In this document: positions 1 through 64,000 of the stretch, piece by piece
Layout: each line of letters opens with the position of its first letter
Numbering within the stretch: the first letter of the stretch is position 1
Assembly (NCBI RefSeq): GCF_048593235.1
Contig: NC_133622.1
Coordinates: forward strand, 179,738,001 to 179,802,000
Length of the DNA stretch: 64,000 bases
DNA from: Sminthopsis crassicaudata
Taxonomy: Eukaryota
Direction of reading: 5' to 3'
Notes under the pieces: model-generated
The model's database searches: none
Told to the model about the DNA's origin: nothing
The model's input: only the letters and a program-made list of their open reading frames with translations
Program-made: the position numbers and the translations under genes

Positions 1-39
1 GCTATTTCTACTTACACAGCCATAATTCCTTCAATAGTT

Positions 40-400
40 TTCCATCCTGACATTCTTTTAACTTAAGAAACTCCTAGAGTTCCTTGTTGCCTCCAGGATC
101 AAGCATAAACTCTTTTGTTTAATTTTAAGCTTTTCGTAATCTGGCTCTATGCTAAATTTCTGGGTCCAGGGACATTACTTACTATCCTTCTCACACTCTG
201 TTGTGCTTTTTTTCCCCCTGTTCCTTCACATATAACATTTCTTTTATCTCTTTGCTTTTGTTACTACTAGCTGTTCTCCCATACCTGGAGGGCTCTCCTG
301 CTTTATGTTCACCTGACAGAATTCTGTTCTTCTTTGAAGACTCATTTCAAGCAATAGCTACTATGTGAATGAAGTCTTTCTTTATGCTCTCTCACAGCTA
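40..400 (+). mobile_element. L2 LINE 3' fragment
   Basis: Degenerate L2-type 3' sequence (ccttgttgcctccaggatcaagcataaactc...); approximate bounds. Confidence 0.55.
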
Positions 401-1059
401 CAGCATATGCTTGTATTGATGCACCTTGGGGCACCGAAGAAGAACCATGGAATGTTAGCAGGTTAGCTTGGGAATAAGGAACATTTGGTTTCAATTCTGT
501 TTCAGATGCAAAGTGGCTCTAGGACCAGAGTCAAGAGGAAGGCACCTAATCTATGGGTGATACAAAAAAAGCTTCAAGACGACAAAGTAAACATGAGTGG
601 CTTATCTGGGTATGTGAAGAATATGCCAGGAATTCCCCAAATCTGTGAACTTGCAGGTCTGGCTATTCCTCAGAATACCCCACCAATGCCACCAAAGAAA
701 AAAAGATAGTAAAATTTTGAGCTGTCAATAATGCTGCTGGTATCGAACTCAAGAATTTATGAGGAACCTATCAGCTCTTCTGGAAAAAAAAAAAATTGCT
801 TATCTCCAGTGTGGAACTTGACATATCAAAATTCATTTCCCTGTGGGCTCTATGCCAGGAAGGAATATATAGGTTCCAGAAACCTGTATTTTGCTTCTGT
901 GGGAAAAGATGACTGACTGCACTTCAAGTTAGAAGACTTGGCTTCAAAGGTCACAAAAGCATAGTGATTAATTTGTATAATCTAACAAAAGGAAGAGCCA
1001 TAAGGACTAGCCATTCCAATATACTTTTGGCATGCCCAGGGAAAGCTACCAACTTCAAG

Positions 1060-1190
1060 TCTTAGAAGGTAGTCTGGGGCACTGAGAGGGCAAATGCCAC
1101 TGTGGGGTCACATTGCCAGCACATGTATAAGCTAGGACTTGAACCCACGTATTCTTGGCTTGGAGACCAGTTCTTTATTCACTCTCAAGA
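1060..1190 (-). mobile_element. MIR/CORE-SINE fragment
   Basis: Reverse MIR-type sequence (ctgagagg...gtcacattgccagc...aggacttgaaccc). Confidence 0.5.
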
Positions 1191-1419
1191 GAACCAAAAT
1201 TAAAATTAATTCCTCTGTCCAAAGAACACTAACAAAAGTGGATTGGAAATATTCAATTAAAAAAAAATTATTGAAAAAGTCTTGGCTAAATCCCATCTAC
1301 TCTAAGAACAATTGCACTATCAGAATGGTTGGCACACAGTAGACTCTTAACACATGCCTGACTGAGTGCACCTGCCTTCCTGGAGCTCAGTGGGGCATAA
1401 ATACTTAATGAAAGTGACA

Positions 1420-1700
1420 GCTGTGGAACTTCATGATGAGCCTGACTACCTCTCCGTGCAAGTGGGGCATGTAGACATGGAACAATACAGTCAAGAATGG
1501 GGACACATGGTTGTTGGTCATGTGGACAGGTCCCATCCCATACTTGATACTCAGAAGAGATAATAGACATGCCCTTGTCAAAGCAATTTATGGAAAAGGC
1601 CATCAAAGAGTAGGACACTAAATCACCAAGAGTGCTGGGCTCTCTTTAAGTTTAAAGAAGTGCTATGGGCACCAGGAAGGGGCCACAGGAGCCAGTCTTG
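1420..1700 (+). mobile_element. Degenerate RTE-type LINE C-terminal fragment
   Basis: The translation ...WGHMVVGHVDR... followed by a GK-basic stretch resembles the RTE WxWxGHVxR motif (from memory). Confidence 0.35.
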
Positions 1701-2409
1701 AACCATAAATCAGTAATGTAGTTGGCACTTTCTAGGCCTAAGATGCAGCATAGGTTGTGAGGTCCTCAAGGGCTTTGGGTTCTTTTTTTAATACCCAGTG
1801 TGTAGTACAGAGTCTGGTACATAGTAGGTGCTTAAATGTTTATTAACTGACTGACTATATGAAGGGGAGCTTTGTGCATTGAAGTTTTCCAGTGGGATTT
1901 CATGAAGTTTTTTATCTTGTGTTCTATTTCTGCCTTCTTCTATTGGGAATTCCACTTAAGTAACTGAGTACTGAGCCCCCATTTCTCATTGACTGGAGCA
2001 ACCTCAACAGTGCCCAGACTTCCCTCCTCACAGAAGGGCCAATCTCATGAGTACATGCAGCAATGGAAAGGAGATAGGAAGGTAGGGAGATGGGGGAAAG
2101 ACCAAAGAAACAAGAAGCAACTGATGAAGAGAAGACAAAAGAGACAATCTGAAAATAGAGCTTATAAAGCTCTCTAGATGAGAAGGATGAGTAACTATTA
2201 AGACCTGGCTAGAGCTCAGTAATTGGTTCTGCATGCCTTATACCAGTCTTTCCTCTTGAGTTTCTATGTCACCTAGGGGCAATCAAGACCATTAATTGTA
2301 CAGAACGGATAAGTCATGGGAATGCCCACTACTACCCCAAAATCTTGCAAACAAACCTTTTAATTTTGTCAATTTTGAGCATAGTACATCTGTAGTTGAT
2401 ACACCTCAC

Positions 2410-2488
2410 CTTAGCTCCATGTTTGTGGAGAACCTCTATGACATCATTGTGAGCTCTTTCTGCAGCAACGTGTAAGGGAGTCATGAAG
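2410..2488 (-). CDS. TNKS: TNKS coding exon (about exon 11), 79 nt: (D)[26 protein letters not shown]
   Basis: Acceptor TTTCCCATTTAG (AG at 2489-2490); donor AAG|GTGAGG; phase matches the previous exon (GA|C = Asp). Confidence 0.97.
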
Positions 2489-2587
2489 CTAAATGGGAAA
2501 GAAATGGAAGAATGAAATGTCATTTTAAGAAAAGCAGGGGCTTGGCTCTTAAAAGCTGAAAAACGGTTTTTAATGAAGTAAACATAC

Positions 2588-2679
2588 TCTTTATTCTTTT
2601 CATTCACATTTGCTCCTTTCCGCAGTAAGAGCTCTGTCACTTGCTTACGTTTGGGGTGTAAGGAGGCCACAGCACAATG
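2588..2679 (-). CDS. TNKS: TNKS coding exon (about exon 10), 92 nt: [30 protein letters not shown](D)
   Basis: Acceptor TTTTGTCTTCCAG; donor AGA|GTATGT; ankyrin-repeat translation. Confidence 0.97.
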
Positions 2680-3029
2680 CTGGAAGACAAAACAAAAACA
2701 AAAAACAAAACACAAAATAAAGAGGGTTAATCAAGGTTAATACTGATCTTTTAAAAAAAAAACTCTGAATCCCACCTTTCTGTCCCTAGCTAAAGCCTTG
2801 GCTCTATTCCAAATGCCACCAAAAAACATGTTACCTGAATACTTAATAGAGATGGATGAAATTTTGGGTTGATTTAAAACCAAAATACAAGGATTTTAGA
2901 GTTAAAAGAGGGATCACTGTCTTCAAGCCTATGAAATATGTGTTTCCTCTAATTTTTAGATGAAGCAACTGAGATATAAGCAACAATACAATGTGAGATT
3001 AACTCCTGAAAATAAATTGCATAAATAAT

Positions 3030-3200
3030 TGTTATAGATTCTGAATTCATTAGATTAAAAACTGGAAGGAAACTTAAAAGGTCTTCTATTCCAACCTTCT
3101 TGTTTTTCATTATAAGGGAACTGAGGACCAAAGAGATTAGAAGATTTGGCCAAGGCCAGAAGGCAGTGGGCATCCATGGCCACGACAGCACTAAAAACCA
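3030..3200 (-). mobile_element. MIR fragment
   Basis: gggaactgaggaccaaagagattagaagatttggccaagg resembles the reverse MIR core. Confidence 0.5.
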
Positions 3201-3411
3201 GACACTGATTCCATGTCCACAGATGCTGCCTATTTCTTCCAGAGAAGCAATCACGAAGGCACTATGGTCTTATTTCTAGCAGATCCGTCATTCTGTGTCT
3301 GTGAGAAAACAGCCAGCAATTCTATTCTATTATCTTGAGAGACTGAACTCTCTCCTCTACTCCCAAGCCTGAGAAAGCTAAGGCTTAAAGATCTCGTCAA
3401 GAAGAGATCTT

Positions 3412-3512
3412 TTATTTATATATTTTTAATTATTATTTATTATATTATTTATATATTTTTATTATTTATATTTTATTTATTATATTATTTATATATTTAA
3501 TTTATATATTAA
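3412..3512. repeat. AT-only low-complexity repeat (TTATA/TATT variants)
   Basis: About 100 nt containing only A and T, read directly. Confidence 0.9.
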
Positions 3513-4179
3513 TTCACGGTTTTTTTTTTTACTATTCCTTGGGTGGGTTCATAAAAAACCTGCTATTGGAGGATATCTATCTACTGAGCTATTGGTGCCA
3601 TTGGGAACAAGAAGGCTGACTGGCCTTCCATATTATACCTTTTTTTCCATATATGGGACTGATCATTAAAGATATTAGACATGAATTGTCAGGAAGCTGA
3701 TGATGATGTTAACTTATGTCCAAACATATTCTGAGAGTGAATGGAAAGAAAACTAAGAAGAACAATCACTGAAATTGAAATAGAACTAATTTATACAGGT
3801 TAGATGAAACAGCTTGACACCTATTGCATAAGTAATCTAATTGGTTAATTCAAAAATTCACATGGATCCTTTATGAAAATCAAGTTTATATTTATGAAAG
3901 TACTAGTTCATAAATAAAGTGCTAAAATGAGATTAGATATAGACCGAGGTCTAAGTGTCCCAAAGACAAAGCTTAACAACTGTTCTGTCCACTGCATTTT
4001 TTTAATTCCTGGAAACAGGCCCAATAAAGCCAATTGTTTTTCAAAATTTAGGTATTTGTTATTGAAAAGCATCTTAGTGAGGTGCTGAATGGTGCTTAAA
4101 AAAAAAAAAAATAGCAAAAAAAAAACCACCTCTGAAAGCCCCGTTCTATTAAAGCAATAAAGTAGTTGGAACTTCTCAC

Positions 4180-4301
4180 CAGAGCTGTCTCATGAGACTG
4201 AGGCTGCTTGAAATTGATGATCTCCAAAGCAAGTGTTTTTTTGACTTTGGCCAGGTCTGCTTCTCTGGCTGCTTGTAGTAAAGAGTGACCTTTAAATTCA
4301 T
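4180..4301 (-). CDS. TNKS: TNKS coding exon (about exon 9), 122 nt: (Y)[40 protein letters not shown]
   Basis: Acceptor TTTTGTAACAG; donor CTG|GTGAGA; split codon T|AT = Tyr. Confidence 0.97.
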
Positions 4302-5189
4302 CTGTTACAAAACATATAGGCAAGATTAAAGCAAAGAACATAAGATTGTTGATCACTATTAAAATTAAACAGGAAATATTTAACACCCCTCTTTCCCCAC
4401 CTTCCACTTTGTATCAGGCACAGTGCTATGGGGATTTAGAGTGGGAGGTGAAGGAATATGGATACAAATTATGAAACAATCCTGATTCCTCAAAAATTGT
4501 TTACATTCTAAGGAGGAATGGAAGGTGTAGAGTCAAAGGGGACAAATGATGACTTTCAATTAAGCATGTATGTTCTAATTTAAGAGGTATGGGGCAATTC
4601 CATAGAACTGATCATTTCCAAAACAATTAATGGAACCAGAAAATAAAATATTTCCACAGCAGAAGCAAAAAGCCACTGTGTGTACACACACATACACAGG
4701 AGTATCTTGCAAAATTAAGGAATACAATGAGCACAATCTATAGCTGACCAGCTACTGCCTAAACAGTACAACTAAAAAGTATTTACTGGCCTAAAAGGTA
4801 CTTTTTCTATCTGAAGTTCTAATTGCTAGGAATTTTATCCTAAATTACTCTCTTTAGGACTTGACATAGTTCCCCAGATCTGGTACTAGACGGTACAGAG
4901 CTTTGTTGCCAAGGGAACAAAGAGAGTAAATGATAAGGCCAGAACTATCTCTAGACCCAAGATTCTAGTACTGTGCTGTGGACTGCCTTTAGCTCAGATC
5001 ATATAAGCTTCCTGGATGGATGCCTGCCAGTCAAGGCTCACAGTAAAAAGGCATGGCTTGGTTCCAACAGATTTTCCAATGACTTTGCAAGTAAAATCCC
5101 ATATAAATGTCAGTTGTTATTCACAAAAGGGAACTTACAAGATGTTAGTCATTAATGAGAAAAGGGGGCAGCTCCTTGACCACCTTCTT

Positions 5190-6185
5190 AGGGTCCCTGA
5201 AATAATCTTCCTTCTCACACAACCACTTTTCTGTCCCAGGCCTGCATCAGCTTTCTTTTCTTTGGACTATACCCTCCTGACTGATCTTCCCATCACTCTA
5301 GATTTCATCTCTCTCCATGTCAATCCTTGCAGTTTCACAAAGCAGCCAAGGTATTTTTCCACAGGTTTGACTGTGGCCCTCCCTTCTCAAAAAGCTTCAG
5401 TGGTTTCTCTGGTGTCCTTGGACTAAATGCAAACTTCTTTACTTGCCATTCTGAGTCCTTTAAAATTGGGCCACAGTCAATCTTTCAGGATTATTAACAT
5501 TACTTCATCAATTTATGATATTATAAGCAAACTCATCTATTTCTGATAGTTCAAACATAGCATTCCATCTCCCATTGATGCCCCTTTGTTCAGGCTGTCC
5601 CTCCTGCCTGGTTCTCTTAGTTCAATAAACATCATTTAAGGACCTTCTATGTGGCTAGTCCACATATAAGAATGGAGAATGAATAAGAATTCATAAGAAA
5701 TAAGAAAATGAAAGCCAGTTCCTGCCCTCAAGAGGATTATAATCTAAAAGGGGAAGACAACACACAAAAAGGAAACTGAGAAGTAGCAGGGCACCAGTGG
5801 ATACTTGGCGTGGGCATAACATTCCCTGCAATGGAAATCAAACCAAGCAGAGATGATGACAGAAAATGGGGAGTTATCTGGAAGGCTTCCTGTCCTCACC
5901 TATAACTCTTAGTATCTCCTTTGATCCCTGCCCCCTCCCAGATGTTAGTGCCTCCTCATACCACTCTGATCACTTTGTCATTTCCATGTCTTCATTTTGT
6001 ATTCTCAGGTCTGGGCCTTATTTTCTCTTCTAGAACCAATCATACTCTTTTGTGTGCTGAGGACACAAAGAAAAGATTCAAGAATCCCTGTAGGAGGGCA
6101 AAGCAGGTCCAATAGCATGTTTTATAGTTCCAGGGCCTTGGCACCCAAATGCTTCACAAATGCTTGACTGCTTGTTCTCTTGGCT
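5190..6185. mobile_element. Cluster of L2 fragments in both orientations
   Basis: L2 3' hallmarks (ccctcaagaggattataatctaaaagggg; ttcacaaatgcttgactg). Confidence 0.5.
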
Positions 6186-6299
6186 CTTGTTCAAGTGGCT
6201 ATTAACCTCATATTGAAGTGATCTTTGTGTGTTTCGATGCAAATGTTTGTGTGAAAAAAAGCTATCAATTAACAATCATAGGCTCACTGATCAGGAAAA

Positions 6300-6470
6300 G
6301 ACCTGAAAAGTCATTAATTCCAACCCTCTCACTTTATCTGTAAGAAATTGAGGCAAACCAAGGAGAAATAACTTGTCCTGGAGCTCTATGACTTCGACTT
6401 CATGTCTGAAGTTGATTTGAACCCAAGTCTCCCCAACTTTCATCCAGCCCTCTAATCACTATCATATTGG
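6300..6470 (-). mobile_element. MIR fragment
   Basis: aagaaattgaggc...ataacttgtcc...tttgaacccaagtctc. Confidence 0.55.
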
Positions 6471-6548
6471 CTCTTGGAGGAACATGGACCCAATCACCAA
6501 AGATCATAATGCTTCACTAAAACTGGGGAAAAGGAATTGCCTATATAT

Positions 6549-7163
6549 TGGTAAATAAGAGTTATGATTCCCGAGGGCAATCCCCCAGGACAAATGGCCA
6601 CATCCCTTAAGCTGCTCTTTATGTTGCTAAGAAAAAAGTCTGGTTAGGGCAAGCCCTGGTCGGAGTCTGGTGAGAGGAGGAGAGAAATCCTACTCTCTCA
6701 GTCAAGGATGAATGAGGCCCTGCTATTTTTATACCACTCCCTAAGTGAGACTGGAGAGGGGAAGGAGCTGAGACTAACAAGCCTGGACTAATGCTGGGCA
6801 GCAGAACAGCACAAGATAGGAGGGAACAAAAAGAAGGGGAAGCAAGATTGAGTGAGTCCGGTACCATACACCAAGGGGTGATCAGGAAGGACAGACCCTG
6901 TACAAATAGAATGAGGTATTCCAAACTGGTGAAATTGAGGGCTTTTAAAATTGATTTTAATGCTCCAGGCTCAAACCTGAGGGGACTCATGGAAGCCTAT
7001 CTGGAAAGCTGGCTTTTCATTGGTGAAACTTTGGTCATTACTGCACTGAGACTTGGAAAAAGTTTTCCATGTTGAGCCTTAATACTCTGATAAGGACTTG
7101 GGACTGGAGCTTCTCTGAGACTTTGTCCTATAATAGGCTGGAGAAATACCTTAATGCCTTACA
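6549..7163. mobile_element. Possible solo LTR of unassigned family
   Basis: GC-richer block of about 600 bp bounded by TG...CA; no TSD seen. Confidence 0.3.
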
Positions 7164-7329
7164 GAGTCAAAATAGTTTGTTGGTTTTTTCACTGCCATGA
7201 TAATTTCAAAAAGTATCACTGTAACTGACAAAATCTTTCATGCCATTTTGTTTTTTTAGAAAAAAAAAAGTCTCATTCCCTGGAAACTAAATTGACCATG
7301 AGATTTGTAATCAATTAAGATCTTATACA

Positions 7330-8340
7330 CATAGAAGGCAATTTATACATCTCACAAACAAGTTAAGTCATGCTGAAACAAGTTTGACAATTGACATGTA
7401 ATATATTAAAAACAAATATATCTAAATTCCTGTATTAACTGATGCAGAAGAAGGTTTGGACAAAACACAGTGCTCATTTGTTCTGAAAAAACCTACAAAG
7501 TATGGGCATGTTTAGATTCTGTTTCAGAAAATAAATCTAAATATCTAAAACCCAAAGCTAGCCTTACATGCAAAGGGGAAAATAACAGAAATCTTTCCAA
7601 TAAAGACAGAAAGAAAGGATGCCATGCTATTTGATGAAAGTAGAAAAATACCAGCAAAAACATAAGAAAAAGAAATTAAAAGCTATAAAAATAGGCAAAA
7701 GGACAAAACTGCTCTCTACTTACTGGCGATGATGTAATTAGTAATAACAGTTTCAGTAAAATAACATGACACAATATGTATCCTGAAAAATTAGGAGCAT
7801 AGCTAAACATAATAAAACAAAACTCCAGAGAGAATAACATAAAAGGGGATCTCATTCAAAATAATGAAAACATTCAGAAGAAAACAAGGCACATTTGAGG
7901 CTTGTATAAATCCACTTAAAAAGCACTGCTCCAAGAATAAAGAATGTCTTATGACTAGTCTGGTGCTCAAAAATGGATCAATGCCAACATAAAAAAAAAT
8001 AAAATAATGCTACCTTATCAACTTTTAAAATTTAATGTTTTAACAATCAAGCTACCAAAGAAATGTTTTACAAAGCTAGAGAAAACAGTTAACAAAAAAA
8101 AACTCATGTGAAGGAAGAAAAGACCTGGAATAAGAGTAGAAAAAAAAAGAGAGGATTAGTTCTATTAATTGTTAGTACTTTTTGATATTGGATAAAAAAA
8201 AAAAAAAAAATCAAGGGAATGGGCCGCTCAAGGAAAGATCAAGAATTAAATCAATTAACTCAAGGAAAGATCAAGAATTAAATCAATTAACTCATAGCAC
8301 AATCTTCAAAATATAAATTACCTAGCAAAAAATAGGGTTA
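7330..8340 (+). mobile_element. Old L1 ORF2 (RT region) fragments
   Basis: gatgcagaagaaggtttggacaaaacacagtgc resembles the L1 'DAEKAFDKIQ' region; heavily decayed. Confidence 0.65.
8227..8294. repeat. Perfect 32-bp tandem duplication
   Basis: ctcaaggaaagatcaagaattaaatcaattaa x2, plus ctca. Confidence 0.95.
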
Positions 8341-8344
8341 AAAA

Positions 8345-8550
8345 AGTAGGGTTGAGATCCTACTTTTTTGTGTCCCATGACTTCATCAGTCTCGTGAACC
8401 ATGGGGACCCAAATTGTAACTCAAGGAAGTGCTATATATTTCAAATAGAAGTTCATGAAAATAAAGTTAAATGTAAAAACAAAGTTGTATTTTTCTTCCA
8501 CCATTCAAGGTCATGAACCCCCTGTAAATCATCCCTTGAAGTCCACAGCT
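8345..8550 (+). mobile_element. Old hAT-Charlie-like DNA transposon derivative
   Basis: Sequence resembling Charlie/MER termini (ttttttgtgtcccatg...gttcatgaaccccctg); family from memory. Confidence 0.35.
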
Positions 8551-9185
8551 CTCCAAGTTAAGTATGCCTGGTTTAAAATGACATCACACACCATAGAGTA
8601 TGGAGAGAATATAGAGAGGAAAGGAGAGAAAAGGGGAGTCCAAGACTAATGCTAAATCTGTAGCCTTAGTAAAACTAATGATAATTAGGACTCTCCATGT
8701 TCAGTTACACTCACACACCATTCCAAAATGCCATCACATAAATTCACTCAATCAGTATAATCTGTGTAAAGAGCTCTTGTTCCACTTATATTTTGCTTCA
8801 TAAATGTCAGGGTAAGATGTGCTGAGATACTTGTTTTCAATAAATACCTTCTAATAAGACAGACACACTCACTGACCAAAAGGTAAACAGTCAAGATTAA
8901 AAATGCCTAAAAATCAAGAGCTCAAGATCCAAAAACCTCTGCAAAATAAAATCTTGAATGTATGGATTTCAAATGTTCCCCTTTCAGAGATGCTTACAAA
9001 CTCTCTCTGAAGCCATGATAATAAATATAAGCAATATAAGGACCAAAACTCATGAAATGTATAAAACAACTAGACAGATGAGAATTGGAAGGACCATTCA
9101 GGATACAGATACCCAATGAGAAGTGAGGTATGTAAGGAGACAAGAACCAATACTGGGCTGAACTCAAGAGGACTGAGATACATAC

Positions 9186-9372
9186 ATGTTAGCCTCTCCC
9201 GCAACTCAGGTGTAGGAGCCATGTCCACAGCACTTTTGCCATGACAATTGACCAATGTGGGGTCAGCTCCATGACTAAGCAGCAAAGAACAAACTTCCAC
9301 ACGATTCTTGGAGGCGGCCTCATGGAGAGGAGTGAACTGCCAGAGATCCATAGCATTGACACAAGCTCCGTG
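9186..9372 (-). CDS. TNKS: TNKS coding exon (about exon 8), 187 nt: [62 protein letters not shown]
   Basis: Acceptor CTCTCCCCATTCTAG with an upstream CTAAT branch-like motif; donor CAT|GTATGT. Confidence 0.97.
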
Positions 9373-9942
9373 CTAGAATGGGGAGAGAGAGAAGCTGCAG
9401 ATTAGTGAGCAGCTTAGGGATATGTTCATTTCCTTGTAAATGATAAGCCTGAAATACAAATGTGAAATGTTACCTCAATAAGAACAGTTAACACAATTAT
9501 GACAATATAGGAAAGACAAATTGAAAGCTCTGATAAATGATCAGGCCAGCCATTAGAGATGGCTCTGATCAAGCCATAATCGCAATAACAAAGCACACTA
9601 CCCACCTCTCCAAGAGAAGTCAGATTTTGGGCATGGCCAATGTGGGAATGTATGTTGCCTGACTGCAATTTCTTACAAGTTTTGTTTTGTTTTTCTTTTC
9701 TTTTTTTTTCCCCCAATGGAGCGGAAAGGCAGGATAGAAGAGAAAATAAATCATTGAAAAAAACTTTACCCAAAGAATTATAAAGTACAAAATAATTTGA
9801 GACTATGTTTTTAATTTTTTTTCAATTAAAAAAAACCCAGTTGGTTAGAACTTCAAAATGTCTAGTGATAAAGTTTCAGGAGAAAATACATAGGGGCACA
9901 GTATGTACAATTAAAACTGTTGAAGACAGAGTAGCAAATCTA

Positions 9943-10110
<168 letters not shown>

Positions 10111-10602
10111 CTAAAAAACAAACACTGACCAGACACAATATTTTTAAAACACCATGTTCTATTCCATTAAGGGAATGGCAATTCATCAAATGAGGTGCTA
10201 AAAATCCCTTTCAAACCTGCTTTACTGGTGAAGTACCCTAAGATACCTGACAAAAAGGACTTTCTTTTTTAAAAATTTTGTCTCTTTGCTTCAATATTCT
10301 CAGTGCTATTCCACATAGTGCCCAGACACATGGTAAGAGCTTCCTTGTGGCTTGATGATGACCAACAAGCCTGTGAGGGTCTACATATGACCACTTGGTA
10401 TGTGTGGAGGATGGCTTCTTAGTCAGAGGCATGTTATATGAAGCAGAGGAGATGAGATGAAATGAGGATGACAATCTGAGTCCAATGAAATTACATAGAG
10501 ATGACACCCATACAACATAGCACCCCCCACTACTTTGAGGCCCCATCTAGGAAGCTATGCCCACAATCTTCAGGGTATGAGCACTGGGTTCACATCACAT
10601 AC

Positions 10603-10697
10603 CCTTTGTCTTTGGCGTGTACATCAGCGCCGTGCTGAAGGAGAAGCTGGACTATTCGGACACGATTATAGCCCGCAGCCAGGTGTAAAGGAGTAGA
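10603..10697 (-). CDS. TNKS: TNKS coding exon (about exon 6), 95 nt: [31 protein letters not shown](G)
   Basis: Acceptor TTTCATTTCCCAG; donor AGG|GTATGT; phase fits both neighbours. Confidence 0.97.
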
Positions 10698-11009
10698 CTG
10701 GGAAATGAAAAAAACAAATAGAATCTGTGTACCAATAAGTAAACATTCAAAAGTCCAACAATAATGAGATTGTCAACCTGTTGAGACATAAGGAGGCTAA
10801 CAAAAGGAGAAAAAAAATTATATTTTAGAAGCTCTTCTTTCCTTTTTGATGGTGTTACCTGCTGGAATTAGAAAATCTCTTGCTCTTAACCCTTCCCTAG
10901 CTAAGCCCATGCTTAATTCATCCTTTTAGACAAATATCTTTTCACTCCAATAGTGGGTGGTATACCTCCCTAGATATAATTTTACAAAACATACCAAAGT
11001 TGTATTAAA

Positions 11010-12030
11010 AACACATTTTCCTTTTTAAAAATGATTTATTTTTTCCATTACATATAAAAGCCATTTTTAGCATCCTTTAACACAAATCTTGTCTTTCTTA
11101 CTGCCTCTCCCCTTTCTCATTTGAAAAGGAAAGCAATTTGATATAGTTTACATATGTAATCACGCAAAACATATCCATGTTAGTCATATTGTGAAAGAAA
11201 ACAAGACAAAAAGATCCAAGAAAAATAAAGAAAAAGTATGATTCGATCTTCAGACTCCATTAGTTCTTTGGAAATGAATAGCATTTTCCATCATGAGTCC
11301 TTTGGAATTGTCTCAGATCACTGTATTACTGAGAATAGCTAAATTATTCACAATTGAAAATCATACAATATTGCTGTTACTCTGTACAATTTCTTCTGCT
11401 TTTGCTCATTTCACTTTGCATTAGTTCCTGTAAGTCTTAAATTTTTCCTAAGAGCATCCTGCTCATTATTTCTTATAGCACAATAGTATTCCATCACAAT
11501 CATATACAACTTGTTCATCCATTCCTCAATTTTCAATTCTTTGCTACCACTAAAGAGCTGCTCTATTTTTGTACAAATAGGTCTCTCCTTCCTGCCCCCC
11601 AAATCTCTTTGAATATAAATCTAGTAGTGGTATTCCTTGGTCAAAGGGTATGCATGATTTTATAGCTCTTTGCTCTACAGAATGGTTAAATCAGTATACA
11701 ACTTCACTAATAATGCATTAGTACTCAATCCCTCCCCTCCCCCCCCGCCAATCTCCTCCAACATTTGTCATTTTCTTTTTCTTTCATACTAGCCAGTTTG
11801 ATACATGTAGGGTGGTAGCTCAGTTGCTTTAATTTGCATTTCTTTAATAGTGATTTAGGGCATTTTTTCATATGGTTATAGATAGTTCTATCTGAAAACT
11901 GCCTATTTACATCCTTTGACTATCAATGAGAAATAGCTCTTATTTTTTCATAAAATAAATTTGACTCAAGTTCTTCATATATTTGAAAAGTGGAATCTTT
12001 ATCAGAAAAACTTGCAGTTTTATTTTCAAA
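11010..12030 (-). mobile_element. Marsupial L1 3' end (ORF2 C-terminus plus 3' UTR), older
   Basis: The reverse ORF KLYMIVMEYYCAIRNNEQD matches the L1 ORF2 tail seen in other copies. Confidence 0.8.
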
Positions 12031-12349
12031 GTCTGACTACTATGGAGAATGCCTGGGGGCTTCTCTTCCAAATATGAACCCTTTGTATGTTAGAATAACT
12101 GGACCTAATCAGGTTAAGCGACTGGAACAGATTCACTTCACTGTTGGAGGAGGTTCTCATATTCCAGATTGACTAAGAGAATCTGTCCTTATGGCCTGAG
12201 GAAGAATGTGACCCTTTCTGATAGGGGTATTATGTTTTTTTTGTTCTCTTAAGTTCCCCATGTCAAAAGCATATCAGATTACTGCTATATTCAGTGCAGT
12301 TCTCTGAAGAGACCATTCAGGACAAATTCTGGTGAGAGTGGGTGGTATG

Positions 12350-12760
12350 TTGGAAAAAGTTTTCTGGAGTCATACAACCAGGATTCAAATCTCACTTGAT
12401 CCTAAAGACTTATGTAAATTTGAGCATGGCATTTAACCTCTTTGTTTCAGTTTTCTTCTCTATTAAATAAGATGTTGGATTGGATCCTTTCAAACTCCAG
12501 ATCAGGGACCTAGGGATTGTTTTACTTCAGGAATAAAGCAGCCTACCACATCAGATTTAAATTCTTCTGGTTGGCTTTCAAGATGAGGCAACCTGGGTGG
12601 TGCAGCAGATAAGAGTACTGAGCCTGGAATCAGAAAGACCAAATCTGGCTGCAGATACTTAATGGTTCTATGATCCTCAATGTAAAATAGGGTTTCTGAG
12701 ACATCAAATGAGATATTTATAAAATGACTTTGCAAAACAAAGCTATATATTTCCTATTAG
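12350..12760 (+). mobile_element. Two MIR/CORE-SINE fragments
   Basis: CORE-like heads (ggcaacctgggtggtgcagcagataagagtactg...) and MIR tails. Confidence 0.6.
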
Positions 12761-14550
12761 CCTTTAATGAGTTAGGTCTTCTCTCTGTTTCAAAAATACG
12801 TTACATCTCTGAGCATGCTTTTTCTTCTAATCTAAAAGCCCTTTTACCTCCTGCTGAAATTGTATACATTGCTCAAGTTCCATTTCCTGAACTAAATCAT
12901 CTTTGATAACTTTGTCCTACAAGTTCCTCTTAAAAACAAAATCACTCAAGTTTATAAGCACACCATCCTCTACATACCTGAGTACTGTTTACATGGGAAC
13001 ATCAGGTGCTGTAGCAAAAAGAAAGTAAGGGAGGGTACAAGAGGTCCCTAAGAACAAGGTATGGAGGACTGAGTGCTGATAATGTGGATGATGATACAAC
13101 ATCCACTATGTCAAGGAGTTAACTGGCAGACTCTCTAAATCAACTTACTATATCATATACCATTCAGTGTTCATGTACTTCTATATCAACAGGTTCAACA
13201 TACATAAAATAGGAAAAGGGAGTTTCTCTCAAAGCTAATTTCTGCCTCCAGTGACATTGGAATGAGGTTATTAAAGAGTTCACTGCTTAAAAATTAGCAG
13301 GGTAATAAAAATGATCAAACCTGTTTTTTAAATCCTTTTCTAAAATGTCAGAACTTTTCTTTTTTAAATTAAAAGCTTCTTTGTGTCAGCAGCACCTCGA
13401 CTCATTTACTAACAAAAAGTTTAATTACTATAATAGCACTTTATGCAAGGCACATTTCTGCTCATTTCTCAAGGTCATTTTTATTTCTTTCAGAATTCCT
13501 ACACCTCACAATTTGGTGAAATGATATGAGTATAGTCTTTCAAATTTATTTTCTTTGAACTAAGGTCAACACACAAAAGAACTGCTACAACACCATATAT
13601 AATATTTCTAGGACAAAAATGTGAATTTTCTTTCCACTATAATTTTGAACAGCTCATAATCACTAATAGATATCATGAGGGGATAATTGAGCAGCAGAAA
13701 GCCAGGAAATTCTGCATTTATTTTCAATACTTTGAGTAACTTACAGTGAAGCCTTATGAAATCTACTTAATCTGAAACTTAATTTCTTCAAATGTAAAAT
13801 AAATATAACATCACCAGGATAAAATGAGATCTTATTTGTAAAGTACAATGAAAATGTTAAAAGCATTCCATACCAACAAGATCTTACCTACTTTACACCA
13901 TGTATCTAATTTATAATCCATGCTGATCTCTGTATGCATATTGATCGAATCTAATCTTTGTAATTTATTTTCTTAGAGCATAACCAGCTTCTAGATCCCC
14001 TTTTCCTCCTATGATATAGATACCCATTTTTCACCTCTAAGCCAGCATAAGAGACAGAGTACTGGGTTGGGTGATAAGAAGACCTGAGTTCAAATCCTAT
14101 CTTGTTAACTTGGCAAATCATTTAATCTGCCTCTCAAATTGGAATGGGATGGCTCAAGGAAGCTCTAAATCTGGGATGTTCTGATTCAAATGACTACTCC
14201 ACTCACTAGCTCCGGAACTGATCAAGTTAACATGCAAGACATTCACAATGTGATTTAACAAAGCAGCTTGACTTTCAGAACCACCACTAAGTTCAAAGTC
14301 AGTTAAGTCATGATAGGGAACCACCAGGAGGTCTTCATATTTGATGTCCATCTCTCCCCCCAATATCATATATCATTGATCCACAGGCATTCCAGGTTTA
14401 TCATTCTGGATTCCAAAAAACAAAACAAAACAAAACAAAAAAACAAGTTGAGTCACACAGCATCACACAGTTGCTAACATCTGGCAGAGAGTTGCATTTC
14501 TCAAAGGAACCCAGGTAGCACAGAGTCAGACGGGAAGTCAAGCTGCGTGC

Positions 14551-14680
14551 AATAGAAGTGAGATGAAAATCCAGGCCACATGGAGCAGAGATGTGATGAG
14601 AATCCAGGCACCATAGAACAGAACTGGGATGTAAACACAGGTTTCTTGGAGCAGAGTTGAGATGAGAACCCAGGCAGAGA
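14551..14680. repeat. Degenerate 33-bp minisatellite, four units
   Basis: The (c/a)cagg anchor recurs at 14571, 14604, 14637 and 14670 (exact 33-bp period). Confidence 0.8.
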
Positions 14681-14879
14681 CTCTCAGTTTGGAGCTTAAT
14701 TTCCTACCCAAGAAATCTTGAGTGTTGGCTGTTTATTCTAGTGAATAATGAGCTAACCTCGAAGCCAGAAAGATCTTAGTCCAGTTCTGGCTTCTGACAG
14801 AAATTGAAAAAGTTCATTAACCTCTTAAGTGCTCTATTCTAATGGTACTTTTTAAGGCTATAAATTGTAGAGAAGTTGC

Positions 14880-17060
14880 TGTCCTGCATTGGTAAATGAA
14901 ATTTAACCCTATTATCAATGAATTCACAGGTTCTATTATCCTTATCTCTTTTCCTAATTTAAGTCATGTCCATTTAGAGAATAATGTGCTAGGTGCCATA
15001 AAGTGCTGTTCCAACCACAATTTTTTCCAGGCTCTTTTTCCATTCCCCCAACAATTAAAACAGATTCCTTACCACAGATTTTCATGTCCCTGTGCTTTTA
15101 TCAAATATTATATATACTACTATGTTCTACCACTTGTTTATTTGACCTTAAACTAATCAATTTTCTTTTCTTAAGCAGTACTGTTTTGATAACAATTGTA
15201 GAAGTTTGAGACTTTGCATAGCTAAATGTCCTTACTTTCTATTTCCTTTGACTTTTTTGTTTCTTCAGATAAATTCTTACCATTTTATCAAGATATATAA
15301 AATAACTTTTTGATAATGTGATTAGAATTAAATCAAATCTATCAATTTATTTAGGTAATGTAATTATTCTTATCAAAAGGGTCCACCATAAGCAACTATT
15401 TAATCTCTAATTTTTATTACCTTTATTTCTGCTATTTGACAGTTGCATTCCTACTAATTGCAGGTATGTATTGGTAGATATTTCATATCTACTACATTTT
15501 ACATACTTTATAAATCAATCAATCAGCATTTATTAAGTCCTACTATTGCTAAGCACCATGCCATGCTAAGGCAAGCTAGGGATATAAAAAGTCAGAAGAC
15601 AGTCCCCTATCCTCAAGAACTTTATAGTCTAATTAGTTATAATAATTACTTGATATTTCTTTTTCTAGCTCTTCCTACCAGATTTTGTTAAAAATATTTA
15701 GAAGTACTAATGAATGAATCATTGTATACGATAATTTCATATTTTGATACTTAAAATGGAGTTTTATGTTACCTAATTTTTAGTTTAACTTGAGATTCTC
15801 TAGGTAAAGCATGTAATCTGCAAATAGGAATAATTTGGTTTCTTTATTGCCAATGTGTAGTCATTAAAACTATTTTTCACAGATAGTGCTATAGTAAGCA
15901 CAAAGAGAAGCATATTATATTTACTCAATGACAGTGGGCATTCTTACTTTCCTATTGATCCTACCAAAAAGTCCTTTAGTCTTTCTCCAATAAAGATAAT
16001 TTTATTACTTTGTTAAGTTTTGTTTATACTTTTAAAGAAGTGTATTTATTCTTATTTAAGTGCTTTTTACATAAACATTGAATTTTATAAAAAAGACTTT
16101 TGCATCTATTGATTAATTTTGTTGTTATTAATATGACCTATTATACTCATACTGTTTTGATTACGGAACAATTACTGATGCAATGACCTTTTGAACATGT
16201 TCCTATAGCACTAAATATTTTATTCAAAATTTTGAATCAATATTCATTATTCATCAGTATGTAGTTTTCTTCTTCTGCTTTATCTCTCTCCAGTATAACT
16301 ATTCAGATCATATGTATTTCCTAAAAAGAATTTGATAGAATGGCTTTTCCATCAAATTTGTACAATACTGAAGTAAAGCATCTTTAAAATATTCAATTTT
16401 CTTGCAAATCTATCTTGCTGATTTATTAATCACTTAATAAATGCTGATTGATTGATTATAGTATTTGAAATGTCTGTGATCCTTTTTCCACTAGGAGTTA
16501 ACTTATAACTTGTTCACTTTCTTGTTTTGAAGCTTTGCTTAATTTCTTTATTTCTAATATTCATCTGATTTCTCAAAGTTAATGGTTTTGTTAGCATATA
16601 TTGGGGTAAAATAATTTCTAATAATTGAATTGGTATCCCTCCATCTGTTTTTTTTATTTTTTTTAATCTAGTGGTGAAGATTTACTCTCAGCTCAAAGAA
16701 ATACATTAGCTAATGGGGTTTCTTTTTTTGTTAGCTCTTAAATGAACTGAATAGTTTTACTTTTAAAAATCAAAGATTTTTGTTTGCAATTTAATCTTAC
16801 TTTCCAAATTCATTTGGGGGGGGGGCTTTTGAATTACTGGTTGCTTTTATAAACTGAATGCAAAGATTATTGATCTCTTCTCTTTTGCTAATTAATGTGT
16901 TTAGATATAAATTTTCCTATAAGTAGTTTTATTTGCCTCCCATTAAGTTTTAGTAGTCTGTCTCATTATTATAATGTTCTCTGATAAAATTATTGGTGTC
17001 TGTAATTTGTTCTTTTGCCCACAAATGTCTTAGAATTATGCTATTGAATCTCCATTTAAG
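14880..17060 (-). mobile_element. Old L1 ORF2 fragments with an L2-like segment near 15510-15630
   Basis: T-rich reverse L1 body sequence; approximate bounds. Confidence 0.6.
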
Positions 17061-17107
17061 TTAGAATTTATTTACATTCATAATTCACATGATTAAAAGA
17101 ATTATTA

Positions 17108-17252
17108 GGGGGCAGCTAGGTGGCACAGTGGATAGAGCACCAGCCCTGAATTGAGGAGGACCTGAGTTCAAATCTGGTCTCGGACATAACACTTCCTAGC
17201 TGTGTGACCCTGGACAAGTCATTTAACCCCAGCCTCAGGGGGGAAAAATAAA
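17108..17252 (+). mobile_element. WSINE1-type tRNA-derived SINE with 14-bp TSD
   Basis: GGGGCAGCTAGGTGG head with A/B boxes; TSD taaaagaattatta at 17094-17107 and 17253-17266. Confidence 0.9.
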
Positions 17253-17339
17253 TAAAAGAATTATTATTAAACTAGTAGATGTGAAATATGTATATAGTTC
17301 ATCTGTATTTGAGCAAAGCTTCAGAAAGTATATCCTACT

Positions 17340-18140
17340 ATTGTTGTGGAAAAAAAATGGAGAAATACAGATTAGATAAGAACACAAATTAGATGGCCAT
17401 GATGAAAGAAAAGGTCTTAATGATCAACGTCAATGTGACCAGAGGGTTTCTGTAGATTGTTCCTTCAGGAACTGTGCCTGTTCCTGTATTTTTTAATAGT
17501 GGAGAAATGCCATGCTCATCAAATGTGAAGATCACACAAATGTATTAGGGATAGAACACCTGATGAGAGAGTCTAAAGGCTAAAGGATATTGACAGGTAT
17601 GAGTTAGGATTCTTACCCTATTTTTGTTTCATGGACTTCTTTGGCAGAGAGATGAGACCTATAAAGGCCTTCACAGAAAAAATGTTTTTAAAGACATGAA
17701 ATAAAATACATAGAAGTACAAAGAAAAATAAGAATACTGAAAAAAGTTATCAAAATGTAAAACAAAAACAAACAAACTCACAGTTCTCAAGTTAAAAATT
17801 TCTAGGAAGTTTTTAAACCTGAGTACAAAAGCTCAACCTTGCAAGTATAAGATAGGGAAAGCACAATAAGAGAAAAATATTGGGTGTTTTGAAGCTTGAT
17901 GGGGCAGCAACATGATGTGACAGGCAAAAAGCTATCAAATTGTGGGCTACAATGAAAAAAGAACAGTTTCTAGGAATTAGAAGGTGATTGCTTTCTGTCC
18001 TGTTTAGATAACATCTGGAATATTGTGTTCAGGTATTGGTGTGACAGTTTAAGACACTGATAAAGTGGCAAGGATCCAGAAGAAAGCAATCAGGAAGATG
18101 AAGGGCTTCCAGCTCAGATTGGTTAAATGATCTGAAGATG
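17340..18140 (+). mobile_element. L3/CR1 fragments interrupted by a Charlie-like element (about 17600-17815)
   Basis: CR1-type RT remnant (ctcatcaaatgtgaagatcacacaaat; tattgtgttcaggtattgg); Charlie-like tttttgtttcatggacttctttggcag. Confidence 0.45.
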
Positions 18141-18802
18141 TTTTGTTTGTTCAAGCTTCAAATTTCCTTTCCTTCAAATTAGCTATTACTAAGTCTTATA
18201 TATATTCCTGAATCCAGTCCTTGGTCCTTTGTTTTTCTTTCTTCCTGGCTTTTTGTACCATTTTATCATGACATGAAAATCTGACTGTACACAAGGACAT
18301 TTCTCAGTATGTTTAGTTTCAGACTTTTTGTCAGGTAGCAAACAGTGAATTCTTTCTATTTTCACTTTAACATCTATATTCTATTAACTTACTAGAACTA
18401 ATTCTTGCTTTAGATTGATCTGGATCCAGGGTACACTGGCCCTGGCCCAGTTTCTTTGCACTGTCATTGAATGAAAGAAGGACTGGGAAAGTCCTTGTTT
18501 CAGTTACACTGTTTATGCAAAAAGAGGAGCTCAGTATTGTTTCATTTTAATAATTAATTTGGAGCTTCTCTTAATTGTCCCTCCAGGGAGATGAATTTGT
18601 TAAGAAGCTGCCATAGTGCTATCCTAATATTAGCTATATTTTAAAAGAAATGTTTCTAATATTTTCAGAATTATCAACAAATATTCAAAAAAAATCTTGT
18701 TTCAATGATAACTGATAAGAATTGTCATAGATCAAAGCTTATCCCCAAGAGCAAATAGAGAGAAGTTGTGAAGACAGGCAAAATCTGGCAACTGATGAGC
18801 TA

Positions 18803-19200
18803 TGTTGTTGTTGTTCATCCTTCATAACTGAAGAGGACCATGACATCAGGGAGGTGCTGCCAGGACAGGGCAAGGGAATTGCATTAAAGAAGGGGGAATT
18901 GTGCAAGGTTACCCTCTAGAGCCATCTAGGTCCAGTGGCTAGATATAGATGAGGATGACTGGAGACAGCCCTGGATGCAGTGGGAGACCTTGGTTTTTAA
19001 CAAGTATCAGTTTGATTGAGGCAGCACCCATTCAGTGATTAAGGGTAGATAGCAATTTTGGCAAAGAATGGCCTGTTTTATCATGCCCCTAAAAATAAAT
19101 AAATGAATAATTCTAGGAGGTGAGGATTTCAGGATTTCTGACCAATTTCTTGCTATTTACATTCACTCTGAGTCAATTAGGACTCAAACAATGACCAATT
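18803..19200 (+). mobile_element. Marsupial RTE-related SINE (WALLSI/RTESINE-like)
   Basis: gaagaggaccatgacatcagggagg...gtccagtgg; the same family recurs at 19200-19388, 52045-52310 and 59179-59483. Confidence 0.7.
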
Positions 19201-19388
19201 GGGGCTGGGTCAGGCTAGTCATCCTGATCCATTTCTGGCCACTGGACTGATGGCCCTAGAGGGAAAAAGAGGCAGGTGAAAGAGAGGCAGGTGCCCAATC
19301 TTCCCTCACTTAAATCTAATTCACTTGCATGTCATGATGTCGCCTTCCTGATGTCATGAATGGTCCCCTTCAAGAACAAAGGATAAAC
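19200..19388 (-). mobile_element. Second copy of the same RTE-related SINE, inverted
   Basis: The reverse complement reads gttcttgaaggggacc...catgacatcaggaagg...gtccagtggccag. Confidence 0.7.
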
Positions 19389-21305
19389 CTTTTAAGCCCA
19401 CAATCTATGAGGAGAGCTATTCTGCTGGTGATCCAATTGAAACTGGTCAGTTGGGAAACTCCTTCCTTCCACATAGGGTATTACATACCCTTATCTATAG
19501 AAGCTCTAAAATCTTTGTTTTTTTTAGATGGTTGAAGCCCAAGATATGTTGGAATTTACTGCTTAGATTTCTTTCTTAAAGACCAGGCTTTCAACCAAAA
19601 CTACTCTCTCAGTGATTAGCTATGTAGAATGAATGAAAAAGAAGAGTCAAGGATACCACAAAGATTACAAACCTGGGTAAACTGGAAGCATGGTGGTAGC
19701 ACAGGAGATGGGCCAGTAATATATAAAGAGTGAGGAAGAAGATATGGACAGGTCATGGGTTACACTGGTTTCCCTGAAATATTAAGGAGCCAAATTAAAG
19801 TCTACAGACCTGCTTCCAACTCAACCCCCTGCCCCCATAGCCATAAATTATCATGGAAAAGGGGCCCACCTTCCTCATTACCACCAGCAATAACTGCTAA
19901 CCAACTGCCATCAACAGGCAGACAGGCACTGGAATCCTGGGAGTGGAAGCATTGGCAGACCCCCGTCCCTGCTTCCAGCCCAGCCTTCACAGCCATTATC
20001 TGGAGAGAGAGCTTCTGTCAAGAAAGGACCAGTCATTCTCACCAACTATCACCTCCATCCAAGGCACACAACTCAGACTAGCTGAAAAGCCAGACACCCT
20101 GACGGGGAGGCAGGAGGCAGCACAGGCCAGCCAAGTCAAACCATAGCCTTCATCACCATCTCCTTGGTGAACAGCCAGGCTTCCAGCTTAGTGCCCTCAG
20201 GCCTCATCCTAGGAAGTAGCTCCCAGGGAAGTGGATATAGCCACCTGTCTATTGCTCAGGCAGGGCCACAACTGCTCCAGTCACAGCTTCCAAAGACCCA
20301 ATGAAAGAAGCTCTTATAGCATCAAAGTCAGTGGCCTTGTCACATTCAACATCAAAAACCAATAATAATAAGTAAGTGGAAATGACATGAAATATGAGGC
20401 ACCACATTTTCTCTGCAATTGTGTTCCAAAGACCAGGGGAACTTCCTATCTGACATACAGTAGAAACCCTCCCTCCTATTATCTCTTTCCCATTAAAATG
20501 GGAACTTCTAGGGTTCTGACTGACTTTTCAGTTTGTATCAAAAGTGATGAAAACAGTTTGACATATAGTGATCATTTGCTTTATTTACCATATGCCTCAC
20601 ACAGTAAAAGAGTGCTTATATAAATTAAGATTTTAGTACAGTACATCTATAGTTTTGGAGAAAGCCAAAATATTCTATAAATAGAAATGTCAATAGAAAT
20701 CCTGTCCATGTATTAGGTTTCTGAGTTTCCCTGTCCTAATGCCTTGCTATTTTATAACTGTACACTCTTAAGAAAATACTCTCAAGGCTTTCTATTATTA
20801 TGGATATTGAATCTAAATAACTCAATATCAATATCAAATATCAAGTAACTCAAAATCTAGCCAGTAATAGTACCTGCTTATGTTTCTATTTGAAATTATT
20901 AACCAATAAAAGAATCCAATGTATAATAGGATAAAAGCAAGTAATAGGATTTTAGCTTCTCAGCAGGAAAAAAACCCTAAATTTAGATCTTTGGTTGAAT
21001 CAAGTTTGTGTTTTTTATTGTTTGCATAACCTTTGGCAAGTCACTGGATCTACTAGACTAGGTAATGTCTAACAGCCCTTCCAGGTCTTCATGATCCTAT
21101 CATGATAGGATAAGCAGTCAACATAGTCAAGGAATGAACAGATTACAACTGGGATGAGAAAAGCAAACTTTGTTCTCAAATATTAGTTTAGTTATTGTGT
21201 CATTTCAGTCGTCTCTGATTCTTCCCTACCCCATTTGGGGTTTTCTTGGCAAAGAGGGGGGGGAGGGGGGGAGAGAGGGGAAGAGAGGGGGAGAGAGAGA
21301 GAGAG

Positions 21306-21860
21306 GCTCCACAAGAATAGTTTCTCATTACTGTAAGGGTCCATTAGAAAGGTCAGGCAAGCGCAATGGAGATGTAAGTGGGCCAGTGGTCTCTGAGGTC
21401 CCCGGATGTGATTGGAGTTGAGTACTTAGGGACTTCCTTCAGGGGTGGGACTTCCAGCCATGGCAGGAATGCTAAAATCTCACAGTGAAATTTCGGTCAA
21501 GTTTGGGATGTAACCTTCATCAATAATTGGCTTGTGTCCGTGACCTCATAGACCCCATATATAAGCTCTAGGCAGGGAGAACTCTCTCTCTTACCAACTA
21601 GAACTCAGCTAGGAGAAGCAGTACCAAGATAGGTGAAGGAGGTCATAGAGTTGATGTGAACCACGTGAATAAAGTCTAAGCTTGTTCGCCAAAACACTAG
21701 AGTGCTCTGTTGTGCTTAAAACTGCTTCCCTATGAGATAGTAGCCGGAGGGTTCTGGGGACCTCAAAACAGAAGTAAGATTGATATTATATTTACCAGGG
21801 TCTCTCTGATAGGTCAGAAACAAGGACCGATTAGCATTAGGTGAGAATGGGCCTAACACA
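21306..21860 (+). mobile_element. Solo ERV LTR, antisense to TNKS
   Basis: TATATAAG at 21558; AATAAA at 21668; ends ...TAACACA; CpG partly retained. Follows a GA-rich tract and a reverse MAR1 tail (about 21185-21255). Confidence 0.65.
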
Positions 21861-21864
21861 ATAC

Positions 21865-23080
21865 CAACTGCTTTATTGGACAGTTCAAACTATGTGTACT
21901 ATAGCCATCTCAAATTCAATGTATCCAAACTCAAATTCAGTCATCATCATTCCCCTCCATAGATTCTTCTGGTCATTATGCTATGCAATCTCAGGGTTAT
22001 CTTCACTCAACTTCATCCAGTATATCCAATCAGCTATCAAGTCTTGTCACTGCTATCGGTACCACATTTCTTAAATTCATCCCCTCTACTCACATGCTCA
22101 CCAGACTAATTCGGATTCTAATTATTTCTTTCCAATATTGTGACTAGACTCCCAACTTGTCTCTCTGCCTCAAGTGTCTCCCCTTTTCCAAATTATCCTT
22201 CACTCCACTGCTGAAGTAAAAAGCACAGTTCTGACTACAATATCCCTAAATCAATGAATTCCACTGGCTCCCCTTTGGCCTCTACCACATAAAAGCCCTT
22301 CCCAACATATCTCCATTCTACTTTTCCAGCACTCTTATACATTACTTCCACTCAAAGAAGTATACTATATAGCTCTTATGTATGTCAATGTTATCTGTTT
22401 CTCTGCTTTTGTGTTCTCTTCTTCCTCCTCTTATAAAACCTACTTATCTTCAAAGATCAGTTCAGTCACCACTTTTTAAATGGAACATTACTGCCTTTCT
22501 ATCTCAAACTGCCTGTTAGTGAATATGAAAGTACTTCTGATTGAGATGTGGCCTTCCTTGATAGACTGAAACTCCTTAGAAACAACAACTATTTGTTTTT
22601 CTTTGTATCCCCAGTGCATAATTCTGTTGTACAATATTCACTTAAGAAATTCTGAACCTCTCTTCACTATGCTAACAAAGGATCAGTGAGGAAGCATGTA
22701 CTACTGTGCTAAGTGCTGGGGTTACAAAAAGGTACAAGGCATCCTGCTTGCTCTCAAGGAGTTCACAGTCTAATAAGGAAGCAAAAAGAGCAAACAACTA
22801 TGTACAAACAAGGACAAACTAGATATAATCAATGGAAGGAAGCCACCAGAGCAGAGAGGTAAAGAGGAAAGGGTTTTTAGCTGGGATTTAATTAAAAGGA
22901 ATCCAGGGTGTGATAAGGAAGATAATTGCAGCCAGGAACAACAGCCTGGGAGAACAAAAAGGCAGAAGATGTCGAGAGTCTTGTGACAGCAGCCACAAGG
23001 AAGTCAGAGTCCCTGAATGACAGTGTGTAGGGGAAAATAATATGCAAAAAGATTAGAAGGAGGAGAACAGGTTAGAGAAA
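21865..23080. mobile_element. L2 fragments (plus strand 21865-22650, minus strand 22690-23080)
   Basis: catctcaaattcaatgtatccaaactc (L2 hallmark); reverse L2 3' end ctactgtgctaagtgctgggg. Confidence 0.65.
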
Positions 23081-23147
23081 ACTTTGAATACCAAAAAGTC
23101 ACATTCAATATATTCTGAGTAAATTGTTTTTGCTAGGGTGAAAATGA

Positions 23148-23149
<2 letters not shown>

Positions 23150-23181
<32 letters not shown>
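23150..23181. repeat. (CA)n microsatellite
   Basis: Read directly. Confidence 0.95.
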
Positions 23182-23183
<2 letters not shown>

Positions 23184-24029
23184 TCACACCTTAGATATAT
23201 ATTTATATTGACAATAAAACATCTCCATTCCTTCAATTTTGCCAATAAAATTTTCAAGTCACATGAATTATAAATTTCACCGTCACTGTTCCAAGTCTTC
23301 CTACTTCTAATCTACTCTATTCTTGTGACAACCTACAGTTAAGCTTTTTAAAACCACTAATGTTTTTCTTTTGTAGCTCCAACAATATTTTAATCACTAA
23401 CTTAGTTCCCAAAGAAAATTTGTATACAGAAAATAATTCCTTTTAGGACTGAGCCATGATTTTTTTTTTTTAAGCACAAAGGAACGTTCCAATTTATTAA
23501 TGCATATTACAGTAGTATTATTTGTCAATTTAAGATGCTTATAGCTGAGTCTGGATAAATAAAAAAGAGAATTAATACTGGTTTTAAGAGTTCATGGAAA
23601 TAAATAAATATAACTTGGCAAGAGCCCCTGCTATCAAATAGATGCCTTAATGAAGTCTCTTGAGGATATCTAACTGGGAGCTATTATGAGAATGTAAAAA
23701 AAAAATTACTTAAGGTCCTATATTTAATATGCAACAAACTAAATGCAAAAAAAAAGGTATTCTATCTACTTTCCCTAGTCATTAGCCTAGATCCTTGGTA
23801 AGCTTCCTGGTCTGAAATCTAATTTTCCCAATGGATTCCACTTGCTGCCAATCACTGCTACTCCAATCAGAAACCAAGTATTATCAATTCCACTTCCAAA
23901 ACATCAAGCTGATGCAATCTGGAAGTTCTTTAAGAAATAAAATTATCCCTATCCTTTCCTCTATCATTGCTATTCCCCCTCGCTCCAATAACTCTAGCTT
24001 TTGTAGTTATCAGTTTAACTTTTATTTTT

Positions 24030-24630
24030 TCTTCTCCAATCCTTCCTTGCCATAAATGCCAAAAGGACTCATCATATAAAGGTTTAACTAACTGCCTATT
24101 GGCCAAAATGCAAACATTCCTTAACCAGGAAAATAATGTACTCCAATAGTCACATACCTTCTCAGTCTTTAACTCACTCATTTGTGACTTTCTTTCCCAT
24201 GCTTGATATTTCACCCAAAATGGATTACTCCTAATTGCTCCTTGATAACACTGTGAAGTCTCTAATGAGTATGCATTTGTGACCCCATGCTCTCTTCCTG
24301 AAATGTTCTTAATATTCATCCTCACCTAGTAAAAGTATTTTCCTTCAAATCTTGGCTCAAGTGCTAGCTGCTCTATCAAGCTTCCTCCTAACCTCTCTCC
24401 CTCCCCCAATTTTCACAACTGAAATGACTTGTTTCTTTATCAAATTCAGAGCACTGTGTGGGCCTTTTATTAATTGCATATCCACTTCCTAATATTGTAT
24501 CACAAAAACTCATATGTTTAATTCCCTACAATGACCACTTGTACCTTAAGCATAGGGACTGGGTCACTTTTCTACTTTTTACATAAAGTAGCAAAGGACC
24601 TTGCAAAGAGTAACGTCTTAATAAATGTTT
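24030..24630 (+). mobile_element. L2 3' fragment
   Basis: Typical L2 end (...ttaataaatgttt). Confidence 0.55.
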
Positions 24631-25344
24631 ATTGTAGTGAACAACTTGGAAATTCATCAATTGGTGTTGTCAGTTCCAGAAAGACAGATGACCAGAGGTG
24701 AAAAACTCTTAAGATTAAGGTAGACATGGTGTGATACAGAAAAGGAATCCTCAAATCTTTTAACAGGAAGAAATTCATGACATTTGACGAGATATTCAAT
24801 TTATTCAAGTCCTTCCTTTGGATGAATGTTATTGGTACTTTTATCCAAACAAATGATAAAAGGAATCTTTTTGTTGGCAATGACTAAGAGTACAAGGGCA
24901 AATAACAGGAAAGGAAAGTGAGGAAATCTATGAGAGAATAATATTTCAAATGCCTACTGACCTCCTGACTAAATTAAAATGATCAATTCAAAAGCTCCTG
25001 ATTCTTCAAGCTCCAGCAATTTACTTAAACCAACACCAAAAATCATGAAGGTGGAGATGGAGCTAGGGATATGGACTTCTATTCAAGAGGATTGATATGA
25101 GAAGGAAGAAGGCTCTATAGCTGTAGCAACACTTTAAAATGAGAAACTGCTAAGTGCTTCTAAGGGAGATTACATTTCTGCAACTGAAGAAAATTCAACA
25201 TTTCAAATTTTAGGAGAACAAGTGACTCTTATTACCTGAACTTTAGGTAGATTCCCTTTCTCTAATTAGGATTTTGACTACCAAGATTTTTAGGCATTAT
25301 GTGTAAGAACTTCATTAATGATAGAAAATTGAATTTATACAAAT

Positions 25345-26347
25345 CATTCCGCATTTAATAAATAGTCAAAGGAAATGAACAGGCAATTTTCAGATGAAGA
25401 AATGAAAGCTATCTATAGTCATATGAAACAATACTCTAAATCACTATCGGAGAAATGAAAATTAAAACAACTACCTTATACCTATCAGACTGGCTAAAAT
25501 GAAAGCAAAAGAAAATAATAAATGTTGGAAAAGGTATGGGAAAACTGGAACATGAATACATTACTGGGGAAACTGTGAAATGATCCAACCATTCTGGAAA
25601 GCAATTTGGAACTATGCCCAGAAAGCTATCAAACTGTGCATACCCTTTGAACCAGTAATGTTGCCACTGGGCTTGTATCCCAAAGAGAAAATTAAAAGGG
25701 GGAAAGGACCCACATGTTTGCAACAACTCTTTTTTGTAGTGGCAAGGAACTGGAAACTGAGTGGTTGCCCATCAGTTGGGGAATGGCTGAATAAGTTATG
25801 GTATATGTACGTAATGAAATATTATTCTTCTATAAGAAATGATCAGGAAGATGATTTCAGAAAGGCCTGGAGAGACTTACATGAACTGATGCTAACTGAA
25901 GTGAGAATCAAGAGAACATCGTATACAGCAATAATAGCAAGATTATGTGATGATCAATCTGATGGATGTGGTTATTTTCAACAGTGAGGTAATTCAGGCC
26001 AATTCCAATGATCTTGTGATGGAGAGAGCCATCTGAACACAGAGAGAATGTGGGAACTGAATGTAGATCACAATATAGCATATTTTCACCTTTGTTGTTG
26101 TTTGCTTGCTTTTTTGCTTTCTCATTTTTCCTCCTTTTTGATCTGATTTTTCTTGTATAGCATGAAAATTGTGCTAATATGTATAGAAGAACTGCAAATG
26201 TTTAACAAAAATTGAATTACTTGCTGTCTAGTAGAGGGGTGGGGGAAGAGAGGGAGAAAAAATTTGGAACATAAAGGTTTTGTGAAAGGGTGAATGTTGA
26301 AAACTATCTTTGCACATATTTTGAAAATAAAAAGCTATTTAAAAAAG
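25345..26347 (+). mobile_element. 5'-truncated marsupial L1 (ORF2 C-terminus plus 3' UTR)
   Basis: ORF 25580-25987 is the L1 ORF2 tail (QPFWKAIWNYAQKAIKLCIPF); AATAAA near 26326; possible 8-bp TSD atacaaat at 25337 and 26348. Confidence 0.9.
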
Positions 26348-26439
26348 ATACAAATGTGAATATATGTAATATATGAAGACATCTAATTAACTATCAAAAA
26401 CTAGGCAACCTGCATTTCTTTTTTTTAGAATTATAGGTA

Positions 26440-27250
26440 GTTAAATGACAACTTAACCAAACCCCTGCTCAATATTTTCTCTTACTATTGAGGGCACCAT
26501 CATTCTCTCTGTCCATTAGACTTGCAATGTGAGTCTGCCTGAAATCTGCACTCTCTCTCACTATATCCAAATTATCATCAAGGCCTTGTGGCTTTGTTTT
26601 TATAACATCTCTTGAAGATGTCTCCTTCTCTCCCCTGACACAAGTTCCCTCCACATACCTCTCCCAACCATCTTCACCTCACATCTGGACTACTGCAATA
26701 ACTACTAGTGGTATGCCAGCCTTAAGTCTCTCCTGAATCCAATCCACCTTCCAAATGACTTATAAAAAATAGTTTTTGTAAAGTGTAGGTCAGAACATGT
26801 TATTCTCTTGCTCAATAAATTCTAGTGGTTCCCTAATATCTCCAGGATCAAACAAAATCCTTTTGGTAACGAAAGCCCTTTCTAACCTGTTCTCACTCTG
26901 CCTTTCCAGTTTTTTAATACCTTACTTTTCCTGCCAGGTACTCTTTGATCCAGTGATAGCATATGATGAGCAGTGATAGCATATGATGAGCACTCAATAA
27001 ATGTCTGCTGGGAAAACAATCCCACCTGTATAGGAAGTCTTTCCTAATCTTTGTAATTATAGTGCCATCCCTCTGTATACTTCCAATTTATCTTGTGCAT
27101 ATGTGTAATACACAGCTATCTGCATGTCCTCTCTCCCATGAGATGGTGAACCCTTGTGAAGCAGAGACTGGCCATTGTCTTTCTTTGTATCACCAATGCT
27201 TAGAATAGGCACCTAACACATAGAAGATACTCCATAAATGTTTTTGACTG
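26440..27250 (+). mobile_element. L2 3' fragment containing a 20-bp tandem duplication
   Basis: ctggactactgcaata L2 hallmark; cagtgatagcatatgatgag x2 at 26951-26990. Confidence 0.7.
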
Positions 27251-27929
27251 ACAAACTTCCCATGTACTATACATTTTTTGAAGAGTCTTTGTCATGATCT
27301 GTGCTTAGTATGATTACACTGAAATTACATCAATATATAGGAGTGTCTAAAAAAAGGCAACTACAAATGAACTTGCCATTAATAGGGAATCCACCTATGC
27401 AGCCTGGAAGACAAATCTTCAGGCAAAGTCCTTTGGTTTAAAAGTAAATAAAACAGTGAAGGGGAAGAGAAACCAAAAGATATTTAGATCTGTATTAAAG
27501 ATATCCCCAGGTGAGAAAGGGGAATGTGGCAATCATCAATGAATATCTTCTCTTATTCCAACATCAAGTGGCTTGCTGCAATCTGGAAACAGGAGCCACT
27601 GAGACTTTTGACAAGGGCAGTGACATGAAGATTCTGAGACACAAATGAAGAACTGATTCAATAGTTTTCAAACACCTATGGTGTGTGTCTAAAGAGAAGG
27701 CCAAACTGTCAAGACTCAGCAAATAGATATGAGTAGTAAGGGTGAAGGAACAATTGAGGATATCTGAGATTTTGTAACATTTTATTATTTGTTCAAATAG
27801 AAGTACAAAAGTTAGGAAGAGTGAATTTGGTAGGAATAATAGGAACTGATTCATCTTTTCTGAAAAACAACTTAGAAATGTATTCATTATTAAGTACTGT
27901 ATATAAAACAGCTGGAATAATAATTAATG

Positions 27930-29560
27930 GGTATTTTGATTCAATCAATCAATATGTATTAAATATCTATTATATGCCAGGCACTGTGCTAAGTACTAGG
28001 GACACAATGAGGCCAAAAATAGTCTCTATCATCAAGACACAATTTGATGGGGGAGACAACATACACATATGGACAACAAAATGAGTTCTATAGAGGATAA
28101 ATAGAAAGTAATTGAAAGGGAAACAGTGGAAATAAGACGACTAGGGAAAGTTTCCTACAGAAAAGGGGATTTTAGTTGGGATTTAAAAAGGAAGGCAGAG
28201 AGATCAGGAGTCAAGCAAAGGAGGTAGAACATTCCAGGTTAATGGGGAACATCCAGAAGAATTATCTGGAGGCAAGAGATTATATAAGGGAGTAAGTTGT
28301 AAGAAGACTGAAAAGGTAGGAAGGGATTGGATATTTTGCTTTTGCACAGAAATTTATTTTGTAGAGGGATAATAGGAAGCCCTGAGCTTTAGGAAAATCA
28401 CTTTAGTGGCTGAATGGAGTTTAGATGGAGTGAGTTCAAGCAGATCCACCCACCAATCAGTACAAAAGTCTTAAATGTGAGGTGATGAGAGCTTGTACCA
28501 GTTGGGGGCAAAGTCAGAGGAGAAAAGGGGATATGTTTGAGTGATGCTGCAAAGGTAAAATTAGTAGATCTTGGTAACAATTTGAAGAGAGATAAAGAAT
28601 CCAGGATGTCTCCCTAGATCGCAAGACTAAGGGACTAGAAACATGGTAATGCCCTCAAAAATGATAAGGAAGACAGGAAAGTGAGGAGCTTAGGGGAAAA
28701 GATGATTCAGATATGTTAGTTTAAGATGTCTACTGGGCATCCAGTTTGAGATGTGAGATTGGAGATCAGCTGAGAGTTTAGGGCAGAAGAGAAAAATTTG
28801 AGAATCATTAGCAGAAAGACAGTCATTAAATCCACAGCTTTTAAAATCAGCAAGCAAATTGAACTCTGAGGGAAGGGTCATTTATGATTAGAGAGTGTGA
28901 TCTAGATAAGGGTGTAGCAAAAGAGACAAAGGAGTGATCAGATAGGCAGGAGAACCAGGAAAAAGTGGTGTCCTGAAAACCTAGACAGAAAAGAGTATGA
29001 AGGAGAAGAAAATGATTAACAGTGTCAAAGGTTGCAGAGAGACTGAGTGGAATGAATATTAAGAAAAGGCTACGAAATCTGGCAACTAAAAGATAATTTA
29101 ACTTTGGAGAGGGCAGTTTCAGTAGAATGATAAGATCATAAACCAGAAGAAAATGGAAGGGACTAAAAATAAGAGTGGAGATAAATGGAGAGTAATTTAT
29201 TGAAAGAGACAGGATTGAATGGGATCACTTTTACAGGTAGAAGAGTTAGCCTTGGTAAGGAATAAGTCCATTTCATCATGTAAATCAGAAATGAAGAAGA
29301 GTGTCGAAGAAGGAATCTGAGTAAAGGAAGAAGAAGAGGGGAAAAGACAAAACTCATGCTAGATGGCCTCATTTTCTTTTTCTGTAAAAATGAAGCAGGA
29401 TTCTCAGCTAAGAGAAAGAATAAGGGGAGGACTAAGGAGGGATGAGAAGGTTCTGAAAAGCCAAAGTAGAGAGTTGGAAAGTGATTTGATAAGGGAAGTA
29501 TAATAGGATTGCCTAATAGCAATAAGGGACCAGATGAGTTTGTGAAACAGTCAGAATTGT
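27930..29560 (-). mobile_element. Long L2 fragment
   Basis: Begins caatcaatcaatatgtattaaatatctattatatgccaggcactgtgctaag (reverse L2 3' end), followed by purine-rich L2 body. Confidence 0.75.
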
Positions 29561-29609
29561 TGTGTGATTTAATCAAACATTATATAGGAAAAGAGATATG
29601 ATTATTTAT

Positions 29610-29700
29610 ATCTATACAAAGATTATATATTATGTATATAGATAGATAGATATAGATACATATATATGTATATAGATATATACATACAAAGAGATATGTC
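29610..29700. repeat. (TA)/(TAGA) low-complexity repeat
   Basis: Read directly. Confidence 0.85.
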
Positions 29701-30919
29701 AATGCAAGCAGGATATATTTCAAGGATAGTGACACCTTCTTTAAAGGTAAAAGGCAAACCAATAATAATCCCAGAATCTGAGAATTTGAAAGGACTTCAG
29801 TGATTAAAAGCAGAATACATTGGGATTATCACTAAAACCAATTATCTTTCCTAATGTAGCTCAAGATGGTATTAGCTTTGGAGACTGCCACATCACACAG
29901 CTGACTCATACTTAATTTATAGGTCCCTAAAAAACTCCAGATCATTTTCAGAGCAATTCTCCATTCAGGTCTCCCTCATTTCACTATTATGGATCCTTAA
30001 AAAAAAATTTTTTTTTTAAATCTTAGAAAATGCAATACAATGCTTTAGCCAAAGAAGATTTCTTGGGATACTGACTCATCCAGTATCATAGCAGCTCCTC
30101 TCAGTTTGGGATCATTTGTAAATGTGATAGCAAATGATATTAGAATTAGTAAAATCATTTTCTGGTCCATGGGACACTCCACTTAATAGTGTCTCATGGA
30201 AAAGAACAGAGAGACTTCTGTTTTGTAGTAGCCCAGCAGCACCGTGGGTATCTCTTTGTACAAAGCTTTTTCTTGTACCTAGATCTAAAAAAACAAATTG
30301 CTAGTTTGATTGGGGGTGAGGAGATGGGAGGGGGAGAAATCAGGACAGGAAGGGGAATCTAAGAAACAATCATAGCTATTGTTTCTGTTTCTAACCCAGT
30401 ATTTCCTCTTCATTGAATGTAACCCACACATGTACACTAAGAGCATGTCTTTGGCTTTATTCCAATTATTCACTTCAAAATTTTTCTGTGGTAGAATGGA
30501 AGACTATAGAATTTGGAATATATAGGGCTTGAGTTCAAATTCCCACTCTATTTTCTACCTGTGTGAACAAAATCAGTCACACGTCCCCACTATGGCTCTT
30601 GGTTTCCCCATGTGTAAAACAAGAAAGCTGGCCCAGTTCTCTATCAATGATCCATGATGAAGGGAGGGAGAAGAATGGAGAGGAGATATTCTTTATTTCT
30701 TTTTGTCCTTGATATAACTGAAGATTTTTAAAGCTCTTTCGCTTTTTAAAAAGTCTGTATATTTTCAGACCAAAATAGTTTGTCCAAATATGACAATATA
30801 TATAAAAACAAACGCAGATAAGGTAAAAGTTTAAAAAAAAATCACAGAAGACATAAGCAAGTTGCCATGTCTCAGGTTTAGATCCCACTTAATTATTTTC
30901 ATGTTAAATTACTGTTAGT

Positions 30920-31870
30920 TGCTTTTAAAATGCTTCAGTATTGTTCTAAGCACTATTTTAAATGCTACATACATAACAGGTTAGGTACCCAACATGCAGA
31001 AGCAAATCAACAGAGTACCACAGTACCCAACAAACCCAAAGACTCCAGCTCCTATAATAAGGATTCTCAATTTTACAAAAATTCCTAAGAAAATTAGAAA
31101 GAGAGCTGGCAGGAATTAAGCCCAGACCAATGTTTCACATCTATATACCAAGATGAGCTCTAAATAGATTCATGGCTTAGATCTCAAAGGTACATATATC
31201 ATTAACAAAATAGAAAAGCAAAAATGAAAATACCTTTTGCAACTATGAATAGGAAAAGAGTTCCTAATTTAACAAAGAACAGAGGATGACAAAAAATAAA
31301 ATTAACAATTTTGCTTACATAAATTAAGAAGGATTTATACAAACAAAACCAAGTTAGTTAAAATTAGAAGGCCAACAGTTAAGTAGAATAAAGTCTTTGC
31401 AGAAAGCTTCTCCGAAAAAAATCTGAAATCTATGAGAAAATGACAGAAATACATCAGAAGACGTATTTTTCAATAAATAAATGGTCAAAGGTTATTAACA
31501 GGCAGTCCTCAAAGAGAAAAATATTCTAGCTATCAACAACCATTGCAAAAAATCTGAAATCATCTCTAGAGAAATGCAAATTAAAACTAATCTCACAAAG
31601 TCTCCAAAATTTTATCTCACATCAGATAGGCAAAGGCAAGGGAGAAAAAAGAGGGAAGGAAAGAGAGAAAGGAGTTGTTGAAAGTACTGTGGGAAGACAG
31701 GTACATTAGAGCAATACTGGAGCTCTGAATTGAGTCAATCCTTCTAGAAAGCAATCATAGTTGAGAAGTCACTAAACTTTTTTGTAATCCTTGACATCTC
31801 AAAGAGATTAAAGAAAGAAGATAAAGTCCCATATATAAAGAAACATTTACTAAGCATTAGATACAAACAG
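30920..31870 (+). mobile_element. Old L1 ORF2 fragment
   Basis: aataaatggtcaaaggttattaacaggcagt and gaaatgcaaattaaaac are L1 ORF2 hallmarks. Confidence 0.7.
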
Positions 31871-33016
31871 AAAAGCAGAGAGAACCCTATTCTCAAGGAA
31901 GACAACACATATTAGAGGTTTTAATGGCACAGTGGATGAAAAGGTCCTATGGTCCTTAGGTATATCTGACAAAGCAGATGGTAACACATCATTTTCCTTT
32001 TATTTCATTTCCAGTCATAAAACTAAATCAGTTTCTCACACTGAACCATTTCATAATACCAAAGACTGACTTTGGTATGGTGGTGAGAAAATTCTTTTCT
32101 GCATCTTCAGGAGCTGTGGCTGTGAGGAGATAAGGGAGGCAGGAAAAGTGGTCTAAGGAGCACAACTATTTCCAAGGCTATAGGAGATTTACATTTAAAA
32201 ATAACTTTTTCAAATGAATCTAAATATAAATCCTCACATTTTTATGTCTCTTTTTAGAGATGGGTGGGTGGTTAGGTTTTCTTAGAGTATTATTACATAC
32301 AAATAATAATCTCCCAAGCAGAAATATTTTGAAATCCAGTTAGATATTGTAAAATGTCAGTGTAAACACCTTCATTTTAACACTGTTATCATACACAAAA
32401 GAATCATTATAAATGCACAGTAACTTCATGATCCAGCAGGTAGCAGCAACAATATGAATGCCTAAAGAAGGATGAAGAAGAGAAAGACAGAGAAACTACA
32501 GAGAGATAGACTCAGAGACAGAGGGGATTGGGAGAGAGAAACCAAGTACTGGATCAATAGCTCTGAAATAATAAGCAAATCATAACAAGGGGACTCTAGG
32601 GCTTAGGGTGAGTTCTTGAAGGAGAATTCATAAAAAGACATGAAAAAGAAATGCATAGTACAGGCTCACCTAAGAAGCAGTTTCTAGTATTTTAAACTCT
32701 TTGAAGGTAGGGAATTAGGTCCTTAATTTAGGTCTTTACAAAGAGCCTAATACATAACCAGCACTGACAGTCAACAGCACCTATTTGGCCTCTCAGTAAG
32801 AATATAATTTGAATAAAGGAGTGTATGAAAAGGGTAGAGAAGTAATGTACATAAGCAGTTGGACTGAGTCAGAATTAACAGCTCTCCATGACTAGTAGGG
32901 ATGTTCTGTACCTGGTGACTGATTTGATGACCACAAATGGTTGTGGCTAGGTTCCACATTAGTAATCACTATTTCTCAACCTTTTAAGAACCATGAGTGG
33001 TTTTTTGCTTGTTTAA

Positions 33017-33030
33017 ACGCGCGCGCACAC

Positions 33031-33071
<41 letters not shown>
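33017..33071. repeat. (CG)n/(CA)n alternating purine-pyrimidine tract
   Basis: acgcgcgcgcacacacacgcacac...; 55 bp. Confidence 0.95.
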
Positions 33072-33074
<3 letters not shown>

Positions 33075-33374
33075 CGCAGATAGGAGCCTGAAAAATTACA
33101 AATGTTCAAGTTTAGCCTCTAAAATAAACTCTTTGCCAGTTTCTTCCTAATCGCCACATAGTGAATCTTCATAAGAAACCAGAGGCCTTAACTCACTAAT
33201 GAGGTGGGAGAAAAGAGAGAAGGGAACATTGCTGGATAAAGAGCAAGACTTATTCCAAAGGCGATCATGGCTACTTATTTCATTTACTACACTACTTATA
33301 TCTTAATTTCCCAAGTCAGCTCCAAACTTTGGGCTTTTTTTTTTTTTTTTGGGGGGGGGGGTTGTTTGGATATG

Positions 33375-34345
33375 ACTTTTATTTTTTTTAAATTATTATT
33401 AAAGCTTTTTACTTACAAAACACATGCATGGGTAATTTTTTCAACACTGACCCTTGCACAAACCTTTTATTTCAATTTTTCCCCTCTTTCCCCCACCCCC
33501 TTCCCTAGCTGGCAGGTAGTCCAATACATGTTAAATATTTTGAAATATATGTTATATCCAATATATGTATACGTATCTATACAGTTATCTTGTTGCACAA
33601 GAAAAATCAGATCAAGATGGAACAAGAAGGAAGAAAAAGAAAAACTAAGAAAAAAAAAAACAAAATGCAAACAAATAACAACAGAGAGCGAAAATGCTAT
33701 GTTGTGTTCCACACTCAGTTCCTACAGTTCTCTCTCTGGGTGTAGATCAAGTGGAACTGGTTTGAATCATCTCATTGTTGAAGAGAGCCACGTGTTCTCT
33801 ATACGATGAATTGATCATCGTATAGTACTATTATTGAAGTGTATAATGATCTCCTTGTTCTGCTCATTTCACTTAGCATCAGTTCATGTAACTCTCTCCA
33901 GGCCTTTCTAACATCATCCTACTGATCGTTTCTTATAGAACAGTAATATTCCCTTACATTCATATACCATAGCTTATTCAGCTATTCTCCAACTGATGGG
34001 CATCCACTCAATTTCCAGTTTCTAGCCACTACAAAAAGGGCTGCCACAAACATTTTTGCACATATGGGTCCCTTTCTCTTCTTTAAGATCTCTTTGGGAT
34101 ACAAAGCCAATAGAAACACTGCTGGATCAAAGGATATGCAGTTTGATAATTTTTTGAGCATAATTCCCAAACTGCTCTCCAGAATCTGTTCACAGTTCCA
34201 CCAACAATGTATCAGTGTCCCAGTTTTCCCATATCCCCTCTAACATTGGTCATTATCTTTTCCTGTCATCTTAGTCAATCTGACAGGTGTGTAGTGGTAT
34301 CTCAGAGTTGTCTTAATTTGCATTTCTCTGATCAATAGTGATTTA
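33375..34345 (-). mobile_element. 5'-truncated marsupial L1 (sense to TNKS)
   Basis: The reverse ORF KKRKGPICAKMFVAALFVVARNWKLSGCPSVGE belongs to the same family as the plus-strand copies. Confidence 0.9.
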
Positions 34346-34875
34346 GCTCTAAACTCTTTGAAAAAAGAAAGTCCTGACTCATTCTATCCAGAGTACCTAA
34401 TATAGGGTCTTAGACTCAGAAGATATTCAAACAGAAATGACATAATTATTAACTAACATAAAATAAACATAAACCACTTGTTAACAGATACTGATACTGC
34501 TAAAGTACCACTATGGGGTACGGGGATCCAGCAATAGTTGGCACTTAAATGTATGATGGGGTTTATCAGCCAGAGACTCATGGCCTGAGTCTACAATTTT
34601 TAGTTTCCTGTTGCTTTTTTAGTCTAAATCAGAGCTTTTCAGATTAGTGGAGAAGTGGCTTTGAAATTGGAGCCAGCAAATGGACCTGAGGTCCAGCTCT
34701 GCAATTAAGTTCTATATGACATTAGAAAGTTCATTTAATTTTCTAGATCTTAGTTTCCTCATCTCTAAAATAGCTGGATAACCCAGATGATTTGAAACAA
34801 GAATTCTTTTCTGTGTTGTCAACCTGGTGGTGAAGCCTGTGGGCCCTAGACCCCTTCTAAGAATCATGATTTTTC

Positions 34876-35022
34876 GGGGCAGCTAGGTGGTGCAATGGAT
34901 AGAGCACCAGACTTGAATTCAGGAGGACCCCAGTTTAAATCTGGTCTCAGACACTTAATACTTCCTAGCTGTGTGACCCTGGGCAAGTCACTTAACCCCA
35001 GCCTCAAAAAAAAAAAAAAATC
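34876..35022 (+). mobile_element. WSINE1-type SINE inserted into a Charlie-like fragment
   Basis: 13-bp TSD aatcatga(t/c)tttt at 34862-34874 and 35023-35035; A-tail. Confidence 0.88.
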
Positions 35023-35866
35023 AATCATGACTTTTAAAGAATAAAATAAAATGCAGAGGATTAAAAAGGAAACCAATAATAGATAATTTCATTGATCCTT
35101 GGATAACAAACTCCTGATTTCAAAATATCCTTTCAAATTTAGATCATCTGTAAAGCTATGGCATTCATAAAGGTTTGGAAGTTCTACGTTTAAGGAAGTT
35201 TTAAGGACCAGAAATGCGAAATTTCACATGAACAAAATTTATTAAGTACTTCATAGATGCAAGGCTCTGGAGATATAGTGACAGCAATGAAGGCAAGGCA
35301 AGAAGGATCCATTTAGCTTTTGCTTTGTGCCAGGCAGTTTGCTAAATGCTGAGGGCACAAATATAAGTAATGAATGATGAGGAGACACAGATATGAAGTT
35401 TCTTATGTCTCTTCTATCTTTTCTCCATGAAACTTGGGTATTTATTTGCTGTACTATTTCTCCCTCAATTGCTTTCTTGAACTTTCTGATATCCAGAAAC
35501 TCATCATTCTATAATATGAAAACAAATGTGAAAATCACAGTTCTCTGACACTTCCTGCTCTGGGACCCCTACATCCCTCTGGATGGAGGTTCTTCACAAA
35601 CTCTGTGTTAAAGAGGTAGTACACTGGGATTGTATTTTATCCCTTTTCACCTCGCTGCTTTCCTGGATGTTATGATCTCTGGAAATTCATCATTTTATAA
35701 GACGAAATACATTCACTTCTTCAGATCATTTGCCACTTGGCTGTAAAACTTCATGCCAGGTAAACTCCTCTCCTTTCCATTCCTCCAGCATTCCCCTTCT
35801 CTTTCTTCTCCTGTCACTTTTACTCTTCTTATATGTATTGTCTTCTCTGATTAGACTGAGAGCTTT

Positions 35867-36654
35867 CAAAAAATTAACAAACTGTGAATACCCTTTGACC
35901 CAACAGTGTTACTACTGGGCTTATGTCCCAGAGAGATCTTAAAGGAGGAAAAGGGACCTATATGTGCCAAAATGTTTGTGGCAGCCCTCTTTGTAGTGGC
36001 TAGAAACTGGATAATGAGTGGATGTTCATCACTTAGAGAAAGGGCTGAATAAATTGTGGTATGTGAATGTTATGGAACATTATTGTTCTGTAAGAAATCA
36101 CCAGCAGGATGATTTCAAAGAGGCTTGGAGAGACCTACATGAACTGATGCTCAGTGAAATGAGTAGAACCAGGAGATCGTTGTATACTTCAACAACAAGA
36201 CTATATGATGATCAATTCTGATGGATATGGCCATCTTCAACAATGACAAGATTCAAACCAGTTCTAATTGTTCAGTAATGAAGAGAATCCTCTACACCCA
36301 GAAAGAGGATTTTGTGTGTGTGTGTGTTGTGTGTGGACCACAACATAGCATTTTCACTCTTTCTGTTATTGTTTGCTTGCATTTTTGTTTTCCCTCTCAG
36401 GTTTATTTTTTCTTTCTAGATCCAATTTTTTTTTATGCAGCAAGATAACTGCATAAATATGTATACATATTTTGGAAACATATATTTTAACATATTTAAC
36501 ATGTATTGGACTACCTGCCAGCTAAGGGAGGGGGTGGGGAAAAGGAGGGGAAAATTTGGAACAGAAGGTTTTTTACAAGGGTCAATGTTGAAAAATTACC
36601 CATGCATATGTTTTGCAAATAAGAAGCTATAAAAAAAAAAAAAAAAAAAAAAAA
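35867..36654 (+). mobile_element. 5'-truncated L1 with long poly(A), inserted into an L2 3' end
   Basis: Perfect 14-bp TSD agactgagagcttt at 35853-35866 and 36655-36668. Confidence 0.92.
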
Positions 36655-37609
36655 AGACTGAGAGCTTTGTGAAGGCAGGGTTTCCTTATGCCTTTCTTTG
36701 TATGCTTAGCACTTAGTATAGTGCTTGACATATAATAAGCACTTAAATGTTTTTTGACTAACTGAAACTGATTAAAATGAAACATAGATGAATTTGAGTT
36801 CTCCACTCTAAGGGATAGTACATGGAGAAGAGAGGAAAGAGAAGGACATATATAAGGGTCTACATACAGAAGCTGTCATCAAATTATTTCTTTTCATTTG
36901 CTTATAAGCTGTGTCCACTCCTGTTAGAAAAATAGAACCCTCAAACAGAAGACCTTAAGGCCCTAACATTAGCTAGCATATGAATTCAGAGTTCAGCAAA
37001 CAGAAGAGCAAAATTCTAGAGCCAATGATAAAAAGACTGGAAAGCAGAATGGAGGTCTCTTCCAGGGTTAAATGACCAGAGTCAGTTGGGAGAAGACATT
37101 GGAAGGCACAAAATAACTGTGGTTTTGTAATGCCCAGCTTTTCAAGAGAGGTACCCATTTTTAAAAAAATACATTATATTTACAAAAAATAATACTTTCA
37201 TTTGAACTGAAGTGCCTTAAAAGAAGCAAACAGGATCTGACTCTGCTTTGTACATATAGTGCTTTTCATGAAGAATGACTATTGAGAAAAACATTATAAA
37301 TGGCATAAAGTGAAAAGAATAATTCTTAGTCATTATCTTTAGAACATTAAAGGTAAGATAAATAATGTCTATGGGACACAAAGAGTAGAATAGTTAGCAT
37401 TATCTAATTAGATAATCACCAAGTTGAAAAGACAGAATTAGAGACTATTTAAAACTTATACTGTCACTATATAATCCCACTTTATTACATGAAAAGGGAT
37501 TTGAAAAACAAAAAAGCCCACACAATGCCACATAATTTTCTTGCCTACTATTTAATGTAGAAGGTGCATTTTGGGCCTATACCACTGAGAAATTGAAATT
37601 TATGCAGGT

Positions 37610-37669
37610 CTTTGTTATTTATCAAGCTCTGAGCCTGACAGCAACCTAGAGAGAATGACAGTGCTGTCA
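37610..37669. promoter_or_regulatory. Cluster of three TGACAG (MEIS/TGIF-type) motifs plus a SOX-like CTTTGTT in repeat-free intron
   Basis: TGACAG at 37636 and 37656, CTGTCA at 37664, CTTTGTT at 37610. Confidence 0.3.
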
Positions 37670-38579
37670 AGCGAAGGAACCAAGAAATGTGGGCATGGCC
37701 TTAACAGAACATTCACACTAATCAGTTAGAAAATCAACATATACATTCATGTGGATTCCATGCCACATCCTAAAAAAATGAAAAAAAAATTTAAGTGAAA
37801 CATCTTTTAATTTCAATGCACAATCTGTATTCCTAACTTTATATAATCTAAATGTAGAATTGGGGGGGGGGGGGAAACAACTTTGCAGTGAGACCTAGGA
37901 GGATGATACTCAATTTGGCAACTAGCTTTTATAGTAGTTTCATGATACAGACTTGATTGTAATATATAAACCAAACCAATTTCTAAATAGCAACATTATT
38001 CAATTAAAACTGTGAAATGGTGTTTAGCTTTTAGATATCGAGGGATGTTTCTGAATGATTTACCATATCATATGAATGTAAATAAAGTCTACTTAATATT
38101 TGGATTTAACTTTTTTTGTTTCCTATTCACTTTAAATTTTAGAGAAATAATAAGCTTAGCATACTTCTGGAGAATTATGATAGTATGCATAAACATATTA
38201 TGCACTGTTTAGTTTTGTATTAATATTTGAGGTATGCTATAAAATCAGAGTAAAGATAGCATTTGTCATTGTGGTATAAATGCCAAAAATAACTCAATAT
38301 AAAACATTCTTAATTATATACTGTTCCCTAAATGTTCGAAAAATTAGGGAAAAAAATGTAAAGGAAAATGGTTTTCTTCCATATTAACAATTTTTGTTTC
38401 TTAGAAAGGAAATTTATTCATTTGACAAAATCTGAGTGCTTCAGATATGGAAAATACAATGTGAAGTAAAATGTAACTCTATCTCTAAAGAGTTTCCAAT
38501 CTCCTAGAGGGGAGACAAGTAAGTATGATACAAGGGAGGTTGAAGTAGGGCTGACTAGTGTGGTCTGGTAGAGGAGATG

Positions 38580-38735
38580 NNNNNNNNNNNNNNNNNNNNN
38601 NNNNNNNNNNNNNNNNNNNNNNNNNNNNNNNNNNNNNNNNNNNNNNNNNNNNNNNNNNNNNNNNNNNNNNNNNNNNNNNNNNNNNNNNNNNNNNNNNNNN
38701 NNNNNNNNNNNNNNNNNNNNNNNNNNNNNNNNNNN
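38580..38735. other. Assembly gap (156 N)
   Basis: Read directly; followed by a polypurine tract to about 38860. Confidence 1.
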
Positions 38736-39389
38736 GGAGAGAGAAAGAGAAGGGGGGAGATAGGGGGGGAGATAAAGGGGGAGGGGCCAGAGAGGAGGAG
38801 GGAAAGGGAGGAGGGAGGAAAGGGGAGGGGGAAGAAGGGAAGGAGGAGGACAGAGAAAGGGCATTATGGCAGTAAGGATAGGAAGAATAAGCTGATACGG
38901 CAGTAGCCCTACAAAGTTGACTTGAGAAAGCTTTGTGGGCAAAGGAAGCTTGAAAGCAGCTGTCACTCAAACCTCTCCTGGAATTTGGTTTTCTACTTCT
39001 CGAGCTAATTTTTTGGTGAGGTAGAAGAAGACTTTCTTTGAAAACAAAAGCTTTACCTAAATATTTTTCCCCTTTGACTTCACAGTCATTTTGTAAAGAG
39101 CCTCCTCAATCTTTGTCCTCCAGACTGAGCCCACTTTGATATTATATTGTGTATGACAGCTGTCTCGATCTACTTAGCTGTCTCCTATATGTACCTCACA
39201 TTCCATGTGGGGAAAGATCATGTTTTATTGAATTACTTTTCATTTCTCCCAGGCTCCAAAGAATAGTACTATGCTCTCCTAAAGCTGACACTTAAGAAAC
39301 GTTCAATCACCCACCACTACCACCATTCCCATTCCAAGGACCCCTCAGAGTTTATAAAGCTCTTTACCCATAGTCTCTCATTTATACCT

Positions 39390-39890
39390 CAAAACAACTC
39401 TATAAACTAAGTGCTCTAGGCTTTATTATTATTTGTAGATTATGGAGCAGAAACTGAGGCTCAAAGAAATGAGGAGACTTGCTGAGAGTCACAAACCTAA
39501 TCTATGCTGGAGGCAGCATTCAAACTCAGAACATTGACTTCCAACCAAGGGCTCCCTGTCTACTTTAACCATATGGCTTCTGAAATGGATCAAGGACCTA
39601 GATTTGGGTGTGCTTGCCATTGATAAAATTCATGAGTCTCAGCCTTCTGAGAGAGTCTAGATGCCAACCTGCCTTCAAGGATTCACTGGAGAGCAACAAG
39701 AAGCTTCTTAGGATGGAAATAAAAATGTGTCAATGGGGCAAGAGGAAAAAATGTTCAACTTGGCATCAGTATAGCTGTGTTCATTCAACTGGTTCTGGCA
39801 CTTAACTGCCCATGAGGTTCTGGCAAACTTTTCTGGGCCTTAGGGAGTTGAACCAAATGATTTCATGTGCCCTTCTAGTTCCAGACCTTC
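39390..39890. mobile_element. MIR fragments (minus strand about 39390-39570, plus strand about 39740-39890)
   Basis: gaaactgaggctcaaagaaatgaggagacttgctgagagtcac. Confidence 0.55.
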
Positions 39891-41058
39891 TGCCTCAGTT
39901 CAAACTCCCAGAAATACGACAAACTGTTTTCTGAGAAGATGCTGAGACCACCTCTTCCCCTATTCACAGCTTCTAGTGGGAGTGGCTCATAAAGAACAGT
40001 GACATCTCTATCCTAATCTATATTGGAGCCATTACTAAATAAAGATCCTGAATATACAACAGTGTCTGAGGACATTGCTTCTGTACTCTCAGAGCTTCCT
40101 TAAGCTGACTCTCTCCCAAAAACATGCTTTTATAAGAATTAATTGCAAGGTGATCAAGAAAGAGTAAATCTAACCTATAAAATGCCAACATCAAGGAAAG
40201 GCATTTTTAAAAATAAGAGGATTACCTTCTTTAAATAATAGTTTATCATTTTAAGTGGATGTCATTTATCTAAAAGATAAATCTAAAAGAGAAGGCACTA
40301 TTATTATTTTACCACAAATTAGTCAAGTTCTCAGGAAAGGCACATGATAATTTACTTTAACAGGTAGAAGATATTTCTTTTAAAATGAATAAAAGTTAAC
40401 AATGAAAAACCTTTGACACATGAATATCAGTTATTTTTGAAATCCCGATAGTCCAAGGCACCATGCTCTTAAGGTGTATTCTATAAATCCTTAGAAAAAC
40501 TTTGCAGATGTAGTTCCCAACCACTATGATGTCATAAAACATCACAAAAGTACATGAAGGTAATAGACTAGGCAACAGTTAATTATACATTATCTATAGT
40601 GCCTTAAAATTATAACAAGTCCCTTTAATGAACTTATCTGCCTTCCCCTTCCTAATCTAGGTTCTTTTTCAAAAAATAAGTTCAATACATAAATATTCAG
40701 TCAAAGAAAAAAGCAGAAAAACTGTGTATCTCAAAAAAATCTTATATTTCCCCTCAACTTGAAAAATCAAAATATTAACAACGTTAAAAGAAACCCTACT
40801 TCTGCTAAAAATTAATAGGAAGATGAATAAAACTTAATAAAGAGTAAAAAACAGTTTTTATTTTCTAATTTCCATTAGCACATGTGGAAAAGAGCACTGT
40901 GCAAGTATGAATTTCATTATTGACAAACCAAATCTAGATAAGTAACCGTTGTCAATGCCTGACATTTCAAAGATTTCCTTGAAATCTAGTTTGGGAGCTC
41001 CAAAAATTTGTTGTAATTGCCAATAATATTTATAGCACTGAATGCTGTGGTAAAAAAG

Positions 41059-41078
41059 ATGCAAATTTGGATTTGCAT
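41059..41078. promoter_or_regulatory. Inverted pair of perfect octamer motifs (ATGCAAAT-TTGG-ATTTGCAT)
   Basis: Read directly; the POU-binding octamer consensus is established, binding here is untested. Confidence 0.4.
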
Positions 41079-41127
41079 TGCCGTTTTCCTTTTTAACAAA
41101 CAAAACACTCTATTTTTACTAACTTAC

Positions 41128-41203
41128 CTTCCGCCCATCACTTGCATGGCAATTCACATTTAGAGGTGTCAGTAAAGCCATCAGTTTCTCTTCATTACCA
41201 CTC
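41128..41203 (-). CDS. TNKS: TNKS coding exon (about exon 5), 76 nt: [25 protein letters not shown]
   Basis: Acceptor TTTTATTTTTTAG; donor AAG|GTAAGT. Confidence 0.97.
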
Positions 41204-42003
41204 CTAAAAAATAAAATCAATCAATAAAAAATAGTTTCATATAGCCACATACTCTTATTCCTTACACTAAAATCTCTATTTGCTATTATCTCTTTCACAT
41301 GAATCCGGATTACTGATATTTTCCAATGTCATCAGTATTTTTCCAAATAATCACTCTCATTCTTCCTATTCCAGGATGTCCTAATAGAGCCTTGGGCTCC
41401 GGGCACCTCCGTCATAGACCTACACAAAGCCATTTTCTTGATGATCAAAATGAACTTCATACTGCTATCATGTGACCAATAGCATTAGAGCTAGAAAAAT
41501 AAATAAAATGCTATGAAAAGGAAAAAGCTAATAGTTAAATTTTAAAAGCTCTAAAAAACAAAAAAGAGAAAGAAAGATTTTTTTCTGACTGAATATTTGC
41601 CATATACTTGCTACTCTGGCTTTCTTTGGAAAAAAATCTCAAAGAAAAACATCCTGAAAATAAAGCTTTAAGACATAGGAATTAACAAAAACATGTTCTT
41701 AATATACTATTTAGTTCTAAAAACCTAGGGATCTTAGAGGTATGAGGCTTCCTGGCACTATCTTATAAACCAATCTAATTAATAATGCTTATAACCAACA
41801 CCATAATGAAAGATAATTTCATTAACCATCCTTACACCCATTTATAACAAAGACAAAATCTTCAGAGCTGTACTGGCCAATCTAACCACATTATCTCATA
41901 CGGTCAAAGCAAGACAGTGATAACATAACATGTATACAGTTCCCCCACCCCCTTCTTCCTTTCAAATGCATTGTACTTACTTAAATTGAATGAAATCACT
42001 TAC

Positions 42004-42040
42004 CTAGCAGCTTCTAGGAGTTCGTCCTTCTTGTATTCAC
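42004..42040 (-). CDS. TNKS: TNKS coding exon (about exon 4), 37 nt: (G)EYKKDELLEAA(R)
   Basis: Acceptor CATCTAG with a TGCTAAC branch-like motif about 28 nt upstream; donor TAG|GTAAGT. Confidence 0.96.
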
Positions 42041-42062
42041 CTAGATGATTGCAAAATATCAT

Positions 42063-42850
42063 GCTGTTAGCATTTGGCAGAAGACAGATGAAGAAATGCA
42101 GCAGGCAGCAAATACAGAATTAAACAGAGGAAGAACGGGGAAAAAAAAAAAAAAAAAGAGCCCACACCCCGCTGGGTGATGGAGCCGTGACGTGAGCCAG
42201 CTTGTGAAGCAGGCAGCATCACCAGTGCCTTGGAGACCGGCAGCAAATTGACGCAGCTTCTTGTCCAATCCTCCGATGAAATGGCTTGCTTCAGACAACC
42301 AATGAATGTGCAATCTTGGATCCAGAAACACATTCCCCTCTACTAACAGCAGGCCAGCGGAAGACAATGTCCCTTCCCCCCCCCTCCCTTATTCAGACTG
42401 TCACACTAGACTCGTGGAGCATAATCAATTCTGAAGCAAAAGCCAAACACAGTGCGGCTCTTTAAAGGGACAAAATATAACCGTCTTTGAAACACTCCCT
42501 TCCTCATCCCCCTCCAAAATACACTCCTGATTTATTTAGAAGGACAAAGAAAGTTTGTTTTTAAGGTGGTTATTATTACTCTGTAACTATCCATGTTGGG
42601 GCTTCACAGTCCTTAAATAAACTGCAAATAGAAGAAGCAGAGATGTCTCGCCTTCATAGAGAGAGGATGGGTCTGTAGGAAAAAATCCAGGGAAACATGC
42701 ACAGAATGGGATGACCCTTTTATAAGGCAGCGCTCCCTCACATCAGCAAACACAGGGAAATGCTTGGTATATGGCACCAAATGTCCTTTGCTTCCAGAGT
42801 TCTAATAGAGGATTTAGCACAATCTGGGGGTGGGCGTGGGCAATCCTTTA
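42063..42850 (-). promoter_or_regulatory. Candidate internal (alternative) TNKS promoter
   Basis: About 11 CpG in 42136-42483 in an otherwise CpG-poor window. CCAAT at 42265 and 42299; TGACGTGA at 42188; TGACGCA at 42249; minus-strand TATAAAAG at 42717-42724; GC/GT boxes at 42826-42840; no recognisable repeat. Function is inferred. Confidence 0.55.
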
Positions 42851-45800
42851 ACAAACTCAACCCAAATAAAAGCAGAGTATTCTATTACCTGGGCAGGAAC
42901 CAAAGCCTTCCAGTTGAGAGATTCTGGTCTAGTTTTTTGGTTTTTTTTTTTTTTTTTAATTATTACATATAAAAGACTGGATTTTTGAATTCACCATAAT
43001 AATTTTAGCAAATCAATAGCCAAATTGTTTAGGGACTCAAAATACCAGGTTTCTTTTGTAATGTCAAGTGAAGGACAAAGGATTTTTAAAAAATGTATCA
43101 CTTGAAAAATGAGAGACTAACCTGTGACTCAGCATTAATACATTGCCTCAGTTTGTTACATCATTAAAACAAAAATAATTCTCCCAAAGACAGTAAATAT
43201 ATGGAAGCATTTTAAAAATTCACTTTACAAAAGAAAAAGTCAGCAGAAGCAAAGGGTTTATTCTAAAAAAAAAAAAAAATTACATCAAACAGAAGTTAGT
43301 TTAAAATACGTAACCATTTACCTACAGACTTATTCCATGTTTTGCTCTGGGACTATAGCAAGAGAGCCCCACCCACTAGCCATACATCTGTACCTGGCTC
43401 TGTGTTGCCACTAGACCAAAATTAATTTAACATTAAGGAACCCTAACTATAGGCTTTCATATTTTTTAAAGAGTAGTATTAAAATCATTTAAATTTACAA
43501 TTTGATGTAGTGTGCCCAGACAGATCCAGATTCAAGAATGGACTAGACGAGGACAGATCACTTCAATAACATGATACAAGTTTCAAATCTGGCCACTAGT
43601 ACCTACTAGCTAAGTTCATAAGGAAGAACAGCTTTGTTATAAGGACACAAATGCATGATCACAAAAACTCAATCAACTAATTCATGTAGTCTTGATGTAG
43701 GTCTACAGGTGGATTTGAGTTAGTCCTTGAACTAGAATGGGAAAATATTTTTTTATTTGTTTCAATATAACTGAATAATGTTTTATTTTATGCATTTAAA
43801 ACTCAGTTTGGGAAGGGTTCCACATGTTTTACCAAACTGCAAAAAGAGTCCAAGACAAAAAAAAAAAAAAAAAAAAGAAAAGATTGAGAATTAAGAATTT
43901 GATCCAGCCCAATATCATCATTCTATAGATGAGGAACTTGACATCCCAAAAAGGAATATGGACTGCTTAAAAAGTACCACATATATTAAGATGTTAGTAT
44001 TTGAACTCACTTGCCCAATGTTATAAACTGCATAAATTAAAAGATCCTTCTTGAAAACCAGACACAAATTTAATGAAGCAGTAAGGCCTGATGTGAAATG
44101 TAATTATTTGAAACCTACAATCTAAAGTTGTTTTAAGAATTGAAGGCTTCAGCTGACAAATGCTAGAGGGATACAGCTAAATCCATCTTAATTTCTAGGA
44201 TATATGTAATGCTAATATAAAATACAGCAAAATTATGAATACAACACAACATAGGATATTCACTTCCATGCTATAAGTGCTTGTGTTCGTTTTGCAGTAA
44301 AAAGAGATTTAAAAATCCCTTTTAGCTTACCATAACCTGGATTGTAAGCTAAGCTGATAATGACATCATTAGATATGAAATGGGTCCCAAAGAATGAATG
44401 GGAGGGAACAAGAGTGTGTACCTGTAAATCCTGGCATCACCTAAGATACTGGATCTCCTAATTCATACAATTTTATTTAGAAGCTCCATCTAAAACATCC
44501 ATTCTAATGTCTCAATCTACACACTAAGTACTATACAGTACTACGTATGTATATACATACTGTACATAATAGCATATACAGCTGTTGTTTTTAAATAAGC
44601 AAGCAAAAACCCTCTAAATTTTCACAGAAATCCACAACTGTGTGCACACAAAAGACATAGGTGTTAAAATGACTCTTTGTTCATTGTCTTCTGTGCTCTG
44701 GTTTTTAATCAGTATCTGCAATATATTCTAACATCCACTATCTGGTGCTCAAGGACCACCATCTATAAACAGCAAGAATTATTTTTCACATATACCTCTT
44801 CAGGAACCAGGAACATAATGAATTCAAAGCTTCATATAACACTGACAACAAATCTGAACAACTTATTTTTAATCATTCAACCTCCAGCTTTTTCCTATTT
44901 GCTGAGGATCTGAAAATATTCTGGCTCTGATGCTCTGTGGAACTATATTCTATAATAATACACAGATAAAAATTTGCAATAGATCAGCCAGGGAGGAAAC
45001 TGGCAATTACAATCAAGATAATAGCATACAGAAATGATGAGAATAAATGGGTTAAAATATTTTTTATTTGATTAAAAAAACTAAGTGGAATTTTTAAAAA
45101 TGAGCACCCATCCCCCAAAAAGATTGTAATTTCCTATGTTAATTCTCCAAAAAGTTTTGAACTACTTTTATTGCTCCTTACAAATGACAAAATAGAGGTG
45201 AAAGAAACTGTATATTTATTTCTTCTGCAATCCAACAAGTATTTCTTACAAATCACACAGTCTGTCTTCAAGGAGTTTCCATTCTTCTGAGTGAACATGT
45301 GCAGAGAGATGTGCATACTCAATGTAAATAGAAGAAATGCAACATAATGGAAGGGAGGAGGAAGCTGAAAGAAAAACTGTACTAACTGAGGACATTTAAA
45401 AAAAAACGAAAAAAACCCAACTTATTGGTCAGGGACCCTGAACTTGGCACTGAAGGGAGGCAGTTAAGAAAGCCTTCCAGGAATGAGGGGCAGTCAAAGC
45501 AAAAGGCTGCTGGGTTGAGAAGAAACACTGAAAATAAGGGGACCTATTCAACCTGAACAGAGTGTACATATCGGTGTTTGAAAGGAATCAGGAGGGTCAA
45601 TAAAAGACAAATTTATAAAGATGAGGTGCCAAAATTTTCTTTTGACTCTGTGTACATTTGGGAATGAATATGAAGAATACAGAGAGGCAAGAGAAAACTC
45701 ATGAAGAATTGATGATGATGAATAAATCAAGCGGTATCAGGAAAGTAATAAATATAATATCAACAAAAACTTAAAAACCCAGAAAACAAACCGCATATTC

Positions 45801-45899
45801 AGAAATTACAATGACTAAGCCTGGCAACAAAGGGAGAAGAGAAAATGCAGAGAGGGACAATGTTGCTATGGGACTCTAAAACGAATGCTCATGGTGAGA

Positions 45900-46130
45900 G
45901 ACATCATGACACAAGATAAAAGTGCTGATTTAGAGTCAAAAATATTGGTTTAAAATAAGCCTCAAACGTTTACCAATTTGTATTAACCCTGGAAAGTCAC
46001 TTAACTTCTTATCCTCAGATTCCTAACTGGAAAAATGGGGATAATAACAGCTCTCCAACAGGTTCATTGTAAGAATTAAATGAGATAATATATGTAATGA
46101 GTTTTTCAAGCCTCAAGGTACTATATAAAT
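45900..46130 (+). mobile_element. MIR
   Basis: aagtcacttaacttcttatcctcagattcctaactggaaaaatggggataataac. Confidence 0.7.
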
Positions 46131-46939
46131 TTTATTTATTATTCCTTTTATTGGTTTCTCCCCTTTTAGGTATGTAGGGGAGTGGGAGATATTCAGAAAT
46201 AAAACAGACTAACAAAATATATCAATTAAATCCCTTTAAAAATAACTTAAAATTTGAATTTCCTTAACTGTCATAATCAAAATAATTACACTAAAATAAC
46301 TTATTACATATTATTTTTAAAGACTCAAGCAGAAGAGACTGAAAATAAATAAGCACTTAGAACATGAAACAGAAAATGTGACTACTGATCTCATTTTTGA
46401 AATTTTTTTGCCTTTTCTTTGAATATTTTTCATTATTTTTCTGAAGCGGGGGAAAAAAAACAACTGTACTTAAGAATCAATAGATAGTAAGAACAAACAC
46501 TGGCTCTAACCCAGGTGGATAAGCTCAGTCAGGTCAGTCTCCTAATTTCATTCTCTCATCCTAAATAGATAGAGTTAACCTCATCTTAGAGGGTGGTTTG
46601 AATTATGGGTTATCTTAATGTTAAAATCTAACAAAAATGTGAGATTTACAAATAACTAAAAATGATATTGCTGTTTCAGTAAAACAGGGTGAAGTATTTT
46701 GGACTTAGAATTCTAGATTTGGAAAGGAGTAAACTAGAAGACACTTTCCTCTTTTTAAGGAAGCTCAAGGTCTCCCTTTTATACCATCCAGAGAAGGTAC
46801 AATTGATCACTGAAATGAGGCACAAACTGGAGAACCTGACCAGAATTAGACTCTACATATATAGCCCACTTGCCCATTAGCAACCATTCAAATACCAGCA
46901 GAAAATCACTCCTTATAGACAGTGATGACTTTTTTCCCA

Positions 46940-47390
46940 ATCAATCAATAAACATTTATTAAATATCTACTAAGTCTCAGGCACTGTGCTAAGTGCTGGG
47001 GATATAAAAAGAGGCAAAAAAAATAGTCCTGGTCCTCAAGAAGCTCACAATTACTGGAGGAGACATACAAGTACAAACAAACAAATTATATACAGGATAA
47101 TTAGGAAATCTCAGAAAAGTTGAGATTTTAGTTAAGATTTAAAGGAAGCCAGGGAAATAAGCAGGTAGATGAGAATAGAGAATGTTCCAAACATGGAAAA
47201 GTCAGAGAAAATGCCTGTAGCCAAGAGATGGGAGAGTCTTGTTCATGAAGGAGTGTCTTGAAAACAAAGAGAACAGATTATCAAGGAGGAAAGGATGATC
47301 AACAGTGTCAAAGTTTGCAAAGAGGTCAAGGATACTCAAGTATTGAGAAAAGGCCATTGGATTTGGCAATTAAAAGATCACTAGTAACTT
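46940..47390 (-). mobile_element. L2 3' end
   Basis: caatcaatcaataaacatttattaaat...ggcactgtgctaagtgctgggg. Confidence 0.75.
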
Positions 47391-48700
47391 TATAGCTGCA
47401 AGTGCTAGGGAACACAGGAGACAACCTACAATAAAGAGAATTCACTGGGGTCTGCTGTCTCACATCTCACATTTGTGTTTTATACATGTGTATTGCTGAT
47501 GGCTATCCAACCAATGTAAAGCACAAAGCTTTTTACTTCCTCCTAAAAGTTTCAACAGCTAGATTTAAGTTTATATAAGTTAAAAGTCCTCAACCAGGAA
47601 AGCTCATTTGGCTTTAATAACAAGTTAGGCAATCAAGACAATAAATAATTAAGTACCTATTAAGTGCCAGGCACTGTGCTAAATGCAGAGCATATAAAGA
47701 CAAGGGAGTCCCTCTGCTCTCAAGGAACTCTTTTAGTGAGATGATGTGCCAAAAAAAAAAAAAAAAGTACAAATACAGCACAGATAGGAAGAATTGGAAC
47801 TAGTAAACAGAGATCTGGATAAGAGATCTTAGATGCTGACTGTCCCCCACTGATTATCGACCATGGTCATGGGATCACAGACTGAGCTAGAGGAGAGAGG
47901 GAAGTAACTGATGACAACTTCCTTATTTTACAAAGTGAAGACAGAGGCACAGAAAGTTTAAAGAACTTCCCTGGGGTCACATAGCTAGTATCAGAGGCAA
48001 GATGTCATCTCAGGACTTTCTACTATTCTCTCCACCACTTGACCAATTCAAAGATGTAAAACAATTTTTAATAAGAATGATTTGTTTACTCATGTTTGTC
48101 ATAGGCAAACAAATAAGCTTTCACTTTATTTTGCTAAAACCAGATTTCCTCTTCATTTTCTGATTCCCAGTTCTAAGATATACCCTATCCTTCACCTTCG
48201 GGGGGGGGGGGCCTTTGGAAGTCAACTTCCTCCATTACTATGGAAACCCTTATAGTGCTACCTAATATAGGTGTCACCAACATTTAGCAAATTATCTGGC
48301 ACAGAGTAAGCACTTAATAAATGCTCTAAGACTTAGGAGTTATTGAATTACTTTTGCTCTTCGGGCATATAACATTTACAATCAGTAGTCAGGAAAATAT
48401 GAGTCAAAATTCAGCTTTAAATAGCTAATTGACTCTAGGAAAATCCTTAACAACTCTGTGAATCAGTTTCCTCATCTGTAAGAGATAACAATAGTACTAT
48501 CTCCTAAACTTGTTGCAAAGATCAAATGAGTTAACATGCAAACACTGCAAACCTTAAAGGCCATAATAGATATAACTAAGTCAAAAAATCTCCAGTGCTT
48601 CACCTTCCTCCAGCTTGCATATGGCCTTGCATATATACATATCATCTTAATGCCTTACATGTGAACACAACTGATATAATGACTATCTGTAATTTCAGAT

Positions 48701-48940
48701 GGCACCTAGGTGATGCAGTGGATAAAGTGCCAACTGGGAAGCAGAAAGACTCATCTTCCTGAGTTCAAATCTGGCCACAAAAACTTACTAGCTGTGCGAT
48801 CCTGGGCAAGTCACTTAACCCTGTTTGTCTCAGTTTCTTCATTTATAAAATGAGGTGGAGAAGAAAATGACAACCACTCCAGCATCTTTGCCAAGAAAAC
48901 CCTAAATGGAGTTTCAAAGAGTCCTGACTGAACAACAACA
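48701..48940 (+). mobile_element. MAR1-type CORE SINE, near full length
   Basis: CORE head and ...gccaagaaaaccctaaatgg...gactgaacaacaaca tail; possible 9-bp TSD taatt(t/c)cag. Confidence 0.75.
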
Positions 48941-49858
48941 TAATTCCAGTTATGGTGGACTGTCAACTTTTAAGGACATTCCTGGTCTTCAAAGCTCTGC
49001 TTAAGTACCATTCTTTTCCTAATCCCTCCAGTTACTAATTGTCATGCTCTCCCCTCACAAAAACATTTTGTTTGTGCACTATAAATATACTTGGTATCTT
49101 CTTATATGTACTCATATTGATTTTACTTCTTATCCCCTTTGAATGTAAACTCAAAGACAAGCAATATCTTGGTTTCACCTCAGTAATTCAAGTGCCAAAT
49201 TTGGCCCACAGCAGATACTTAAATAAGAACACTTGGCTATGAATCTTAACTATTTTAGTATTTACCCACAGACATTAAGAAACTTAAAGTCACAATAACC
49301 TTCCAGAAACAACATGGTACAAAAGACAAAGTACAGACCTCAAATGTAGTTTACCTGGCTTTGGTGTCTTAACCTCTGAGAAATGACCTAGATCATTTCC
49401 ATTTGTTTGAACTCTATGATTCCACAAAGTAAACTTTAATTGAATATATCTAGAGAGAGACTTTTTTACATCAACAATATGTGTTAGGTACTCAAACAAA
49501 TAGCTTTTTCACCACTTATATGGTGACTCTGAAGTAGATTACAATGCAAAGAACATTGGAATCAGAAGTAGATAAATTGGTTTTGAAAAACCAAGTCACA
49601 CGAGGAAGTCTCCATTTCTCCAATTCTAAAAAGAGAGGATTAGACTAAAGTCCCAGTCTGACCTATGAACTATATGTTTTGATCAAACTCAGTCACTTGT
49701 ACTTCCACAGACCTTCCTTGCTTTTGCTCATTCTATCCCCTCTTCTATATAGCGTTATACATCCCTGCGTGCTGCCATCCCTTTCCATCTCTTCCAGGAG
49801 TCCTGCTCTAATAGGCCCTGCTAGGAGGAAGTAGATCTGAATTCAGAATGTAATTTGG

Positions 49859-50407
49859 TGACCAGCAGGATGATTTCAGAAAGGCTTGGAGAGACTGACA
49901 TGAACTGAAGCTGAGTGAAATGAGCAGGACCAGGAGATCATTATACACTTCAACAATACAATATGATGATCAATTCTGATGGATGTGGCCATCTTCAACA
50001 ATGAGATGAAACAAATCAGTTCCAATTGAACAGTAATGAATTGAACCAGATACACCCAGTGAAAGAACTCAGGAAAATGAGTATGAACCACTACATAACA
50101 TTTCCCATTCCTCTTATTTCTGTCTGCCTGCATTTTTTGATTTATTTCACAGGTTACTGGTACACTATTTCAAAGTCCGATTCTTCTTGTACAGCAAAAT
50201 AACTGTATGGACATGTACACATATATTGTATTTAATTTATATTTTAACATATTTAACATGTATTGGTCTACCTGCCCCATCAGGGGGAGTGGGTGTTGGG
50301 AAGCAGGGGAAAAATTGGAACAAAAGGTTTTGCAATTGTCAATGCTGAAAAATTACCCATGCATATATCTTGTAAATAAAAAGCTATGATAATAATAATA
50401 AAAAAAA
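49859..50407 (+). mobile_element. 5'-truncated L1 3' end
   Basis: 12-bp TSD aatgtaatttgg at 49847-49858 and 50410-50421; AATAAA and A-rich tail. Confidence 0.9.
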
Positions 50408-50629
50408 GAAATGTAATTTGGGTACTATCTACTTGATCTTGAGAAAGAGATCTCTGTGGACCCCAATTTCCTCATGTATAAAAGAGTAAACTAAGTTCAA
50501 ATTTCATAGATCTATATCAGAGACTTAAAGAGTCAAAAGATATTCGTACTTCAGAGTTCATAAGGTCTGCCCTGCCCTGAATAAGGACTCTTTTCTACAG
50601 TATGCTCAGTAAGTCATCATCCAGAATTT

Positions 50630-50920
50630 GCTAAAAGAGCTCCACCAAAAGAGGAAATCCATACCAGTCTGTCTGGGAAGTTGGTTTGTTTCTTCCTTCC
50701 TTCTCTTACCCAGTATTGGGCCTCATTCTAACTTGTCACAACTTGTACCCATTGCTCCAAGTTTGGCACACTCAAGTCAAGAATAATCATCGTATTCTGC
50801 CTTTTTGTAACAGTTGTTTAACTATTTGAAGAAAAATTATACTATCCCTTCTTTAAGTTTTCTCTTCTTCACACTAACCCCTTCTAGTTCCATCCATTTA
50901 GATCCTTTGATGAATTAAAT
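50630..50920 (-). mobile_element. L3/CR1 fragment
   Basis: Reverse CR1 3' sequence (cttcaggtcatcc-like; ttttctcttcttcacactaaccccttc). Confidence 0.4.
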
Positions 50921-52044
50921 ATATACCATTTATTAAGTGTTTACTATGCAATCAAGCATGTGGTATAACCTCAACACTCTATCATTTTGAATGAACCTCT
51001 TGTGAACTCTCTCTCAAGATAATCAAAGCCCTTCCTCCTAACCTGTAGCCTGAACTACTGCAATGACCCCCTAGCTTACATTATCTCCCCTTACTCTCTA
51101 CACAGTTGCTAAAGAGATTTTTTCTGTTACTCGTCTACTCAACACATTCTAATGGCTTATAGCCTTTAGAATCAAATAGAAAATCTTCGGATGTCTTTTA
51201 TAACCAGACCCAATCTACTTTTGCTATCTTTTCCCATGCCTGGAAGCTATCCATTTCTTGGCTTTGTCTTTTAGCACTCCCCATTTCTTTTAAAGCTCCC
51301 AGTTCAGGTGTTACCCAGTCTTTCCTGATGCCTCCAGCTATTCCCATTCCATCTTATTTCCAACAAAAACCAACAATGACAAACCAGAACACTTAAGCCT
51401 GGAATCATTATATCTATACTTACATATGCACACATCTTCCCCATGGAGAATGGAAGCTCCTGGATAGTAGGAGTTACTGGATAAATCCTTATTGATTGAC
51501 TGAGAACTGAACATAATGCTTTAAATAAGGTTGTAGCATGAAGCACATAGTACTGTGCTACATGCAGCATCCCAAGTCTGAGAACCAAACTCCAGAGAAG
51601 CCCAGTCTTCTCATGTGGCATTCTATATCTATTATCCTTTGCAGAGCTATTATGAACCAGTTATTATTTGGATTCATTTCCTGTGATGAACAAATTCTCG
51701 CCAATGCTTAACTCTCCCCATCCTAGTGATGGTGAATCCCTGGCTACTTGTGGGAAATCCCAGCTGTCACCCTAGAGCCCCTACTCTCTCATTTCCATCT
51801 ACCTCACGCACATGCCCTCCCTTTTCCACTTCCTATTCCAGCTCTGTCCTGTGGCATCTGAAATCAAACCATCTTCTTTTGACTTGGAATTCTTCTATCT
51901 TTTGGCATTCACCGACATCTAGATTCTACAGACGATACTTTGCCACTCTGTCTAATACTGGCTTCACATCTCTCCCAAGATATCTCGGGGTACTGGCTAG
52001 ATTTCTTTCTTAAGGACCATAGAGAAATTCCTTTCTTCAATTGC

Positions 52045-52310
52045 TATCCAGCCTTAATCATGGAATGGGTGCAGCCTCAGTCAAACTGAGACCTGTTGAA
52101 GATTTAACTTAAAAAGACCAGTCTCCCTCTGCACCATCTCCACTTGTCCTGATCTATATCTGGCCACTGGACCCAGAGGGCTCTGAAGGGGAAGGTGAGG
52201 CAAGTGACCTCACACAGCCTCCCTCACTTCAATCCAACTCACGTGCATGTCATGCCATCATCTCCCTGATGTCCTGGTCTTCTTTGAGAACCAAGCACAA
52301 ACAACAACAT
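52045..52310 (-). mobile_element. RTE-related SINE (WALLSI/RTESINE-like)
   Basis: Same family as the copy at 18803. Confidence 0.7.
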
Positions 52311-52572
52311 ATCCTAAATAAAATGATCTTGGCTGAGGAATAGACAAATTTCTTATTCAAATGACCATTTACAGATCCTCCCTCTGCCACTCACTAAAGT
52401 TATCAACCTCTCTTTCTTTGAGTCACTTGTTTAAATAACATCACACAACCCAAAACCTAGTAACTATTCTCTACCAGCCTCACCCTATCTTTCTAGTTTG
52501 CAGTCCTGTTTGCCACCAAACCCTGGCTATTAAAAGAGTATGATGTGTATTTCCTTCAAATATGTTAGTATC

Positions 52573-53285
52573 TGGGCTTATATCCCAAAAAAATACTAAA
52601 GAAGGGAAAGGGACCTGTATGTGCCAAAATGTTTGTGGCAGCCCTCTTTGTAATGGCTAGAAACTGGAAAATGATTGGATGCCCATCAATTGGAGAATGG
52701 TTGAGTAAATTGTGGTACATGAATGTTAAGGAATATTATTCTTCTGTAAGAAATGACCAGCAAGATGAATACAGAGAGGCTTGGAGAGACTTACATCAAC
52801 TGATGCTGAGTGAAACGAGCAGAACCAGAAGATCATTATACACTTCAACAATGATACTGTATGAAGATGTATTCTGATGGAAGTGGCTATCTTCAACAAA
52901 GAAAAGATCTAATTCAGTTCCAGTTGATCAATGATGGACAGAATCAGCTACACCCAGAGAAGGAACACTGGGAATTGAGTGTAAACTATTTGCACTATTG
53001 TCTTTCTACCCAGGTTACTTTTACCTTCTGAATCTAATTCTTACCGTGCATCAAGAAACTCGGTTTTACACACATATATTGTATCTAGGATATACTGTAA
53101 CACATGTAACATGTATGGGATTGCCTGTCAACTAGGGGCGGGGGTAGAGGGAGGGAGGAAAAAATTCGGAAAAGAAGTGAGTACAAGGGATAATGCTGTA
53201 AGAAAATTACCCAAGCATATGTAATGTCAAAAAATTATAATTATAAAAAAAAAAAAGAAAGAAAGAAAAAAAAAAAAAAAAAAAA
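52573..53285 (+). mobile_element. 5'-truncated L1 of a different 3'-UTR subfamily, long A-tail
   Basis: ORF2 tail MFVAALFVMARNWK; its 3' UTR differs from the other copies; possible TSD g(t/c)tagtatc. Confidence 0.9.
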
Positions 53286-54234
53286 GCTAGTATCATGGTT
53301 CCCCAATGTGTGGGCACCTCACACATTATGAATTCCTTTTCTTTGCCAGCCTACAAACATTCCATTTCTCCCAATGCTAAACCTAAACCATTCTTTGTCC
53401 TCATCATAATCTCATCTCCTTTTGCCTTCTTTCTTTTCTTACCAATCTTGACCCAAAAATATAGTTAACCAGTTCATTCCACACTATCCTCTCCTCTCTA
53501 ATTTCTTGGCCCCTGGTCTTATCTACATGCCTTATCAAACCCAATCCCAGATTACTTCCACCACATTTACATATGCATACATGTAACATTTAATATCTCC
53601 TTTTAAAAAAAAAAAATCTTGAGTGTTGTTTTTTATATCAACTTCATTTCTGAATAAATCTATTCTCCTTCCCTTGCCCTAAACATATACAAAACACACA
53701 CATTCTGAACCAGCCCTTTTAATAAAAAGGACAAAGAGGAATGAAACAATTCAGTGATACTAGCTAAGACCCCAGGCCTATAATGTTCTATTTTTTTCCC
53801 CTCATGTTAATTAATTCTCCCACTTCCCCACACTACTTATGATCCAAGAACTTTCAATCACACCATATGGTAGCACTAAGTTCACTAAAAAAGTTTTTCT
53901 TCCAGTATTGCCTTTAAGAACTGACCGAATAAATCCGTGCATTCATTGGCCAAGCATATCATGCATGACTTTTAAGTAATGTTCAAAGATTGCTTTAAGA
54001 TGCTAGATAAGTTTACAAAGTCTAAAGTACATATTTTTAGACTCAGTTTGGATATATGGAAGAGATCTGGCTTGTTATGCTCTCTATGTGACCTCGGTCA
54101 AAGCATTAACCTTTCAAAGTTTCAGTTTAGTCTGTAAAACAAGGGGTTTGGATTAGATGAAATCTTTACCCTTCTAATGATTCCTTCCCTGCTGCCTAAA
54201 TATACCCAGCATGTTCATCTTTAAGAAAACTTTT

Positions 54235-54735
54235 CCTGGAACCATATGTGCAAAAATGTTTGTAGCAGCTCTTTTTGTAGTGCCAAGAAACTGGAAACGT
54301 GAGTGGATGCCCCATCAGTTGGAGAATGGCTGAATAAGTTATGGTGTATGAATATTATTGTTCTTTAAGAAACAATCAGCAGGATGATTTTAGAGAGGCT
54401 TGGAGAGACTTACACAAACTGATGCTGAGTGAAATGAGCAAAACCAGGAGATCATTGTACATGGCAATAACAAGACTACATAATGATCAATTCTGATGGA
54501 TGTGACTCTCTTCAACAATGAGATGATTCAAACCAGTTCCAATTGTTCAGTGATGAAGAGAGCCATCTACACCCAGAGAGAGGCCTGTGGGAACTGAGTG
54601 TAGACCACAACATAGTATTTTCTTCACTTTGTTGTTTGCTTGCATTTTATTTTGCTTCTCTTTTTTTTTTCTTGTGCAGCATGATAATTGTATAAATATG
54701 TATACATATGTTGGATTTAACATATATTTTAACCT
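54235..54735 (+). mobile_element. L1 3' fragment
   Basis: catatgtgcaaaaatgtttgtagcagctc..., with internal deletions. Confidence 0.85.
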
Positions 54736-55319
54736 ATTTTCCCCCCACTCACTCAGTCACCATCCCAATTTGACTCTTGATTGGATAGTTTCATAATTGG
54801 AACCCTCAGCTCCAGTCCCTCACTTTTTCCAGCAAAATCTTCCAAGTAGTTACCAAAACAGCATCTGACAGCCTAGGTTAGGCCATACCATTCCCCTGCT
54901 CAATAAATTCTAGTGGCTCCCTATTTGCTCATTCTCGAATACAATTTAAAAAACTTCTGTTTAATACAAAACACTTTTCAGAGTCTAACTCCAATCTATC
55001 TTTCCAGAATTATTAATCATCACTTCTCCTCCCACACTTAGGGTTCTTGTGCTCTCGTTTATATACAATATCCCATACAGAGAGGGCAGACATGGGGTAT
55101 TTTTCTGGTTCTAGAATGCTTTCCCTCCTAATATCCCTCCTCAAAAGCCCTAGCTTCTTTTGCAGTTCATGAGTTACATGAGACCTTTCCTCTCATCCTC
55201 CACAATTATCTAGCATTATATTTATTCCAATCTTGTAGATGCTCACAAGGTCCATTTTATTCCTGCTTCCTGACAAAAGAAAGGAAAGCGGAACTAGCAA
55301 CCTTTTTGTTCTGGACAGG

Positions 55320-55790
55320 GATGATGCACAGTCCAAATCCCATTAGCAAGCACAGTCCAAATCCCATTAGATTTTCAGGTTCCTCAGTAGTACTGCTGGC
55401 CTATACTGCATTTGGTGTCAGTCTGTTTTGAACCTACCTGAGAGACTCACAATATGGAAAATCTCACCCCCAATACAAACTAGTCTCATCTTGTAAGGAT
55501 CCTTTAAATGGGCGGCCACAGTGTAACAGGAGATTGAGTGGGCTGGCTGTGTATGTGACCTCACAGGTCCTTTATAAGCCCACTGCAGTTAGCAAGTCGC
55601 TCTCTTTAACTTGGCTCCCTAGCCTGGGCAATCTGATGGATATCCAAGAGAGGTAAGGAGTTTGGTAGTGAACACCTGGTCCTTCTTTGTATCCATTGCA
55701 ACATATAGGCTTTAGAGGGTTACCAAGGACACGGAGAGGTAAAGGGGCACAGAGTCACTCCAAACTTGTGGAAGTTCATTCATTCTTTCA
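55320..55790 (+). mobile_element. LTR-like element, antisense to TNKS
   Basis: GTGACCTCA followed by TTTATAAG at 55571; downstream AG|GTAAGG donor; 24-bp period duplication at 55326 and 55350; resembles the element at 21306. Confidence 0.5.
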
Positions 55791-55817
55791 TTCCCTCTTC
55801 CTCTCCCTCTCCCTCTC

Positions 55818-55983
55818 TTTCTTTCTTTCTTTTTTTTTTTTTTTTTGGCTGAGGCAATTGGGGTTAAATGACTTGCCCAGAGTCACACAGCTAGGAAGTA
55901 TGAAGTGTCTGAGGTCACATTTGAACTCAGGTCCTCCTGAATTCAGGACTGATGCTCTATCCACTGCACCACTTAGCTGTCCC
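55818..55983 (-). mobile_element. WSINE1-type SINE
   Basis: Reverse complement of the 17108 and 34876 family, with a T-tail. Confidence 0.88.
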
Positions 55984-56319
55984 ACTCCTGACCCATACCA
56001 AGTGCTGTCCAACCACGTAATTGTGAAATGTTCCACAAAATACTCATACAAGATAAATAAATTTGGGGTTTTCTAAATTAACATGCATCATTTTCTATTT
56101 GAATTTGACACCACTACCTTATACCACACTGCCTTTTTTGGCCATTCTAGTCTACTACCACAAATAATAACAGTTAACATTTATATAGCACCTTTTATAT
56201 GCATATGTGTTCATCTCAGAGCCCTAGCACATAGGTGCTTATTATTAAGCACCATTAATAATTATTATTAACCTCATTTTTAAGGATAAAGAAACAGAAG
56301 CAAAGAGGTGAAGTCAAAT

Positions 56320-57120
56320 CAATTAGTAATCTTTTAAGTACCTACCATGGGTCAGGCATTATGCTAAGCACTGCTGCTACACTGAATGAATGAATGAATG
56401 AATGAATGAATAAGTAAGTAAGTAAGTAAATATCAAAACATAGTCCCTGTCCTCAAGGAGCTTACAATATAATGGAGGAGCCAACAAAGAAACGAGTACA
56501 AAGTAAGTTCCATGCAGGATAAATAGTAAAATTAACAGAGGGAAGTCACTACATTAAAGAGAGGTTCAGAAAGCTTCTTGAAGATGGAATTTTAGTAGGG
56601 ACTTGAAGGAAGCCAGAGAAAACAGTAGGCACAAATGAGAATGGAGAACATTCCAAACATGGAAGTAGCCACAGAAAATACCTGAAGTGAGAAATGGAAC
56701 AGTTAAAAGCCAGTGTTACTGAATCAAAGAAAAGGGAGAATAAGATGTAAGACTGGAAAGGGCTTTGCATACAGAATAGAACATTTTGTATTTGATCCTA
56801 GATGGGAACAGGGAGCCAGTGGAGTTTATTAAGTAGTAATGTGATATGAATGGATGTGTTTTAGGAAAAATCACTTTGCTGGCTGAATCTGGAGGATAGA
56901 CTGGAATGGGAAGAGACTTAAGGGAGGGAGCCCCACCAGCATAGTATTGTAGTCAATGAGGTGATGGGGGCCTGAATTTGCGTGGTGGCAGTAACAAAGG
57001 GAGGGAAGAGAGCATGTTTGAGATACTAGTATGGTAAAGTCAATAAGGCATCTTTGTAATCTCTTGGATCTGGGAGTAAGATAGAGTAAAGAGTCTGGGA
57101 TAACTCCCAAGTTGAAAGTC
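56320..57120 (-). mobile_element. L2 fragment containing a (GAAT)n(AAGT)n repeat near 56383-56430
   Basis: Reverse L2 3' end; simple repeat read directly. Confidence 0.7.
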
Positions 57121-57749
57121 AGGGGAATTAGAAGATGAAGAGACTTGTTTAAGGTCCCTCAGTTTGTCAAATGTCTGTCTGAGGCTAGACTTAAGCTCAG
57201 GTCTTCTGACTCCAGGCCAGACCTGGTGTATTACCAAAATGGGGAGCTCAGAATAAAAGCTGCTGCCCAAGCTTGGGCCTTGCCCACTCTCATACTCATA
57301 CAGTGTAGAATGGGATCTTCGCTGCTAGTACTCTGCCCTATTTAGGGCTGCTACACTCAATAATCTGGCCTGTCAGCTTGATAGCATCATTCAGGGTGCT
57401 AACCCTCCAACCCTAGCTGTGTGTAATAAATGATAGAAATCCCTCCATCTGGTTCCTGGTAAAAATGCCACTACTCCAGGGCCAACAAATCTGGAAGCCT
57501 CCTGTTAGAGACCTCCCTTCAAGTTCAAGTGGATTCCTTTCAAAGGCACTTTCCTCCTTTGAATACTTAGAACCAGATATCTTTCTAATGACATAATGCA
57601 TATTGATTTTTACTAAAACTGTGTATAGGCACTTTCTCATGGCTGTAACCTCCTCGAGGGATAGGTATCAATCTTATTCATCTTTATAGCCTCCAAAGCA
57701 CCTTGAACAAAATTGACTCTCAAAGAGTTGAAAGAATAACCAATCCTAT

Positions 57750-58290
57750 GGTGACTAGCTTAGGCAACTTCAGAAGAGCTCGAGTAACAAGGGCCAAAAT
57801 TAGAAATACTGCTCAGGACAAGACTAATCAGGGTAGTTGAAATATTATACCCAATTCAAAGCCAGAATTCAGAAATATTTCAAAAAGGGTAATTTAAGTG
57901 GAAAAACTCACATATCTCACTCAAGTAGCAAATCACTAAAGAATTAAGAGGGCCCAGGGACATGGATGTCACATTGTCAAAAGGCATTCCATCTTTCAGA
58001 GAAAAACATTTTATAGACCCAAAGCAATAGATATAAAAAACAGAATACAAATACTACAATATTAACAACAGCAGATAGTACTTATTAAGTCATCCAAAAT
58101 ATAGTCACATCTAAAGTTCTTTAGAAACCTCAAAATCCTAAGGACTATGCAGGTTCCATCAGAGGTTTGGCAGTCTATAAATAGGGGCTGCACAGATCAA
58201 CAGGGCCTTCAGTACTCTGATTCAGTGAAGGATTTACATACCTTGATAAGAGCAAGAACTGCAGGCAAGATTTTCTCTGTATAGATAAGA
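57750..58290 (+). mobile_element. Old L1 ORF2 endonuclease-region fragment
   Basis: A-rich decayed L1 body; family from memory. Confidence 0.5.
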
Positions 58291-59144
58291 GCAGTTACTA
58301 TAAAACACTATATGAATCATTTATATAAACGCCTAGACTGAAAACTGGTATGCAAAACTGCTATTTTGAGGATTTTCTTTTTTAAATAAAAAAATATACT
58401 AGCAATCTGTAGATGGTGCTAACATTCAAAAGTCATTGTTCTAAGTTTCTATTAAAATTCATGTGCATCTCATACTCCATCTAAAAATCAAAGTAGAAAC
58501 CTCTGGGAAGAAGGGGAAGACCTTTTCCTTTTTCCACTGCTCTGCTTTGCCTTTCCTATCAAGTGTTTAACAGAGTAGCATGTTTTTTTGTTTTTCCTTT
58601 TGTTGGTGCATCCCCAGTGATTTAAGGCAGAAACATGAGAACATCAGGGCATTTAATACGTGTTTATAGAACTAGTTCAGAAACAATGTTTATAGATTCA
58701 GTATGTCAGAATTGCTACTTTTTTCAGCTTTATAGATGAATTCACAATTGATAGTCAACTATGTGTTTCGCTACAAACTGCTCTTTTGTGTTTTTTTCCA
58801 AACCCAGAAGGTCCAGAAAGAGAATACTTAACTTTAGTGACCTATAATTAAAAAGATCTGTTTCTGATTCATATTCCATTTCTCTTTGTCTCTGACCTCC
58901 CCCAATTATTTTTTTTTTCATTCCTTCTAATACCTCCTTCATGAACCTTAGTTGGTGCAATTTATTTATAACTAATTTTTCACTGACCCTATTCTCCCTT
59001 TAAATCCCCTCCATTTCCCTATTGGGCTTAATGTATTTTTAAATGTGTGAATTCAATCCTCTTTTGTGTGATTCAGATAAAATGATCATGAGATGTCCAT
59101 TTCCCCAATTCTTCCTCTATGTTCATATTTTTATTTACTTGCAA

Positions 59145-59580
59145 TGCAATTAGGATTAAGTGACTTGCCCAGCATCATTATTGTTGTTCTTGTTTGTCCT
59201 TAGTTCTGGAAGAGGACCATGACATCAGGGAGGTGATACTATGACATGCAAATGAATTGGATTGAAGTGAGGGAGGGATGGGCAAGGTCATCTGCCTCAC
59301 TTTCTCTTTCAGGGCCATCTGGGTCCAGTGGCAAGACACAGATCAGGATGACTGGAGATGGTCCTTGATGCTTGGGAAATCTTGGCCTTTTTAAACTAAA
59401 GTCTTCAGTAGGTCTCAGTCTGACTGAGGCTGTACCCATTCAATGATTAAGGCTAGGTAACAATTGAGGCAAAGAATTTCCTCTGCCCAGGGTCATATAG
59501 CTATTATTCTAAGGTCAAATTTGAATTTAGGTCCTCCTGACTCCAGGTCAGTACTCTATTCACTATGCCACCTAGCAGCC
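59145..59580. mobile_element. Minus-strand CORE SINE split by a plus-strand RTE-related SINE (59179-59483)
   Basis: Flanks tgcccagcatcat (59166-59178) and tgcccagggtcat (59484-59496) look like a 13-bp TSD. Confidence 0.7.
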
Positions 59581-59589
59581 CCTTGTCTC

Positions 59590-60460
59590 ATATATTTTTA
59601 AAGATGTTCTTCTTCCTTTTCTTCTCTTTTTTGCTATAATCCTTTTTCTCTCCCTTCCCTTCTTAAGACCATCAAAAGAAAACAAAATTAGTTCCAGATC
59701 TTTTTGTTAATTTTATTGAACTTTTTGTCAACCTTTTTTAACCTTGTAACATCAGAATTCTGGATATTTGCTTATTCTCCTCCATTAGGATGTATAAACA
59801 TCTTCCAAATGCATCTATTGTTAGCATTATTTTCTTTTCACAACTTTACTTACATTTCAAAGCTTCCTCTCAATTTCAGACCCTTCATCAAGTATGCCAG
59901 AAACTCATTTTTACTTACAGATAAATTTTCCCCCATGTTGGAGTATATCCAGTTTTGCATAGTTATTCTGGATTTAAAACATTTATATTTTGCCTTTTAT
60001 AATATCAAATTCAGATGTTTCTTTTCAATAAAGAAAATGTGGTAAATGCCAAGTCTTGAGTGATCTCAACTCTGGTTCTATAATGCTTCAACTCTTTCTT
60101 TCTGGCTGTAGTTTTTTGTTTTGTTTTTTTTTTTAATCTGGAAACTCTGGGGGTTCAGATGTTATTGAGGGTTTTCACAGAATTACATTATGTTTGACCC
60201 ATTCTAATGTTCATATTTACTACCCTCTGCTTTAAACTATTAATTCTCCTTCATATTATTTTATTTTCCTCCTTAGCTCTCATTTTTGTAGGCTTGATGA
60301 ACTGGTTATTCTTTGTCTCCAAAACTTGTCTCTCTTGTTCTTTTTTTTTTTTTTTTTTAAATAACTATTTCTTAATTGTGTTGGGCATTTTGAAGAAAAC
60401 AGAAGTATTGATTCACATCCTCAGCCTCAATCTGTGATTCAAGGCTCTGAGCATAGGTCA
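59590..60460 (-). mobile_element. Old L1 ORF1-region fragment
   Basis: T-rich reverse L1 5'/ORF1 sequence. Confidence 0.5.
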
Positions 60461-60926
60461 AAACTCTGTTCTCTCCTTTACTTTTAGATAGTCAGGCACT
60501 GCTTATTGACACTTGGAACTAGATGGCTAGCCTAAGACCAGGCCTTGTCTTTTGCTGGAACATATGGTTTGGGGCTCAGTCATTGGCCTTTCTTTGTATC
60601 ACCAGTCCTTAGCATGGCACCTGGCACACAACAGTTACCTAATAAATGCTCGTTGACTGATTGACTAGATTTAAGTTTTGGCTTCTCTCCTTCTGTCTAC
60701 TTCTCTTTACATAGTTCCCAATCTATCCCTTGCTATGGACAAGCTCGATCAGACATTGCTGATTATTCTGGCAGCAGGCCTCCTAGAAGACTCAAGGTGC
60801 TTTGTTTCCCAGGAATCCCACTGTTGCTCTAGTGTGGCTGCCTGGATTCTGGCTTAGCCCTATCTCCTTCTGGGGAGGGGTGGTTTCAAGCTCACACACT
60901 GCCTGTGTACTTGTCTCACTTTAGAG

Positions 60927-61094
60927 CAGGGGTTCTCAAACTACGGCCTACGGGCCATATGCAGCCTGCCGGATTATGGCAAATGGGCTGAGGGGTGGGG
61001 ACAGTGTGAGTTTTTGTTTTTACTATAGTCCGGTCCTCCAACAGTCTGAGGGACAGTGAACTGGCCCCCTATTTAAAAAGTTTGAGGACCACTG
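60927..61094 (+). mobile_element. Non-autonomous hAT transposon, OposCharlie1 (OC1)-like MITE, 168 bp
   Basis: 16-bp TIRs CAGGGGTTCTCAAACT and AGTTTGAGGACCACTG (14/16 match); flanks ctttagag and ctagag fit a decayed 8-bp TCTAGA-type TSD; the internal sequence matches recalled OC1 non-autonomous consensus. Confidence 0.8.
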
Positions 61095-61959
61095 CTAGAG
61101 CCTCTGCATATTGCTGACAATAGTAATTTCTACTCTATCTTGAGTAGTAACTTAGAAGGTATTTTTAAGTTCCTGTATCCTTATTCATCATCTTTCTTCA
61201 TTACAATGCCTGGAGGAGAAGAATCCTTCTCCCTAACCAATGTTCAATTATCCAACGAGATTCGGAGCAAAAATTATGCTGGATTTAGAATGGAAAGAAA
61301 GGGTTTGAAGTATGACTGAACCACTACTACCTGTATATTTTCAGAAAGTCTTGTGATTTCCCTGGGTCTGTTTTCTCAATTTGTAAAATGAGGCTGTACT
61401 GGGTGACCTCTTGGATTAATTGCCAAATTCAGTCTATTTTAATTCTACAACATCTCTGCTCCTCTGTCTCTCTCTAGCTACTCAGTCATTACCAAGTTTA
61501 TCTTTTCACCTGAATGATTGCAGTAACCTAATTTCCCTTCCTGCTTCCAATATCCTATTTAAGACTGTGTCAGCTCTCCAACTTTTCAATATGCTTTGTG
61601 GTATCCCTTTAAAGTAGTAATCACTTAAAGAAGCACACCAACTATAAATAAAAGGGATATGTGTTCAAAAGAAAACTGTCTGCTTCCATGCAGTTATACT
61701 ATCACTAGAGCTTCTTCGTAATTTCTGAACAGAAAAATAAGAAAAATTTGTAAGTGCTCTTTAGGCCAAGATACTGTGCAAAACTGATAAATGCAAAGGA
61801 TGAAATAATAAATATTACTCCTTTCTAGAGCAAAAGTTCAAGTGTTTCAAAGAGAAGATTAAAAAAAAAAAATGAACTTTTAGTCACTTACCTAAATATA
61901 CCAGTGTATGTTTTAAAGAATTAAGTATGCCTTGATTCCATGTTGTTTTTCTGTCCTTT

Positions 61960-62160
61960 TGATCATGATATTTTGTGACCTTATTTGAGATTTTCTTTAC
62001 AGAAATACTGGAGTAGTTTGCCTTTTCCTTCTGCAGCTCATTTTAAAGATGAGAAAACTGAGTCAAAAAGGGTTAAGTGACTTGCTCAGGATCACACAAG
62101 AAAACTGGAGTCTTCTCCACTCCAGCCTTGGCAGTCTATCCATTGCACCACCTAGCTGAT
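61960..62160 (-). mobile_element. MAR1-type SINE
   Basis: tactggagtagtttgccttttccttc...gggttaagtgacttgctcagg...ccacctagctg. Confidence 0.7.
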
Positions 62161-62559
62161 TGATTCCACAATAATAAAGATTAAAATTATTCATTTCCCA
62201 CTAGAATGCCATTCTACTAATTTTGATGGGAATCTTTCTAACACATATTTAATAAGAAGACTTGAGTTCCCATACTGGCTACAGTTACTGTTGGTATGAC
62301 CTCATTTAAGTCCTAACTTTCTTTGTATCACTTCTTTTGTCTTTGAAATGGTTTGAAGGGTAAATTTTCTTATACTGCTAAAATGCCATAATGTCAGGCC
62401 ACTGAACATTTATTAATCATTTACTGAGTTCTTCTTCCTTCCTTCTTCCCTCCTCTTTCATTATATATAAGTCTTCAGGTATGCTTTATTACTAGTAGGT
62501 TTTTATTATACATTAGTAAGAATAATGTTGGTCTGTCTATTTGGTTCTGTTTATATTTC

Positions 62560-63960
62560 TTGACAATTGTAGAAAACACATTACAGAACCAAGAAAAATA
62601 AAGTTGAGAAAACAACGATTCAATTTGTACTCAAGAGTCTACCAGTTCTCTCTCTGGAAATGGATAGCAATTTTTATCATGAGTCTTTCTAAATTGTCTT
62701 AGACTGTTGTATTATACTTCTCACAATTGATCGTACTGCTATTGTATATAATGATCTATTCTGCTATTCATTTTGCATCAGTTCATATACATCTTCCCAA
62801 GTTTTCCTAAAATTAATTTCCTCACCATTTCTTTTAACAAAATAGTATTCCATCACAATCATATACAGAACTTGTTCAGTCAGTCCCCAACTGATGAGTA
62901 TCCTTTGAATTTCTAATTCTTTGCCACCACAAGAAGAGCTGCTATAAATATTTTTCATGAAATATCCATTTTCCCCTGAATAACTACACTTGGATTTACT
63001 GGGAGGGTGATTCTTGGTTGTAATCCCTACTCTTTTGCCTTCTAGAATATTCCAAGCCTCTACTCCTCTAACATGGAACCCACTAAATCTTGTGTGATCC
63101 TGATTGTGATTCTACAATACCTGAATAATTTCTACCTGGTTGGTTGTAATATTTCCTTCTTGATTCCTTCTGGAATTTTGCTTTAACCTTTCTGGGAGTT
63201 TTCATTTCATGATCTCTTTCAGGATGTGATGGGTAGATTATTTCGATTTTCTATTTTATCTTCTGAACCTAAGAATCAAGGGTAGTTTTCCTTTACAATC
63301 TTGAAGTATTTCTAGTCAGTCTCTCTGTATCCTTCTTTAATGAGGGACTTCAGATATTTCGATAATTCTTAAATTATCTTTCCTTAATAATTTATCCTCC
63401 TTAAATTGTCTCTCATGACCTGTTTTCCAGGTCAGTTTCCCCTCCCCCCCCAATGATATAGTTCACATTTTCTTTTATTTTTTCTTTTGATTTTGTTTTA
63501 TTACTTCTTGATGTCTCATAGCATTATAGCTTCTACCTGCCCAGTTTTAATTTGTAAGGAATTATTTACTTCAGTGAGTGTTTGTACCCTCCTTTTCCAT
63601 TTGGCCTATTCTGCTTCTGAAGGAGTTCTTTTCTTCAGCGAGTTTTGTGCTTCTTTTCCCATTTAGCCAATTCTGTTTTGTTTTGTTTTTTTAAACTGTT
63701 ATTTTCTTCAATTTTTTTTTATTCTCTCTCTTTTTTAAAATCAAACTATCAATTTTCTTTTCATAACTTTCTTACATTACTCATTTCATTTCCAAATTTT
63801 TCCTCTGTTACTATTATTTCTTCCTTTAATTCTTCCAGGAATTCTTATTAAGGTATGGTCCAATGAATTTTTCTTTAAGCCTTTGCTTATAACTGTTTTC
63901 ACATAGTTTTATCTTCTGAGTTTGTGTGGATCTTCCCTATCCCTACATAGTTATTAGGGC
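62560..63960 (-). mobile_element. L1-derived element: ORF1-region sequence joined to an L1 3' end (HAL1-like or internally deleted L1)
   Basis: 62560-62960 is an ORF2 tail plus 3' UTR (LYMIVMEYY...); 62960-63960 is ORF1-like reverse sequence. Confidence 0.55.
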
Positions 63961-64000
63961 AGATCAGCAATATTTAATTACCTGGCTAAGTCTAGTGAGT

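Follow-up and report, generated by a model that had tools for sequence, protein, structure and literature searches.

Tankyrase-1 is a drug target with ties to Wnt/AXIN, telomeres and GLUT4 traffic, and its choice of substrates depends on four peptide-binding ARCs carried by a partly rigid scaffold. The tankyrase-binding motif is bound by ARC1, 2, 4 and 5 and not by ARC3, and ARC1-3 form a rigid unit (PMC5727255, PMC9688111). AXIN prefers the ARC pairs 1+2, 4+5 or 2+5, the strongest binder being ARC2 (PMC5727255, PMC9688111).

Tankyrases that lack the N-terminal HPS region are already known. In mice whose Tnks gene lacks promoter 1 and exon 1, a 3' transcript persists in the testis only, with a smaller protein that is seen by anti-SAM antibodies and not by anti-HPS antibodies; this short product, named TANK1a, was attributed to an alternative promoter on the basis of the EST AK046840 (Chiang et al. 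2008, PLoS One 3:e2639, PMC2441437). TNKS2 is likewise a natural tankyrase without HPS, with the same ARC-SAM-PARP layout (PMC9688111), but it is the product of a separate gene and keeps all five ARCs. A third group consists of automatic tankyrase-1 models devoid of exon 1, which start at the Met of exon 2 (MGANVHARDDGG..., 1090 aa) or at leaders joined to GFGRKDVV. They also lose the HPS region through alternative first exons, but they retain most of ARC1, their junction lies at exon 2 and their leader peptides are not conserved. The placental and marsupial NCBI models P0467, P0474, P0498, P0503 and P0505 start at MGANVHARDDGG and represent this common exon-1-less form, which is distinct from a start at ARC2.

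The locus described here lies in a stretch of 64,000 nt of Sminthopsis crassicaudata DNA, called the window below, which does not reach the exon 2 junction of those models. It contains an in-frame ATG immediately upstream of the first exon of ARC2, from which a tankyrase-1 devoid of HPS and ARC1 is predicted. The likeness of the predicted product to TANK1a would be that of an N-terminally shortened tankyrase-1 without HPS, issued from a promoter inside the gene, and the restriction of TANK1a to the testis fits the CpG retention of the block described below. A sequence-only reading of this DNA had mentioned a shorter mouse tankyrase-1 isoform; such an isoform does exist, and it is the testis-specific TANK1a (PMC2441437). 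The text of that paper gives no first exon or start codon for TANK1a (PMC2441437). The primers F151 and R576 (R576 at AKDKGG) imply a unique leader of at least 170 nt; with a junction at the 37-nt exon the leader would measure about 364 nt, and junctions at the exon before or at the two after fit equally. Within the window, the mouse TANK1a primer has no match with up to 3 mismatches, the best ungapped alignment (11-12 of 20) being at chance level. The predicted isoform is therefore no more than a possible equivalent of TANK1a. In the literature searched, neither a mention of an internal promoter of tankyrase nor the peptide IFCNHLGEYK was found; the conserved start codon and peptide reported here have no description there, and the predicted isoform itself is partly anticipated by TANK1a and by automatic gene models.

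Position of the locus within the tankyrase-1 gene

The tankyrase-1 exons of the window lie on the same strand and in the right order:

42004..42040, minus strand: 37-nt exon, (G)EYKKDELLEAA(R), the first of ARC2, followed by the donor gtaagt
41128..41205, minus strand: next exon (ARC2, continuing after ...EAAR)
about 10700, about 10020, 9372-9190, 4299-4180, about 2680 and about 2490, minus strand: further TNKS1 exons

The peptide GEYKKDELLEAAR encoded by the exon 42040-42004 is identical to the TNKS1 chains 3utm, 6cf6, 6urq and 5jhq, and exon 9372-9190 is identical over 61 residues to the Tankyrase-1 chain 5jhq_A. The sequence EYKKDELLEAAR occupies residues 5-17 of the ARC2-3 construct 6urq_A, and TGEYKK is found from residue 164 of the ARC1-3 construct 5jhq_A. 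EYKK thus stands at the very beginning of the one construct and well inside the other, which places the start of ARC2 at the exon 42040-42004. The G of GEYKK is residue 332 of a 1327-aa mammalian TNKS1. The exon peptides of the window match those of the Tasmanian devil and the tammar wallaby in 7 cases out of 7 and those of opossum and koala in 6 out of 7, with lower scores for the other groups.

No ARC1 exon was found within 42041-64000, so that the intron upstream of the 37-nt exon exceeds 22 kb. The gene extends over 113 kb in Varanus and 142 kb in the gar. At the other end of the window, the alignment to bird and lizard in 2408-2701 is continuous over two exons and the short intron that separates them, with 71-74% identity.

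The in-frame ATG upstream of ARC2

Across the intron-exon boundary, the minus strand of the window reads ATG ATA TTT TGC AAT CAT CTA G^GT GAA TAC AAG AAG GAC GAA CTC CTA GAA GCT GCT AG^gtaagt, where a caret marks each exon boundary. The elements of this region are the following:

42041..42062, minus strand: ATG (42062-42060) and six further codons, MIFCNHL, with the G of the acceptor AG completing the Gly codon
42120..42122, minus strand: in-frame TAA, 20 codons above the ATG at 42062, with no in-frame ATG between them
42059..42073, minus strand: four-codon uORF ATG CTA ACA GCA TGA (MLTA), whose stop TGA (42061-42059) overlaps the main ATG (ATGA)
42066..42070, minus strand: branch-point-like motif CTAAC, its A 27 nt upstream of the exon; replaced by CTGAC in sea bass and Girardinichthys

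The ATG stands in the context aacagcATGa, with A at -3. The frame is closed upstream by the TAA at 42122, around which the motif gtttaattc is kept in bird and lizard, and the translation of MIFCNHL consequently requires initiation at 42062. The sequence-only reading had reported this ATG, its frame into the 37-nt exon, the A at -3 and its being the sole ATG after the in-frame TAA, and each of these points is found again as described. Its deduction that a start here would remove HPS and ARC1 while keeping ARC2-5, SAM and PARP also holds, and corresponds to the loss of residues 1-331 with the frame open into ARC2. The in-frame ATG and the MIFCNHL reading upstream of the 37-nt exon are real. Taken from a single genome, the observation is no more than chance: among 13,000 mock AG acceptors of the window, an in-frame ATG occurs before the first stop at 20-22%, and within about 24 nt at about 10%. 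It is the conservation between species, and not this window by itself, that raises the ATG at 42062 above chance.

The bases 42041..42062 are also the last 22 nt of the canonical TNKS1 intron, with the acceptor AG at 42042-42041, and the ATG is located between the CTAAC motif and this AG. Among the elements of a 3' splice site (branch point, pyrimidine tract and AG), CTAAC at -27 and the AG are present and the tract is weak (0.60 pyrimidine), which suggests that the bases 42041-42062 serve both roles. Splicing to the AG located 25 nt farther upstream instead would bring a TGA in frame, and an extension of the full-length protein is thereby ruled out.

Further ATGs are found upstream on the minus strand at 42219, 42333 and 42422, and those at 42422, 42219 and 42073 are conserved; the uORF at 42073 is kept in bird and lizard and absent from fish. 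A transcription start upstream of 42219 would yield a leader carrying the conserved upstream ATGs 42422, 42219 and 42073, thereby reducing the use of the ATG at 42062.

Conservation of the start codon, the frame and the peptide

The comparison drew on four genomic loci, those of two teleosts, sea bass (L001) and Girardinichthys (L002), of a bird, the sunbittern (L003), and of an agamid lizard (L004); placental mammals, amphibians, sharks and TNKS2 are not represented. In five genomes out of five (the window and the four loci), the reading is ATG AT[A/C] TT[T/C] TG[C/T] AA[T/C] CAT [C/T]TA G^GT. MIFCNHL is unchanged in sea bass, Girardinichthys, sunbittern and agamid lizard, and in a painted-turtle protein. 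The five variable sites in the seven codons comprise four third positions and one synonymous first position of Leu, so that all the changes are synonymous, and there is no indel. Five random substitutions would spare MIFCNHL with P=2.5e-5; restricting the null to pyrimidine-friendly changes raises this value to 5e-4, and seven codons provide limited statistical power. The substitution pattern inside the 37-nt exon is alike (7 of 8 variable sites are third positions), and the 19 columns preceding the ATG contain 9 variable ones and one indel. The A at -3 is kept in both groups, the context being aacagcATGa in amniotes and gacaccATGa in fish.

The last 30 nt of the introns preceding six other TNKS1 exons (C-H) served as a control. 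Between species, bird and lizard included, 9-18 of these 30 positions match, as against 29 of 30 in bird and lizard and 23-24 of 30 in fish for the 30 nt that precede the 37-nt exon. The pyrimidine content of the latter flank, 0.60, is the lowest of the seven (0.65-0.95 for the others), as expected if coding limits the sequence. Among the amniotes, the 60 nt before the exon hardly vary at all (29 of 30 in both halves), and this conservation, which extends beyond the codons, points to a non-coding constraint as well.

The sequence-only reading had made its prediction depend on the conservation of the ATG and of its frame. At the level of the genomic sequences compared, it is established that start codon, frame and peptide have all persisted between teleosts and amniotes, the substitutions being of the coding type only: MIFCNHL is retained, with nothing other than synonymous changes, in both fishes, the bird, the lizard and the turtle protein.

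An apparently conserved frame before the previous exon (..YCFCFPC^TVLLQH) was rejected, being a pyrimidine tract read as Cys, Phe, Leu and Pro codons, with indels and non-synonymous changes. Many gene models (P0207, P0274, P0424, P0228 and P0269) begin in that intron (..YCFCFPC^TVLLQHGADPN), which is TG- and pyrimidine-rich at about 9120-9210 of the sea bass locus.

The conserved block upstream of the 37-nt exon

Conservation extends well above the ATG and comprises these features:

42041..42477, minus strand: conserved non-exonic block directly upstream of the 37-nt exon, defined by the bird and lizard alignments
42299..42303 and 42265..42269, minus strand: ATTGG (inverted CCAAT), both kept in bird and lizard at matching distances
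42249..42253 and 42188..42192, minus strand: CGTCA (CRE half-site), the second within tCACGTCAc, both kept in bird and lizard
42168..42219, minus strand: upstream ATG at 42219 and open frame MLPASQAGSRHGSITQR-G to the conserved GGG^GTGTGG, with GT at 42167-42166
42141..42157, minus strand: run of 17 T in a pyrimidine-rich stretch, which is pyrimidine-rich in bird and lizard too, the sequence itself not being conserved

The identity is 83% to the bird over 42477-41997 and 86% to the lizard over 42395-41997. Within 41250-46000 these are the only stretches that align, and in the rest of the window the alignments are confined to exons, so that 42477-42041 stands alone as a non-exonic block shared with either species; the bird and lizard loci extend only 2.5-3 kb upstream of the exon, and the alignment therefore says nothing about regions farther out. 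Around the 37-nt exon the conservation is one-sided, reaching some 360-440 nt on the upstream side and only about 7 nt on the downstream side. Nowhere in the window are CpGs as frequent as in this block, with 8 per 300 nt, about 8-fold the window mean of 1.0, and an observed/expected ratio of 0.41-0.48 against 0.10 for the whole window, whose GC content is 0.36. With a GC content of 0.47-0.52 and this ratio, it falls short of a CpG island as usually defined (GC >0.5, o/e >0.6, >200 nt). No repeat copies of the block were found within the window, its comparison with Rfam returned no family, and exact database look-ups of its 88-aa and 102-aa ORFs returned no record. We read the block 42477-42041 as a candidate internal promoter and leader, that is, as an alternative first exon.

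Several other elements were considered. The frame opened by the ATG at 42219 is positioned like the leader exon of sea bass isoform X3; as a conserved coding leader it was rejected, since bird and lizard have an in-frame TAA. The similarity between 42270-42160 and the sea bass X3 leader, which includes CGTCACGGC and GGGGTG, is not significant when compared with shuffled sequences, and the 9-mer of this similarity is absent in Girardinichthys. The motif TATAAAAG, at 42724-42717 on the minus strand, falls beyond the stretch shared with bird and lizard and consequently has no support as a promoter element.

Gene models and expression

Database tankyrases of 357-1139 aa were searched and their N-termini mapped to exons. 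Most of the alternative N-termini fall at exon 2 (GFGRKDVV). The painted turtle (Chrysemys picta bellii) contributes the UniProt entry A0A8C3IVL8, 916 aa long, which begins exactly with MIFCNHLGEYKK; this automatic model has a gap in its interior and an unusual C-terminus. The N-terminal peptide MIFCNHLGEYK, put forward from the window sequence as a diagnostic, thus has an exact counterpart among database proteins, in the form of an automatic model. Gene models of this kind often begin in introns.

Other models join leaders to the 37-nt exon. This is the case of sea bass X3 (MNVLWSLPATHRHGNRSQR^GEYKK) and X4 (MAEKERKRRREGGGPRR^GEYKK) (XP_051268871/2), whose leader exons lie at most 340 nt upstream of the exon, with the donors G^gtgcgc and G^gtagaa, of Girardinichthys X2/X3 (XP_047228404/6), whose leader exons are joined to the same ARC2 exon, and of house sparrow X3 (XP_064273409), which reads MLRGWQK^GEYKK. 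In these fish and sparrow models the leaders are spliced onto the canonical acceptor, so that MIFCNHL is removed and other N-termini are used. Together with A0A8C3IVL8, all of them start at or just before the same ARC2 exon, and all are predictions and not characterised proteins. The sparrow peptide MLRGWQK was not found in the window, in the bird flank or in the lizard flank. Each fish locus contains two leader ORFs (26916-27045 in sea bass; 40118-40225 in Girardinichthys), within about 340 nt of the ARC2 exon, with micro-introns of about 200-280 nt, and the leader MNVLWSLPATHR..SQR is common to both fishes.

Residues 1-31 of a swan-goose model (P0280) are the translation of the homologue of the block, with an 84% match to 42256-42161 of the window. 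Among the marsupial NCBI isoforms listed, none starts at the 37-nt exon, and a large search of representative sequences with exon F gave nothing but fragments the size of an exon and a single invertebrate-like tankyrase. Four RNA-seq runs, all of the same study, contain 0.40-0.50 of the sampled words of 42004-42900, which as word shares are weak evidence, and several sequencing runs of unspecified type contain 0.62-0.91. The conserved block and the exon together make up 53% of 42004-42900, a figure that is compatible with these shares and proves nothing.

Discussion

The model we propose assigns two uses to the same 22 nucleotides and probably accounts for the locus: an ancient internal promoter and first exon would yield a tankyrase-1 without ARC1. 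In the canonical pre-mRNA, the 22 nt before the 37-nt exon are the stretch between the branch point and the acceptor. Other transcripts would begin in the block of about 400 nt at 42477-42041, run through the acceptor and not be spliced to the ARC1 exons, and in these the ATG at 42062 would become the start codon. The predicted product would consist of MIFCNHL followed by residues 332 to the end, that is ARC2-ARC5, SAM and PARP without HPS and ARC1, or about 1003 aa on the 1327-aa numbering. The promoter would possibly be active in the germ line, as suggested by the CpG retention and by the mouse testis data. The isoform would bind fewer or differently arranged partners, since one of the four peptide-binding ARCs would be missing. 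The position of the transcription start, the use of the ATG in vivo, the tissue bias and the functional consequences are thus what we infer from the conservation, which itself is read directly from the genomes.

The conservation could have another origin. The block may be maintained for RNA processing, namely for the control of splicing of the 37-nt exon, or as a transcriptional enhancer, the ATG and the open frame being by-products. In favour of this reading, which we hold to be unlikely, the constraint on the amniote 60-nt flank and on the 400 nt or so above it goes far past seven codons, the branch-point motif is conserved too, and an exon of 37 nt behind so weak a pyrimidine tract may need extra signals. 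Against it stand the fish-amniote changes, which are all synonymous, with a period of three and no indel, in a pattern that breaks exactly at the ATG, and the purines of the supposed pyrimidine tract, which do not vary over the fish-amniote distance. The restriction of the conservation to one flank of the exon, the gene models of several species that start here and the lack of an Rfam family also speak against it. A simple coincidence, that is, an in-frame ATG occurring by chance at the end of an intron and having no significance, draws on the high base rate found with the mock acceptors; it is very hard to reconcile with an ATG, a frame and a peptide shared by five genomes from teleosts to amniotes when the flanks of six other exons are unconserved, and we regard it as highly improbable.

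It may also be that the internal promoter is real and that its main products bypass the ATG at 42062, either through spliced leaders with lineage-specific N-termini or through initiation at the next Met (...EEKLMALL...), MIFCNHL being confined to a minor unspliced form. The sea bass X3/X4, Girardinichthys X2/X3 and sparrow X3 models, which all join a leader to the canonical acceptor, agree with this possibility, as do the donor-like site GGG^GTG kept at 42168/42167 and the models that start at MALLTPLNV (P0304, P0471). The leader peptides, however, are not conserved, bird and lizard have a TAA that interrupts the equivalent frame, and neither the window nor the two flanks contain the sparrow peptide, whereas MIFCNHL is the only N-terminus conserved across all the lineages sampled. 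We consider this possibility distinctly unlikely, and retain initiation at the ATG at 42062, in transcripts issued from the internal promoter, as the preferred reading.

Could the heptapeptide have a function of its own? A bolder version of the preferred reading, which we put forward as a doubtful speculation, would be that a second TNKS1 promoter, internal and perhaps germ-line- or testis-biased, has been maintained in vertebrates for over 400 million years for the synthesis of a three-site tankyrase (ARC2, ARC4 and ARC5 bind) in which the rigid ARC1-3 unit is broken and which carries the hydrophobic tag Met-Ile-Phe-Cys-Asn-His-Leu. The tag itself, and not just the ATG, is conserved, which would mean that its seven residues have their own function. 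If so, the tag might be acetylated or lipidated at its N-terminus, for targeting to membranes or to the Golgi, or might cap ARC2, and the short form would act as a regulator in its own right rather than as a simple truncated version.

An isoform of this kind, conserved and devoid of HPS and ARC1, would differ in avidity and geometry towards bivalent partners, and, judging from the literature (PMC5727255), the loss of ARC1 would affect AXIN binding. It would escape exon-1-directed antibodies and knock-outs, as TANK1a did in the mouse knock-out (PMC2441437), and such an escape could explain residual tankyrase-1 signals in 'null' animals. The locus offers three handles for its study: a diagnostic peptide, a 400-nt candidate promoter element and a single mutable ATG.

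Other features of the window

A second patch retaining CpG lies at 32901-33300, in the 30-kb intron between the second and the third ARC2 exons, with 7-8 CpG per 300 nt and an o/e of 0.57-0.68; it does not align to bird or lizard. The wallaby X5, camel, sea snake and sparrowhawk models start at leaders joined to the exon that follows this patch; a search of the window for the wallaby X5 leader gave no match. At 38580-38735 the sequence consists of 156 N (assembly gap or masked sequence). The region 19800-20300 is GC-rich (0.52-0.56) yet CpG-poor, and the 2-kb stretch 28001-30000 shows a strong GC skew (+0.34) together with an AT skew (+0.23); both are probably repeats.

What the first reader, a model, noticed from the sequence alone, without database searches (positions are those of the whole stretch)
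42136..42850. Internal promoter signature deep inside TNKS
This is the densest non-repeat CpG cluster I found in the window (about 11 CpG in 350 bp). It includes two same-strand CCAAT boxes 34 bp apart (a tandem NF-Y-like arrangement), TGACGTGA (CRE/UPRE-like), TGACGCA, a CACCC box, a poly-C/MAZ-like tract, a minus-strand TATAAAAG and upstream GC/GT boxes. Together with the in-frame ATG and the nearby octamer palindrome, it suggests a self-contained alternative transcription unit. It might also be bidirectional or an enhancer.
Basis: partly seen in the sequence, partly recalled or inferred. Interest (0 to 1): 0.75.

Follow-up and report, generated by a model that had tools for sequence, protein, structure and literature searches.

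The report
Conserved internal promoter block in TNKS
About 350 bases just upstream of a small tankyrase-1 exon in this marsupial are almost unchanged in a distant vertebrate and recognisable in fish; they most likely form the promoter and leader for a shorter tankyrase-1 that starts inside the gene, but no transcript start could be shown here.

Summary
42136-42485 is the window's top CpG patch: 11 CpG, observed/expected 0.51 against a background of 0.09. It does not meet CpG-island criteria.

TNKS runs on the minus strand, and the patch lies directly 5' of its 37-nt exon (42004-42040).

The proximal part, 42041-42390, is a deeply conserved non-coding block:
- A 4.5-kb contig of an unknown distant vertebrate (L011) aligns only there, at 87% identity (about 94% in the core). 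Both CCAAT boxes, both CRE-like sites and the GT box are intact.
- Non-coding upstream DNA of a fish-like locus (L001) hits only 42174-42344 in the window (E=1.5e-10).
- Fish loci are CpG-rich at the same position.

The distal part (42391-42850), with the TATA box and GC boxes, is not conserved.

Best reading (0.6): an ancient internal promoter plus leader for a tankyrase-1 that begins at the ARC1/ARC2 border.

A mouse testis-specific alternative TNKS promoter (TANK1a) is published, but I could not show it is the same one.

The scan had already noted the ATG on this same window (s1-153320).

The parts
42004..42040 (-). Canonical 37-nt TNKS exon, encoding (G)EYKKDELLEAA(R), the first helix of ankyrin repeat cluster 2.
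   Evidence: Translation. The acceptor CTAG| and the donor |GTAAGT are visible. Exact peptide match to residues 20-33 of the Tankyrase-1 ARC2-3 chain 3utm_A and residues 164-177 of the ARC1-3 chain 5jhq_A.
42041..42062 (-). A 22-nt upstream extension of the exon. It holds an in-frame ATG (42062-42060) and the codons for M-I-F-C-N-H-L and the first base of G. This is the proposed start of the short isoform.
Evidence: A is at -3 in all twelve sequences. Every difference between the window, L011 and the fish loci is synonymous. L011 was found without using this peptide.
42063..42129 (-). Conserved block B: the proposed 5' leader. In the canonical transcript it is also the branch-point (TGCTAAC) and acceptor region.
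   Evidence: About 95% identical to L011 in the global alignment. A short upstream ATG at 42073 opens a 4-codon frame whose stop overlaps the main ATG.
42130..42157 (-). Variable pyrimidine-rich spacer. It is T17 in this genome (the A run 42141-42157 on the + strand). A candidate zone for transcript starts, by inference only.
   Evidence: The sequence is not conserved, but both species are pyrimidine-rich here.
42160..42390 (-). Conserved block A: the proposed core and proximal promoter. In + strand coordinates it holds a GT/CACCC box (42160-42170), CRE-like TGACGTGA (42188-42195), CRE-like TGACGCA (42249-42255), CCAAT (42265-42269), a consensus NF-Y-type CCAAT (42299-42303) and a run of nine C (42376-42384).
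   Evidence: blastn aligns L011 to the window only at 42381-41997, at 87% over 390 nt. The core 42160-42310 is about 94% identical and all five motifs are intact. nhmmer of the non-coding L001 upstream sequence against the whole window gives a single significant hit at 42344-42174, minus strand, E=1.5e-10. A profile of four species gives weak hits at matching positions in teleost loci. Five of the seven CpG in this block are kept, at or next to the same position, in L011 (my count on the alignment).
42391..42850 (.). It holds the minus-strand TATAAAAG (42717-42724), the GGGTGGGCGTGGGC boxes (42828-42841) and three scattered CpG. It is not conserved and probably not part of the element.
   Evidence: No alignment to L011, even with 7-nt words and lenient scores. 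The L001 nhmmer hit does not reach it. If transcription started here, six more short upstream ATG frames would precede the main ATG.

Best explanation
The proximal 350 nt of the stretch (42041-42390, read on the minus strand) form an ancient internal promoter and leader of TNKS. By inference, ubiquitous activators bind the conserved sites: NF-Y at the two CCAAT boxes, CREB/ATF-type factors at the two TGACG sites, and an Sp/KLF factor at the GT box. These would start transcription inside the intron, probably between the last TGACG site and the conserved leader (roughly 42220-42080). The transcript would run straight into the 37-nt exon without an upstream splice. Translation would start at the ATG at 42062 and give M-I-F-C-N-H-L-G-E-Y-K-K... 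The product is a tankyrase-1 without the His/Pro/Ser-rich region and ankyrin repeat cluster 1, but with clusters 2-5, the SAM domain and the PARP domain.

Shown here: the motifs, the CpG excess, the deep conservation of the block, the coding-type conservation of the ATG extension, and its position at the ARC1/ARC2 border.

Inferred: which factors bind, where transcription starts, in which tissues, and that the short protein is made in this animal.
For: 1. Position and strand. TNKS exons lie on the minus strand, and the block abuts the 37-nt exon and its in-frame ATG.

2. Conservation found without using the peptide. The out-of-frame 88-aa frame across the block gave P0014 and its contig L011. 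Of that 4.5-kb contig, only 383 nt align to the window, at 42381-41997 with 87% identity. The core is about 94% identical, all five motifs are intact, and the flanks on both sides cannot be aligned.

3. Fish. The non-coding upstream DNA of L001 gives a single significant hit in the 64-kb window, at 42344-42174, E=1.5e-10. A four-species profile hits four teleost loci at the same profile positions, on the same strand, 190-310 nt upstream of their ATG, with E 0.03-0.15 each. In nine of the ten fish loci, the 400 nt upstream of the ATG have CpG observed/expected 0.67-1.05, against 0.39-0.66 for each whole locus.

4. Coding signature. ATG plus seven codons are identical in protein in the window, L011 and ten fish loci, with changes only at synonymous sites. 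Protein-level identity stops at the M: fish read SDT-M, while the window and L011 read ANS-M.

5. Gene models that start at this ATG and splice on to the next exon exist in Liparis tanakae (named Tankyrase-1) and Crenichthys baileyi. An Acipenser sinensis model carries the same M-I-F-C-N-H-L-G 17 residues after its own start.

6. The CpG excess is significant.

7. Sequencing runs. Eight small runs of the source species from two studies hold 28-53% of the sampled words of 41100-43000. Four RNA runs of a relative hold 22-28%. The two canonical exons make up only about 7% of that stretch.

8. Precedent. A mouse TNKS product made from an alternative promoter is published (PMC2441437).
Against: - No transcript start, cap signal, splice-joined contig or chromatin mark was obtained for this site. 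The run shares cannot be assigned to the block rather than to the neighbouring intron.
- The fish loci were found through the peptide itself, so their perfect protein identity is partly built into the search. Only L011 is an unbiased check.
- The species of L011 and L001 are unknown.
- The CCAAT boxes are not conserved in L001 or the teleosts at the aligned positions. Only the TGACG-type sites and a few other short words are.
- Two upstream ATGs (42333, 42219) open frames that overlap the main ATG. A start upstream of 42219 would therefore translate poorly.
- The block is also the branch-point and acceptor neighbourhood of a frame-shifting exon, so part of the constraint could come from splicing.
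- The primer specific for the mouse TANK1a transcript has no significant match in the block.
Confidence: 0.6

Rival explanations
1. The block is a conserved intronic enhancer or another start-less regulatory element, acting on the main TNKS promoter or on a neighbouring gene. The ATG extension would be conserved for some other reason.
For: Most deeply conserved non-coding blocks in vertebrate introns are enhancers (general knowledge). The block is a dense cluster of factor sites. Its conservation is sharply bounded. No transcript start was shown.
Against: The block is continuous with a conserved leader and an ATG whose following codons change only at synonymous sites. Protein-level identity begins exactly at the M. 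Gene models in three fish contain this M-I-F-C-N-H-L-G stretch, and two of them start at it. An enhancer does not explain that.
Confidence: 0.17
2. The block is a splicing-control region for the 37-nt exon. Skipping that exon shifts the reading frame, so conserved intronic sequence could tune its inclusion.
For: The block touches the acceptor and contains the branch point and a pyrimidine tract. Regulated exons often have highly conserved flanks (general knowledge). The exon length is not a multiple of three.
Against: Conservation is one-sided. Beyond GTAAGTG the downstream intron does not align at all. Conservation reaches 350 nt upstream, keeps CpGs, and is CpG-rich in fish. The last 21 nt before the exon vary only at third or synonymous codon positions, which is a protein-coding pattern, not an acceptor pattern. 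The RNA shows no unusual folding stability (z = -0.05).
Confidence: 0.1
3. The block is a promoter that fires on the + strand (antisense to TNKS), or in both directions, and makes a non-coding RNA.
For: On the + strand the order is GT box, two TGACG sites, then two forward CCAAT boxes. That would place a start near 42360-42420. NF-Y sites work in either orientation (general knowledge).
Against: Nothing beyond 42390 is conserved. No Rfam family matches. The only conserved reading frame lies on the minus strand. This rival does not exclude the main explanation.
Confidence: 0.08
4. The cluster is a chance grouping of short motifs in a slightly GC-richer patch, or the relic of a transposable element.
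For: Each motif is short. CCAAT, CACCC and TATAAA occur 0.6-1.8 times per 715 bp in this window. The stretch is bracketed by an A run and a T run.
Against: 87-94% identity to a species whose flanking intron cannot be aligned. A unique significant hit from fish non-coding DNA. No second copy in the window. The CpG excess has P of about 2e-3 after correction. This reading may still hold for the distal part, 42391-42850.
Confidence: 0.03

Closest known systems
Mouse TANK1a: a tankyrase-1 product made from an alternative promoter, testis-specific, from cDNA AK046840 (Chiang et al. 2008, PMC2441437)
   Same: The same gene and a second promoter downstream of exon 1. The product lacks the His/Pro/Ser-rich region and is still made when exon 1 and the first promoter are deleted. 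By my arithmetic on the published primer positions, that cDNA has about 363 nt upstream of the 37-nt exon. The conserved block here is about 350 nt long.
   Different: The paper's text does not say where the promoter lies. Its TANK1a-specific primer has no significant match in the conserved block of this window or of L011. The first exon of TANK1a may therefore lie elsewhere and be spliced in. The authors describe the protein as lacking only the His/Pro/Ser-rich region, whereas a start at this ATG would also remove ankyrin repeat cluster 1.
TATA-less promoters with two NF-Y (CCAAT) boxes about three helical turns apart, as in many cell-cycle genes (from my own knowledge, not checked in a paper here)
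   Same: Two CCAAT boxes lie 34 bp apart on the same strand. The distal one matches the extended NF-Y consensus. There is no conserved TATA box, and GT/Sp-type and TGACG sites are nearby. Both boxes and their flanks are identical in L011.
   Different: No transcript start is known, so the usual -60 to -100 placement cannot be checked. The boxes are not kept at the aligned positions in fish. I saw no CHR or CDE element.
CRE-dependent promoters (CREB/CREM/ATF), including germ-cell promoters (from my own knowledge)
   Same: There are two TGACG-containing sites. The proximal one (GTGACG) is kept in the window, L011, L008 and the second teleost group. The distal one (TGACGCA) is kept in the window, L011 and L001. 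The kept CpGs fit low methylation in the germ line.
   Different: Neither site is the full palindrome TGACGTCA. No expression data were obtained.
Internal promoters that give N-terminally shortened proteins, for example the dystrophin Dp260/Dp140/Dp71 series (abstract of PMC7372313, listed)
   Same: An intronic promoter with its own short unique N-terminus, joined to the common downstream exons and cutting the protein at a domain border.
   Different: Here the unique first exon is simply an upstream extension of a shared exon. Only seven new residues are added.
Deeply conserved non-coding elements of vertebrates
   Same: More than 200 nt at about 94% identity between distant species, with flanks that cannot be aligned, and detectable in fish.
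   Different: Most such elements are distal enhancers near developmental genes. This one abuts an exon and a conserved start codon in a housekeeping-type enzyme gene.

Membership tests
CpG island (Gardiner-Garden and Frommer criteria) | At least 200 bp with GC >= 0.5 and CpG observed/expected >= 0.6. | tested here: not met
   No 200-bp window in 42000-43100 meets both criteria. The best window has observed/expected 0.60 at GC 0.48. The 350-bp peak has GC 0.50 and observed/expected 0.51.
CpG island (Gardiner-Garden and Frommer criteria) | A local CpG excess over the surrounding genome. | tested here: met
   Observed/expected is 0.51 against 0.09. There are 11 CpG where 2.0 are expected, P=1e-5. 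The same position is CpG-rich in nine of the ten fish loci.
RNA polymerase II promoter of an alternative first exon | Transcripts start here (capped 5' ends). | not testable with these tools
All runs on offer were kept as contigs only.
RNA polymerase II promoter of an alternative first exon | An open reading frame that begins in the new first exon, continues in frame into the shared exons, and is conserved as coding sequence. | tested here: met
   The ATG at 42062 is in frame with the 37-nt exon. Only synonymous differences occur across twelve sequences, and identity begins at the M.
RNA polymerase II promoter of an alternative first exon | A cluster of binding sites for general activators, conserved between species, directly upstream. 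| tested here: met
   The CCAAT boxes, TGACG sites and GT box are identical in L011. The TGACG-type sites are recognisable in fish. Binding itself was not tested.
NF-Y double-CCAAT promoter | CCAAT boxes with the NF-Y flanking consensus, 60-100 nt upstream of the start. | tested here: inconclusive
   The distal box fits the extended consensus as I recall it, and the proximal box fits partly. The distance to a start cannot be measured. The boxes are conserved in L011 but not in L001.
Mouse TANK1a alternative promoter (PMC2441437) | The transcript carries the TANK1a-specific 5' sequence (primer TNK1AF151). | tested here: not met
   The best local alignments of the primer to 42042-42900 and to L011 score no better than shuffled primers: 197 of 300 and 95 of 300 shuffles reach the same score. 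Mouse DNA itself was not available, so this lowers the case for identity but does not exclude it.
Mouse TANK1a alternative promoter (PMC2441437) | Testis-restricted expression, independent of exon 1. | not testable with these tools
   No tissue-resolved reads could be laid.
Deeply conserved non-coding element | High identity over more than 100 nt between distant vertebrates, with neutral flanks that cannot be aligned. | tested here: met
   (87% over 390 nt, about 94% in the core, flanks not alignable). (fish-like locus, E=1.5e-10, the only hit in 64 kb). Caveat: the species of L011 and L001 are not known.
Structured RNA element or known RNA family | A match to an Rfam model, or folding energy beyond that of shuffled sequence. 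| tested here: not met
   There is no Rfam match in 41250-44500 apart from one chance-level hit at 41698-41724, E=0.75. The folding z-score is -0.05.

The most novel reading that the evidence does not exclude
A promoter inside TNKS, older than the split between ray-finned fish and mammals, makes a tankyrase-1 that starts exactly at the ARC1/ARC2 border. Its regulatory block is among the most strongly conserved non-coding DNA of the locus. Vertebrates would then have always made two tankyrase-1 proteins with different docking capacity, controlled separately (for example in germ cells or dividing cells). Exon-1 knock-outs and antibodies against the N-terminus would miss the second one.
Probability: 0.45. 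Interest if true: 0.6.

Novelty: new member of a known kind. Interest (0 to 1): 0.5.

Why it matters
Tankyrase-1 is a drug target (Wnt signalling, telomeres, mitosis), and its ankyrin repeat clusters decide which proteins it captures. A conserved second promoter giving a form without cluster 1 and without the His/Pro/Ser-rich region would have three consequences:
- Knock-outs that remove exon 1, as in the published mouse (PMC2441437), are not nulls.
- Reagents against the N-terminus under-report the protein.
- Substrate choice may be tuned by promoter use.

The near-invariant 230-nt block gives a small, precise target for reporter and deletion tests. As a kind of feature it is ordinary, since internal promoters are common, and a second TNKS promoter has been reported in the mouse.

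Tried and rejected
- **Read laying.** No start, strand or depth data exist.
- **Exact look-ups.** The two frames across the block (88 aa and 102 aa) are not on record.
- **Word search limits.** The 39-aa frame holding the ATG is too short for the word search. I used the representative search instead.
- **Teleost-only profile.** Searched against the window, it gave no significant hit, only low-complexity matches. Fish conservation therefore rests on L001 and on the weak hits at matching positions.
- **Spliced transcript contigs.** A search for contigs starting at this ATG, using P0002 and P0007 region 1-40, returned only genomic open frames and three gene models.
- **Rfam and RNA folding.** Nothing found.
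- **Transposable element reading.** Rejected because there is no second copy in the window and the block is conserved across species.
- **Mouse TANK1a primer.** No significant match.
- **Literature.** Beyond Chiang et al. 2008 I found nothing on an internal TNKS promoter. The dunnart chromatin paper does not mention TNKS in its text or held supplements.
- **Metagenome DNA scan.** I did not scan metagenome contigs with the conserved core, because hits could be human contamination that I could not recognise.

Full report
**Setting**

The window is AT-rich (GC 0.36) and very poor in CpG, with observed/expected 0.10. Earlier notes of this scan call the genome the fat-tailed dunnart. I did not test that. 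It fits the composition and the recurrent SINE copies I saw.

Tankyrase-1 exons lie on the minus strand. That exon encodes (G)EYKKDELLEAA(R). The peptide sits at residues 20-33 of the solved ARC2-3 construct 3utm_A and at residues 164-177 of the ARC1-3 construct 5jhq_A. The exon therefore opens ankyrin repeat cluster 2.

The previous canonical exon is not in the window. I searched the minus strand up to 64000 for its peptide words and found none. The intron is therefore longer than 22 kb.

**The observation**

- Two + strand CCAAT boxes at 42265 and 42299.
- TGACGTGA at 42188 and TGACGCA at 42249, each unique in the 64 kb on both strands.
- CACCC at 42165 and a run of nine C at 42376.
- A minus-strand TATAAAAG at 42717-42724.
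- GT/GC boxes at 42828-42841.

The 350 bp from 42136 hold 11 CpG at GC 0.50 and observed/expected 0.51. From the local base content and the background ratio, 2.0 are expected. That gives P=1e-5, or about 2e-3 after allowing for the number of windows.

It is the top CpG window. The runner-up is a (CG)n(CA)n microsatellite. The stretch is single-copy in the window.

It is not a CpG island by the usual criteria. A raw count of promoter-type words is not exceptional unless windows are matched for GC.

**What lies next to it**

Read on the minus strand, the exon is preceded by an in-frame ATG at 42062 with A at -3.

I re-derived part of that. A search of protein representatives with the 39-aa open frame 42003-42119 returned six open frames that all read ...SDT-MIFCNHLGEYKKDELLEAAR. 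Further word searches added more, including three gene models:
- Liparis tanakae, named Tankyrase-1. It starts at this M and continues into the next exon.
- Crenichthys baileyi, likewise.
- Acipenser sinensis. Its model carries the same stretch 17 residues after its own start and also continues into the next exon.

In the ten fish loci I fetched (L001-L010), the 21 nt after the ATG differ from the window at six positions, all synonymous. These loci were found through the peptide, so their protein identity is partly built into the search. The synonymous scatter still shows that the constraint acts on the protein. Protein-level identity starts exactly at the M: fish read SDT-M and the window reads ANS-M.

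**Conservation of the stretch itself**

This is the new result, and it comes from three tests.

First, I searched with the out-of-frame 88-aa frame that happens to cross the block (42070-42333, minus strand). That search knows nothing of the tankyrase peptide. It gave one protein, P0014, on a 4.5-kb Logan contig, L011.
- blastn aligns L011 to the window only at 42381-41997, at 87% over 390 nt.
- With 7-nt words and lenient scores, nothing else aligns in 3.2 kb upstream or 1 kb downstream. This species is therefore far outside the dasyurids.
- In the global alignment the core 42160-42310 is about 94% identical. Both CCAAT boxes with their flanks, both TGACG sites and the GT box are intact.
- Five of the seven CpG in the block are kept at or next to the same position.
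- The block then passes through a variable pyrimidine-rich spacer (T17 here) into a second conserved piece, 42129-42041. That piece holds the branch point, the ATG and the seven codons, with one synonymous change.
- Beyond the donor GTAAGTG the similarity stops.

I do not know the species of L011. It has no Alu-like or B1-like sequence and no A or T run of ten or more, so I did not take it for human. I cannot exclude a placental mammal.

Second, I took the non-coding 870 nt upstream of the ATG of L001. This is an unannotated NCBI assembly whose open frame carries the fish-type SDT-M signature. The aligned words include TGCGTCA, TCCAAG-CACTG, CACAA-CTG and GTCACGG-T-CATCA.

Third, a profile of the window, L011, L001 and L008 hits four loci of a second teleost group. 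The hits fall at the same profile positions, on the same strand, 190-310 nt upstream of their ATG, with E 0.03-0.15 each. Each is weak alone but they are consistent in place. A profile of those teleosts alone did not find the window.

In nine of the ten fish loci, the 400 nt upstream of the ATG have CpG observed/expected 0.67-1.05, against 0.39-0.66 for each locus as a whole. The position is therefore CpG-rich across vertebrates.

**How it most likely works**

The simplest reading joins the two facts. A start codon that has been used as such since before fish and mammals split needs a transcript whose 5' end lies upstream of it and outside the canonical reading frame. The only conserved DNA upstream is a 230-nt cluster of activator sites that keeps its CpGs.

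I therefore read 42160-42390 as the promoter, 42063-42129 as the leader, and the spacer region as the likely start zone. A start downstream of 42219 would also avoid the two upstream ATGs whose frames overlap the main ATG.

The product would lack the His/Pro/Ser-rich region and ankyrin repeat cluster 1 and keep everything else. Which factors bind (NF-Y, CREB/ATF, Sp/KLF) is inferred from the motifs alone. The CCAAT boxes are kept in L011 but not in fish. The TGACG-type sites are the oldest part.

**Transcript evidence is indirect**

- Eight small runs (0.5-1.6 thousand million letters) of the source species, from two studies, hold 28-53% of the sampled words of 41100-43000.
- Four runs labelled RNA-Seq from a related species hold 22-28%.
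- The two canonical exons are only about 130 of the 1901 nt.
- At such depth a roughly 3-Gb genome would not assemble. My inference is that something non-exonic here is enriched.

I also did not join exons into a spliced protein for any search, so full-length short-isoform proteins of tetrapods could not be looked for.

**Rivals**

- An enhancer without its own start (0.17) fits the conservation but not the coding signature.
- A splicing-control region for the frame-shifting 37-nt exon (0.10) fits the adjacency. It does not fit the one-sided 350-nt extent, the kept CpGs, the third-position pattern or the ordinary folding energy (z = -0.05).
- An antisense or two-way promoter (0.08) is not excluded and could coexist with the main reading.
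- Chance or a transposon relic (0.03) is contradicted for the proximal part and is likely for the distal part.
- No Rfam family matches.

**Comparison with what is known**

A review (PMC4262938) cites Chiang et al. 2008 (PMC2441437). That paper found that mice lacking exon 1 and the first promoter still make, in testis only, a smaller tankyrase-1, named TANK1a. It comes from an alternative promoter and corresponds to cDNA AK046840.

From the published primer positions I calculate that this cDNA has about 363 nt ahead of the 37-nt exon. That is close to the 350-nt length of the conserved block. However, the TANK1a-specific primer has no significant match in the block of the window or of L011, and the text does not place the promoter. 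Identity is therefore open.

I found no other paper on an internal TNKS promoter.

**Verdict**

The proximal half is a real, ancient regulatory block placed as a promoter should be. The distal half is probably noise. Transcription from the site remains unproven.
- As a kind of feature it is a new, well-delimited member of a known class.
- The same window's ATG had already been noted by the scan (s1-153320). This report adds the conserved block upstream of it.

Noticed in passing
window 33018-33075: The second-highest CpG peak of the window is a (CG)n(CA)n microsatellite, not a regulatory patch.
   Followed up: yes
window 2335-2730 (minus strand): Two TNKS exons (...[30 protein letters not shown] and [26 protein letters not shown]) are separated by a short intron that is stop-free and in frame. 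One 132-aa open frame spans both, so retaining that intron would keep the reading frame.
   Followed up: no
window 34860-34934 (-), 48698-48784 (-), 55925-56017 (+), 62077-62160 (+): Four copies of a short interspersed repeat, each with an open frame that reads ...YPLHHLA... I took it for a marsupial tRNA-derived SINE from memory only.
   Followed up: no
window 3400-3520: An AT-rich simple repeat (TTATTTATAT units). It gives the window's highest count of TATAAA-type words and would mislead a plain motif scan.
   Followed up: yes
window 38580-38735: A run of 156 N (a gap or masked stretch).
   Followed up: no
window 42889 (minus strand): A donor-like CAG|GTAATA lies about 500 nt upstream of the conserved block. 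It is not conserved in L011, and I saw no sign of an exon.
   Followed up: partly
L001 about 540 nt and L008 about 470 nt upstream of their ATG: Both fish-like loci carry an identical consensus inverted CCAAT box (CTGATTGGCTGAGAGG) upstream of the conserved core. It does not align with the window's boxes. Fish may therefore have their own NF-Y site at a different place in the same promoter.
   Followed up: partly
I did not send it to any search afterwards.
   Followed up: no
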